Assembly: GCF_030684315.1 (NCBI RefSeq)
Contig: NC_081375.1
Location: forward strand, 11,170,252 to 11,234,251
Direction: 5' to 3'
Origin: Stegostoma tigrinum
Lineage: Eukaryota
Length of the DNA stretch: 64,000 bases
The notes beneath the pieces were generated by a model. The model was not told the DNA's origin and searched no databases. It saw only the letters and a list, made by a program, of their open reading frames with translations. A program made the translations under genes and the position numbers. Below, piece by piece: positions 1-64,000 of the stretch. Every line of letters starts with the position of its first letter. Positions within the stretch are counted from its first letter, which is position 1.

Positions 1-456
1 TATCTAGCCACCATTGATTGTTCCAGCTCAAAGAAAGCAGAACAATAGGCAGGGTGAGGCTCAGGCCTCAGGGGCTATAGCCTCAGGATAAGGGGTCAGT
101 CATTTAAGGTTGCAATAAGGAGAAATCTCTTCACTCAGAAGGTGTCAATCTCCCACCTCAAAGGGGGATGGTTGCTAAGTGTGTGAGTGTGTCCAAAACT
201 GAAATTGATAGAATTCTGTACATGAAGGAAATCAAGGGATAACAGAATAAGACAGAGAAGTAGAAGTGATATAACGAAATGATGGCGCAGGCTCAATCAG
301 CCTTAGACTTACCTCTGCTTCATTATATTTTCTTTAGAATGCAAGGGGACCTACCTGATGTTCCGTCCAGTATAGATTTATTACACCCAGTGTAATTATG
401 ATGTGGGTATAATGCCCAGGTGCTCCCCCCTCAGGATCAAGACAGCCAAATGGAAG

Positions 457-690
457 GAGATAACACAGCGTGGAGCTGGAGGAACGTACCAGGCCAGGCA
501 GCATCAGAGGAGCAGGAAGGTTGATACTTCAGGTCGGGACCATTCTTCAGAAGGGTCTTCTTTTCTGAAGAAGGGTCCTGACCCGAAACACCAGCTTTCC
601 TGTTCCTCTGATGCTGCCTGGCCTGCTGCGTTCCTCCAGCTCCACGCTGTGCTATCTCTGTCTTTAGCATCTGCAGTTCTTACTGTCTCT
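457..690. repeat. Fold-back palindrome of two PLE tails with opposed HHR motifs
   Basis: 457-553 is the imperfect reverse complement of 562-658. Confidence 0.88.
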
Positions 691-1169
691 GAGCCAAATG
701 TAAGGAGTCTTTTTGGCACAAGCTCTAACTGAGGAACAACAACAGCAGCCGAAGAGCTAGTTCCATGAAGTCCGCTGTTGCTGGGTAACCTCTAGAAGAT
801 TGTCATGTGGCCAACACTGCTAAACTGCAGTTAACCTACATCAGCTCAATGTAAAAATGCAGTTGGTGCCCCTGTAATGTGTGCTGTCTGAAGGCGGAGT
901 GAGACTGTCACTCTTGAGTACACACTACAACCAGACGCAGAGTGAAGCCACTACATCAACTTCTGGCAGAGAAGGATATAGCTTGGACTATTGCTCCTCT
1001 ACTGGCATTTTGAAAGAGATAATTAATTATTCTAGCTTCACTGCTGTTTCTCCGCAGCCCAACAAATTCTTTCCTTTCAACTGTTGTTCAGTTTACTTTC
1101 AAAATTAACTATCTGTTTTTCCTCCATTTTAGACACTGCTTTCCAGATTGTAAGGAAAGGCAAAGTTGC

Positions 1170-1780
1170 TGTCATCTTACCAGATCATAGGGCTGCTCTC
1201 TCTCATTAGAGAGAGAGAGAGAGAGAGAGTGACAGAGAGAGACCGAGAGAAGAGATAGAGANNNNNNNNNNNNNNNNNNNNNNNNNNNNNNNNNNNNNNN
1301 NNNNNNNNNNNNNNNNNNNNNNNNNNNNNNNNNNNNNNNNNNNNNNNNNNNNNNNNNNNNNNNNNNNNNNNNNNNNNNNNNNNNNNNNNNNNNNNNNNNN
1401 NNNNNNNNNNNNNNNNNNNNNNNNNNNNNNNNNNNNNNNNNNNNNNNNNNNNNNNNNNNNNNNNNNNNNNNNNNNNNNNNNNNNNNNNNNNNNNNNNNNN
1501 NNNNNNNNNNNNNNNNNNNNNNNNNNNNNNNNNNNNNNNNNNNNNNNNNNNNNNNNNNNNNNNNNNNNNNNNNNNNNNNNNNNNNNNNNNNNNNNNNNNN
1601 NNNNNNNNNNNNNNNNNNNNNNNNNNNNNNNNNNNNNNNNNNNNNNNNNNNNNNNNNNNNNNNNAGGGTCACCACACCCAGGTGAGGGGAGAGGTTGAGA
1701 ACGATAGTCCTTCATAGTAACTTGAGTGGGTGCAGGAATTCAACCCCCATGTTGGTGTCACTTTGTATCAAAACCAGCCT
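1170..1780 (-). mobile_element. SINE-like element containing a (GA)n microsatellite and the assembly gap
   Basis: B-box-like GGGTTGAATTCC on the minus strand near 1740; (GA)n at 1208-1261. Confidence 0.5.
1262..1664. other. Assembly gap (403 N)
   Basis: Run of N next to a (GA)n tract. Confidence 1.
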
Positions 1781-1927
1781 CAGCTCTCTTGTCTCTTCAG
1801 ATTGTAATAACTTATTTGGTAAAACAAAACTCCTAATAGCCCTCTCTCTCCCAGTTCACCATACACGCCTGAATGTTTTAAATATCTACTTGTTAATGTT
1901 CATTTAACCTAACAGTCAGAAAATAGG

Positions 1928-2265
1928 GGAGGCAATGGCGTAATGGTATGATCGCCTGGCTGTTGATCCAGAGACGCAGATAATGTTCTGGGGACTCAGG
2001 TTTGAATCCCACAATGGCAGATGGTGGAGTTTGAATTCAATAAACATTTGGAATTAAGAATCTAATGAATCCATTGTTGATTGTCAGAAAAAACCCATCT
2101 GGTTCACTAATGTCCTTTAGGGAAGGAAACTGCCATCCTTACTTGGTCTAGCCTACATGTGACTCCAGACCCACGGCAATGTGGTTGGCTCTGAACTGCC
2201 CACTGGGATGGGCAATAAATGCTGCCCTAGCCAGCGACACCTCCATTCCATGAATGGATAAAAGG
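1928..2265 (+). mobile_element. tRNA-derived SINE, second family (copies also at about 10465-10735, 16850-17010, 19400-19690, 22185-22535(-), 54752-55085, 58300-58740(-), 59200-59512(-))
   Basis: A box TGGCGTAATGG, B box GGTTTGAATCC, shared body CCATCTGGTTCACTAATGTCCTTTAGGGAAGGAAA and tail GGGCAATAAATGCTG. Confidence 0.8.
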
Positions 2266-3684
2266 AGAAAATGTTGGACAACCTATTTCCAAGTGATTCC
2301 GTACTTCTGAGCTCCTTCCATATGCTGGGCCAGTGCAACCCTTTGTACTGAAGTGCTACGAGACATGGACAGACCCATTCAGCCTTGAACAGCTTATAAG
2401 ACAAACTGCATGCAGGTAAATGATCTTCACGAAGAGAACTTCGATATCTCCTGGTTCCCACCATCACAGTCGCATCCCTCTATAAAAGTGAATGAAAGCC
2501 TGAATATTTTGGAGATCAGGCAAGCCTAAAATCTGAATGAATTCAGATTGTTCCAAGACTGACAGTTTTAGAAAGCTTAATTACAGTGTTTGAAGCTGTG
2601 CTAGATTATAATTAGAAACAGATCATGAAAGAAATGTCTTATTCAGAAAGCCCTTTTGAACCCAAATGTTGTTCTCGATATAATGAATGAGTCTGGAACC
2701 TGGGTATAGACTAAGAAGTGACTAATACAACTTTATTTTACAGAGTCAGTGAGGTGCAGAGCTGGCCTGGATTGATAGAATACTTTGTTCATCGGCATCT
2801 GCATCTTGCAGTAATTGAAGGTGATGGGGACAAAGTGGAGTTGAAGATTATCAGATCAGCCATGATCTCGTTGAATGGCAAAATGCCTTGATGGGCTGAA
2901 TGGCCTAGTTCTGGTTCTTTGTCTAATGTCTTATCTGCTGTGCTTTTCACTTGGATTCACAGAAAAAAGGAAATGGTAATTTTTTTGTCATTTGCCAGTT
3001 TGTGGTGTCTAATGTCATAACATTTCTGTTGTTGCCTATTTTAATGAAGAAAGAACTCACAAAAATAAACATTACAAAAATGACGTTTTCTAATGTCTCT
3101 TCAACACACATGCTCCATCTCCTAAATGAAGACCTGTAATTATCCTCCTGTTCCTGCTACCTCCCCACGTAGAGAAGGGTTTGTGTATTCTCTTTGATTC
3201 AGCACACTGGGTGGTCCATTTCCCAATGACTCCCACTTCCACAGTGATAAGTGAAGAAAATGGGGACTAATTCACCAAAGAAAACACAGCAAGATGGTGA
3301 GAACATTCTCAATAATCTTCAGGCTTCACTTCAAAGCAACTCCATTGCTCCTGAATTTTTGATGTTCAAGTGAATAGACAACCTTCATATCCAGAGACAT
3401 TGAGATGATCTCTGCTGTTCAAATGGGTTGCTGTGGGATGTTCTCCAGCCAATTACCAATAGTGCATTTACCAAATACAATACCATTTCGAACACACATG
3501 CTGGACAAACCCATGCTTGGAACATTATCTGAGGAAGAGTCACTCAAACTGAAACATTAACTCTGATTTCTCTCCACAACCAGCTCTGCTGATCTCTTCC
3601 AACAATTTCGGTTTCTGTTTCTTGGAAGATTGTCAATTCTTTCAACGTGTGTGAAAATTGTGAGGTAGATTACCATTTTACATA

Positions 3685-4390
3685 AGAAACACAAAAGACA
3701 GGAGCAGGGGTAGGCCATTCAACCATTCGAACTTGCTCCACCATTAATTGATCACTGAGCTCAACACCCTAATCCTGCCCTCCCCATATATCCCTTGATC
3801 CCTTTAACCACAAGAGTTATATCTAATTCCTTCTTGAAAACACAGAATACTTTGGCCTTAACCACTTTCTGTATTAGTGAATTTCGCAAGTTCACCACAC
3901 TCTGGGTCTTAGAAGAAGCTTCTCCTCATCTCAGTTACAAAAGATTTATTCCTTAGCCTTAAACTATGACCCTTAGATCTGGACTCCCCCACCATCGGGA
4001 ATATCCTTCATGCATCTAACTTGTGGAATCCTGTCAGAACTTTATAATTTTCCACAAGACCTCCCATCATTCTTCTAAACTCCAGTTAGTGCAATTCTAA
4101 CCAACTCAATCTCTCCTCATACGTCAATTCTGTCATCCCAAATCACCCACCCTATATCAAGAACAAAAACAGTTCTGAGGAAGGGTCACTGGGCCAGAAA
4201 CGTTAACTTCATATATTTTCCTTCACAGATGCTGCCAGACCTGCTGAGCTTTTCCAGCAACTTTGTTTATGACCCTGATTTACAGCATCCCGCAGTTCTT
4301 TTGGTTTCCATATTAAGAACATCCTTCCTCAGATGAGGAGACAAAAACAGTATATAATATTCCAGGCATGGCCTCACCAATGCCCTGTAT
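3685..4390 (-). mobile_element. CR1-clade LINE 3' fragment
   Basis: Typical CR1 3' end in antisense (CATAAGAA...GGAGCAGGGGTAGGCCATTC...). Confidence 0.7.
4171..4310 (+). mobile_element. Short HHR-headed element (about 140 bp) inserted in CR1
   Basis: AGTT-CTGAGGA...GAAAC-GTT-AACT, with helix I AGTT/AACT; flanked by an imperfect duplication TATATCAAGAACA / CATATTAAGAACA. Confidence 0.75.
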
Positions 4391-4509
4391 TATAATTGAT
4401 TATTTGTTCTGTTAAAGATGTCTTGGACTGTCAGGTGTTAATTTCTGCATTCTAAGCAAACCAACATTCTCAATGCCAGTCTTGGACCGGGGAAGCAGTT
4501 CACTCAATT

Positions 4510-4915
4510 CAACCTCACTTCTGAGATCTGAGCACAAAATTCGCAACTGACGTACTCATGCAATAATGAAGAAGTTGCTCCACAATTTGAGGTGCTGTGT
4601 TTTGAAGGAAATGTGAAACTAAAATCCTGCTGTCTTTCCTCTTAAATGGATGCAAAAGGCCCAGTGCTAGTATTCCAAAAATGAAGAGGACTATCCCTGA
4701 AGTCCTCTCCAATATTTGTCCTTCATTCAGCAATACAAATATAAATTATCTGGTCATTATTACATTTCTATTTTGGGGAGCTTGTTTCGTACAAGTTGCC
4801 TGTCCCATTTCCAATATTACTACAATAATGAGCCTACAAGAAGTACCTTATTGGGTGTAAAGCACGTTGGGGAAGATGTGAAGTTGGGAAAGGTGCAAAA
4901 TAAATGCAAGGTCTA
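4510..4915 (+). mobile_element. Old Deu-domain SINE (SacSINE1-like); related copies at about 34010-34210 and 47415-47755
   Basis: Decayed match to the Deu-SINE consensus as recalled (...ATTATCTGGTCATTATTACATT...GGGAGCTTG...). Confidence 0.6.
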
Positions 4916-6889
4916 TTCTCCTAACACTGATACATGGGTGGACTTGAAAGCACATTTTTGCAGGTTTAGTTTGTGAGGCATGGCCCATTTTTATAAATAT
5001 TTATGTAACTTTGCTAAAATTCCCTGTGAATTAAATAACTCTCATTGCCTCCAGTAGTTCTGGTAATTCCATCATGCCAATTGTTCACAAAACAGTTCCA
5101 ATGTTAAAAAGGCTTGGAGATTTGCAAATCTGAGCAGACAGAATGTATCTTTTAAAGAGAAATCAGCTCTTATTCTGCATTGAGCATTTGCAAGTTGTCT
5201 GAGGCTTACAAATAATAAATAATGGCTGTTAATCAAATAGTTGAAGATTATGATGCTTAATGTAGGTATTTGCGGAAATGATATGAATGCTATTGATAAC
5301 TTACTGCAGTCTTTTTGTATTTGCAAATTAAAATTCACCTCCATGCATCAGTGCCTGTGGCTCTGCATCATCTATGTAATTGTAAAAGGGAGTTTGATGT
5401 TTCATTATGTACTGCACTGTCAATTGACTGATTTATTGTAATAATACTGTAACCACCCACACGTGAAATCATTAATGTGAGAAATGAAAGCATTGATCAA
5501 GCTTTGTATAACTTGAGTGAACTTGATAAGTACACAATATCAAAATTCCCCCATGCCCTCCCATTGATCAGAGGGATGTCAGGAAGGAAGATCAATTTAC
5601 CTCACATCTCATGGAAATTAGGAGAATGCATTTTTTTTAAAATGGGAATATTTCATAAAGAGTTTAAATAGAATGAATGCAGAGAACCTGGGGTTCCCAG
5701 TGATTGATGGGTCTATAATTAACAAGCAACAAGACGAATGAAAGAAGAACCACAAGGGGTCATAAGGATTTTTCACTTACAATCGGTGATTAGAATTTTG
5801 AATGCATCATCCTGAAGAATACAAATTCAATAATTTTCTTCAAAAGCGAGTTGGATAAATACTCAAAAGAAAAAATTTTCAGGGATATAGGGAAAGAGCA
5901 GGGAGAATGGGATTAACTGGATTGCTATTAAAAAAAAGCAACGCAAACTCAAAAGGCTGAACAGTGTCCTTTTGTGTTGTATTGGTCTATAATTCTTCAG
6001 TGCTAAATGTCTTGGCAGGTGGAACTAAATGGGGGACGGGTGGGTGGTGGGGCTTCAATGCAGTAAAGAGCAAATTACTGCCAATCCTGGAACCTGCACT
6101 GAAAACAAGAAGATCACAGCGAGTCAGGCAGCATCCACGAAGAGAGAGCAGGCTAATGTGTTGAGTCTAGATGACTCTTCATCAGAGCTGATGTGAAGTG
6201 TGGAGGGGACAGCATTTATGCAATACTAGGGGGTTGGAGTGCTGGGGGAGAAAGGGTGTTGATGGTGCAGATTAAGTGATTGGAATGTGAGCTTGGCAGA
6301 ACAATGGTGTGTCTGACTGCCAGACAGTCCCACTGGGGTTGGGGGTGGGGGGAACATAGTGACAAAGAACGTAACAAATAAAGCTAAAAGAAAGGGGAGA
6401 AATGGGAGTGGGTTCACAATCTGAAGGTGTTAAAGTGCCTAGTCTAAAGATAAGAGATAGTAAGAACTGCAGTTGCTGGAGTCAGAGCTAACACAGTGTG
6501 GAGCTGGAGGAACACAGCAGGTCAGGCAGCATCAAAGGAGCAGGAAAGCTGAGATTTTGGGTTGGGACCCTTCTTCAGAAATGTCTGAAGATGAGATGTT
6601 GTTCCTCGAGGTTGCACTGTGATTCGCTGGAACACTGCAGCGTGCTGAGGACAAACAAGTGGGCGTGTGAGCAGAGCGCTGTGTTAAAATGACTGGCCAC
6701 TAGAATGCAGTATGTTAAGATTCAATATTACAGGTAAGGCCAGGACTTAATGTTAAAAGATACATTTTGAGAGCTTTGCTGGATAAACCTGTAGGCAAAT
6801 GGTATGCACCTTGTGGAGCTGACCAGGAGAGTCTTTGGTCTGTGTTGAGCCAGTCATTGTCACTCATATAGGCAATGGGAGGTTGGCCT

Positions 6890-7693
6890 CAACCTTCGGG
6901 TGGCATCATTGTGGCAGTGCAGGAGGCCCATGATGGACATGTCAGGCTTCCTCTTCATTGGGGAAACCAAGCGGAGGCTTGGGGACCGCTTTGCAGAACA
7001 CCTCCGCTCAGTTCGCAACAAACAACTGCACCTCCCAGTCGCAAACCATTTCCACTTCCCCTCCCATTCTCTTGATGACATGTCCATCATGGGCCTCCTG
7101 CACTGCCACAATGATGCCACCCGAAGGTTGCAGGAACAGCAACTCATATTCCGCCTGGGAACCCTGCAGCCTAATGGTATCAATGTGGACTTCACCAGTT
7201 TCAAAATCTCCCCTTCCCCTACTGCATCCCTAAACCAGCCCAGTTCATCCCCTCCCCCCACTGCACCACACAACCAGCCCAGCTCTTCCCCCCCACCCAC
7301 TGCATCCCAAAACCAGTCCAACCTGTCTCTGCCTCCCTAACCGGTTCTTCCTCTCACCCATCCCTTCCTCCCACCCCAAGCCGCACCCCCAGCTACCTAC
7401 TAACCTCATCCCACCTCCTTGACCTGTCCGTCTTCCCTGGACTGACCTATCCCCTCCCTACCTCCCCACCTACACTCTCTCCACCTATCTTCTTTACTCT
7501 CCATCTTCGGTCCGCCTCCCCCTCTCTCCCTATTTATTCCAGTTCCCTCCCCCCATCCCCCTCTCTGATGAAGGGTCTAGGCCCGAAACGTCAGCTTTTG
7601 TGCTCCTGAGATGCTGCTTGGCCTGCTGTGTTCATCCAGCCTCACATTTTATTATCTTGGAATCTCCAGCATCTGCAGTTCCCATTATCTCTT
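6890..7693 (+). mobile_element. 5'-truncated Neptune-type Penelope-like element (GIY-YIG C-terminus, C-rich 3' UTR, HHR tail) with 55-bp inverted 5' piece
   Basis: Translates FIGETKRRLGDRFAEH...EQQLIFRLGTLQPNGIN; CpGs retained (young); HHR at 7565. Confidence 0.9.
7565..7592 (+). ncRNA. Minimal type I hammerhead ribozyme core
   Basis: CTGATGA-AGGGT-CTAG-GCCC-GAAAC-GTC: both catalytic boxes, helix II and palindromic ACGT helix III, in a PLE tail. Confidence 0.8.
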
Positions 7694-8274
7694 CCACTTA
7701 ATGTCAGTTAAAATTAGTGGGCATTCCTCCATACACCTTCCAGGACTTTGATCCCTTTCTGCAGTGATCCCTTTCTTGATCACCTCCCTTGAAGCAGTTT
7801 CCTTTGATGCCAAGTTGAAAGTAAGATGGGCAGATATTGTAGCTGGAAGAACTTACTTTCATCTTTTCTTGCTGTTATGTGATATCTTGCCAAGATGTAT
7901 ACCCCATGTTCAAAGAAATCAATATCCTTGGCTAACTACCCTTCCTGTCGACACACTGCTACAAAAGCACAAATAAAAATAGAACATTGTGGAAACAGGC
8001 TGAGTACACCAGGCAGCATCTGGAGAAAAACAGTTCATTCTTCAGCTTTACAAGCTTTCATCAGCAATGGATAAAGTTCAAGATGATAAGGTGAGTTTTC
8101 AGGCAGGGAATGGGAAGGAAGAGGAATGCAAAAGGTTGAGGTATGTGATGGAGTGTGTGGCAAGAATGATGACATGAGAAAATAAAAGTAGGGCAGAAAG
8201 AGAGGGACTGTGGAACAAAAAGTGGATCTCATCGTGTGAAAAGGAGAAAAGCAAAGTCCCTACCAGGACCTGTG

Positions 8275-8304
8275 CTGAGGAAGGGTCACCAAACCCGAAA
8301 CGTT
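8275..8304 (+). ncRNA. Minimal hammerhead core, CTGAGGA/GTT type
   Basis: CTGAGGA-AGGGT-CACCAA-ACCC-GAAAC-GTT followed by AACTCT. Confidence 0.7.
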
Positions 8305-9961
8305 AACTCTGACTTCTCTCCACAGACCGGTTGGGCCATTCCAACATTTCCTATTTTTGTTCCTGATTTACAGCATCTGGAGTTCTTTCGGTTTTCACTC
8401 CCAGCACCTGTTGTCCAAAATAACGGGTGTGCTGGGTCTATTTTGAAATGGTTGAACTCAAAGTTAAGTCCAGGAGACTGTAAAGTTTCTAGTTAAAATA
8501 TGAGTTGCTATTCCTCAAGGTTGTGTTGAGCTGCATTGGAACAGAGTAACAGGGTGAGGACAAGAAGCTCGGGGTGGGGGGGAAGTGGGATGGAGAATTA
8601 AAGTGAAAAGTGGCTGGAAGCTCAACATACTTTGTGAATTGCATGTGTATGTTCCACAAACTGATCACCACATTTGTACTGAGCTTCCCCAGTGTATAGG
8701 AGACTGACCAAGATGTTGCAGTTTTATCATACTATTTTAACAGGTATCCAAGATGGTGCCAGAGAGTGGCAACTCTTTGCAAATAGCACTCAGACCAAAA
8801 ATTTTCACTATATTTGGGGACATGTGACAATAAATCTAAATCTAAAGCTAATCTAAACATTTGAACAGTGACAACCTAGTTCAAAGAAGTACAAGTAAAT
8901 TGCTATTTCCTCTGTGAAGTACTGTAACTGTACTGGTATTATTGCCTTGAATTGTAAGACAGTATAAGCTGCTTGTCTTGTAAGACTAATTGCAATATTA
9001 TTATAAGCTACACGCTTCACTATGTTTTATTTTCCTGTCAGATGATGGATCAGTCACAGCAGTCTGTCAGTTTCAGAACAATGTCACCAATGTGAAATTT
9101 ACACTGTGCAATTTCTTCGAGCTTACATCCATAATAGTGGCAGCCAAAAGGCAAATTCAACAAGTCAGCACTTAGTCTCATCGATTTGCACAGAACGGCA
9201 GCAAAGAAACTCATTGAAAGATCCAGGCTTTGATAAGTGATGAATCATCTTTACTTTGCGAGGACATATACAATTGCAAATACATTGGATTTACAGCACA
9301 CTTCTGACCAAGTGGACCGGGATTTATGCTCCAAACAAGTCTAATGGTCTGAAGGACAAATAGTGAGGAGGCATGAGTAGTTCAATTGACTCATAATTTC
9401 AAATCCTGTCGTCACTTTGGAGATGACATTTATGTACTGATTATTTTATTTCAATTATCCTATTCAGGAATATTATGACCCACCTTTGAAGCTGGAACTT
9501 GAACTTGGGCCTCCTGACTCAGAGTCAGGGACACTACCACTACATCATAAGAGCCCCTTGTCTACCCAATATTGTAATGCATTGATTAGGGCAGCCTGCT
9601 CACTGATTTAAGTGAGCGCCATCTTGTTGCTGTTCATGAGGTTTTGCCAAATATAAAACAGGCATCACATTTGTCAACATAACAACAGTCAGCACACTTT
9701 AGGATATGTGAAATGCTTTGTCAAATTAAAGAGATCGGATAAGGAACTTTATGAGTAGAAATGTTTCTGCCTTAGTGGTCAGTCTATTTTAAAAAGATCA
9801 GTGGCTGTTAAAACTCACACGAATCCATTAATCAATCCAGTATATCTGTCCAGCTGAAACTCAGCCACAAGGACATATACCTTTACAAATATCTCTCTGA
9901 TGGCCTTACGCTGGTGGTTATGTTTGCTGACCTCAGAAGGAGTACAAGAAAGTGCAGTGAA

Positions 9962-10179
9962 TGTAACAAGGTCAGCAACTTGGACCTAATAGAATATGAG
10001 TTCCCTGATAGGGGCCGTTAACCTGGTCCAATTTGTGAGTCCTGGCTGACAGATATAAACCGGTATTTTGTTCATTTTGAGAGCTGGCTGTGTGGAAGCC
10101 AGACTATTGTCACGTACTATGCACATGTAAATAAAGGGTGGGTTGGAGATGGAATGCCAGCCTCTGTGGAGCTATTTCA
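9962..10179 (+). mobile_element. Possible solo LTR (218 bp)
   Basis: TGTAAC...TTTCA termini with internal TATAAA then AATAAA; no clean TSD. Confidence 0.4.
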
Positions 10180-11474
10180 GAACGGTAAAGATAGGTGGAG
10201 CAGCTTTCCAAAGGTGGATACACAAAATGACCTACTGCTACTTGATCACATAACCTGAAGTGAATCAGACACTTGTCCAGGAGTGATTTTTAAAAACTGC
10301 ATTTTTACGATAATTCCAAAACCATCTGACATCTCAAAATGCCTCACAGCCAATTAAGCAATTTTTGAAATGCACTCACTGCTATAAAGTAGCATGAACG
10401 CAACAGTCTAGCCAGCAATGCCCTCATACTGTGAATGAATAAAGGAAAATAAAAATGTTCTATGGACCTGGGTTTAAATCTCACCACAATGGATGGTGAA
10501 ATCTGACTTCAACTGAAAAGAAAAATCTGGAATTTATGACCATGAATCCATTGTCAATTGTTGGAAAAACCCATCTGGTTCACTGATGGCTTTTAGGGAA
10601 GGAAACTGCCGTCCTTACCCAATGTGACCTACATGTGGTTCCAGAACAACAGCGATGTAAGTTGGCGCTTCAGTTAGGTTTGGGCAATAAATGCTGCTCT
10701 AGTCAGTGACACCCTCATCCCTTGAATGAATAAAAAACATTGAATTTTAATGTCTTTTAAGAGCTGAAGCAGTATTTTACCCTAATGATGCAATCTCCAA
10801 TGCAGAATCCTAGCAATAATCTGGGTCTGATACAGAAAAGTTCTTCTGTGAAAACATACTTCAAAAGTATATAACTACTGGGTTTTTACAAGCTTAAACA
10901 CAATAAAGAAAAATACTAGTAATGATGTTCCAGTAATTGCAATGCGTGAAAGTCTTGCTGGATTTCTTCCAATATTGACCTCAAAAGCTGCAAAATTATA
11001 ACTGTTTTAAATCTTAAAATCTAGGACAGCAGCAGCTGGAAACAATTCCAAACCTATCATTTCAAACTCAGATTCTAATACTATTTCTAAATGACTTAAA
11101 GCCTTGACAATTTTTTGTTTGGACGCTGTGTCTGTTATTTGAAATAAAAACCTTTGGAATGAACTGTAGACCCTCCCAAGTGTTTTATTCCACATATTTA
11201 TAGCAATGCACATAAACCAGTTGACCTTGACCTGTTTAGGAACAACTTGGTAGGAATTTCACGACACACAGTGATCATTCACCCTTCTGTACATGTCATT
11301 AAGAGATATCTAGCTTAATTTGCTTTCTAGCTCTTGGTCAGTAGCTCTGAAGGTCATATAAGTCAAGCATATATCCAAGTTTTTTCATAAATGAGATGAG
11401 GGTTTCTGCCTCCAGCAGTGAGTTTAAGACCTCCACTACCCTCCTGGTGAAAATAATTCTCCTGAAGACAAAGA

Positions 11475-12835
11475 GCCCTAGAGTCTTTTAGCACAGAAAC
11501 AGGCCATTCAGCCTATCATGGTTATACTGGTCATCATGCACCTATCTAATCCAGTCCCATTTTCCACCACTTGGCACATAGTTTTGTATGCAGTGAAGAT
11601 CCATGAGATCTTCTAAATATTTCTTAAATGTTGTGATTGTTCCTGTCTCTATCACCCTTTCAGGAAGTAAGTTCTAGATACTCACCACCCTCTGAGTGAA
11701 CAATGTTTTTCTTAAGTCCCCTCTAAGCATGTTTACTTTACCTTAAATCTAATGTAACCATAATTACTGATCACTCTACAGTGGGGAAAAGTTTCTTCCT
11801 ATTTACCCTATCTATGTTCTTCATAATTTTGTACACCTCAATCAGGTACCCATCAGCCTTCTCTGCTGGAAGGAAAACAGACCCAACATATCTTCATTGC
11901 TGAATCACTCCAGTCCAGGCAACATCCTGTTCACCTGCACATCTGCCAATGTGGTATACTGTATCCATTGTACCCGGTGTGGCTTCCTCTACATTGGGGA
12001 AACCAAGCGGAAACTTGGGGACCGCTTTGCAGAACACCTGCGCTCGGTTCGCAACAAACAACTGCACCTCCTAGTCGCAAACCATTTCCACTCCCCCTGC
12101 CATTCCTCAGACGACATGTCCATCATGGGCCTCCTGCAGTGCCACAATGATGCCACCCAAAGGTTGCAGGAACAGCAACTCATACTCCACTTGGGAACCC
12201 TGCAGCCCAACGGTCTCAATGTGGACTTCAAGATTACAAAGTGTGGAGCTGGAAGAGCACAGCAGGCCAAGCAGCATCTCAGGAGCACAAAAGCTGACGT
12301 TTTGGGCCTAGACCCTTCATCAGAGAGGATGATGAAGGGTCTAGGCCCGAAATGTCAGCTTTTGTGCTCCTGAGATGCTGCTTGGCCTGCTATGTTCATC
12401 CAACTTCACACTTTGTTATCCTGGTGAATGTCCTCTGCACCTTGTCCTGTGTAGTCACATCCTTCCTGTAGTGTGGTGACCACATCCACACACGGTACCC
12501 CAGCTACGGCCTAACTAATGCCATATGCAGCTCCTTTGTAACCCCACAGCTCTTGCACTCAACGCCTCACTTAATAAAGGCTATAGTCTATATTCCTTCT
12601 TCACCACCTTATCCGCCTGTCACATTGCCCTCAAGAATTTATGGGCATGCACACCAAGGTCCCTCTGATCCTCTGTGCTTCCCAGAGTCCTGCCATGCAT
12701 TGTGTATTCCTTTGTCTTGTTCATCTCCCTAAATGAAGCACCTCACATTTTTCGGGACTAAATTCCATTTGCCCTTGATCATCCGATCAGTTTGTCTGTA
12801 TGAAGCTTTCCTCCTCACTATTAACCTTATCACTA
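11475..12835 (-). mobile_element. CR1-clade LINE fragment interrupted by a PLE
   Basis: CCAGGCAACATCCTG continues as GTGAATGTCCTCTGCACC across the insertion. Confidence 0.7.
11930..12420 (+). mobile_element. Rearranged Neptune-type PLE fragment (GIY-YIG part plus palindromic tail) inserted in a CR1 fragment
   Basis: NVVYCIHCTRCGFLYIGET motif; ATCCTG on both sides (11924-11929 and 12418-12423). Confidence 0.88.
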
Positions 12836-15142
12836 ACGTTTATGGAAAAATCGAGAGTTCTGAGGAAGACTCTCTTGACCTGAAACGTTAACCCCGGTTT
12901 CTCTTCACACATGCTGCCTGACCTGCTGGGCTTTTCCAGCAATTTCTATTTTTGTTACCAATACCGGTGTCAGCTATGAATTTGCTGTTCAAACCTCCTA
13001 CATTCATAGCTGGACAATTTAGGAATATATAAACAGAACTAGAGCAGGATGAGTGTTCAGAAATGCCAATATACGACCAAATGACCAAAACTGGGCTGAA
13101 CAATGGCTTTCTACGTTGTAGCCTCTTTGAAATTCCATGTAGTATATTTTTCTCAACCCAGACATCTCCGCCTCCCTTTAAGGAATAGGGATCGTCACGA
13201 TTGACCAGCTCTTTGCTCTTTCATTTGCTTAAAATCTCTCTATAGTTTTCCTTTGCACTGCAAGGCTGCCACCAACTGAGCTTACAGTTGACGCCGAGGG
13301 ATGCAGCGGTGGAAAAGATGTGAGCCTGTTCAAACGTTGAAGTGCTGCAAATTTTTCCGCAACATCGCTCCCTCCAAAGGTATGGGTTTCAAAGACGCTT
13401 CCAGTTTCGCTTGCTTTACTATTCCAGTCGAATTGCATTTAATCTGAGGGCTGCGAGATGGCGTCTGCTCAAAACTGCAATAAAACTGCCCACGCACAGG
13501 TCACAAGTACTGTCTCTGACAGATAACAGCGAAGCGTGGGGCATCAGGGGCAACGAAACAGCACAAAGAACATTTCATTACCAGTAACCAGAATGTTTTC
13601 AATACCAGCATTCACTATACTGCTTTCACCTCCAGTGAGGAAGGGAACCATTTCCACTCCAGAATTGAAGAAGGGTCTCTGGACGCCAAAATGTTAACTC
13701 TGCCTTCTCCCCACAGAGCTGCAGAGTTTCTTCAGTAATTTTTGTTTTTTTTTAGTGCCGGCACTCTTAATGTTCTATCTTAATGTTATTTCGAATAATA
13801 AATTGACCGTCGGAATACTGTTTTATTTAGAAATCATGAAACGGACGGGGCAAACTGAGATAAAAAGAGTGCCGGAGAAACTCAGCAGCTCTGGCAACAT
13901 CTGCGGAGAAAGAAAACAGTAGTTAACGTTTCCAATCTGAAGGGTCCTGACCCGACATCAACTTCCCTGCTCCTCTGACGCTGCCTGGCCTGCTGTGCGG
14001 TCTCCAGTCTGATATGACCTTTCTGTTTCAGAATCCTCTCTGTTCCATTCATGGTGAACTCCAAACATTTCCTGTCTCCACAGACTTGCTGAGCTTTCGC
14101 AACATTTTCTGTTGTTATTTGGGGTCCCCAGCATCCGTAGTATTTCATTTTGTTTAATGAGCACAGAGAGACAGAATGAAAAAAAAAATGCTGAAAATAC
14201 AAGACTGTCTCAGAAGGTATGGGAATTAGGTGAAGGGATGGAATAGTCCACGCTGAAGTGATCTTCGTGGAAATGTCCCGTGTTAAATACTGATCGTTAT
14301 TTCTGAATGCGCCGTCAATAGTAGCCCAGGCAGTACTACCGCTGCTTCGGAGCGCCACTGTCTGATTAAGGGACGTTTTAGGTGAGACATGTGCTCATCA
14401 CTCTCAGTAAAGTTAATTCTACGAAAGCGGATAAACGACCGACAAGCCTCCGTCTGTTTCAAATCTTGAGGTGACCCAAGCATGTACTACCCGTTTGTTT
14501 TTCTTTTATTGTTTGTACTGTCGATTGGTTCCCTCCAGATGATTTTACTTAAATTCGACTTAAAGGGGGATACCGAGCTATGCCCGATGCCTTTCAAGAA
14601 ATGCAGGAAAACATTTTGCAAACTGAAAAAAATAGAATGAACCTTCTGTAATGTCTCATGATTTCAGCGCAAAATTCACGGGGCCAACGAAAAAATTAAG
14701 TGAACGGTGAGTGCCTGGTTGGCGCACAGATCGCAGGCGGTTCGCGTTGTGCATCAGCAACAAACAGTGAGCTGGATACGTGCAGTCCGCTAACTGCTCC
14801 AGTGCAGGACTCTAATCTGTTGCTCGTTCTAATGTAAGCAAACCGAGTTGACATAAATAAACAAACCCTAAATAATACGCGCACGTGTGTATGCGGGAGA
14901 GAGAGAGACACTTACACCCGGGTGCCCAAATTTCATGATTCATAATGTGAATTTGCACTTTACAGAGGAGGAAAACTCCGATTTCCAATTTTCTTTACCT
15001 TCAGGGATGCAAGATCTTAGCCCCGTCTGGGCGCTTTGCAAAACTGCCTCCCAATAAATACGAAATGGCTGAGCAGGACTGAGAGTTATTACTACAATTC
15101 TTCTTTTCGTAAAACAGAAAACAAAAACAAATCGTCGCTTAC

Positions 15143-15205
15143 CTTGCGCAGGAAAGCCATGCGAGGCCGGTATTGCTGCCCCTGATTGAAGCTTCTGATG
15201 GTCAT
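15143..15205 (-). CDS. RGS9: Regulator of G-protein signalling 9, coding exon 1 (MTIRSFNQGQQYRPRMAFLRK)
   Basis: Near-identical to the human RGS9 N-terminus MTIRHQGQQYRPRMAFLQK as recalled; good Kozak (acaaacATG); phase-0 donor AAG|gtaag at the position expected before IEALVKDMQ; next to a CpG island. Exon 2 not found in 1-15140. Confidence 0.93.
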
Positions 15206-15530
15206 GTTTGTCTCTCTCGGGTCGCAATGTCTCAGGCTTTCAGAACGTACTGTATCCAAGTGATGCTCGGAGCAGGGCCAGTGCGCAGACTCGCCACCGC
15301 CCGGCGCACGCCACCCCACGGCTGCCAGGGTAACGGGCGGCGCGCGCCGGCGGGCCGCCCACGCCCCGCCCAACACCCGGCACATGCGCAGACCCGCTGA
15401 CCCGAGAGAGCGTGACGGGGTGGGGCTGCCGAGAGCTCGGTGGCCTCAAGCAACAACAACCCGCTGCATTTAGGGAGCTGCGACGGTTCGGTGGTCGCGC
15501 CACTGGGCTACAAGTCTGGTGTTCCGGGAT
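15206..15530 (-). promoter_or_regulatory. RGS9 CpG-island promoter and 5' UTR
   Basis: GC/CpG-rich, GC boxes, NRF1-like GCACATGCGCA (15380-15390), X-box-like GCTGCCAGGGTAAC (15321-15334), directly upstream of the RGS9 ATG. Confidence 0.75.
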
Positions 15531-15579
15531 ATGGCAAATGAAATTCGAATTCAATTTTTTAAAAAACTCAGGTTTTTAA

Positions 15580-16810
15580 CCTCATTCTTGAGATTTGGAC
15601 GTCTGTTGCCAACCCCTAGTTGCCCTTTTGATGGTGGTGATGAGCTGCCATCTTGAACCATTGCAGTCATGTGCTGTAGTGGTCTGCACACATTAGGACC
15701 TACAGTGTTAATTAGAAGGGCACTTTAGAATCTTGACCCAGCCACACTGAAGGAATGGCGACATACTTTTCAAATCAGGAAGGTGAATGGCTTGGAGGGG
15801 AACTTGCGATTGATGGTGTTCCCATGCACTTGCTGCCACATTCCTTATATGACAAGCTCAGGGGTTTGGAAGGTGCTGTCAAAGGATCTCTTGTGAATTC
15901 CTGCAATGCATCTTGTAGATGGTACACACTGCTGTCACTGAGCATCAGTGGTGGATGGAGTAGATGTTTGTGGATGTGATGCCAATCAAGCAGGCTGCCT
16001 TGTCTTGGATGGTGACAAGCTGCTTTAGTGTTATTAGAATTGCACTCATCCAGATGAGTGGGGAGTATTCCGACATGCTCCTCATTTGTACGTTGTTGAT
16101 GGTGGGCAGACGTTGAAGAATCATGAGGTGAGTTCTCAGATAACAAGGTATAGAGCTGGATGAACACAACAGGCCAAGCAGCATCATAGGAGCAGGAAAG
16201 CTGTCAGTGCAGGATTCCTAGCCTCTGACCTGCTCTTGTGTCCTCATTGTCCATATGACTAGTCTAATTCGGTTTTTGGTTAATGGTAAACACAGGATGT
16301 GGACAGTGGGGAATTCAGTGATGATGATGGCAAGGGGTGATAGTTTGATTCTCTCTTAGAGATAGTTATTACCTGACATTAATGTGGTATGACTGTTACT
16401 CACCATTTATCATCCCGAGTCTGAATGTTGCCCAGGTTTTGCTGCAGTTGGATATAGACTGCTTCTACTTCGGACCTTATGATTGGAGGAAGGGTCATTG
16501 ACAAAACAGCTGGAGATGAATAGCCCATGGACACAACTCTGAGGAACCCCTGCACAGATGACCTGGAGCTGAGATGACTGATCTCTAACAACCACAACCA
16601 TCACCCTATGTACCAGGTATGACTCCGACCAGCAGAGAGTTTGCCTTTGATTTCCCTTGATTCCAGTTTTGCTGGGGCTCCTTGGTGTTACACTTGGTCA
16701 AATGCAGCCTTGATGTCAAGGTAAGTCACTGATACCTCTTCCGTGAAATTCAGCTCTTTTGTCAATGTTTTGGGCAAGACTGTAATGAGGTCAAGAGCTG
16801 AATGGCCTAA
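15580..16810 (-). mobile_element. Decayed LINE (CR1/L2-group RT) 3' portion; related copy at about 39910-40500
   Basis: Minus strand encodes AGVPQSCVHG...FVND (decayed GVPQGSVLGP RT motif); interrupted by a PLE tail at about 16138-16203. Confidence 0.7.
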
Positions 16811-17574
16811 TGGCAAACATGTTACCAATCTTGAGTGTTGTAAAATAAATCTGCTTCACTAATGTCTTTTAGGGGAGGGAACCTGCTGTCCTTACCTGGT
16901 CTGGCCTACATGTGATTCCAGAGCCATAATAATGTGATTGACTCTTAACTGCCTTCTGAACAACAAATGCTGGCCTAACTAATGATGTGCACATCCCATG
17001 AACACATAAAATGGTTTCTGTGCAGTGGGAGGCCATTCCGCCCATTATATCTGTGTCACTCTAAATGACGGCCTTTCTTAACTGTCCACACCCTTTGCAG
17101 CCCTGCAAATTATTCCTTTACAAATAATGCTTTAACTGAGCTTGCCTTCATTCCAGATTTTAACCACATGGTCTGTGCGAAAATGTTTTTTGTCCCTCAA
17201 ATTGCTTTTACTTTTACTTCTTTTGACAATTATTTTACATTTGTGCTCTCATTCTTGATATTGAGCACCATAAAAATATTTTAACCCTAATTAGTTCATG
17301 TAAATTGCACAAAACGTGCACCTGCTATGAAAATGCCTGAGTGGAAAACAAAGGAGGGAAACCTTCCCAAGTGTATGGACCTACAATGCAGTAAACTAAA
17401 ATGTCCCAAAGATCCTTATCAAATGCAATATTGACACTCAGCAACATGCAGGGGAATTAGGACAATTGATTTTAAGGAGGGTTCAAGGTTAGAAACAAAG
17501 AGGGGTTGTCATAGATATTTTTCAGATGGAGGATTGTAGTGAAGTTCATATTTATGATCTAGATCTTGGTGTAC

Positions 17575-18295
17575 AGGGGACAGTTACAAAGTTTGCAGAT
17601 GACATGAAACATGGGAGAACTGTAAACTGTGAGAAGGATGGTGTGGAACTCCAGAAGGACATTGATATGTTAGTGAATGTCTGGTTAGCTGACTGAGGTT
17701 CAATGCAGAGAAGTGTGAGATGATGCACTTAATAGGAAGAATACTGAAGGACCGTATAAAATGAGGGTAAAATTTGAAAGTTGGTGCAGGAGCAGATACA
17801 CTCAGGTCCATTTGGAAAGATGTGAATGCATTGGAAATAATGTAGAAGCGATTATATGGAAAGGTTTCAGGGATGAGAAACTGAAGTTATGAGAAACAGA
17901 TTGAAGAAGTTGAGACTGTTTTCCTTGGAAAGAAAGCAGCTGAGAAGACAGTTGGTTGAGATTTTAAAAAATCATGAGAAGCTGTTCTCACTCTTAAAAG
18001 GAACAAGAGTGAGGGGGCATAGATGCAAAGTGATACACAAAAGAAGCAAGGATAATATGATGTGAGAAAGAACTTGTTGACGCAGCGAGCATTTAGGATA
18101 CAGAAATGTGGTGGAGGCAGGTGCAATTAAATATTCAATAGGCATTGGATGATTATTTGAATAGAAACAGTGTGCAAAGTAGGTAGAAAATGAAGGAGAT
18201 TGATGCTAGATAATCATGTTTGTTTGAAGAGCTGGTATGGGCACAATCTGTTGAATAGCCTCCTTATGCACCGTAACAACTTTGTGATTCGGTGA
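17575..18295 (+). mobile_element. Decayed CR1 LINE 3' fragment
   Basis: AAGTTTGCAGATGAC (KFADD) and downstream CR1 motifs. Confidence 0.7.
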
Positions 18296-18729
18296 ACACT
18301 ACCTAGAGCGTGTGATCTGAAGAAGAGGTGGTAGTCAACCTGCACAGAATCTAGTAGTCGTCGGGTCGGTTTCCTACCTTGTACTGCCTGTTAATCACAG
18401 CAACCCAAAACCATGCAAGCCACACCCTAATTCACATTAAGTCCCATTCACCCATCAGACTTGTGTTTGCTGACTTATATTAGCTTCTGGTCCAGCAGGG
18501 TTGCAGTTATTAAGTTTGAATCTTTGTGTATAAATCCCATTGACGCACCACCCCTGCCCCCGCGGAACCACCTCCAGCTTCCAAGATCCCTATTGTTCCC
18601 CAATTCTATCCTCTTGTTTGCCTCAATTTTCATCGCTCATATATTGATGGCTATGCCTTCACCTGTAACTGCAATTTCCTTCCTAATACTCTCCATGTCT
18701 CCCTTTTAAGACTCTTCTCCTCTAGAACA

Positions 18730-19075
18730 CTCAGTGGTTAATACTACTGCCTCACAGCGCCAGGGACCCGGATTTGATTCTACCCTCGGGCAACTGTTTG
18801 GATTTTACACATTCTCCCTGTGTCTGTGTGAGTTTCCTCCAGGTGCTCCGGCTTCCTTCTACAGTTCAAAGATGTGCAGGTTAAGTGGATTGGCTATGCT
18901 AAATTGCCCTGTAGTGTCCAGGGATGTGTAGTTTAAGTGGACTAGCCATGGGACATGCAGAGTTACAGGGATCGGGTAGAGGGTGTGTCTGATTATGATG
19001 CTCTTCAGAGGGTCATTGTGGCCTCCATGGGCCAAATGGCCTACTTCCACACTGTAGGGTTCTATAATTCTATGA
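18730..19075 (+). mobile_element. tRNA-derived SINE, HE1/V-SINE-like
   Basis: A/B-box head (CTCAGTGGTTA...GATTC), central TTCTCCCTGTGTCTGTGTG domain, CR1-type 3' tail. Confidence 0.8.
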
Positions 19076-21382
19076 ACACCGCTTAAAACTTGCCAATTGT
19101 TATAGTTAGTGTGAGAGGAACATACAGGTGGTTAGAAAGTTTGATAGAGAAAACAATCCAAATCTACCGTTTATACTTGTGCTGTGTTACAATAGAAAAT
19201 TTGTATGAAAAATCATATCCTATCTTGGGTACAGGTCAGATCAGAGCAGAAAATATTACTCGTGCCAGCCTTTAAAATAGCTATATGTGGATGTCAGCAT
19301 TTCTGTTACATGCCTTTTCTGGGGTTAGCTGTTATATAATTTATTTAAGAATAAGCTACAAGCAGATTCAATCAACTATAATTTATGAATCACAAAGAGG
19401 GAGGCAGTGACGTAGTGTTAATATCACTAGATTAGTATTCTAGAATCCCAGGGTAATATTCTGGGACATGGGTTCAAATCTCACCGTGGCAAACTTGAAT
19501 CAATAAAAATCTGCAATAAAATGTAGGTTAATGATCACCATTGTTGATTGTCATAAAAACCCATCTCGGGCATCCATGTGACTGAAGACCCACATCATGT
19601 GGTTGACTCTGAACTGTCCTCTGGGCGAATGGGAATAGTCAATAAATGCTGGCCTCGCCAGAAATGCTCTCATACCGGGAATGATTCTTTTTATTAAAAA
19701 AAATTGCAACATAGAAAGAGACTATTAGACCGATCAGGGTCATGTTCCACATAAACCACCCCCTCAGTACCACCATTCTTAAAACCCTTATCCCAATATT
19801 TACATTGAAATGTTATTTATCAAGAATCTTTCTTGAGAATCAAACCAATTTAGTTGGAAAATGAAAAATCATAAGGAAATGACAAATGTTGTTACAAAAT
19901 GTAATTGTTTTTAATCCATTGAACAGTTTGTCATAAACAAATGCAGACATCGTATGGGATAGCTATATATAAATCTGACTTTGAGAAAGATATTAGCAGT
20001 AAAAGATTAGAGATTTAAGATTCTCAGACCAAACTGGTAGTAATTGTTCAATTGCTAGAACATAAAGTATGAATTTATTCATCAGTTATAGCCCTTATTA
20101 CCGACTCCACATTTATAGTACTTTGATTTTTCTTTCTTGAAAAGTACAGAAATAATGATAATCATCAATAGAATCAGTTGTGACTAGGCAGAAGGTATGT
20201 CCTTGTCTCCTTTGACTCATCCCTTAATCAGCTGCAGTGATTTTAACATTGGGACCTTTTATAATCCATGTGGGATATGTTCACTCTTGATGGGAATGTA
20301 ACCAGGAAATGACAATTTTCAACAGATGAAACAGAAGAATAATTGTTCCTGAGGGGGTAGTGACTGATGCCAAGCACAACTAATAAATTTCTGAATGTCA
20401 AACTCAATGTATTTGTTCCCATGGGCTTCTTACTGTAATTTTATTCTGAAGGACAAAATGAGCAGAATCAAAAACAATAACCCATAAAATATAGCACAGA
20501 TTTTCTAAGTTATGCCATTGAAACAAGTTAGCCTGCTTCAGACTGTTCAGTAAATCCTTTAAAGTTATGAATGGATCTGCAATGCTCAAATACAATTATG
20601 TATTTAATGAAATGCCTTCAAAATAGTTTGACATTTCCTTCCTCCACCCACAGACAACATCAACAATATTCCTCGTTAATTATCCCCTCATTTTGGAGTC
20701 CAGTTTTTGAAAGAAATGCTCACAGCAAAGCTTAACGTTAATGGAATTTGAACCAACATATCCTGCTTGAAGTTTAATAGTATTCGTTGCATCGCCAATT
20801 CAATTGCATTGACCTTCTGAAAAGAAACAGCAACTGAGTGTGAAAGAAACTGATTGCTGCAACTGCTTTGTTTGAGTTACAGAAAATTAATTATACAAAT
20901 TGTAGTAATGTAAGAAGTGTGAATCAGCGATCAATGCTGGTCAAACTGGAAGAGAAAGTGTATGAAATGAAGGATATATACTTGGAAGCAAGGCGAGAGA
21001 TTACCACTGAGGATGGTCCATGCAAGGACTTGAATTAGGGGTGGGAAAACACATGGTTCTTGGAGAGGACAGCAACATCTTGTGTTTAGTGGTAGAAATG
21101 TCTCGTCACATAGCAGGCTGATAATCAAAAACTTGGCACCTGACACGTAAGGAGAAGCCAAAGAGGTAGGTCTCAAGGAATGTCTTAAATGAGTAGAAAA
21201 AGCTTGAAGAAATTTAAGCAGGGTATTTCAGTGCTCACAGGCTAGGCAGCTGAAGGCATGGTGGACTGATTATAATTAGGAAAGCACAAGAAGCAGAATT
21301 AGAGGAGTACAGAAGACTTGAGAGGCTGGACAAGGTTGCAAAGTTAGTGAGGGGTGAGGCTATGGAACTATTGTGCAGATAG

Positions 21383-21705
21383 AATCGTAGAATCCCTACA
21401 GTGTGGAAACAGGCCCTTTGGCCCATCTAGTCCACACCAACCCTAAGAGCATCCCACCCAGATCCATCCCCCTATAACCGACCTAATCTACACATCCCTG
21501 AACACTCCAGGCAATTTAGCATGGCCAATCCATTTAGCCTGTACATCTTTGGATTGTGAGAGAAAACTAGAGCACCCGGAGGAAACACATGCAGACAAGG
21601 GGAGAATGTACAAACTCTGCACACACAGTCACCTGAGAGTGGAATCAAACCCAGGTCCCTGGCACTGTGAGGCAGCAGTGCTAACCACTGAGCCACTGTG
21701 CTAGC
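21383..21705 (-). mobile_element. tRNA-derived SINE, HE1/V-SINE-like
   Basis: Reverse complement begins CACAGTGGCTCAGTGGTTAGCACTGCTGCCTCACAG; full length. Confidence 0.85.
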
Positions 21706-23139
21706 TAATGGGAAGGTGAATCTTTACACAGGAAGGAATGCAGTTTCATTACTGATGTTAAGTTGTAAAATGCTGAACACGTGGCTTCAAGATTTGTAAG
21801 CTGGAGAGAAAGAGATGGAAACAGATGTGGGTCTCTAGGCCCGAAACATCAGCTTTTGTGCTCCTAAGATGCTGCTTGGCCTGATGTGTTCATCCAGCTC
21901 CACACTTTATTATCACAGATGTGTGGCATTGTCATGAAGTTGGAAGAAAGCAGTCCAATCCCCATCAGAATAGATGTCTAGTGAGCTCAGCTTGAAGTTG
22001 AACCGTAGAACAGCTCTACACTTCCTGATTTAGCCTAAAGGTAGTTGCCAAGGGAGTATATGAGAGGGGGAAAGGGCCAAATTTAAAGACTATAGGCAGG
22101 GGCCAAACAGAATGGGTTAAATTTTGATTGCATTAATCTGGAAATTGTGGTTGATGCAGGCAATTGGACAGTGCAGCAATGTTTTTTTAAAATCATTCAC
22201 TAACTGGGGACATTGCTGGCTATGCCGACATTTGTTCCTCATTCCAGGGGATAGTTCAGAGTCAACCACTTTGTTGTGAGATGGAGTTACATGTGATCCA
22301 GACCAGGTAAGGATGTCAGTTTCCTTACCTAAAGGCATTCATGAACGATATGGGTTTTTTCCTGACAATCAACAATGGTTTTATAGTTATCATTAGACTC
22401 TTAATTACAGATTTTTGTAGAAATTCAATTCTACCATCTGCCACGGCAAGATTTGATCCTGGACCCCCACAACATTACCTGGGTCTCTGGGTTAACAGTC
22501 CAGCATTAAAACTGCTAGACCGTCGCCTCCCCCTTTGGACTGTCAAGGGAGTCAGACACTGTGTTGAAGTCAATCCGAGTTTATGATGATATCAATAAAT
22601 TATAATATTACTAGAGGAGATAGGGTTAATGGTAGAATCTATAAAATGCTAGACTTATACCAGATGTGAGTTGAAATAGCAGAACTAATTTTGGGAGGCA
22701 AACAGAATGTTAACAAAAAGCTGCAGTTGTATGGCTTTACTTAATGTAGCCCAGCCCTATATGTGAATGGAGACTCAGTCTAAACAGCCAGCCATAGAGA
22801 GGGACAAAGGTTGATCTGCCCCCTGGAGCAAGCTAAAATAACTATTGAACAACACCATGTAGCAAGCAGTGATGAGCGGAACCTGCCTCTATTTGATGAT
22901 TAGGTTTCCTTGCAGCAGGCAGGTGCTGTGCCTGCTGGTATGGTTGTTGGTTTCTATAACTGATAGGTTGGTACCACTGGGGCTGCAGTGTACAGACAAA
23001 ATAGTGGAAACGTTTTTGATTCAATGTTTTCTGTATGCCCCTTCAAAAGACACTTGTTAAAATTAATAGCTGATCAATGAAATGTGTGATTCAATTTTAG
23101 ATGGTAATCTTTGCCATTTTGCATTACAACATTTTTTCT

Positions 23140-23445
23140 TTAGCATTCCCCAATCCCTCCACACCACCATCCCCCAATCTTTCTCCTAGACCTATCCCCA
23201 TCCCTCGCATCCCTGTCTCTCCAATCCCCATACTTCTCTGCATTCACATCTGATTCCCTAATCCCACCCCATTCACCCCAACTCAACCTAAATCTCCCCC
23301 AAAAATTCCCCCACCTCTCCCTGAAACGTCCCTCAAATCACTCCCACAAAATGCCCACCCTCTCAAATATGCCCCTTACACCACCATATAAATATCCCAC
23401 ACCCCCGCAGAAAAATCCCAACCACATAGCCCTCCCACAAATCAG
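23140..23445. repeat. C-rich low-complexity tract upstream of the ALYREF promoter
   Basis: Many CCC/CCCC runs and almost no G on the plus strand. Confidence 0.7.
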
Positions 23446-23839
23446 AACCGAAATAACAATGAGTGTTGTAAATCAGGAACAAAAGCAAAGTTGCTGGAAA
23501 ATCTGAGCAGGTCTGGCAGCATCCATGAAGGGGGAAAAAACGGAGCTAACGTTTCCCTTCCTCAGAACGTCTTCCCGACATATCAACCTACCACACACAC
23601 ACACCCTATTCCCATCCATGTATTGCTACCCAGCCCTGCTCATTCCCCACATCTCGCCCCCCAACTCCTGTGGGAGTTACCAATGAAGGCTGAGAAACTG
23701 CTCCCCCGAGGAGGTGTAGAGCTGGAGGAACGCAGCAGGCCGAGCAGGATCAGAGGAGCAGGAAGGCAGATGTTTCGGACCTTGTTATCTCAGATTTTAC
23801 CGCGTCTGCAGTTCCTGCTACCCCCGAGGGGGTGTGTCC

Positions 23840-24344
23840 ATGGCTGCGCGTGACGTCAGCACACGTCACCGCCGCGGGGGTTCCGTCTCATGCTCAGTTT
23901 CTCTGAATGGGCAGAGCCCGGCCCCGTTGTTTGTTCCTTCCCGCCTTGCCCGCTGATTGGGCGCATCCTAAGTGGGAGTCGTTGATGACGACTGCTATTG
24001 TGACCGGCCGTGGCGGGCAGCGCGTGCGCAGTGTGTGGACGGGCCGTCGTCACTCCCCATCCCGCCCTCTCTGTCCTTAAAGCCGCCATTAACCGTGTCA
24101 GTGAGGTGCGGCGCCGCGGTCAAAGCTGCGATAGATCGTTATACCAATTTACATTATATATATATAAAAAAACACACTCTTTAATCAAGGTGTTTTTTTG
24201 TTGATGAATCTGGAAAATTAGCTTGTTTTTCGTTTCCCCTGTCGGATACTCGAAAGCCAAGCCCTCCGTCGTGAAGAGGCGGTTTTGTTGTGTGGGGCGG
24301 GAGAAAGGGATTAAAGGGTTTTTTTCCTTTCTCCGAGAGCAAAA
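23840..24344 (+). promoter_or_regulatory. ALYREF CpG-island promoter and 5' UTR
   Basis: Full CRE TGACGTCA (23851-23858), inverted CCAAT (about 23956), NRF1-like GCGCGTGCGCA (24020-24030), YY1-like GCCGCCATT (about 24082), TATA-like run (about 24156-24170). Confidence 0.75.
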
Positions 24345-24635
24345 ATGGGCGACAAACTCGACATGTCCCTGGACGACATCATCAAACTCAACCGGCAGAA
24401 AAGCCCAGGCGGCCGCGGGGGCCGAGGTGCCCGCGGCGGCGGCGGAGGAGGTGGTGGTGGTGGTGGAGGAGGAGGCGGTATGGGCCGGGGAGCCGGCCGA
24501 GGCGGCCTAGCCGGTCGTGGAGCAGCGGGAGGCCGCGGTGGCGGTGGAGCTGGGGCGGGAGCCCTGGCTGTAGGCCTCATGCGCAACAGACAGAGTGCAA
24601 TCCGAGGAAGAAACAGACCGGCTCCGTACAGCAGG
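24345..24635 (+). CDS. ALYREF: ALYREF/THOC4 exon 1 (N-terminal UBM MGDKLDMSLDDIIKLNR and RGG region)
   Basis: Conserved REF-N motif, RGG-rich stretch, ends RNRPAPYSR|gtagg; 291 nt, phase 0. Confidence 0.97.
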
Positions 24636-26157
24636 GTAGGAAGCGACCGCGGTTTTAACACACAAAAAAAACAGAAATGATAGGGGAAAAAAATGTTTCA
24701 TTTAAATCCAGAGAGAGAGGAAGGAAAAACAAATCATTTGTAGATTTTTATTTTGTTTTTTTTCTGGAAGTGCTTTTTTTAATATAAAACGTTCGGTTTG
24801 AATTTTGAACCGAGCGGCGCCATATTGGAGCCGTTATAGATTCGGTTTTTTTTCATTACTTTTTTAAAACAAAAATCTTTTAGCCCGCTAACTTTTTAAA
24901 ACAAACCCCGGGCCCCGCTGGCCACGAGTTATTTTTTTTCGTGAAAACGTCGGAGAATCGAGGAAGAAGGGATTGTTACACGGCGCCTCGTGATTTCTAC
25001 GGAGGAGGCTGACAAGCGGAAATTCGTGTTTTCGTTGCTAATAATTTGCTTTTAAACGTCCGTCCAAGTCTGTTGAGAGCTCGGAAATGTGATGGCGGCT
25101 CCCGAGCAGAGCCTGCGGTCGACACCGGAGCCGAATTCACCAGGAGCTTTAAAATGGCGGCCCGACCCGAAGCACAAAGATGTCGGGGAGGAGCGTGGGG
25201 ATCAGCAATCCTGCCGCAGTAATAATGCCCTCGCTCCCTTTGTGCTTCACACCGACGGATTTACAAAGGATGGACTGTTTGTAAGGACCACCTTTTGCCA
25301 CTTTACCACATCAAAAGTTCGATTGATTATTTGCACCGCATTTCTCGACGGCAGCTTCGCATCTCTGGTCACCTTTAACAGACTCCTGAATTGATCAGGA
25401 CTATTTCAAACTGCCTCTTTTTCTTTGGACTTTAATGAAACGTTCATACAAAAGTGAACCTTCTGCGAGCATATCCTTCGCTCGGTTGGTTACCTGGCAA
25501 GTCATGGACTTTTTTTTTGAAGGACTCTTGATCAGTTCTATTAAAAGGAACTTAGCTGATGCAAAGCGTTCCTTTGTTATGGACTCCTGCGCTGCCAAGA
25601 ATTTTGGACAGTGGAATGCATCTCGCTTGGAAGAGATGGAGGCGTTGCAGCTGTTTCTGCTGGAGAAGCTACCACCAGCTGAGGAGAATTTCACCAAAGT
25701 ATCTGGCTAGTGGCTATTAGAAGGAATCCAGGCTTTAGTTCGAGATGATGTGCTGTGGAAACAGTGGTAGGATAATAAGTGAATTCATTTCTCACCAAGT
25801 AAACAGTTGCATCTGATTTTCTATGCTTAATTTTCATCTATCATTGTGTGTACAGGACCACTTTATATGTTGCTAGCTTAGTGAACTGAGTACAAACATT
25901 TTAATTAGATACTAAATTATATTCAGTACATACGCACATGTCATTTTGTTAAATAGTTAACCCATTTCAGGTAAGGTCAGTGTATTTGTAATGAAACTCC
26001 CATGACAATCGCTGAAGCAAGTGACTCAGTCTTGCCTATAATATATTGTAAATATAGGGGGAGGGGAAAGATAGATAGGGTGGACATGTGAAATTAACCA
26101 ATGTATTGGGGTACAAAATGTAGGAAGTCAGCGAGGTATATCTCTATTTTCTTATAG

Positions 26158-26484
<327 letters not shown>

Positions 26485-28180
26485 TGAAGTGTGGTTTTTG
26501 TTATGTTACGTTGTTTTGGCTACTCTAAATATATGTCCAGCACCCCATCACCTGCAGATCCTAAAGTCTAGGTACTCTGGCCAATAAATCTGATGATCAG
26601 TTTGGTTTGATAAGATGATATACTGAGCCACTAAAAACTGTTCCTATCTAAATGCATTGTTTCAACCCCCTTTTATCAAACCATTTCCTTTCTCCAGAAG
26701 GAGCGGAATCCTCCTCCAAAACATCATCTCACTTGAATTTCATGTACCTTTTTATTCATTCCAGTATGTTGTCCTCAAAGACTTTTGAGTATCTTCTGCT
26801 TAATGCACTTCCAGGTTTTAATTGTTTCTAGACTTCAGACTTGTAGTTCCATGTCCCATGTCTGTCATTAGTCTTCAGAAATCTGACATGATTTAAATAT
26901 TAGCTGTTGAAGTAAATGGCCTTGACTCATTGCTTTGCTCTGAGTGGTCTTGCAGTTCTCATCAGTGGTGCTTTCCTATTGCCTCCTTGCCCTGCCATGT
27001 GTAAGAGAGACATGTTTTTCCCAAATTTACCATGACTGGAATGAGAACAGTATGTTAATATAATCCAGGGAAGCCATCCAATCTCCCTTTTTTTTTGAAG
27101 TTGTTGCTAACTAGACACTCAGCTTGTGAACCATTAACTTCCCTGCTGCAAACAACTGTCAGATTCTTTGAACATCATTCCTGTGGTACACTCTCTCTTT
27201 TGGAAAATTGGATGTTTGATTTTTTTAGCAGGGCTATTAGGCAATGATCCTTGTTTTATCAAATTAAGTTACAGGGTTATTCAGCTGGAGTTAAATATTT
27301 CAGTCGAAATTACTTGACCACAGAAGTCCACCTACAATTTTGTTTTAGTTGTGGATCACGTTGCTGATTTTCTTCCGGTTGCCTCGTGCCTTCCACTCAA
27401 CAAAATTGAGTTAGTGCCACATGTGTTCCTATTGACTTATTTAACTCTGCACTTACTGGCTTGCATTTTGTTCTTGATTTAAGTATTGCTTCAGATTTTT
27501 ATCCTTGATTTCCAAACAGCACCCACCCCGATCACTCTATTGCTGTAAACTCTGGAAATTGTCCTTCAACAGCTGTGCTTTTTGGAAGACTCCCCAAAAC
27601 ATTGCTCTTTGACCACATCTGGTCTCCAGCCCTAATGTCAGATGTCAAAATTTAACATTTGTGAAATACTTGGGATGTTTTGTTATGTGAAGGGCATTAT
27701 TACATACTGATGCCTGTAGCTGACATGAATATCATAACTGATATCAAATGACCTCAAACCCCATTTGTTTTCCTTTTTTAAAAGCAAGGTATTTTGTTAT
27801 AAGAATGTTGCCCCTTAACATAACTGTTAAAGCAGCATGTGTTCACATTTTGTTTGGGGGGGTTTTTGCAGTTTGTTAAAAGTAATTGTATGTTAACACT
27901 TTCTAGTCATTTGTTTTGAATGAGTTGTTTGTAGGAAAATAAAGCATATTCATTATCTACTGGCACTTGGGTATTTAAAACCAAGATATGTTTCTTGTGC
28001 TTTTAGTGGCTGCCTATAAGTCTCTTTTTAAGTTATTGTAAAAGATAAATGTGAAATACCATAAGAAATAGCATTGAATAGGAAAGCTAGCATCAAGAAC
28101 TTTGACTTCATTGGAATTAATTTCTTTGCCATGTTAGTGCTTCTACACCAGAGATGTGTTGCTGGGTCTGCTCACCTTAG

Positions 28181-28375
<195 letters not shown>

Positions 28376-29838
28376 TGAATTGGATAAAGAAATTGCAGCA
28401 TTTTAGTTTTAAAGTTGCAATCTCATTTTAAGTCATTAGCTTAACAGTATGTAGATCCTGAAAACATCTTCACTTTTTAGTGAAATTTACAGATGAATGC
28501 TGTTAAATTAGTTGAATGTTATAAAAATATCACTTACGTGAGGTGTTATTCTGTCCAAGGTGCAATACACATTTTAACAATTATAGTGTCTTTCAGCTTG
28601 CAAGCCCCCACCCCGACCAGTGTATGTTTTCAGGATTTAACTGTCTTTTTGTTCAAATTGCAAATATCTGATTAACGCAGCCCAGATCTCGTTTTCCTTG
28701 TATTTTGATTCTCCTATCTGTACAAACCAACATTTGGGTTCGTAGACGCGCATACGATCAACGCTGTGGGTTACCTTCCTGATTGGAGGAAAAAGCTGTT
28801 TGGTGCCATATTTTTACTGTGGCATGAATAGTTGGAATTAAGAATATCTACTTGGTGCCTCTAAAATGCTGTCTTTTGATCTTCTGGTTTTATTGACACT
28901 TTTCTTGGGTTTGTTAATGACTTGGTCTGCTTAACTTACAGCTGGCTCACTACTCACCTGTCATGTACCGTAAAATGCAGTCCCATTCACTTCAAGGGAA
29001 GGAAATCTGTCATACTTGCATCTCTTTACATGTGATCTCCCACCCATGATAATGGCTGACTGTTTGCTGCCCTTTGATCTCATAAGACACTCAGTTCAAG
29101 GGAATTTGGGAGTGGGCATGAAATACTGGCCTCGTCAGTGATATGCAAATCCTTTCCTCAAAAATGGAGCAATCTCTGTGACCTTGTAGTTTTTTGTATA
29201 TTTTGTTGAATGTGGGTGCCAGTAGTAATACTGATATTTATTGTCTTTCCCTAATTACCCTTGAAATGAGTGGCATGCTGAGGGAGTTGTTATACGATTG
29301 ACTACATCTGTAGGTTTGGAGTCATATGCTGATGAGATCAAACAAGTATGGCAAGTTTCCTTTCGGAAACAGCATTAGTGACCCAGACTGGCTGTTATAA
29401 AACTGAATTTTGTGGTCACATTCGTCTGCAAGAAATTCTTTATTTAAGTTGCCTGGCTCCCAATTAGTTGAGCATTCTTTTGACTCTTTCAACCAGTTCT
29501 CTTGTGTCCTTCTGACTTCCTTCCAAAATGGCTTCCCCATCTCTGCTTCTCTATCAGCAGAAAAATAAGAGGCAACAATCTGTGATTAGCAGAGTGGTTC
29601 CTTGGATCTAGTTATTCTACTGTGTGTGTGTACACAGCGGTAGGTTTCATGATTTTAAGATATCCTCCCCACTCAACCCCCTCCCAGCAAAAAAAACTGC
29701 TATAACAAGCAAAAACAGCTCTAGCCAGACTCGCTGCAAAAGGAGTTTCTGTAAATGATCTGATGTTACTTTGTTCATGGAAGTGGTTTCCTACTAAAAT
29801 TGCCAACTGACAAAATATGTTTGTCTCTTTGGGTAAAG

Positions 29839-29902
29839 GACGACCAATGAACATTCAACTGGTTACCTCACAAATTGATGCCCAAAGGAGACCACTTGTT
29901 AG
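29839..29902 (+). CDS. ALYREF: ALYREF exon 4 (GRPMNIQLVTSQIDAQRRPLV)
   Basis: aag acceptor and gtgagt donor; 64 nt; frame continuous with exons 3 and 5. Confidence 0.96.
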
Positions 29903-30088
29903 GTGAGTTGCCCCCTTGGTCAGTTTTTACATTTGTTAAATTTTGAATTCAAAGATGTAACTCTTACGTGGGGTTATCTTAAGATTGTAAGGAAAACACT
30001 GAGGTAGCACTGTCAAGTCGGCTCATTGAAGTGACGATTTTACCATGCTTGTCTTGTAACCACTTGTTTTTCCTTTCCAATATTGTAG

Positions 30089-30248
30089 TGGAAACAGAGG
30101 TTTAAATCGATCTCGCGGTGCTTTTGGGAGTGGAAACAGGCGATCCAGAGGCAGCAACAGGGGTGGGAGAGGTCGTGGGGGAAGGAATCCAAGGCAGCAG
30201 CTTTCAGCAGAAGAACTGGATGCCCAATTGGATGCTTATAATGCCAGG
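30089..30248 (+). CDS. ALYREF: ALYREF exon 5 (second RGG region and C-terminal [19 protein letters not shown])
   Basis: ttgtag acceptor and gtaaga donor; 160 nt; REF-C motif. Confidence 0.97.
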
Positions 30249-31453
30249 GTAAGACAGGTAGTAGGTTTGTCTCAATTGTTGAAGCAGCCTTTGACTCTTA
30301 ATACTTCATTCCATCCTAGATTAATACCAATCTATTGGAGTGATCTAAATCTGTCGCCAAGAGTCCTTCCTGTATTATGTTTATGCAGTCTATCTTCCTG
30401 TTTCTTAAATCTGACTGCTGTTATGCTGACCGATTGGAGTTTGAGCTGAACCATACAGCCTGAGGCTCCTGGAGTTTAATTGCATGCTTCTCGCTCAGTA
30501 GTAAAAGTGCTACTGTTGGCTGTGTACAAGTGGAGTAGAAATTATCACTCTTCAGAAGAAATTGAAGATGACTTTGAGAGGATAGTAAGATTGAAGTTGG
30601 GCTAATAGTTCTGGGAACAAATCTATTGAGGTCAGGGGACCTTGGTGGGAAGGGCTTCACTAATTGCATTTGAGATTGCAAAATTTTTGACTTGAAAGTG
30701 GCAGTGATGAGACTTTGTTCAAAAGGCCGTGAATTGGCTTTGATAAGTTATATGTTGGATACTTTAATTTCTTGTGTGCTATTACTTGAATTTTGAAGCT
30801 GGCTGAAAGAACTTAGAAAACAGCTGGAGCAGGGTGGGAGAATATTTTAATTTGGTATTAAAGGGCAAACTGAGCATTCCAGATGGAAGATGGCTTGTTT
30901 CTGAAGTAGGCCTTTACTGGTGAAGCTGACTTGTAGGATTGGTGAAAGAAATAAGTAGCAGTGTGAAGCTTTTGGAGGTGGAAGTGCATCTTGGGAGTCA
31001 GATAAGGCATTTAAAGTTGGGAGACAACCAGTCATGTGTCTCCAGATAGGTTTCATGTTGAAAGCCTGTGGGTAGAATTGGTTTCCTTGTGGTGAATGTA
31101 AGTAGGGTGAGGAAGGGTACCTGAATTGATTTGGCCTGTGGAAATGAAAAGTCACATTAGAAGTTGTATACTGATCTGGTAAGGTATCAAAGTCAACGGG
31201 TTTACTTTTTGTTTAAGCAGTTCTAACACCAGTGGGAACAGTCAAATGCATTTGATCACCAGTTGAGATGAACTGATCTGTCGTGGGGTGGCAGGAGTGT
31301 GACTTCGTTGTACCGTGTGCTGTCTTGTGGAGATGAGTCGTGTGAATTTTCTGAATGTTCTGCCTATATTTCAGTAAAACAGTCAAAGCTCTTTTTTAAT
31401 GTTTGTTAAAAATATTGGTGTGCTGAACATCTTAATTGTTTTATTTCTTGCAG

Positions 31454-31468
31454 ATGGATACAAGTTAA
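31454..31468 (+). CDS. ALYREF: ALYREF exon 6 coding part (MDTS-stop)
   Basis: tttcttgcag|ATGGATACAAGTTAA; matches the vertebrate C-terminus MDTS; the six exons sum to 810 nt = 269 aa + stop. Confidence 0.95.
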   Translation: MDTS

Positions 31469-31681
31469 GTGACCTTGAAATTGACTCACCAGTGGCTGAA
31501 TTTTTTTTCCTTATGGGAGGGAGACAAACAATGTAGTCTAGTAACTCCGTGAAATAGGTTTTTAAATATATGTAACTTTTTAAGTCACAGTCCTGTTTTG
31601 TACTGAATGTTTTCATTTTGGGATACGTTTTATTGGTTGCATGCCTTCATGGGAGGATGGACTTGCCCCGCCAGACCATGA

Positions 31682-31687
31682 AATAAA
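31682..31687 (+). terminator. Probable proximal ALYREF polyadenylation signal
   Basis: AATAAA about 215 nt after the stop, followed by U/GU-rich sequence. Confidence 0.65.
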
Positions 31688-34600
31688 TGCGCATTGTTAA
31701 CTGAATGTATCTGGCTTTCTTGTCTCATTATGCAACTTGGAGGGCTATCTATGAATTGAAGTTGCTGTAACAACATATTTTAAGATGCATCTTTGTATTA
31801 TTTGAATGTTAGACAGTGATATACAGGACATGGCTAAAGATTTGATTAGTTGTCCTGTTAACACTAAATATGCTAATGGGCATTTACCTATTGGAACTGG
31901 TTACTCAATCTAAATCTGGAACTAATTTGTCAAGAATACTAATATTCAAGTGTGATGGGAACATGGATATTTAAACTTTAGTTCATTTCATTGATTGTTT
32001 GAAGATCCTCAGTTTCTAGCTTGAATGTTGCAGTCTGGCAAATCATATGAAACTTGTTAGATTCTGCAAGAACAAAAACTGTTTCAAGTTTAATTGCAAC
32101 GTACCCAGAGAGGGTACTCCTGGGGTTTTCATTAAGTATGTAGATGTTTCTGTATTAATTTGTCAATACTCACCTTTTTTAAATGTCAAAATCCTTTTTA
32201 TTGGGACATAGATTTGTTAAATTAGCTGGTTGCTTTTTGGACTTAACTTTTTTTTCTTGGAATGCATGGGCTTTCCTATTTCAAGCATTTTCTACCTGAT
32301 CTACTTAGTGGTTTTTTTTAATTGATCTCTGACAAGTTGATGCTATATTGGAAAAACTTACAGACTTAGTTTAATTCCTATCTGTAACCGAATGCATCAA
32401 CAGTTTTCTAAATGTGAATTGCAATCTGTCCACTTGCCCTCATTTTGGGGAAAGACAGGAAATCAGTATTCAGATGCAAAGTATCATTGATAAACCTTTT
32501 TTAGCTGATGGTTTATCTTTTTTTTTCAAGCTTTTGAAGGCAAGTTGTATCATTGAACAACTTTATGAAGTGTTTGTACTCAAACTGCTTTTTGATTTTT
32601 ATCTGCACAATATATTATGGCTTTGTATTTCCATCACTTATTGCTGTGTTAGTGTTATATTGTAGTTCTGAAAGATATGTACGCTTCAAATGGTCTGCAG
32701 TCACTCATCCTGTGAAATGGCTGAAGCTGAAGACTTCCAGCAGTTGACTAACTTCAGTGTCACCCACTTGGCTAGAGATCAGTTGCATATTGTAAAACAA
32801 TCATTAAGTTTAGAACTTCTGCTAAACCGTGATCAATTTTGCCAAAAAAATTTAGGGGCAGTTTGTGACCCAATATCCTCCAAGCTCTTGACTACTGGTA
32901 GGGAAATGAGTTTTACACTGTCACTTTTCATTTTGGGAATCATTTTGTCTTGGGAAAGCAGTGCAGGATTTCTGAAACACCGTATTCAACGGATGTATTT
33001 CCAACATTTTTCTATTTGGAAACATTGGACACAAAACGTATGACAGATTCACAGATTACACTGGTAAATGTGCTAATTCTGCTACCTGCTAATGCCAGCT
33101 GAAATAAATTTCACGTTTTTTAAAGAAGTTGGATGTTTGTAATATGACTGTCTGCACTACACATGATTGTTTGCTGTCAGTGCTTGGTAATAAATATATG
33201 TTTCTACCCTCACTGAATATATAAGCAAAGGCACTATTGATTGTAAACATGCAGTGTTAAAAAACACTGGCTGAAGGAGAGGACCATTCTCTTGTGTTCA
33301 GAACAAGAAAGGTAAGCAAGGCTTTGTTTCTTTTCCCCCAACCCCAGTCCAGTACTTTCATGTCTACATACCTGTGCTTTGAGAGTTTTAACCATCTCTC
33401 TTCCGTTGATTGCTGATCCATTAAATTGATGTGAAAATGATGAATTTAATGGTGATTGCCTTGGTTAAGTTGAGGAAATATTTGAACTATCATGTTCAGT
33501 AATAACTCCTATATATTCAGACTTTTGTCTCTGGCAATGGAAAAGGTTAAGCAGCAGGAGGATCTTGGATCAGATATCTAATCCAAAGTCACCAAAAATG
33601 CAAAACAAAACACTGGGGATTTCCAAATGAGGAATGCTGGGAGCAATCTGTACAGAAGCAAAGGCAGCAATGCAACATGAGATTGAAAGTTAAGGACTAG
33701 TCACTAACAGTAAGTGGCGGTGGGGAATGATTCCTCAGACCTGGTTCGGGAAAGTACTGTATTTCCTGATTTGTGCTTTGTAGAACCTTAGGTGATGCAT
33801 CTGAAGGATTTCTACGTAATGAAGAAAACTGGGTATCTTACGACTAATGCCTTTGATTTGATAACATGTTATTGGTACATGTCACGTAGCACTCTGGGCT
33901 ATTTGAGTTCACGTTCCAGACAATCCACTGCAATATTGGCACACTAAGATGTTAAGCTTAGCTAGTTTACATTTTTAAAGCAAAATCCATGACTTTATTT
34001 TAAAGTTGTGAAGTTCTCCCTGGTGTCATGGCTAATATTTAATCCTTCAGTCAATTAGAAATATTCACATTAATGTCACATTGTAGGAGTTAGCTGCCTT
34101 GTTTGCTACATTACCACAGTAGCTACACTTCTTAAAAGAAGTTCTTCATCATCCACTATTAGTTCTTAGACAAGCGACATGAGCTTGGGAATGGTGCTAT
34201 ATAAATGCTCATCAGTTTGATTTAATTTCCTGAGCTGGTATATTGAGACTGCCTTAAACTCAAAAGGATAGCTAGTTTAACTTCAAAGGCCAAAGTGACT
34301 TCATGTCCTGTGGTATATAACAGGTTATGGGCTGCAAATCTTGCTGATGCCCAACTTTGCTCAGTCTGGCTAGAATAATATTAACTGAAATGAAAGTCTG
34401 CCACTTTCTTACAAACTGGTAGCTTAAGATACTCTAGTGCAAGTCAGCAGATACTTTCTGTAATGGGTTATACAAAATCAGGGATGATGAGGTGGTGGAG
34501 CTCCCTGTTAGTTCACCAGATGACTTCATATGGTCTAAAATAATTCTGATCATGTGATTTCAAAAACGTACTTCAATCCTGTCTGGCAGGAATAGATCTA

Positions 34601-37600
34601 TTTGAATTTGACTTCTGAACGTGAAATGTTTTGCAAACCTTTTCAACATGGTTAAAAATAGAAGCAAGCAATATCTGACCTAGTCAAAGTACTGGGCTTG
34701 TACAAGTACTAAGTGCCTAGTCAAGCAAATGTGCTTTAATTGGGAGGAAAGCCATAACATTACTTTTTAAAGTTGGCTTAATCATTGGTCAACGGTTTTC
34801 ATTACGTCACTAGAGATTTTTGCATCTAAGGCTTTCACATAAGTTTAAGTATTTTCTAACTTAATAACAATTATACCATGTTACACAATTCTACAGATCT
34901 GTTGATGCTCCAGACAAAATGTTCATTTGTTTGTTTCTTGCTGTACAACAGAGTAGGAGACACTTATTCCAATTTTCCCTCTTGCTGCTTAGCTCAGGTT
35001 CCAGAATGAACCCCCAGTGCTGTCAATTGCTAAATATTTAATAAAAGAATTGTCACTTCAGCAATTTGGCACAAATCAAATTTGCAAAGGCACCAAACAA
35101 TTTTATCAATCAATGCATAAACTGTCAATCCTTCCTCTGGTCATTTCATTCTGTAATCACCCTGTATGATTTTTAAGAAGCAATACATAATTTATTTCCA
35201 TCTGAGTAAATGGTGAACCCAAACATGTTTGTTTGTGCACTATATTCCAGTGCTATATAGGTCTTTTGAAATCTGGAAGGATAATTTCTGCTTGCATCCT
35301 GTTGGTGAGCTAGATTTTTGAAACAGGATTGTCTGCTGAACTGATGTAATTTGGCTGTCTTTTGAGCTTTGTGATTTTAAGAAATGTTCCCTGCAAGCCT
35401 TGTAGGTTTGTACTTTGCCAGTTTGATGGCATGATGTTTTAGAAAAGTGTTCTTTGTTTCTTTCCATTATGGTAATAAAAGCTGTTTCAACTACCAACAA
35501 TCTGCTTTGAAGAGCTGGCACCTCTTCCAGAAGATATTGATATTGATGGAACTTTTTAAATTACATTTATTTGTAATTCATTACAAATAGTCTATTCTTG
35601 GGTACTTTCCCCTTTTTTTCATGCAACTGAGTGCATGCATGCACCTTTAAAATAGCATGCTATATCAAAGTGGTTTTATAATGGAACCTTTTGATATCAT
35701 TGAAGCCCCTTTTTATTATAATAGCAGTTCTATGAACAAAGTGTTTTTTTTTTGAAGGGTAGATGTACAAGTTACTTGTCCATGATTAGTCAAAATCAAA
35801 GTGTTTTTGTGTAATAATACCGTGGTTGCTTGCTGCTACAGTTTCTGCAGAGACCAAAGATGGTGAAATTTCCAGGGATGGCTGGAAGGATTATTTACAA
35901 ATTTAAATGTTTTTTGTCTGTGAAATTCTTGAAATGGGAATTACCTTTCTACTCCAAATATTAATTGGACTGCGTAAGGAGCATTGAGGAAACCATTCAG
36001 CCTATCAAATCTACTTTGCCATTGAATTAGATTTTTAAAATTTATCAGCCTCAGTTATTATCCTGTTATCACATATCTATCCATTTTGTTTTTTTAGTAT
36101 CAACTATTGTCTAACTCGGAGTTCCCTCAGCTGTCTCTATCAAATGGCCTCTTGCTTGTTCTGAGACTCTTTGTCTAAACTAAGCATTCAGGGGAACCAT
36201 CCTGTCTTAATTACATTGTCCCACCCTATAAGAATTTTGAAGATTTACGTTTTAATTAGGTCTTTCCTCAAAGCTCAATTCAAGTCTAGTTTCTTAATTT
36301 TCAATACAAAACTCACCATCTCAGGAATTAAATAGTGAACTGATGTAGTACTAGCTCTATAGCAAATCTATTCTTTCAACCAAAACTCTGCCATAGACTA
36401 TAAGATGAGACAAAGGAGTAGATGTAGACTGTTGAGCTCATAGTCTGCTCTGTTGTTCAGTAAAATGACTGATCTGAGCGTTCTCAATTCAGCTATCCTG
36501 CCTTTTCCTTAACACTTCATTTACTTAACTGACTTTAAAAATTAGCCCATCTCCACTTTCAACATATTCAATTACCCAACCTCAACAGCCCTATGCAGTG
36601 AATAATTTCCATAGTTTCGCAACCTTTGAGGAAGTTCTTTTGTGTGCAAACCTTTTGACGAGATTATGCCCTTGGGTCCTAGAGTCTCTCATTATGAGAA
36701 ACAAACTCTTCTACATTTTTTTGTGGCCCAGTCCTTTGAAAATCTTGTTTCAAAATGGTTGCCTCTTATTCTTCTATGTTTCAGCTAATATAGTCCCAGT
36801 TCACGATTAGTGCCTTTATATAGATTTAGCAAAGTTTCCCACTTTTTATAGAAAAACTAAACTGTAGGTGCTGTAAATCGGGAACAAAAACAAGTTGCTA
36901 GAAAAGCTCAGCAGGTCTAGCAGCATCTGTGAAGGAGAAAATAATCAGTTACTATTTTGAGTCCAGTGAAATGTCCTCAAGTGAGTTGCGTTTCACTGGA
37001 CTCTAAACATTTAACTGGGTGGGTTTTTCCCCCCTCTCTTCACAGATGCAGTCAGACCCGCCAAGCTTTTCCAGCAACTTGTTTTCTTCCCATCTTTTTA
37101 TACTTGCATTCCCTTCAAAAATGCCTAATATTTGCCTATCACCTGCTGAATTTAGATGCTAACTTTGAGAGCTTACAAATCCTCCTGGTGTTTTCTGCAT
37201 TTAAATCCATCTCCCCTCTTCCTGCCAAATTGCATAGCCTCACTTTCTCCATATTATATTCCATCTCCTACAATTTTATCCTTAACCTCATTCATAAAAT
37301 GATTTGGATAATGCACAAGACTCCCATGTGCAATCTCAAGCCCAGTGAGACATCTTTGCTCCAGTAATCAATTATGTTGAAAGCCAATATGTTGAGCTTT
37401 CATAATTGCTGCACCTGCTTACTAGTTTTGTAGCTCAAAAGCACCTAGATCATTTGGACATCACCAGTTCCCAACCTCTTACTGGAAGAAATGCTGTTGT
37501 CTTCTCACTTGATGTATACTTGCCCAGTAATCTGGCATATCCAAGCCTTGCATTTTTTTTTTTTGCACAACTTGCATTCACCTCTAGGCCCTCACCAAAT

Positions 37601-40519
37601 TTGGACATGCTAAATTTGGTCATTCTTCTCCTTCATCTCCACCCCTCCCAAAAGGTGGTTCGTCCCTATACAGATCAATTCCATATTCTTCAAGTAATCA
37701 CCTGCTATACTGAGTGATCCAGTTATTTGTACTTTTTCCTGTATTTTAAACAATTTTCCCAATAGGTTTGTCTAACATGATTTCCTTCTCACGTCTTGCT
37801 GGCTGGGCCCAATCATCATTGTCTTCCAAGTGTTTAGTTTTTTTTAATATGTAGATTATAACTTTACCTCAAGCAATGGATTTATTATGTTTGCTACTTA
37901 TGCTTTGCAGAATCTACTGAACTGAGAACCAGCAAGGCAACCATTGCCAACCTCCTGTTCAGCTATAATCTTACTGAATGATAGAACAGGCTTGAAGTTA
38001 CAAGTGCTCCAAATTTGAAGGTTTTTTCATCTAACTGTTCAGATGTATCATGTCACACCTGTGGAACTTGTATACAGGCATTTCCTGTCATGGGGAGGGG
38101 CACTGGCACACAAGCCTTTGCTCCAAATTTTGTATGTTCATGTGGTCCAGAAGATTTAACAGCTTTCAGGCCAATTACTTTTGAGAGCTACCTTTTTTTA
38201 TTAAGTTTTTTTTGGTTTGGTAAGTCTTGTTACTTCCCTAATGTCATTGGATTGCTGTCTCTTAAGATGGGAATATGTACTGTTTAGTTTCTCTGCCCTT
38301 TCCCTACTCTCCTCATAATTTGCTTGCCACAACCTGAAATCCAATTTTTTTTAAACATTATCTATCTTTCTTTCTCATTGTCTTTATCAATTTCTTTGTT
38401 ATTTGGATTCTGAATTATTTTAGTCCTCACTCAGGCTTGCCAGTTTACCTGCCAATCTATAAACTACTTCCATTGATCAAGTACAATCTTTAACTGTATA
38501 GCCATTTCTGCTTTCATTTTTTCTTTGTTAAAATGTCTTGTAATGTATATTTGCTGTAGACCATATCTTTTCTGAGTGACCCTTGCATGTCTGCTATCAA
38601 ATTCGGATCACATTTTTCCAATCCAGTCAATTTGCCCCATACCTTCTCAGATTCAAATTTGGCATTTTGTTAATACTGTGGTCACCATAAGGGACCTTTT
38701 TTATTTAGCCTTCTCTCAACATAGTACTGAAGCTAAAATTAATTGACACGATTCTCCAGGATGCAGTTGAATCTGTTTCGGACTGAAGTCTTATTTCCAT
38801 TCTCTGATAGCTAGTTGACTTCTAAATTCCCAAACAGACTTTCACAGTGAGGATTACTTGCCCTGGAGGTGCCTCCTTTGAGCTAAGATTAATCAAACTG
38901 ATCTTGTTAATCTGTGCATAAACTGGCAGTTGTGCTCCAAACAATGGCTGCCTCTGCATATTGACACTCTTTCGTACATCCCCATGGCAATGTTAATCAG
39001 GTGACTATCAACAACGCTGCGGGTGGGGAGAAAGTATTGGCACATAGTCTGCACCAGTCAAAAAGAGCCATCTAACTATTCTAATCCTATTTTCCAGTAT
39101 TTGACCCATACCCTAGTATGACTTGGCATTGGAAGTGCATGTTCAACTACTACTTAACATGTTCTGAGAGTTTCTCACTTTTTTTACCCTTTTTACAGGC
39201 AATAAATTTGATTTCCAACATCCTCCAGGTGAAAGTTTTGTTTTCCTCCTTTAAACATTTCCCCCTTACCTTTTTAAATCTGTGCCCTTGGAGGCATGGA
39301 TGAATGACCAAGAGGAAAAGTTTCCTCCTGGCAGACTTATGCCTTGCATAATTTTATAATCTCTGACCCCTCTCAACCTCCACTGTCAAGAAGCCAACCA
39401 TAGTCTGTCCAGTATCTAAAACTAAACTAAATACCAATAACTAAAACACTCAAGCCTCAGTAACGTGCCAGGAAATCTCCAATGCAGCCCCTCCAGTGCT
39501 ATGACGTCCCTCCTGTAAAATGAGTTCTGGAACAGGATGTAGTGCTCTAACTGGCCCAACTATGAAGTTTTTGTTTTTGCACAGTTCCAGTGTTGTCATC
39601 CTGCTCAAACTGGGTCGTTGCTGTCGGGCAGCAGTGCAAACCGCTGTCACTAGTTCTTGCAAGTACCATGTAAAGTAACAAAATAACTTGTATTTGTGGA
39701 AAACTATCCAAGCAGCTTCATACAGGTGTATTTGAAAAAAATACTTTAATATTTGGCAGGGAGGCAATACTTGGACGGAAGATGTGGTTTTTGAGGACAG
39801 TTTTAAAAGTGTAAGAAGAGTGAGGGTGCAGATTTCAGACTTTAGAATTTAGAGTTCCTTTAAGTCAAACATAAGCAAATAAAGGCCAAGGCAAATCTAA
39901 CTTTATCTGGTCATGGGATGGTACTGGTGTTGGCTGGGCCAGCACTAATTACCCATTTCCAATTGCCCTAGAAAATACCTTTGTGAACCACTGTGTGCTC
40001 CTTTATCAGAGTAAGTGCAGTGACACCTTGTGAGGGAGTTCTAAAAGTATGATCAATGATGTTGAAGGAGTAGCAATATATTTCCAAGTCAGGATGCTGT
40101 GTGACTTGGATATGGTGGGCTTCCAGGGAACTGCTGCCCTTGTCCTAGATGGCAAAGGCCAGTGATTTAAAGGATATTTCCCAAGGAGCCATGCCGAGTC
40201 GTGGCAATGAAGCTTGTAGTTGATGTTTTGCATCAGTGTTGGAGGTAGGACATTTTGAAGGTTTTAGATTGTGTGCTGCTCAGGAGGGCTGCTTTGTCTA
40301 GAATGGTGGTGAGTGTTTTGTGTTATTGAAGCTGCACTCATCCATTGCAAGTGGACAGTATCCTGACTTGTGCCTTATCAGTGGTGGAAAAGCTTTGAGG
40401 ACCCCGAAAGTCTCTTACTCACTGAAGAGTTCACAGCCTCTGCTCTGTTCTTGGAGCTACGGTACGTTCATGGCTGGTTTAGTTTTTGGTCAATGACAAT
40501 TCTCTGGATCTCTGATACT

Positions 40520-41172
40520 GGTGCAAATGCCACTTGTACATCAGTTGCTGAAGGTAAACGTGCAGGTGGGAAAGAAGGCAAATGGTATGTTGGCCTACAT
40601 TGCAAGAGGCTTTGAATACAGGAGCAAGGATGTGTTGCAATTTTACAGGGTTACACCTGTAATATTGTGCGTGGTTTTGGCCTCCTTTTCTGCTCTCAAG
40701 TGCGTGTGGTGAAGGTTTACCAGGCCAATTTACGGGGATGGCAGGTCTGACGTATGAGGAGAGATTGACTAGCCTGGGATTGTTTTTGCTGGAGTGCAAG
40801 CATATGTAGGGGGATCTCATAGAAACTTACCCTGTCGACTCCTGTCAGAATTTTAAGTGCGAGGAGGATATTCTCATTGGATGTGTTCAGATCCAGGGGA
40901 TATAGTATGAGGATTTGGGGTTGATGATTTATTGGAGATGACACCGTTTTTCACCTGAAGAGTGGTGAACCTGTGGAATTCATCAGCACAGGAAGGAGTT
41001 GATGTAAAACCACTGTTCAAGAGCTGACTAGATAGAGCATTTGGAATGAATGGGATCAAACATTATGGGGAGAAAGCAGGATTCGGCTATTGAGTTGGAT
41101 GATTAACCAATTGTGAAGAATTGTAGAGCAGGCTTTAAAGAGCTGAATGGCCTCTTCCTCCTGGCTTCTATG
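40520..41172 (+). mobile_element. CR1 LINE 3' fragment
   Basis: Encodes KKANGMLAYIARGFEYRSKDVLQFYR, typical of the CR1 ORF2 C-terminus. Confidence 0.8.
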
Positions 41173-41682
41173 AATGTCAGGGTGTGATGGGTTAACTTCC
41201 TTGCTATTTGTTATCCCAACTGTGAATACTGTTCAGGTCTTTGCATTTGGCTAGGAGTAGGTACGGTATATGAGAAGTTGCAAATAGTACTGAACATTGT
41301 GAAATTGTCAGTGATTGTAGCCTCTGACCTTGGAGGGAAAGTTAATGAAAGCAGCTGAGGAACATTCCAACTCCATTCTAACTTTTGCCCTGTCAGTATC
41401 CTCTCCCTCACTTTTTTTGGGTCTACATTGCCCTTAATGGTCTTTGTTTTCCAAATGATTAATTTATGTGCATAGGTAGTTTACTGCTGGGGGTTCATGG
41501 ATCAAAAAGCATACCATGCGTGTTTCGGTGATGGGGTGAAAATGCCCCGAGGATCTCTTTGTGGCACAGTCATAGGCTCTCGCACTCGTGCGCTTTCTGA
41601 ATCAGGACACCCAGGTTCAAATTCATCTGCTCCAGAGGTATATAATTAACATCCCCAGACAGGTTGATACAGAAAATAAAAA

Positions 41683-41945
41683 TAAGTGTGGAGCTGGAAG
41701 AGCACAGCAGGTCAGGCAGCATCAGAGGAGCAGTAAAGTTGGATTTTTGGGTTGGGACCCTTCTTCAGAAACGGGAGAGGAGGGAAGGAAGCTCAGAAAT
41801 AGAGCTCCCTTCCCCCTCCTCCATTCCTGAAGGGTCCCAGTCCGAAATGTCAGCTTTCCTGCTCCTCTGCTGCCTGGCCTTCTGTGTTCCTCCCAGTTCA
41901 ACGCTGTGTTATCTGACTCCAGCATCGGCAGTTCTTACTATCTCA
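41683..41945. repeat. Fold-back palindrome of two PLE tails with opposed decayed HHR motifs
   Basis: Inverted arms around about 41800; flanked by TTGATACAGAA (41664) and TTGATATAGAA (41947). Confidence 0.85.
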
Positions 41946-42254
41946 CTTGATATAGAAGAAATCTGTCTTGAGGAACTGAGGGCTGTTGTGGTGCAGTGGT
42001 AGTGGCCCTACTTTTGGGCTTGAAGGCCTGTATGTAAGCAACTCCCTGCACTGGAGGTACATTGTAACATGTCTGAGTAGATTAAAATATCTGTCCTGAG
42101 GAACTGTAACTTCCATGGAAGCCAGACATTGCATAGGTTGAAGAGAAAAACACTTCTGCCATTCTGAAGTCCTTGAGCCTATAATACCTAATTGTAGTTG
42201 AAGTGGAATCCATTCTACATGTGCAAACGTTTCCATTTATTGCTTGTGGGTCAA

Positions 42255-43690
42255 TGTTTTGAGTTGTAGACTTGACGAGCTGGTGTGTTTGCAGACGTTT
42301 CATCATTCTGCTAGGTGACGTTGTCAATGCGCCTCTGAAGCATTGGTGTTCTGTCCCGCTTGTTATTTATGCCTTGGTTTGCTGGGGTGATTGGTATCAC
42401 TTCTGTCTTGTTCTTCAGTGGTTTGAGTATTGTATCCAGTCTAATGTGTTTGTTGACAAGAGTTCCAGTTGGAATGCCAGGCCTCCAGGAATTCCCTGGT
42501 ATGTCTCTATTTGACTTGTGCTATTATGGATGTGTTGTCCCACTCTAATTTGTGTGCTGTGTCTGTGTGCATTAAGACCAGTGAGAATTGGTCATGCCTC
42601 TCGATGGCTAGTTGGTGTTCATGTTTCCTTTTCTCTTGTCAGTTTTCTTCCAGTCTGGCCTATGTAATATTTTTCAGCCATTGCTTGGTATTACAGGATA
42701 TTGTAGATGAAGATGAGATAATGGTATTCTTTGATTAACCGCACTACTTGCAAGCATAAAAATTGACCTACCCAAAGAGACAATTGTCTCACTGCTGGAT
42801 GAATCCAGAAGGCAGGCAGGCACTCCCTGGCACCACCAACGTTGACTAGGACAGCCACCTGAAACTGCTGGATCTGTGCCCCACACCCCACTTCGCCTTC
42901 ACTATGTTCAAACAAATCACCTGAACATTAGTGGGATCCCCAATATCAGGACTGATTACAAAAGCTGTAATCTAAAGGTTAATACAGACAGCTCTCCCCA
43001 CTATCCAACCCCAAACTGTGGGTCTGGTATGTAGATGACACCTTTGTGATTATCAAACACAGAAGACTAGAAGAAACCCCCCAACACAAACAATATTCTT
43101 AACAGAATAACAGTCACAAAAGAAGAGATCAACAACTAACACTCCTTCCTGGACATAATGGTGGAACTCCAGACTAGCGTACACAGACAACAAGATAGAT
43201 ACTTAATTACACCAGCAACCTCCCCAACACCTGTAAATGGAGCTACATCAGGACATGATTCAAATGAGACATAACACACTGCAGCAATCCTGAACTGCAG
43301 AAAGCAGCCCAGGAGCACTTATACTGAGTTTTTTTTTAGAAGGAATGGATACTCAAAAAGCACAATCTGCTCTTACCTCTGCAACAGACCACAACAAGAA
43401 GGCACTATGCAGCCAGATACCCTAGCCACCTTACCTTACGTCAGACATTTCAGAGATGATCACAAGGCTACTCAGATCCCTGGGTATCAGGGTAGCCCAC
43501 AAACCAACAACAACCCTGTGACAGCTACACACGAATGTAAACAGCCCCATGCCTACAAACAATAAAACTAATAATATACTGTGCAAGGATTGTGAGAAAC
43601 ATCACATGGCCAAACTGGAATAAAGCTGATGATAAGACACTAACAATTCTCACTGGTCTCAATACACATGTACAATGGAAGACACAAATT
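42255..43690. mobile_element. Decayed Penelope/Poseidon-type PLE, inverted arrangement (minus-strand EN and tail; plus-strand RT)
   Basis: Plus strand at 43026 encodes WYVDDTFVIIK (RT catalytic motif); minus strand 42255-42750 encodes REFLEAWHSNW and carries a decayed HHR at about 42291-42330. Confidence 0.82.
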
Positions 43691-46600
43691 ATTACAGTCA
43701 GTTTTATAGTTAGCAAGTTCACACAAACAATCTGTTTCACCTGTTTTGCAATGTCAGCCCACTTTGTCCATTCTCACATTCTGACCACTTAAATTGAGAT
43801 AGCAACATCTTTTCTCCACCAGCACCACCAACTTGTGTAAATGCTGTCCCCTTTCCACTTCACTTCAGCTCTGAAGAGTCATTTAAACTCGGTTAGCTTG
43901 CTCTCTCTCTCTCTCCATGGATGCTGCTGTGATCTCCAGCACTCTGTTTTCTGTCAAGGTTGACAGTTCCATGCTTGTGCAAAATAGCACCCTGGAAATC
44001 ATCTTAACACAGGACCTCCAACGAGCAGTAGTCCCTCAATTGTTGCACTAGACTGTTAGCTTCTTGTGCTCCCTGAGGTAGGTCTTGAATCCACAACTTT
44101 GAGCACTATCCAGAGTCACACTGAATAATCTTTAGTAACTATGCTTTTAAGAAGGACCCCTGGGTTTCATCTGTATTTATCGGGGAAAAACAGTCTATAA
44201 TGTGAAACACCTCTTCAAACCCCTTTTTATTAATTAGCCTGTTTTCAGTGCAAAACACTGGTTCCAATTGTAAACCTATATTTTTGCTGTTATTCAAATG
44301 GTCAGTTTGAGAGCTTCCTAAATTGGCACATGCACATGGGATTGTCACATTTTCATTGCCTCCAATCATTATCTTTTGAAAGCAGCTGGTGGTTGCCCTC
44401 GTTGAATGGAAAACATGGACATTGATCCTTTTGTTTCTTAGCAACAGGTCATAACATGAAAGTGAGTGTGAGCTCTGCAAATTGATTTTTCTTTATTAGA
44501 TCTGATTGTGACTGGATGGTTGTAGTAACAACCTTGGCTAAATTTTTTAAGATTTGTAGCTCGGGTTGGGGATGAGTGTGTAGACTTGCTCGCTGAGCCA
44601 GGTTGTTTTATTGCAGACGTTTCATTCACCCCACTAGCTAACATCGTGCCCTCTCTAAAGCTTCCACATCTTTCCTGTAAATGAGGTGCCCAGGACTGAA
44701 CACATTCCAAGTGTGGTCTAACCAGAGTTTTATAGAGCTGCAGCATAACCTTGTGGCTCTTAAACTCAGTTCCCCTGCCAGTTGAGCTGCAGACATGTGG
44801 TATAGTTTGTGGCAAATTCCTTTGACATTCCAATGTCAATATACTCCCTTTTCATGGAGTCTCAGCATTTCCTCAATGTTTTCTATATCCACAAGATCAT
44901 TCTTAAGTTATGAAAGGAGAATCAGCTTCTGAAGCAGATTTAGTCAGCATGCTGATGCAATCTTCAGACCAGGGGAGCTAAATTTCACCTGATCATCATT
45001 GCCATGCTGGAGGAATTGTCCGGGATGCTGGAGTTTCTTTGCCAATCTTCTCTCTTGACTTTAAATATTCTGCAGATACACTACTGGTGGAACTTCTAAA
45101 GTGCTGTGAGGATCTTTTGGTAGGAAATCTGAGAGTCTCTGTCATTAATACCTTAACATATGAGTGAATAAAACCCTAGCAGCATAGGTATAATTGCATA
45201 GAAATTGTTCATTCCTTTCCCGAACTGAGTTAGTGCAAGATCCTTGGAATTCTACCACACTGTCTCAAGGCAGACAAATCTTTACCCTTTTGCACAACTT
45301 TGTGGTTTGTTTATGATAGTATGAACAAAGAATGAAGGTGACTTGATAGAACTAATCAAGATGATGGATTTTTAAGAATAGTTGAGGGGAAAAACAACAA
45401 TCCTCCCACCTTCCCTGGCTCCGGTTTCATGTCAATAAACAGAAGTTATGGGTGTAAAATCCTTGGTGGAAAAACCTTGATGGGAGACTTATCTCTGTAT
45501 CTGCAACATTCAAGGAGAAAGAGTGGAGGCAATTTGTTTCATGCCCTATTTCAAAAGGGAAATTAAAATAAATTTAATTTCAATTAAATGCTTGAAGACA
45601 ATGAACTTTTAAGGTTGTAGAAAAATGCAGGGATTTAAGACTAAGCAGTTACACACGCTCACAAAGAAGTAACAACAGCACAATAGGCTGAGTGGCCTCC
45701 TTGGTGCTGTACACTGTGACAAATTTGTCTCTGGTTAAATGACCTTTTGAGGCCCATTTGGAACTGGAGAAATATTAAGTTGGGTGAAGCTGCCATCTTA
45801 AATCTAACTTTGCCAACCCAATCTATATCCAGGAAAGACAGCTGTAGTACAGCCGTAAGAAGGACCATTACCCCTACAAGCAAGGACAGCAGCAAACAAA
45901 AATTGCCTAAACCATTTGAATTCCAGAAATGAATTTATGCTTGGAAAGAATAGACTACCCAGGGCTGTGGGAGATCTGGGTTGTGAAAAGAATATTTTCT
46001 ATAAAACAATATCAACTCAATGGGCCACACAGCCTTTTCTGTGCTATTTATGAATGGTGAGTATTAACAAAATTTGCCTTGTTCTCCAAAACACAACAAT
46101 TGGATCAATAAGTGCTGAGAGAACTGGGAAGTCATGATTGACAGCACTCACAGTTGGTAGCATCACTGCCCACAAAATGGGTAAAAATGAAGATTTCAAC
46201 TCCGAGCAGGTACTGCTGTATTTAGTTAAGTGGCATCTAAGAAATAGGTTTCCTGCTACTGAAGAAATAGTTCATTTGTAGTCATGCTTGTGATTATTTT
46301 GTCCTCTCCTGTGAGATAACAAACAGGATTTAGTGTGTAGAATGAGAAACAGGAAGCTCAAAGAAATTGAAGCTTTTTCTTGAATTCTTTTTGTTTCTCA
46401 GTTTACTCTGTGCAATTAATCTACAACAATGATTTGGAAGTGATTAGTTACATACCCTTCAAATCTCCTTTCCTCTGCTGTCTGTCCCTAGTGCAAAATC
46501 ACAAAAGCAAGTTTGCACCTAGCCATTCTCCAAGGTATAGATTGCTGCCATAACTATTTGGACCAGAGCTGCTGTTCAAACAGAGGGTGCCAGGCACACA

Positions 46601-49294
46601 CCTGCAAGTGGTTGGCAGATAGATATCTTGAAGCAATCTGTTCAAATGTGTTATGACACACCTCTGGAACAGGTGGGACTTGAACTTGGGCCTCATGGCT
46701 CAGAGATAGGTTCACAATATTGGAAGGATGACTGCCCCTTGGCACTGCTGAGTGAGTATTCAGAAGAAGAAAGTTGGGAAGAGGAGGAAAGTGGAGCGTT
46801 TCAGCTGGTTAACATGCCACAAAGTTTACAAATCCTCTGCTTTATTTCTTTTGGATTGTAGCCTGCATTATAAGGATTAGAAGATGTGTAAAAATGGCTA
46901 ATCCAGCTAGCCTGCATGTCCCTAGACACTATGGAGTAATTTAGCTTGATCAATCTAGCTAGTGCCTCCGTTTAGCTAACCATCTGGCTTTGGTGCTGTA
47001 GGTGTGTTTGCTTGAACTCTCTTTCCGTATTTTAACTGATGTGCAAAGTCACAATGTATTATAAAATAAAATAATTTTTGAGTTAGTGACACTGTCAGAG
47101 GAATGTGGAGGTGGGCACTGCTTGGAGGGTATATTGAGAGAAACTACTTCCTCTGGTAGCAAAGCCCAAATAGGGAAGCATAACCATAACATTGGAATTA
47201 GGCATGCGGGGAGATTGATAGAAGTTTATGTGGGAAGGGTATAAATGAACCAAAATGGGTAAATAAAATTAAGTAGCTTTCAAGGGATAAAAAGACTGTT
47301 CCTGTTCCTATGCAATGTCACCATAGAGGCCAATAATTGGCAAAAATTGATTGTCTTTGCCAACCTTTTCAGAGAAAGTTAGTCATTGTGCCATAGACTA
47401 ACTTTAGTCTGAAGGCTGAGGGTTGGAGTTGTCCACCAGAGATTTAAGCATGAAATCTAGCTTGGTACACCAGTGTAGTACCGTGGTAGTCCTATACTGT
47501 CAAAGGTGCCATTTTTTAGGTAAGTTAAATTGATCCCAATCTGGCCCCTTGGTAGGTAGAAACCCCCACTGGATTATATCAAGGAACAGCAAGAGAATTC
47601 TCCCCAATCAATATCACTGTCACAAAATATATATGGTCATTGTTGTTTGTAGGAGCTTGCTGTTTGTAAAATTGGCTGCTGTATTCCCTGTTACAGCAAT
47701 AACTGCACTTCAAAAGACACTCGTGAGCCATTTATAGAAGGTGCAGTATAAATAAAATGCGTTGAACAGTGTGAAGATTGCAAAGGCTACTTCTTTAGCT
47801 AAAACCAAACATTGTTAATAAGTGCTAGCAGGCAACCTAAGTGGCAATTAACAATCCTTTAGGCAGTGGTTTGGGGGACAACCTTCACCCCTAGAGCTAG
47901 AACTTCAAGACGTAAACTAGCCTCCTTTCTGAAGACTGTCTGGCTCCCTTGATGGCTCTTTAGCAGTCAAAACATTGAGAAAATTCCCCCATGTGTTTCA
48001 GTTTAATTTTCTTTTTAACTCCTGGTTTGTTGGTTATATAAACATAGGAGATGGAAAAGAAAACTGATAGTCCACAATGAAGAGTTTCTTGGATTTCCAA
48101 TATTTTTTGGGAAGGGATGTCCTCTGACTGTGGATATGTTGGGTGACCTGTGGTGAGAATGTGGGTGAAATGGGGCAGAAGATGGCAGCAGGCCGTGCTA
48201 TGAAACCTTCAGCAAAACTTTCATTGAAAGATAGTAACAATATTCCCGGATGGGACACCCTGTGCCCATTTCTCAAGATTCTGCCCCAATGTCTATTACT
48301 TGAACACTGACCAAAGCTGTGAATAACAGTCCATAATATTATGAAGACTCTGATCAAATTAGGAAACAAAATGTGCCCATCTTAATCTTAAAATATTGAT
48401 TTTGCACTTTTCCATTCAAGGCATAAAATAAATGCTAAAATATATTGGTATCTCATAAAATAAATGGAACAAGGAGGCAGAAAGATTGCAATCCTTCATA
48501 GACCTGGAGCTGTTGGAAATTTTCTTTTAAACTGGAAATTTTGGGTTCTATGTCCAGTAAACAGGCAAAACAACACATTAAAAATTTCTAAATTGTGTTG
48601 TAATGTAAAAATCAAAAATTTTAACAACAAACAGCAGGAAGTGCTGATAATCCATGTACCCATGAGTCACCGATCAGATGCAAAATAGGAGCTACGTTGT
48701 GACATTGCACATCAGTTAAAATACAGGAAGCATCTGAGCAAATGTGCCTTCAGTACCTAAGCTAGATGGTTAGTTGAAAGGAGGCACATTTTGCACCTTT
48801 TTTTTGCAGTTCTAAGCAATACAACATGTTATAACCCAACAGGAATAAAAGAGCGATTATAACCTCTGTGGCAGTGTGTGTTTATTAGAAAAAAAATTCC
48901 TCTTTCCATCTTTTCTCAATTTTCTGCAATGCCAAGGGGTGACCGTTCCTCTGTGGTCTGCCTAGAGTAGGATAATCCTGGGCAGTGACTGTCGGCAAGC
49001 TCCAGGGGGAAAGTCTAGAATAGTACGCACCTGTGGACAACAGCACAGCCATGTCCTGTCATATCCGGCCCTTGTCTGGCACTAGTCACTGAGCAACAAT
49101 CAGGACCAGAAAACTTTGGCTCAGTTCTACCCTCCTTAACTCAGCAACGCTTTGTTTCTCACAAGGACTGTGGCTGGTACCAACTAACTCACATTGGACC
49201 AGGGGATTGAACCTGGCACCTTCTCACTCTGTACACTATAGAAAGGTCACAGTTGCTGGAGAGTGCAAAAGAGACCTACATCAATATTGTATCA

Positions 49295-50350
49295 GTGATA
49301 ATGGGAACTGCAGATGCTGGAGAATCCAAGATAACAAAGTGTGGAGCTGGATGAACCCAGCAGGCCAAGCAGCATCTCGGGAGCACAAAAGCTGACGTTT
49401 CGGGCCTAGACCCTTCATCAGAGAGGGGGATGGGGAGAGGGAACTGGAATAAATAGGGAGAGGGGGGAAGGCGGACCGAAGATGGAGAGAAAACAAGATA
49501 GGTAGAGAGGAGAGTATAGGTGAGGAGGTAGGGAGGGGATAGGTCAGTCCAGGGAAGATGGACAGGTCAAGGAGGCAGGATGAGGTGGTAGGTAGGAAAT
49601 GGAGGTGTGGCTTGACGTGAGAGGAAGAACAGGTTAGGGAAGTGGAGACAGGCTGGGCTGGTTGTGTGATGCAGTGGTGGGAGGGAAAGAACTGGGCTGC
49701 TTTGTGATGCAGTGGGGGGAGGGGAGATTTTGAAGCTTGTGAAGTCCACATTGATACCATTAGGCTGCAGGGTTCCCAAGCGGAATAGGAGTTGCTGTTC
49801 TTGCAACCTTCGGGTGGCATCATTGTGGCACTGCAGGAGGTCCATGATGGACGTGTTGTCTGAGGAATGGGAGGGGGAGTTGAAATGGTTCACGACTGGG
49901 AGGCGCAGTTGTTTGTTGCGAACCGAGCGTTGGTGTTCTCCAAAGCGGTCCCCAAGCCTCCGCTTGGTTTCCCCAATGCAGAGGAAGCCACACCGGGTAC
50001 AATGGATACAATATACCACTTCGGCAGATGTGCAGGTGAACATCTGCTTGATATGGAAGGTCATCTTGGGGCCTGGGATAGGGGTGAGAGAGGTGGTGTG
50101 GGGGCAAGTGTAGCACTTCCTGCGGTTGCGGGGGAAGGTGCCAGCTGTGGTGGGGTTGGAGGGGAGTGTGGAGTGGACAAGGGAGTCGCAGAGAGAGTGG
50201 TCTCTCCGGAAGGCAGACAAGGGTGGGGATGGAAAAATAGCTTGGGTGGATTGTAGATGGCGGAAGTGTCGGAGGATGATGCGTTGTATCGAGAGATTGG
50301 TGGGGTGCTACGTGAGAACGAGGGGGATCCTCTGGGGGTGGTTGTGGCGG
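49295..50350 (-). mobile_element. Neptune-type PLE 3' portion (left arm of an inverted pair)
   Basis: ORF 49567..50220 with Cys-rich linker (KCYTCPH) and GIY-YIG domain; intact HHR at 49394-49421. Confidence 0.92.
49394..49421 (-). ncRNA. Minimal type I hammerhead ribozyme core
   Basis: Reverse complement is identical to the 7565 core. Confidence 0.8.
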
Positions 50351-50351
50351 G

Positions 50352-51430
50352 GAGTCACGGAGAGAGTGGTCTGTCCGGAAAGCAGAGAGGGGTGGGGATG
50401 GAAAAATGTCTTGGGTGGTGGGGTCGGATTGTAGATGGCGGAAGTGTCAGAGGATGATGCGTTGTATCCAGAGGTTGGTGGGGTGGTGTGTGAGAACACT
50501 GTCTGCTTTCCGGAGAGACCACTCTCTCCGTGACTCCCTTGTTCGCTCCACACTGCCCTCCAACCCCACCACACCCGGCACCTTCCCCTGCAACTGCAGA
50601 AAATGCTACACTTACCCCCACACCTCCTCCCTCACCCCTATCCCAGGCCCCAAGATGACATTCCACATTAAGCAGAGGTTCACCTGCGCATCTGCCAATG
50701 TGGTATACTGCATCCACTGTACCCGGTGTGGCTTCCTCTACATTGGGGAAACCAAGCGGAGGCTTGGAGACCGCTTTGCAGAACACCTCCGCTCAGTTCG
50801 CAACAAACAACTGCACCTGCCAGTCGCAAACCATTTCCACCCCCCCTCCCATTCTTTAGATGACATGTCCATCATGGGCCACAATGATGCCACCCGAAGG
50901 TTGCAGGAACAGCAACTCATATTCCGCCTGGGAACCCTGCAGCCTAATGGTATCAATGTGGACTTCACCAGTTTCAAAATCTTCCCTTCCCCGACTGCAT
51001 CCCTAAACCAGCCCAGTTCGTCCCCTCCCCCCACTGCACCACACAACCAGCCCAGCTCTTCCCCTCCACCCACTGCATCCTAAAACCAGTCCAACCTGTC
51101 TCTGCCTCCCTAACCTGTTCTTCCTCTCACCCATCCCTTCCTCCCATCCCAAGCCGCACCCCCATCTACCTACTAACCTCATCCCACCTCCTTGACCTGT
51201 CCGTCTTCCCTGGACTGACCTATCCCCTCCCTACCTCTCCACCTATACTCTCTCCACCTATCTTCTTTTCTCTCCATCTTTGGTCCGCCTCCCCCTCTCA
51301 CCCTATTTATCCCAGAACCCTCACCCCATCCCCCTCTCTGATGAAGGGTCTAGGCCCTAAACGTCAGCTTTTGTGCTCCTGAGATGCTGCTTGGCCTGCT
51401 GTATTCATCCAGCCTCACATTTTATTACCT
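50352..51430 (+). mobile_element. Neptune-type PLE 3' portion with inverted 5' piece (right arm)
   Basis: ORF 50406..51083 with CNCRKC linker and VVY-YIG endonuclease; 50352-50498 is antisense; HHR at 51338 has GAAA changed to TAAA. Confidence 0.92.
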
Positions 51431-52567
51431 GATGAAATGTAACTTTTGGTTTTGGAGCTGTCTGCAGAATAGTTAGGTCAGGATTTACACCATAGTTGGC
51501 TCAGGACCTAGCAACATCTCAATTATCTCAAGGGAATAAACACCACAATTAAAATTATATTTGGAATTCAAAATCTGGGTTCAAGCTCATACAACGTGTA
51601 CATACTGCAAGACCCGTAAGTCACATTATAGACCTTTCACCTATTATGTAAATTACAATCCCTTGCATGCCTTTTAATCTGTTTCGTGATGTTTGTCAGC
51701 AAATTAAAACAAAATAACAATGGTCAATGCCATCCAAAAATACCAGTAGTTACAATCCACATTACAGCATCAAAATATAAGTTAGGCTGAGTGACCAGAG
51801 ATGGAGAGGCAAGATATGAACATGTATGATTTCTGAGGAAGGCTATAACCAGCAGTGTTTGCTTGGGTGAAAGATTGCATAGATCTAAGTGGTTCTTGTC
51901 TCTTCTCTGTAAGTGCTTTGAACAAAGCTGTCTTTATAGAAATTTCTGAAGAAGTGTCCAGGCCCGAAATGTCAGCCTTCCTGCTCCTCTGATGCTGCAT
52001 AGCCTGCTGTGCTCATCCAGCTCTACACCTTGCTACCTTGTAGGATTTGGATTGATTTCCACAACTTAATGTGAGATTAACAACAACAGCTGGCATTTTT
52101 AAAGCAGGTTTATCATAACAAACATTGCAGGCAAGTTTAGCAGACAGAATCTCACACGAACCACACATGCAATAGTAGGGTGGGTGACTAAGTGATGGGT
52201 TTTGAAGACTACCTGTGAAGGGATTAAATGGAGAGACAGACAGGTGGAGGGGGTGAGAGATGGAATTCCAGAGGTTAGGACCCTGTTAGATGAAGGTGTA
52301 ACAGCTGAAGAGAGGGCAACCAAAGCTGGAGCTAAGAAAACTGGGGTGCTCAAGAGACCAGAGTTGGAAGGGCACAGGATACCATAGGGTTGTAAGGCTG
52401 GAGGCGACTATAAAGATAAGGAGGAGTGATTGGTGATAAGAATGAAAAATTTAAAACCAAGATATAATTATACAGTAGATTAGTCCATGAATCATTTGGT
52501 TAATTTGTTACAACATTATCTTTTTTAACTTCTTAGTAAATATGTGAAATGATAGGGTGTAGGGTGT

Positions 52568-52835
52568 AGGGTGGCACGGTGGCTCTGTGGTTAGCACTGC
52601 TGCCTCACAGCGCCAGGAACCCAGGTTCAATTCCACCCTTGGACAACTGCCTGTGTGCTCATTCTCCCTGTGTCTGCGTGGGCTTCTCCCACAATCCAAA
52701 GATGTGCAGGCTAGGTGGATGGCCATGCTAAATTGCCCATATGTAGATTAGGGGGATGGGTCTGGGTGGGATCCCTCTGAGGGTCAGTGTGGACTTGTCG
52801 GGCTGAAGGGCCTGTTTCCACACTGTAGGCATTCA
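52568..52835 (+). mobile_element. tRNA-derived SINE, HE1/V-SINE-like, internally deleted
   Basis: GGCACGGTGGCTCTGTGGTTAGCACTGC...GGTTCAATTCC head; same family as above. Confidence 0.85.
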
Positions 52836-54059
52836 ATGAAAATCTCTAAAATCATAATATTGTTCGCCCAGATCAGGCCATGCCAGAATAACTTTGGGCA
52901 CAAGACATTCATACAAGGAGGAGGCTTGCTGATGAGAACTGATGTTTGTATTAAAGAAAGATGTGAAGAAGTGTACTTTGCAACACATCCTGCTTGCAAG
53001 TCAGTAGGTTATCTGCTTATCGGTGAGCAATGCCATAGGCTTAGTGGGTTGGCTAGAAATAGGAAACAGAAGATCGTTGCATTAGAGTGTTAAATTCAAA
53101 AGCACACAATTTTGCAACAGCTGCAGTTGATTGTAGTAAGACAGTGTAAATATCTCTAAAGGGTTTGCAGAGTCATTGAGCCTAGAATGTTAACTCTATC
53201 TTTCTCCACAGATGCTACCAGATCTGCTGGGCTTCTCCAACACTTATTTCAGATCTCCAGCACCTGCATTACTTTTATCTGAAATAATTGTTTCTTTTAC
53301 ATAGTTGAGACATTTTTCCCCCTAAAATTTCAGTTTTCATAGTTGTGGTGCAGTTGAATCAATTTCAGAAAACCAATTGAACAGTGATGTGATGAAACTT
53401 GGATTCAATAAGTTCCACAGCACCTGAGAAGAGATGAACAGAATGTCATTTTGGGTCAATTACATTTTGTCAAAATTCAAGCTTTGATTCACAATCAAGT
53501 TTGGTTTTACAACCATATTGCTCTCCAATTTTATGAAATAAGGATTTTGATCCTATAGATGATATGTTCCATAATACTTGATGTTTCCTATAGTATTCTA
53601 CTAGGGTGGTATTAGTTTTAACATGTTGAGCAGCAATTTTCCAATTTAAACAAAATCAATTTGGAAAACAAAGCAGACTTAGTCTTGGAATGTGGAAACA
53701 AACAGCAATGTTGGATGTAAACAGGAAACTGGCTGATGGCTTAAATGGGTCATCTGGTGCTTTATTAACCCTTGCAACAATTGCGACTTTAAAGTAGATA
53801 AAATATATGATACTCCTTAGGAGTATTACCTGGAAAAAAATGTGACATTGAACAAGATGTTAAGAGAAAAGACCAAATGTTTAACCAAAGGTCTAGCTTT
53901 TAACATGGCCACAGATCACAAGGCTTTGTTCTTGTTTTGCAGATCAGCAATGGACAATAATTGGTTAAGTGGTGAAAAGTTAACCAGGGTTTCCATTCTG
54001 ACCACAAGTCCATCTGCAGAAAATTGTGGATATCAGGTCAGCTCAAGAATTTAAAGTTT

Positions 54060-54580
54060 TTGAGAAGATGTGTAGCTCGGGTTGTGGATGAGGTTGTAGA
54101 CATGCTCACTGAGCCCGTGGGTTTGATTACAGACGTTTTGTCACCCCGCTGGGTCACATGGTCAGTGCGTCTCTGGTGAAGCGTCGGTGTTCTGTCCTGC
54201 TTGTTATTTACATGCCTCTCATTGCTGGGGTGGTTGGTATTACTTCCAGTTCTGTTTTTCACTGGTTTGTCTTGTCACGACCAATTCTCACTGGCCTCAA
54301 TACTCATGGACAAAGAAGGGCACAAATTGAACACATCCATAATAGCACAAACCAAACAGAAACACACCAGGGAATTCCTGGAGGCCTGGCATTCCAACTG
54401 GAACTCCGTCAACAAACACATTGGACTGGACCCCATATCCAAACCACCCCAGCAAACCGAGGCACATAAATAACAAGTGGGACAGAACACCGACGCTTCA
54501 CTGGAGACACTCTGACCTAGCAGGGGGACTAAGCATCAATCGGCAATGGCGAGCAAGTCTACAACCGCAAACCCCAAATT
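54060..54580. mobile_element. Penelope/Poseidon-type PLE tail, fold-back arrangement
   Basis: 54060-54265 is antisense to about 54440-54580; plus strand encodes HTREFLEAWHSNWNSVNKH; same family as 42255-43690 and 44550-44645. Confidence 0.82.
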
Positions 54581-55279
54581 GGGTTGGAGTGTAATGTCCC
54601 CACCCACTCACAAATCTGAATTTCATGATGCAATGGCATACAGAGGAAGGATGTCCAGTGGGATGAAAGGGGACTGTAGGGTTCCACAAGAACCTCCAAG
54701 ATCCAGCTCTTTCTCAAAAGTGCAGCACCAGGCCAAAATTGCTGATGCTGCAGGGAGGTGGTGGTGTAGTGCTGATGTTACTAGACTAGGGATCCAGAGG
54801 CATTGGTGAATGTCCTGGGGACATGGGTTCAAATCCTACCACAGCAACTGGTGTGATTTGAATTCAATAAATTCTGCAACATGAAGCTAGTCAGATTGTG
54901 ACTGTGTAATGATCATTGGGGAAATCTGGTTTATTGATGTCCCTTACAGAAAGAAATCTTGCCTCGTGAGTCCTACAGGGGACTGTTGTCTACTTTCTGA
55001 AATGGCCTTGCAAGCTACTCAGTTTAATGGCAATTAGGAATGGGCAATAAATGCCAATGATTCCCACACTCCAAGCAAGTATTAAAAGAAAGGATTTAAA
55101 CCTTAGGGCTTTACAATTCTTTATCCACTAATTTCACACCGACAAATAACTCACCAAAGTAAGTCATTGTCAAATTCATTGAGGAAGAAAGGTAGACTTA
55201 GGTTGAGGAGGTAATTTGTAGAGGAAGAGGGCACCGAGAAAGTTGGTGGAAGGACAGACTGAGAACAACAAGGAACCAG

Positions 55280-56225
55280 AGAGACAGTAAGCATGGTAAA
55301 TGCTGGAGTCAGAGACAACACAGAGTGGAGCTGGAGGAACGCAGCAGGCTGGGCAGCATCAGAGGAGCAGGAAAATTGACGTTTCAGGTTGGGATCCTTC
55401 TTCAGAAATGGAGACGGAGAAAGAGAGCTGGGAAATAAATAGAGAAGAGGGGTGGGGCTGGGGTAGATAGGTGGGAGGGTGATAGGTGAGTGCAGGTAGG
55501 CAGTGGTGGGGATTGGTCAGTCAGCTGGGTGACATTGATAGGTGGGAGAGAAAATGACAGGTTGTGTCAGGGTCAAAGAAGCGAGGATGAGAGGGAGGGT
55601 TTGACGTGGGATAACGCCAGCGGGTGGGGAGATTTTAAAACTGGTGAATTCTATGTTTAGGCCATCAGGCTGTAGGCTCCTGAGGTGGAATATGAGATGT
55701 TGCCCCTCTAGTTTGTGGGTGGCATCATTGTGACACTGAAGGAGGCCCCGGATGAATATGTCACCCAGGGACTGAGACGGGGAGTTAAAATAGTTGGCGA
55801 CCAGAAAATGTTGTCATTTGTCACATACAGAGTGCAGATGCTCTAGAAAATGGTCTCCAAGTCTACGCTTGGTCTCACTGATGTAGAGGAGGCCACATTG
55901 GGAGCAGCGGATGCAGTCGACCAAGTTTATGGATGTGCACGTGAACCCCTGTCTGATGTGAAAGGTTTGTTTTGTGCCTTGAATGGAGGTGAGGGAGGAG
56001 TTGTAGGGGCAGGTGTAGCACTTCCTGCGGGTGCAGGGAACGTTACTGGGGGCTGGTGGGGTTAGTGGGGAGTGTGGAGTGGATGAGGGAGTCGCAGAGA
56101 GTGCGGTCCCTACGAAAGGCAGATAGGGGTTGGGAGGGAAATCTCTTTGGTTGTGGGTTCGGATTGTAGGTGGCGGAAATGGTGGAGAATGATACATTGG
56201 ATGTAGAGGTTGGTGGGGTGATATG
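55280..56225 (-). mobile_element. Older Neptune-type PLE subfamily, 3' portion
   Basis: ORF 55814..56254 (CTRRKCYTCP...CIRCSQCGLLYISETKRRLGDHFLEH); CTGAAGA-type HHR tail. Confidence 0.88.
55378..55405 (-). ncRNA. Minimal hammerhead core, CTGAAGA type
   Basis: Reverse complement CTGAAGAAGGATCCCAACCTGAAACGTC; helix II partly decayed. Confidence 0.6.
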
Positions 56226-57239
56226 TTTTGTTGGACAGAAAGATTGTGAGACAAGATGACCTTTCCAGTTCTTACAGGGTCCTGTTTTTATCACATTTTG
56301 TTTATGTCTGACAGAACATGGGATGGGAAGTGCAGCACAGACAAAGGTTGAGTTAATGCTAAGATGAGTCATTTTGTCTGGTTTTGTGAGAACCAACCAG
56401 CTCTTTGTGTCAGCTGCATTTCAAGAGACAGGAATGACGAATAAATTTGTAACAAGCCAGAAAAGGAAATCAGAGTTCAAAGTTCAGATAGTCTATGGGC
56501 ATCACTTGAACTCCTAGGAATGATGTGGTAAATTTACAATGTCACAGTCAGACAGTGCAATCTTGACCTCCAACTGTAATAACTATTGGGAACATCCCCA
56601 TGTAACTCAAGTCTATCAATGCTGCTGATCAGGAAAGGACCCAAACTAGGAGTGTGGCTTCTACCTTCTACCTTTTCCTGTGTTCCCGTTTTTTAAAAAC
56701 TATGTTTTTTTGTAAAACATAATCAGAGAATAGTTACAGTCTTTGTTCTCTGTAATTGTCCCTGCAACTGCATGGACCTCTTAGCTCTTGTGAATGTGTC
56801 TGGGAAGCACTCAGTCTGGCAACCAAGCAGATAAACAGCATAGAGGAGGCCATTTGGCCCATTAAGTCTTTGCTGTTTTCTAGAGGAATTCATTGCTAAA
56901 CCCTGCCTCTTTCCTGACCCGAAACATTAACTTGCCTGCTCCTCTGGTGCTGCTCAGCCTGCTGTGTTCCCCCAGCTTAATACTGTGTTGTCTCTGACTC
57001 CAGGATCTACAGTTCTTGCTATCTCCTGCCTCTTTCTTGTCACCCTGCATGTTTTTTTCTCTTCAGGTTACAACCCAGCCTTCTTTTGATATCCTCATGC
57101 ACTGTGTAAAAAAGTAAGTTAAAAAAATTCTAATGCCATTCAACAGTAGTGCCAACTTTATATTGATTAAGTAGTTAGAAATATCAACACTCCAACCCTG
57201 ACAATACGCTTGTAAACATTTTCTGAACCTTTTCAAGTT

Positions 57240-58300
57240 TAGAACAAAGAACAACGCAGCACAGGAAAAGGCCCTCCAAGCCTGCACCAATACAATTTGC
57301 GTTTCCGCACCAAAACTGTCTTCACTTACAGGATCTGTATCCCTCTAATCCCTTCCTTCCTTTCCAAGTTATTATCCAGGTGTTTCTTGAATGCTGATAT
57401 TGTGTCTGCTTCCACCAACTCCTCTGGCAGCACATTCCAGGCACTCACCACCTTTTGTGTTAAAACTTGCCTCACACATCTATTCTAAACATTCCCCCTC
57501 GCACCTTGAACCTGTGTCACCAGTAATTGACCCATCCACACTGGGAAAATGCCTCATACCTTCCACTCTATCCATGCCATTCACAGTCTTATACATCTTC
57601 TTATAGCAGGGAGACCGGGATTAAATGCAGTATTACAATAGTGGCTTAATCAATGTCCTGTACAGTTGTAATATGGCCTCCCAACACCTATATTCAATGC
57701 ACTGATCAATGAAGGCAAGCAAACCAAATGCCTTCTTCACTATCGTGTCTACTTGTGACTCAACTTGCAAAGAACTATGAATCTGGACTCCAAGGTCTCT
57801 TTGTTTGATAACATTCCCAAGGACTTACCATTTAAGTGTATAAATCCTGCCCTGGTTTTCCCTACCAAAACATAGCGCCTCACATTTAGCTAGATTAAAC
57901 TCCACCTGCCGCTCCTTGGCCCATCTAATCAAGGTCCCATTGTAATGGATATTGGTGAACAAGATAAATTAGGTGTACAAAATGATCAGATAGAGTGGAC
58001 AGCCAGAGACTTTTTCCTAGGGAAGAGGTAGCTATTACAAGGGGACATGGTTTTAAAGTGAGTGGAGGTAGATATAGGGGAGATGTCAGAGATAGGTTCT
58101 TTACTCAGGGAGTAGTCGGGGCGTGGAATGCATTGCCGGAGAGGGTAGTGGAGTCGGCCTCGTTAGGGGCATTTAAACGGCTATTAGATAGGTATATGGA
58201 TGATAGTATAAGGCAGTCGTGGAGGTTAGATAGACCTTAAGTTTAGGGTAAAAGTTTGGCACAACATCATGGGGCGAAGGGCCTGTACTTTTCTATGTTC
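57240..58300. mobile_element. Cluster of CR1 fragments (minus 57240-57945; younger plus copy 57965-58300)
   Basis: Plus ORF DSQRLFPR...TRGHGFKVSGGRYRGDVRDRFFTQGVVGAWNALP is a CR1 ORF2 end. Confidence 0.8.
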
Positions 58301-59559
58301 TAAGATGTGTTTTCATGACAATTGATAATGAATTGTCACCATTCATAGCTATCTTTTTAATTCCAGATATTTTTTCTATTGAATTCAATTTCACCATTTG
58401 CCATGATGGGATTTGAACCCCAGAACAATGTTCCAGGTTTTTGTTCCTTTATTCATTCATGGGATGAGGACCAGGGCAGCATTTATTGCCCATCCCTAAT
58501 TGCCCAGAAGGCAATTAAGAGTCAACCACATTGCTGTGGATCTGGAGTCACAAGTAGGCCAAATCAGGTAAGGATGGCAGTTTTCTTCCCTGACAATTAA
58601 CAATGATCAGACTCTGTAATTCCAGGTAGTTACTGAATTCAAATTCCACCATCTGCTGTGGCGGGATTTGAACCCAGGTCCCTGGAATGTTATCTGGGTC
58701 TCTGGAATAACAGTCCTGCAAATAATACTACTAGACCATCAGCTGGTCCTGGATTATGAGTCATTGTGAAGGAACAAAGCATCAATCCAAAGAGTAGGTG
58801 TTAATAAAGCTCAGCTCTGACTGAAAGCAAACCGAAGTCTCTGGTCTGGCTCCTGGCAGTACTAAAGAGGAAGATCATCCTAGTATCACTTATCAGAATG
58901 TACTTCTTTGGGTTAAAGTGATCAAAGGATATGAGGAGGAAATGGGAAGACTGTAGGGTTGTATGAGCAGCCGTGATGATATTAAATGGGGGAGCAGGCC
59001 AGAAAGCCTGAATGGCCTTCTCTTGTTCCTTTTTATTAAACATTACCCTCACACCTTAAACACTTCACCTGACAAAGGGGCAAAACCCTGAAAGCTTATG
59101 ATTTCAAATAAACCCATCGGACCGTAACCTGGTGTCATCTGATTTCTGACCTCATCCACACCAGTCCAATACCGGCACCTCCACATCACGACCCTTTTTT
59201 CTAAATTCATTGGGCGAGGACCTCACAGGGTCATCCAGCATTTATCAGCCATCACTAATTGCCCAGCTGGCAGTTAAGAGTCCACCACATTGCTGGGGGT
59301 CTGGAGTCACATGGAGGCTAGAATGTCAACTTCCTTACCTAAGGGAGGGGTAGTCATGAATCAGATGAGCTTCCCCAACCCCACCCCAGCCATGGTCTCT
59401 CAGTTGAATTCAAATACCAACATCTGCCTTGTCTGGATTTGAAAGCTGGCCCAGACCAGAAGCAGGGTCTCTGGGTGAACAGTCCAGTGATGATACACCA
59501 GGCCATTGCCTCCCTTTCTGTGAACAGTTGGTCCTTGAGTGGTCCAGGAGAGTCCGGCC

Positions 59560-59900
59560 GTGGGGGATGGAGGGAGGGAGGGAGGGAGGCGGCGCCGGAA
59601 GTGACGCGGGGCGGGCCCACCCGCTCGGTGCTGGGCGAAGAGATTCAGTCAGAGAGGAGCGCCCGCCCTCGGCAGACTACCGGAGAGGAGACAGGAACAG
59701 GGCCCGCTTGTGCTGGTCAGTATCGCCGAGCACGGTGCGGGCTGTGTGATCCCGGGGGAGTCCGCTCCCGATCCGTAACGGCTGCCGCCGCCCCTTCCCG
59801 GGGATTGGCGGGGGCGGGGGGAGGGTCGCATTTCCTCCCGCACTTTACGGCGGGAGCGCGCGGGGCGCTTCGCACCCCCCCCCCACGACCCTTGAGGCGG
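59560..59900 (+). promoter_or_regulatory. CpG-island promoter and non-coding first exon of a downstream plus-strand gene (possibly ARHGDIA by synteny)
   Basis: Overlapping ETS-CRE motif CCGGAAGTGACG (59595-59606) followed by a GC box; donor CTG|gtcagt at 59715/59716; no coding exon in the window. The gene identity is inference from human gene order only. Confidence 0.7.
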
Positions 59901-60446
59901 GAGCGCGCTACGCATTTCGTTTCCCTTCGTAGTAACGGGAGCGCGCAGGGGTTTCGCCCCCTCCTTTGCAGCGGAAGCGCGCGCAGGGGGTTTCGTTTCC
60001 CTTCCTAGTAACGGGAGCGCGCAGGGGGTTCGTTTCCCTTCCTAGTAACGGGAGCGCGCAGGGGGTTTCGTTTCCCTTCCTAGTAACGGGAGCGCGCAGG
60101 GGGTTCGTTTCCCTTCCTAGTAACGGGAGCGCGCAGGGGGGTTCGTTTCCCTTCCTAGTAACGGGAGCGCGCAGGGGGTTTCGTTTCCCTTCCTAGTAAC
60201 GGGAGCGCGCAGGGGGTTTCGTTTCCCTTCCTAGTAACGGGAGCGCGCAGGGGTTTCGTCCCCTCCCTTGTAGCGGGAGCGCGCGAGGGCTTTCGTTTCC
60301 CTTCCCGGTAGTGTGAGCGCGCAGGGGGTTTCGCCCGCCCCCTCTCCCTTGCAGCGGGAGCGCGCGAGGGGTTTCGCCCCCTCTCTTCTCGCGGCGGGAG
60401 CGCGCAGGGGGTTTCGTTTCTTTCCCTCCCTTGCATCGGGAGCGCG
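59899..60446. repeat. GC-rich minisatellite, 37-38 bp unit, about 14.5 copies
   Basis: Unit GGGAGCGCGCAGGGGGTT(T)CGTTTCCCTTCCTAGTAAC; near-perfect copies start at 60013, 60050, 60088, 60125, 60163 and 60201, with degenerate copies on both flanks. Confidence 0.97.
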
Positions 60447-60617
60447 TTCCACTCGTCTTAATCTACTGGTGAGTTTTTAAAAAATCCTGGAGGTTAGAGG
60501 CAGGAATGTTGCCGTTCTGATGGGAGGTGAACACAATGGGGAAGGGAAGGGAAGGGACGGGCAGGGAATGAGTTGTGCGGTGCAGAGGTCTTTTTTTCCC
60601 TCTGCTCCCTGAAGCAG

Positions 60618-60642
60618 GAATATGGCGGGTCACTTCCTGGTT
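60618..60642. promoter_or_regulatory. YY1-like and ETS motif pair in first intron
   Basis: AATATGGCGG adjacent to CACTTCCTG. Confidence 0.4.
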
Positions 60643-63600
60643 TGTGCCTTTATTTAAAAACTACAATGTGTGATTAATCAGAACAGTTAATAATCAGAAA
60701 CTGTACCATTCCACTGGGTGCTGCAGTTTAGTGAAGCACCAGATTTAATGAGCAGGTCCTAAGCATCCACCAGGCAGTTTAGAATAAATTGCATTTCATT
60801 TTTTTCCCCTCCTCTGGCAGCCTGTACAGAGAGAAACCTCGTGTGCTCCTGATAACCCAGTTTCCTGCCCCCTCCCCCTTCTCTTACCCTTTTTTATGGT
60901 TAGGGCGGTGTCCTCGCGCCCGTTCCGTGTCTGTACAGCGTGAACAGTAGACAGGAAACGTTGCTTTTAAAATCGGAAATTCGCTGCCCGTCTCTAATTC
61001 CATCTTCCATTCTTGTCAGTCGGAGCTCGCAAGTTGCCTTTGCATAAGCTTCATCGGTGGATCAGTGCGACAGGGCATAAAAAGGTGTCTTTGTACGTTA
61101 TATAAATGCTGTACGTTACGCTGTGTGTCACAAGCAGTTAGTACTTTCTCCTGTTTTTAGCTGGAGGGAAGTAGGCTGCAGCATGCCCTGCTAGCCGGCC
61201 ATATTGTTCGTTCATATTCTTCGCCAGAATGATTTGCAAACAAAACTGGGTTATAATTTTAAGACTGGTGTAACTGACACCAAGATAATTTATAATCAGA
61301 GGGAGTTTGTGGGCAAGTGAGAGGGCCGTTGTTTGTGCCCGTGGCTGTCTGCGAAAAAAACTCACTCCATCCCACTTATCTGCCATCTGTTTCTCTTCCT
61401 CACAATTTGCAGAAAACACCACACTGCTAGTCAGACAATCCTAACACAATGTGTTGAGTCCCTTCTTTCAGACCATAATTTATCTTTCTTCTTGCAGTCA
61501 TTTTTTTTTTGGTGGCACTGAGGAAGTTCAAGTTAACTTGCCCTCTGGTATCTATTGCCAGAGAGAACGCATTCAGGCCATCTTTTCTGTTCAGCTGGCT
61601 TTGTCAAAGCATTAAATCAATCCTTGTTGTAAAAATGAAGGACCGCATAATCTTCAAATATTTTCCAGTTTGGCTCTCTGTAGTTGCTGTGAACTTAACA
61701 TCAACTGCTTCCTTTGGTGAAGTGTGCCACGGTCTGCCAATTCTAAAATTTGTCTTAATGTCTCATGTTTTTCTGGAGCAGTGTTTATTGATCCTTTGTC
61801 GGAACCTTCAACTTGAAAAAATAATCTTCTATACAAGCAGTTCTTGTCTGCCTTGCTGCAATAGCAGCACTAACAAAGTGACAGGGAGGAGGAAGATAAT
61901 GTTATGTTTGTGGCAAACTTGTCATGTGTTGCATAAGTAAGGTTTGCTATTTGCAATTTGATATTTCAGCCTTGAGAAACAGTGGAACTCATTGATAAAC
62001 TTGAGGTTAATATTTTATCATTTTAACTAATAAATTTAAATGATAACTTCTGTCACTCATCAAAAATTGGATGGCTGTAACAAGGGGACAGTGGTGATTT
62101 AACCTGGTGGTGCTAGAAATGTGGCGGTTCTAAAAGCATTTGAACTCAACTTGCGGTTTGGGGAGACCGTGCAGTATTACAATGAATGGTTTTTGAAACA
62201 AATGTAGCAAGCCAGGTCTTTGCTAACCATTTAAAGAATGTTTGTTTAGACTATTGATACTCTTTAAATTTAATGTTTCCTTTCCTGATTGAAATGTACA
62301 AACTTTACTCTGCCCTTCCTCTAATTAAAAACATACTAAATTAGGGCTTTAACCAAGAAGAAATGCCTGCCTGCCCCTCACCAGTAGTCATGCACTGTTT
62401 TAAATATGCTGTTAGAATGATTTGTCATAATGGCCCACTTTTTTTTAATGAAACACTAGAGGAAGTAGATTCTTATTAGGTAACTATTTGACTTCATTTA
62501 TCAATTCAGTTGCTGGTATGTAATTTTAATTTATTTCTATTCTGCGGTATTGTTGACAGATTCTTTCCATTTAACAAGCCAGGGAGATAAGCCTCTTGTA
62601 GCTATTTGTAGGTTTCAATTTGCTCCCAGTGGAGAAATATTCAGTATCTGCCCTACTTTCTGTTTTCAATTTGCATTGTTAAGATTTGAATTGTTTGAAT
62701 AATTGCTATTTGAGGTATATTTTAGAAAGTTAAGGATTAATCTAACCACAGTATGTAAAATGTATCCCTCAAATGTGTTTTTCACCTAAATATTTGGGCC
62801 AAATTTTATTCATACCAAAACTTGGCTTTGTACATGGCTTAATCATCTTTCCTGGGTATAGACTTGTGAATTAGGTGGTGGTGTAGGGCATTTGGTCCTT
62901 TTTGTTGCTGTGCTACTTTTGTAAGACATTTAAGCGGCCTCAGTTTCATTTTCTTACTTATCACCAATACTGTTTGACTTTGGAAATTAATTCTGGAATA
63001 GCCTCACTGTCAATAAATTACCAGCACAACAATCCAATGCCTAAAAACTACAGTGATATGAAAAAATAACTTGGGCTCATGGTGACATACACCAAAAACA
63101 ATTAGGGCCTCTTCAAGAAGAAAGGGAAAGACTATCATTAGTCATTAAACTCAACTCCATATTATCATAGAAAGCAGTGTGTGGAGCTGGATGAACACAG
63201 CAGGTCAAGCAGCATCTTAAGAGCACAACTGGTTGGCCTGCTGTGTTCATTCAGCTCCACGCTTTATCTCGGATTCTCCAGCGTTTGCAGTTTCCATTAT
63301 CTCTCTCCATATTATCATACTTCAATGAATTTCAGGCTAGACATGATGTTGAACTCTCCTTTCATTGCTTCCATCTCTGTGCTCATTTCTTTAGACAAGA
63401 GCCCTCTGTGTCTCATCGATCCCTTCACCTGTCTCCATGCTCTTCCACCTGGACTCCCTCCTCTGGTCTTTTTCCTGCATGCAACCTTTTCATTGAGAAC
63501 TGTTGATGTGACATTAACTTAATTTTTCTGCCCCACTCGCCCTATCTCACTCTGAACTGACTACACTGTGTGCTGTCAGATCCAATCCTAACTGAGGTAC

Positions 63601-64000
63601 TGACACCTACACTGTAGAGGCTGAGCACCAGATCTCGGGCACAACCTCCTATTTCCCCCTGGCTAGACCCACCATTGAGCATAAGGCCATTGTGTCCATG
63701 ATTGTCATTAACTTCAACTCCTCTGGGGAATTCCCCTGACAGCTTCCTAGATTGTGGTCCCTCAACCCTGCTTCTATCTTCTCAAAATTTGCAAACAGGA
63801 CTTTTGGACAGACCCATTGTTTCTGCTTGTTCCTCTGCCGTGGATCTGATTTCTTTCTACGTTGATTAATTTTTTTTCTTTTCTTCCCTCATCCAGCCCC
63901 TCCTCACTTGACGTTGGTTTCAAAATTTCCAAATTTGCAGGCAGGAACCACTACCTCTTCACCATGGATATGCAATACCTTTATACATCCATTCCCCCAT

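What the first reader, a model, noticed from the sequence alone, without database searches (positions are those of the whole stretch)
457..690. Palindromic twin-hammerhead unit (one HHR per strand)
Seen: two PLE tails of about 95 bp joined head-to-head, with the centre of symmetry immediately 5' of the two CTGAAGA boxes. The same architecture recurs at 12233-12420, 41683-41945 and, more decayed, at 13858-14010, 36860-37085 and 63175-63305. Inference: a recurring MITE-like fold-back product of PLE retrotransposition, or a non-autonomous family. Transcription of either strand gives a long hairpin containing a sense ribozyme masked by its antisense, an ambisense layout reminiscent of viroid-like RNAs.
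Basis: partly seen in the sequence, partly recalled or inferred. Interest (0 to 1): 0.7.

Follow-up and report, generated by a model that had tools for sequence, protein, structure and literature searches.

The report
Mirror-image stump of a Penelope retrotransposon
This mirror-image DNA is one of very many stumps of a known type of jumping gene (Penelope-like), likely built afresh at each landing when both cut ends of the chromosome copied the front of the element's RNA; its two ribozyme motifs are mutated here, so it is likely a record of how the element inserts rather than a working viroid-like RNA.

Summary
The palindrome at 457-690 is real, but it is not a MITE family or a viroid-like unit. 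It is one insertion of a Penelope-like retrotransposon (PLE), with Neptune-like motifs. It has two opposed copies of the element's 5' leader, one 31 nt longer (the known PLE 'tail'), inside a 16-bp target-site duplication (TSD). In 1.45 Mb of unselected genome, 82 such pairs occur against 1.8 expected. 74 of 80 classifiable pairs have one short and one long arm, and all 70 centres tested differ. The exact centre of 457-690 occurs once in the genome. Arms pile up just 5' of the hammerhead, about 30 nt behind a TATA-like box, the likely RNA start. Both cores here are mutated; only 8 of 86 pairs keep both intact. 13858-14010 is not a twin, and 63175-63305 has no hammerhead. The architecture is published (inverted pLTR, tail, TSD). 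This scan has noted it repeatedly elsewhere in this genome. The insertion statistics support priming from both target ends. An 878-copy hotspot at the predicted ribozyme cut site is suggestive but has a rival explanation.

The parts
444..459 (+). left copy of a 16-bp target-site duplication; its last 3 nt overlap the end of the short arm
   Evidence: 15 of 16 identical to 692-707
457..552 (-). short arm: PLE 5' leader, subfamily C, positions -2 to +94 (C3 of CUGANGA = +1)
523..550 (-). minimal type I hammerhead motif, core mutated (GAAA read as GAAG, A15.1 lost; a stem II base changed)
551..564 (.). central junction, 14 nt, containing a short re-copied piece of the element; unique in the genome
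562..689 (+). long arm: PLE 5' leader, subfamily C, positions -3 to +125
565..592 (+). minimal type I hammerhead motif, core mutated (U16.1 changed to C)
659..689 (+). 31-nt one-sided 'tail' between the two inferred reverse-transcription start sites
   Evidence: defined in PMC11167929
692..707 (+). right copy of the target-site duplication
12229..12424 (.). head-to-head pair, subfamily A2, short+short, no TSD found, abutting a truncated PLE ORF end
13870..13997 (.). not a twin unit: subfamily D arm beside a subfamily C arm, no TSD
36860..37085 (.). subfamily D pair, 68-nt gap, neither core complete, 9-bp possible TSD below threshold
41685..41944 (.). subfamily C pair, short+long, arms reach -32 and -26, both cores mutated, 11-bp possible TSD below threshold
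49297..51430 (.). long member of the same series: opposed arms carrying the GIY-YIG end of the ORF, long tail left, short tail right
63179..63303 (.). subfamily A2 pair, short+long, starts at +34 and +50 (no hammerhead), perfect 15-bp TSD

Best explanation
457-690 is a single, decayed insertion of an endonuclease-bearing Penelope-like retrotransposon, likely made when both 3' ends of one staggered cut primed reverse transcription on the front of the element's RNA and the two cDNAs were then joined near the RNA's likely 5' end. Steps: (1) the GIY-YIG nuclease makes a staggered cut (TSD shown; enzyme inferred). (2) One end primes at about +125 and the other at about +94 of the leader (two end classes and their near-fixed pairing shown; priming inferred, matching two start sites measured in vitro for the anole element PAc). 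(3) Each cDNA stops independently, most often 1-7 nt 5' of CUGANGA (shown); this is the likely transcription start, about 30 nt behind a TATA-like box (inferred). (4) The two ends are joined by microhomology, slippage and short re-copies, so each centre differs (unique centres shown; route inferred). The hammerhead lies at the very start of the RNA, so the two motifs face each other whenever both cDNAs reach it uncut. The unit is likely dead on arrival: it lacks the upstream TATA-like box and then decays.
For: 82 head-to-head pairs vs null 1.8, tail-to-tail 3, in 145 unselected 10-kb stretches. 79 of 86 same subfamily; TSD in 50 of 86 vs 0 of 86 swapped-flank controls, mode 15 bp. 74 of 80 classifiable pairs short+long vs 49% expected from solo arms, p=8e-17. 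Short arm further 5' in 35, long arm in 17, equal in 18 of 70; 5' ends uncorrelated (rho 0.16, p 0.20, n=63); 70 of 70 centres distinct; 82 non-consensus variants shared between arms vs 27.9 expected. Exact centre once in 3.2 Gb. 5' ends of 393 arms: 14 at -60..-8, 100 at -7..-1, 48 at +1..+7, 113 at +8..+50. TATA-like box starting at -33 to -36 in all five subfamily profiles; initiator-like A at -4 in B, C and D. L248 shows leader, then a 1094-codon frame, then the leader again. RVT_1 E 6.6e-6 and GIY-YIG E 8.5e-4, both below Pfam's curated cut-off. 13 of 30 long copies also have an opposed leader within 1.5 kb upstream. Literature: PAc nicks and extends both strands and starts at two sites that define the tail (PMC11167929).
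Against: No RNA data, so the start site is inferred from DNA ends and motifs only. Subfamilies A1/A2 have the same wall but no A at -4. D. virilis Penelope has a TATA-less internal promoter (PMC2377424). 36 of 86 pairs show no TSD at my threshold. A hybrid route is not excluded, in which both ends are RNA-primed but the inside of the shorter arm is filled by snap-back of the longer cDNA; shared variants fit it equally well. In PAc in vitro, top and bottom strands did not differ in start site, which does not predict the near-fixed short+long pairing seen here. Core positions differ less between arms (14 of 271) than nearby non-core positions (71 of 563), which pure neutral decay does not predict; sublineage CpG sites are my likely but untested explanation.
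Confidence: 0.8

Rival explanations
1. Self-priming fold-back: one cDNA (or an antisense RNA) snaps back and copies itself, giving the second arm, as proposed for Adineta Penelope elements.
For: PMC3846280 reads palindromic junctions this way. Arms share source variants (82 vs 27.9). Zero-loop palindromes exist at self-complementary 4-mers. Centres hold short re-copied pieces.
Against: A self-copy cannot hold sequence that the first strand lacks. The short-tail arm extends further 5' in 35 of 70 pairs, the long-tail arm in 17, and the 31-nt tail is on one arm only. Several long arms are little more than the tail (starts at +79 to +90). So both ends must meet RNA; snap-back can at most fill part of one arm.
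Confidence: 0.12
2. An amplifying non-autonomous, MITE-like palindromic family that moves as a unit.
For: Some simple centres recur: 4 of the first 50 of 1265 start-centred palindromes have the same zero-loop centre, and 878 loci share a zero-loop centre at +29.
Against: The exact centre of 457-690 occurs once; 28 of 29 best matches have different centres; 70 of 70 sampled pairs differ. 26 fetched +29 palindromes fall into A1, A2 and B backgrounds, so they arose repeatedly. Ends are unequal by about 31 nt and TSDs vary from 9 to 22 bp, unlike a DNA-transposon MITE.
Confidence: 0.04
3. A functional ambisense ribozyme RNA (viroid-like or retrozyme-like) in which each hammerhead is masked by its antisense.
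For: The hairpin is very stable. Core positions are more conserved than other positions against consensus (45 of 1467 vs 697 of 9666) and between arms.
Against: Both cores are mutated at 457-690 and 41685-41944; both are intact in only 8 of 86 pairs and absent from both arms in 31. The essential G12 (+21, in a CpG) is changed in 20% of copies, like other CpG sites. Conservation against consensus is expected from selection on the source elements. Retrozymes are tandem, not inverted.
Confidence: 0.03
4. Chance neighbours, or nested insertions of unrelated copies.
For: True for 13858-14010 (D arm beside C arm, no TSD) and probably for a few of the 7 of 86 mixed pairs.
Against: 82 vs 1.8 expected and a strong head-to-head bias; one TSD spans the pair.
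Confidence: 0.01

Closest known systems
EN+ Penelope-like insertions with an inverted 5'-truncated pLTR, one-sided 30-40 bp tail and TSD (Adineta Pen2a/Pen2, PMC3846280; overview PMC8557442; D. virilis Penelope, PMC2377424)
   Same: Head-to-head inverted copy, tail on one side only, one TSD round the whole unit, palindromic junction, TATA-like and Inr-like motifs in the repeat (Adineta).
   Different: Here most units are reduced to the leader alone (about 100-250 bp) and extrapolate to about 180,000 per genome; centres pile up at one spot.
PAc (Poseidon of Anolis carolinensis), in vitro mechanism, PMC11167929
   Same: Two internal reverse-transcription start sites that define the tail; both target strands nicked and extended; uncleaved RNA is the main template.
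   Different: PAc is Poseidon clade and its ORF starts inside the hammerhead. Here the linker has a CX4CX2C motif (Neptune/Nematis-type) and the first ATG of L248's frame lies behind the tail. PAc showed no strand difference in start site, whereas pairs here are nearly always short+long.
Minimal hammerheads of metazoan PLEs, PMC4209133
   Same: Minimal type I core with a palindromic 15.2-16.2 pair and short helix I; that paper already noted dual motifs 100-700 bp apart on opposite strands in Schistosoma.
   Different: It did not analyse those pairs as single insertions; here the motifs are often under 30 bp apart.
L1 twin priming (recalled, no call)
   Same: Both target ends prime on the element's RNA, giving an inversion inside one TSD.
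   Different: In L1 the two parts do not overlap; here both arms copy the same stretch, from two fixed start sites.
Non-LTR retrozymes (bioRxiv 10.64898/2026.07.22.740005) and MITEs
   Same: Short, non-coding, hammerhead-bearing and PLE-derived (retrozymes); small inverted-repeat unit with a TSD (MITEs).
   Different: Retrozymes are tandem repeats that amplify as units; MITEs have equal ends, a fixed TSD length and a shared interior. Neither holds here.

Membership tests
EN+ Penelope-like element | parent ORF with RT and C-terminal GIY-YIG, contiguous with the repeat | tested here: met
   L248 leader-ORF-leader; RVT_1 E 6.6e-6; GIY-YIG E 8.5e-4 and 1.3e-3, all below Pfam's cut-offs; YIDD and two Cys between GIY and YIG visible in L133
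EN+ Penelope-like element | optional 30-40 bp tail on one end | tested here: met
   3' ends bimodal at about +92-95 and +125-127; 74 of 80 pairs mixed
EN+ Penelope-like element | inverted 5'-truncated copy and TSD round the unit | tested here: met
   50 of 86 vs 0 of 86; 16 bp at 457-690
EN+ Penelope-like element | hammerhead motif in the pLTR | tested here: met
   core in all five subfamily profiles; activity not tested
Neptune clade | CX2-5CxxC motif in the RT-EN linker (shared with Nematis; absent in Penelope/Poseidon) | tested here: met
   CX4CX2C upstream of the GIY-YIG core in L133; definition from PMC8557442 passages
Neptune clade | placement by RT phylogeny | not tested
   no reference PLE proteins were fetched; clade call rests on the motif only
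MITE (DNA transposon derivative) | copies share interior and junction | tested here: not met
MITE (DNA transposon derivative) | symmetric termini and fixed short TSD | tested here: not met
   ends differ by about 31 nt; TSD 9-22 bp
Non-LTR retrozyme | tandem units, each with a complete hammerhead | tested here: not met
   1 tandem pair vs 82 head-to-head within 30 bp; both cores intact in 8 of 86
Viroid-like ambisense ribozyme RNA | a competent ribozyme in each polarity | tested here: not met
   both cores mutated at 457-690
Viroid-like ambisense ribozyme RNA | circular RNA replicating as RNA | not testable with these tools

The most novel reading that the evidence does not exclude
The roughly 180,000 stumps are a genome-scale record of the PLE insertion reaction. 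An asymmetric two-site complex primes both target ends, one always at the far start site and one at the near. The cDNA ends mark two RNA 5' ends: the transcription start 4 nt before the hammerhead, and the ribozyme's own cut site. 878 zero-loop palindromes sit at the cut site, against 154, 80, 26 and 6 at four control 4-mers. That would be evidence that minimal PLE hammerheads cleave in the germ line, which RNA-seq of the anole element failed to show.
Probability: 0.35. Interest if true: 0.62.

Novelty: new member of a known kind. Interest (0 to 1): 0.36.

Why it matters
As an object the locus is ordinary repeat debris. As a class it bears on an open point: the papers read here call the origin of PLE inverted and tail structures unresolved, and one proposes self-priming on an antisense template. 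The counts here favour priming from both target ends with fixed short/long roles. They also give exact predictions (RNA start at about -4, two start sites, a possible cut product at +29) that an in vitro system like PAc, or 5'-end RNA sequencing, can test directly. They warn that repeat pipelines may misfile such stumps as MITEs or microRNA-like hairpins; Rfam gave only sub-threshold miRNA matches.

Tried and rejected
Rfam scan of the window: no hammerhead family hit; 7 weak miRNA-type matches on three of the hairpins and 1 tmRNA match, all below gathering scores. RNA expression: no RNA holder listed; this says nothing either way. Laying contigs X1-X4 on 150-1000: contigs of X4 cross both outer junctions without differences, but that run may be the source sample, and contigs show no RNA ends. 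Cut-site pile-up in the unselected sample: none; 3 arms at offset 0 against about 2.6 per position. Start-at-+29 vs start-at-+31 pattern counts (3776 vs 629): rejected as a clean test because AGC/AGCT microhomology inflates +29. Subfamily C, AAC variant, which has no self-complementary 4-mer at the cut site: 0 of 6 short-centre palindromes were blunt joins at +29, against a general cut-site hotspot. Cap-derived extra G before -4: none evident; by eye about 6 of about 42 arms in the 50 loci listed, not scripted. A spliced leader 5' of the wall: no shared foreign sequence among the listed upstream 12-mers (by eye). Single arms do not fold better than shuffles (z 0.2-1.1). Full-length 5' ends in the sample: 1 shared pair among 170 long-tail flanks, 76% alike, not followed up. 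Literature searches found the architecture but no paper with these counts. Most subscription papers, Repbase and Dfam are not covered, and no supplements were read.

Full report
What is there. The window lies in a 3.2-Gb genome, G000 contig C26. At 457-690 two arms of 96 nt, 88% complementary, face each other, each with a CTGAAGA box, 14 nt apart. The + arm runs on for 31 nt, and a 16-bp duplication with one mismatch (444-459, 692-707) brackets the unit. The strand folds to one hairpin at z -21. I number positions from C3 of CUGANGA as +1. The - arm spans -2 to +94 and the + arm -3 to +125. Both cores are damaged: the - arm has lost A15.1 and the + arm U16.1. Hammerhead numbering is from my own knowledge and PMC4209133.

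The parent. The arms match the end of GIY-YIG-coding stretches in the window. Natural copies carry RT and GIY-YIG in one frame (Pfam hits are below curated cut-offs). In L248 the arm sequence (+18 to +125) runs directly into a 1094-codon open frame and recurs after it. So the 'tail' is the front of the element's RNA, repeated at the end as a pseudo-LTR. A CX4CX2C linker motif points to the Neptune or Nematis type; I built no tree. Earlier notes call the host a shark; I did not test this.

Unselected sample. I asked for 160 10-kb stretches at round coordinates; 145 existed. They hold 401 arms in five subfamilies, A1 (youngest), A2, B, C and D. 82 head-to-head pairs lie within 30 bp, against a null mean of 1.8 (maximum 6 in 500), with 3 tail-to-tail and 1 tandem. 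That extrapolates to about 180,000 pairs. Of 86 pairs within 100 bp, 79 are same-subfamily. 50 have a TSD at my threshold (9-22 bp, mode 15) against 0 of 86 swapped controls; 36 do not. Leaving out 6 pairs with decayed ends, 74 of 80 combine one short and one long arm, against 49% expected from solo arms. Long copies do the same: 13 of 30 have an opposed leader within 1.5 kb upstream.

Family or one-off. The exact centre of 457-690 occurs once in the genome. The 29 best-matching distinct loci have 28 different centres; they were picked for likeness to the query, which explains why about a third share its re-copied piece. All 70 same-subfamily short+long pairs have different junction coordinates. 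Simple zero-loop centres do recur (4 of the first 50 of 1265; 878 at +29). However, 26 fetched +29 loci fall into A1, A2 and B backgrounds, 20 with their own TSD (one of the 26 matched only 11 nt). This is convergence, not a MITE-like family.

Mechanism. In 70 pairs the short-tail arm reaches further 5' in 35, the long-tail arm in 17, and 18 are level. The two 5' ends are uncorrelated. A strand that copies itself cannot gain sequence it lacks, so both target ends must have met RNA. Arms share 82 non-consensus variants against 27.9 expected in 74 pairs, so they mostly come from one source copy (one RNA, two RNAs of one locus, or later conversion). This fits PMC11167929, where PAc nicks and extends both strands and starts at two sites that bound the tail. 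That paper saw no strand difference in start site, so the near-fixed pairing here is not explained by it. PMC3846280 proposes self-priming instead; partial snap-back inside the shorter arm remains possible.

Why the centre sits before the boxes. Among 393 arms (8 at stretch edges dropped), 5' ends number 14 at -60..-8, 100 at -7..-1, 48 at +1..+7, 113 at +8..+50, 95 further upstream and 23 beyond +50. All five subfamily profiles have a TATA-like box starting at -33 to -36, and B, C and D have an initiator-like A at -4; A1 and A2 do not. TATA and Inr spacing rules are recalled. The wall is therefore the likely RNA start. In D the four bases from -4 pair perfectly with the four after the predicted cut, while in the others helix I has only 2-3 pairs. 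The twin-hammerhead look is the case where both cDNAs reach the start of an uncut RNA.

Is the twin ribozyme a functional unit. Both cores are intact in 8 of 86 pairs, present in both but mutated in at least one in 14, and missing from one or both arms in 64 ('missing' includes cores clipped by the alignment). G12, in a CpG, is changed in 20% of copies. Against this, core positions are better conserved than others, both against consensus and between arms (14 of 271 vs 71 of 563 nearby; pooled A/T sites p=0.017). The first is expected from selection on source elements. The second I attribute to sublineage CpG sites, untested.

The cut-site question, a lead from earlier notes. The unselected sample shows no pile-up at the predicted cut. 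Genome-wide, zero-loop palindromes number 878 at AGCT (+29, the first bases of the predicted cut product) against 154 at CTAG (+13), 80 at ACGT (+24), 26 at GGCC (+56) and 6 at AGCT (+74). The patterns differ in length and subfamily coverage. The hotspot is real but under 1% of pairs. Two results weaken the cleavage reading. 48 of the first 50 listed are A-type, where a predicted 6-bp stem (+1..6 with +25..30) closes exactly there and could stall the enzyme. And the AAC variant of C gave 0 of 6 blunt joins at +29. I leave it at somewhat under even odds.

41683-41945 and 63175-63305 are proper short+long insertions, the second without any hammerhead. 12233-12420 is short+short without TSD, 36860-37085 is a gapped D pair, and 13858-14010 is two unrelated arms.

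What is known, and what I saw of each paper. PMC11167929: parts 1-2 of 4 (abstract, main text, start of methods). PMC4209133: parts 1-2 of 4; it notes opposite-strand dual motifs in Schistosoma. PMC8557442, PMC3846280 and PMC2377424: passages only. bioRxiv 10.64898/2026.07.22.740005: part 1 of 5 and passages. L1 twin priming is recalled. No supplements were read; PAc Fig. S2 could bear on the end statistics. Five searches found the architecture in print but not these counts. The scan has reported this class on other DNA of this genome at least eight times.

Verdict. A real feature and a new member of a known kind. The value lies in the class statistics as a test of the PLE insertion mechanism.

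Noticed in passing
window 24315-24680 and 30060-30449 (+): Exons of a likely ALYREF/THOC4-type RNA export gene: weak FYTT hit (E 0.0046) at the N-terminus and FoP_duplication (E 2.5e-11) at the C-terminus; the gene name is recalled.
   Followed up: partly
   Followed up: yes
window 49297-51430: A 2.1-kb inverted PLE insertion with a duplicated middle piece, suggesting several template jumps; no TSD seen by eye.
   Followed up: partly
window 6890-7689: A young A1 copy with a 55-nt perfectly inverted piece at its 5' junction.
   Followed up: no
subfamily profiles: Both inferred start sites end in a similar short motif within a lineage (TATCT in A-C, a T run in D), a possible recognition signal for the enzyme.
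   Followed up: no
L248:3050-6766 (G000:C1): A near full-length young copy with an uninterrupted 1094-codon frame, including a low-complexity repeat in the N-terminal part.
   Followed up: partly
central junctions: Many centres carry extra T/A runs and short re-copies of the first 8-13 nt of the leader, as if the enzyme slips or re-primes on reaching the RNA's end.
   Followed up: partly
window 54160-54517: An inverted repeat with 81-nt arms, 84% complementary, that did not match the leader profiles.
   Followed up: no
window 59343-60041: GC-rich stretch with open frames on both strands, possibly a CpG-island promoter or first exon.
   Followed up: no
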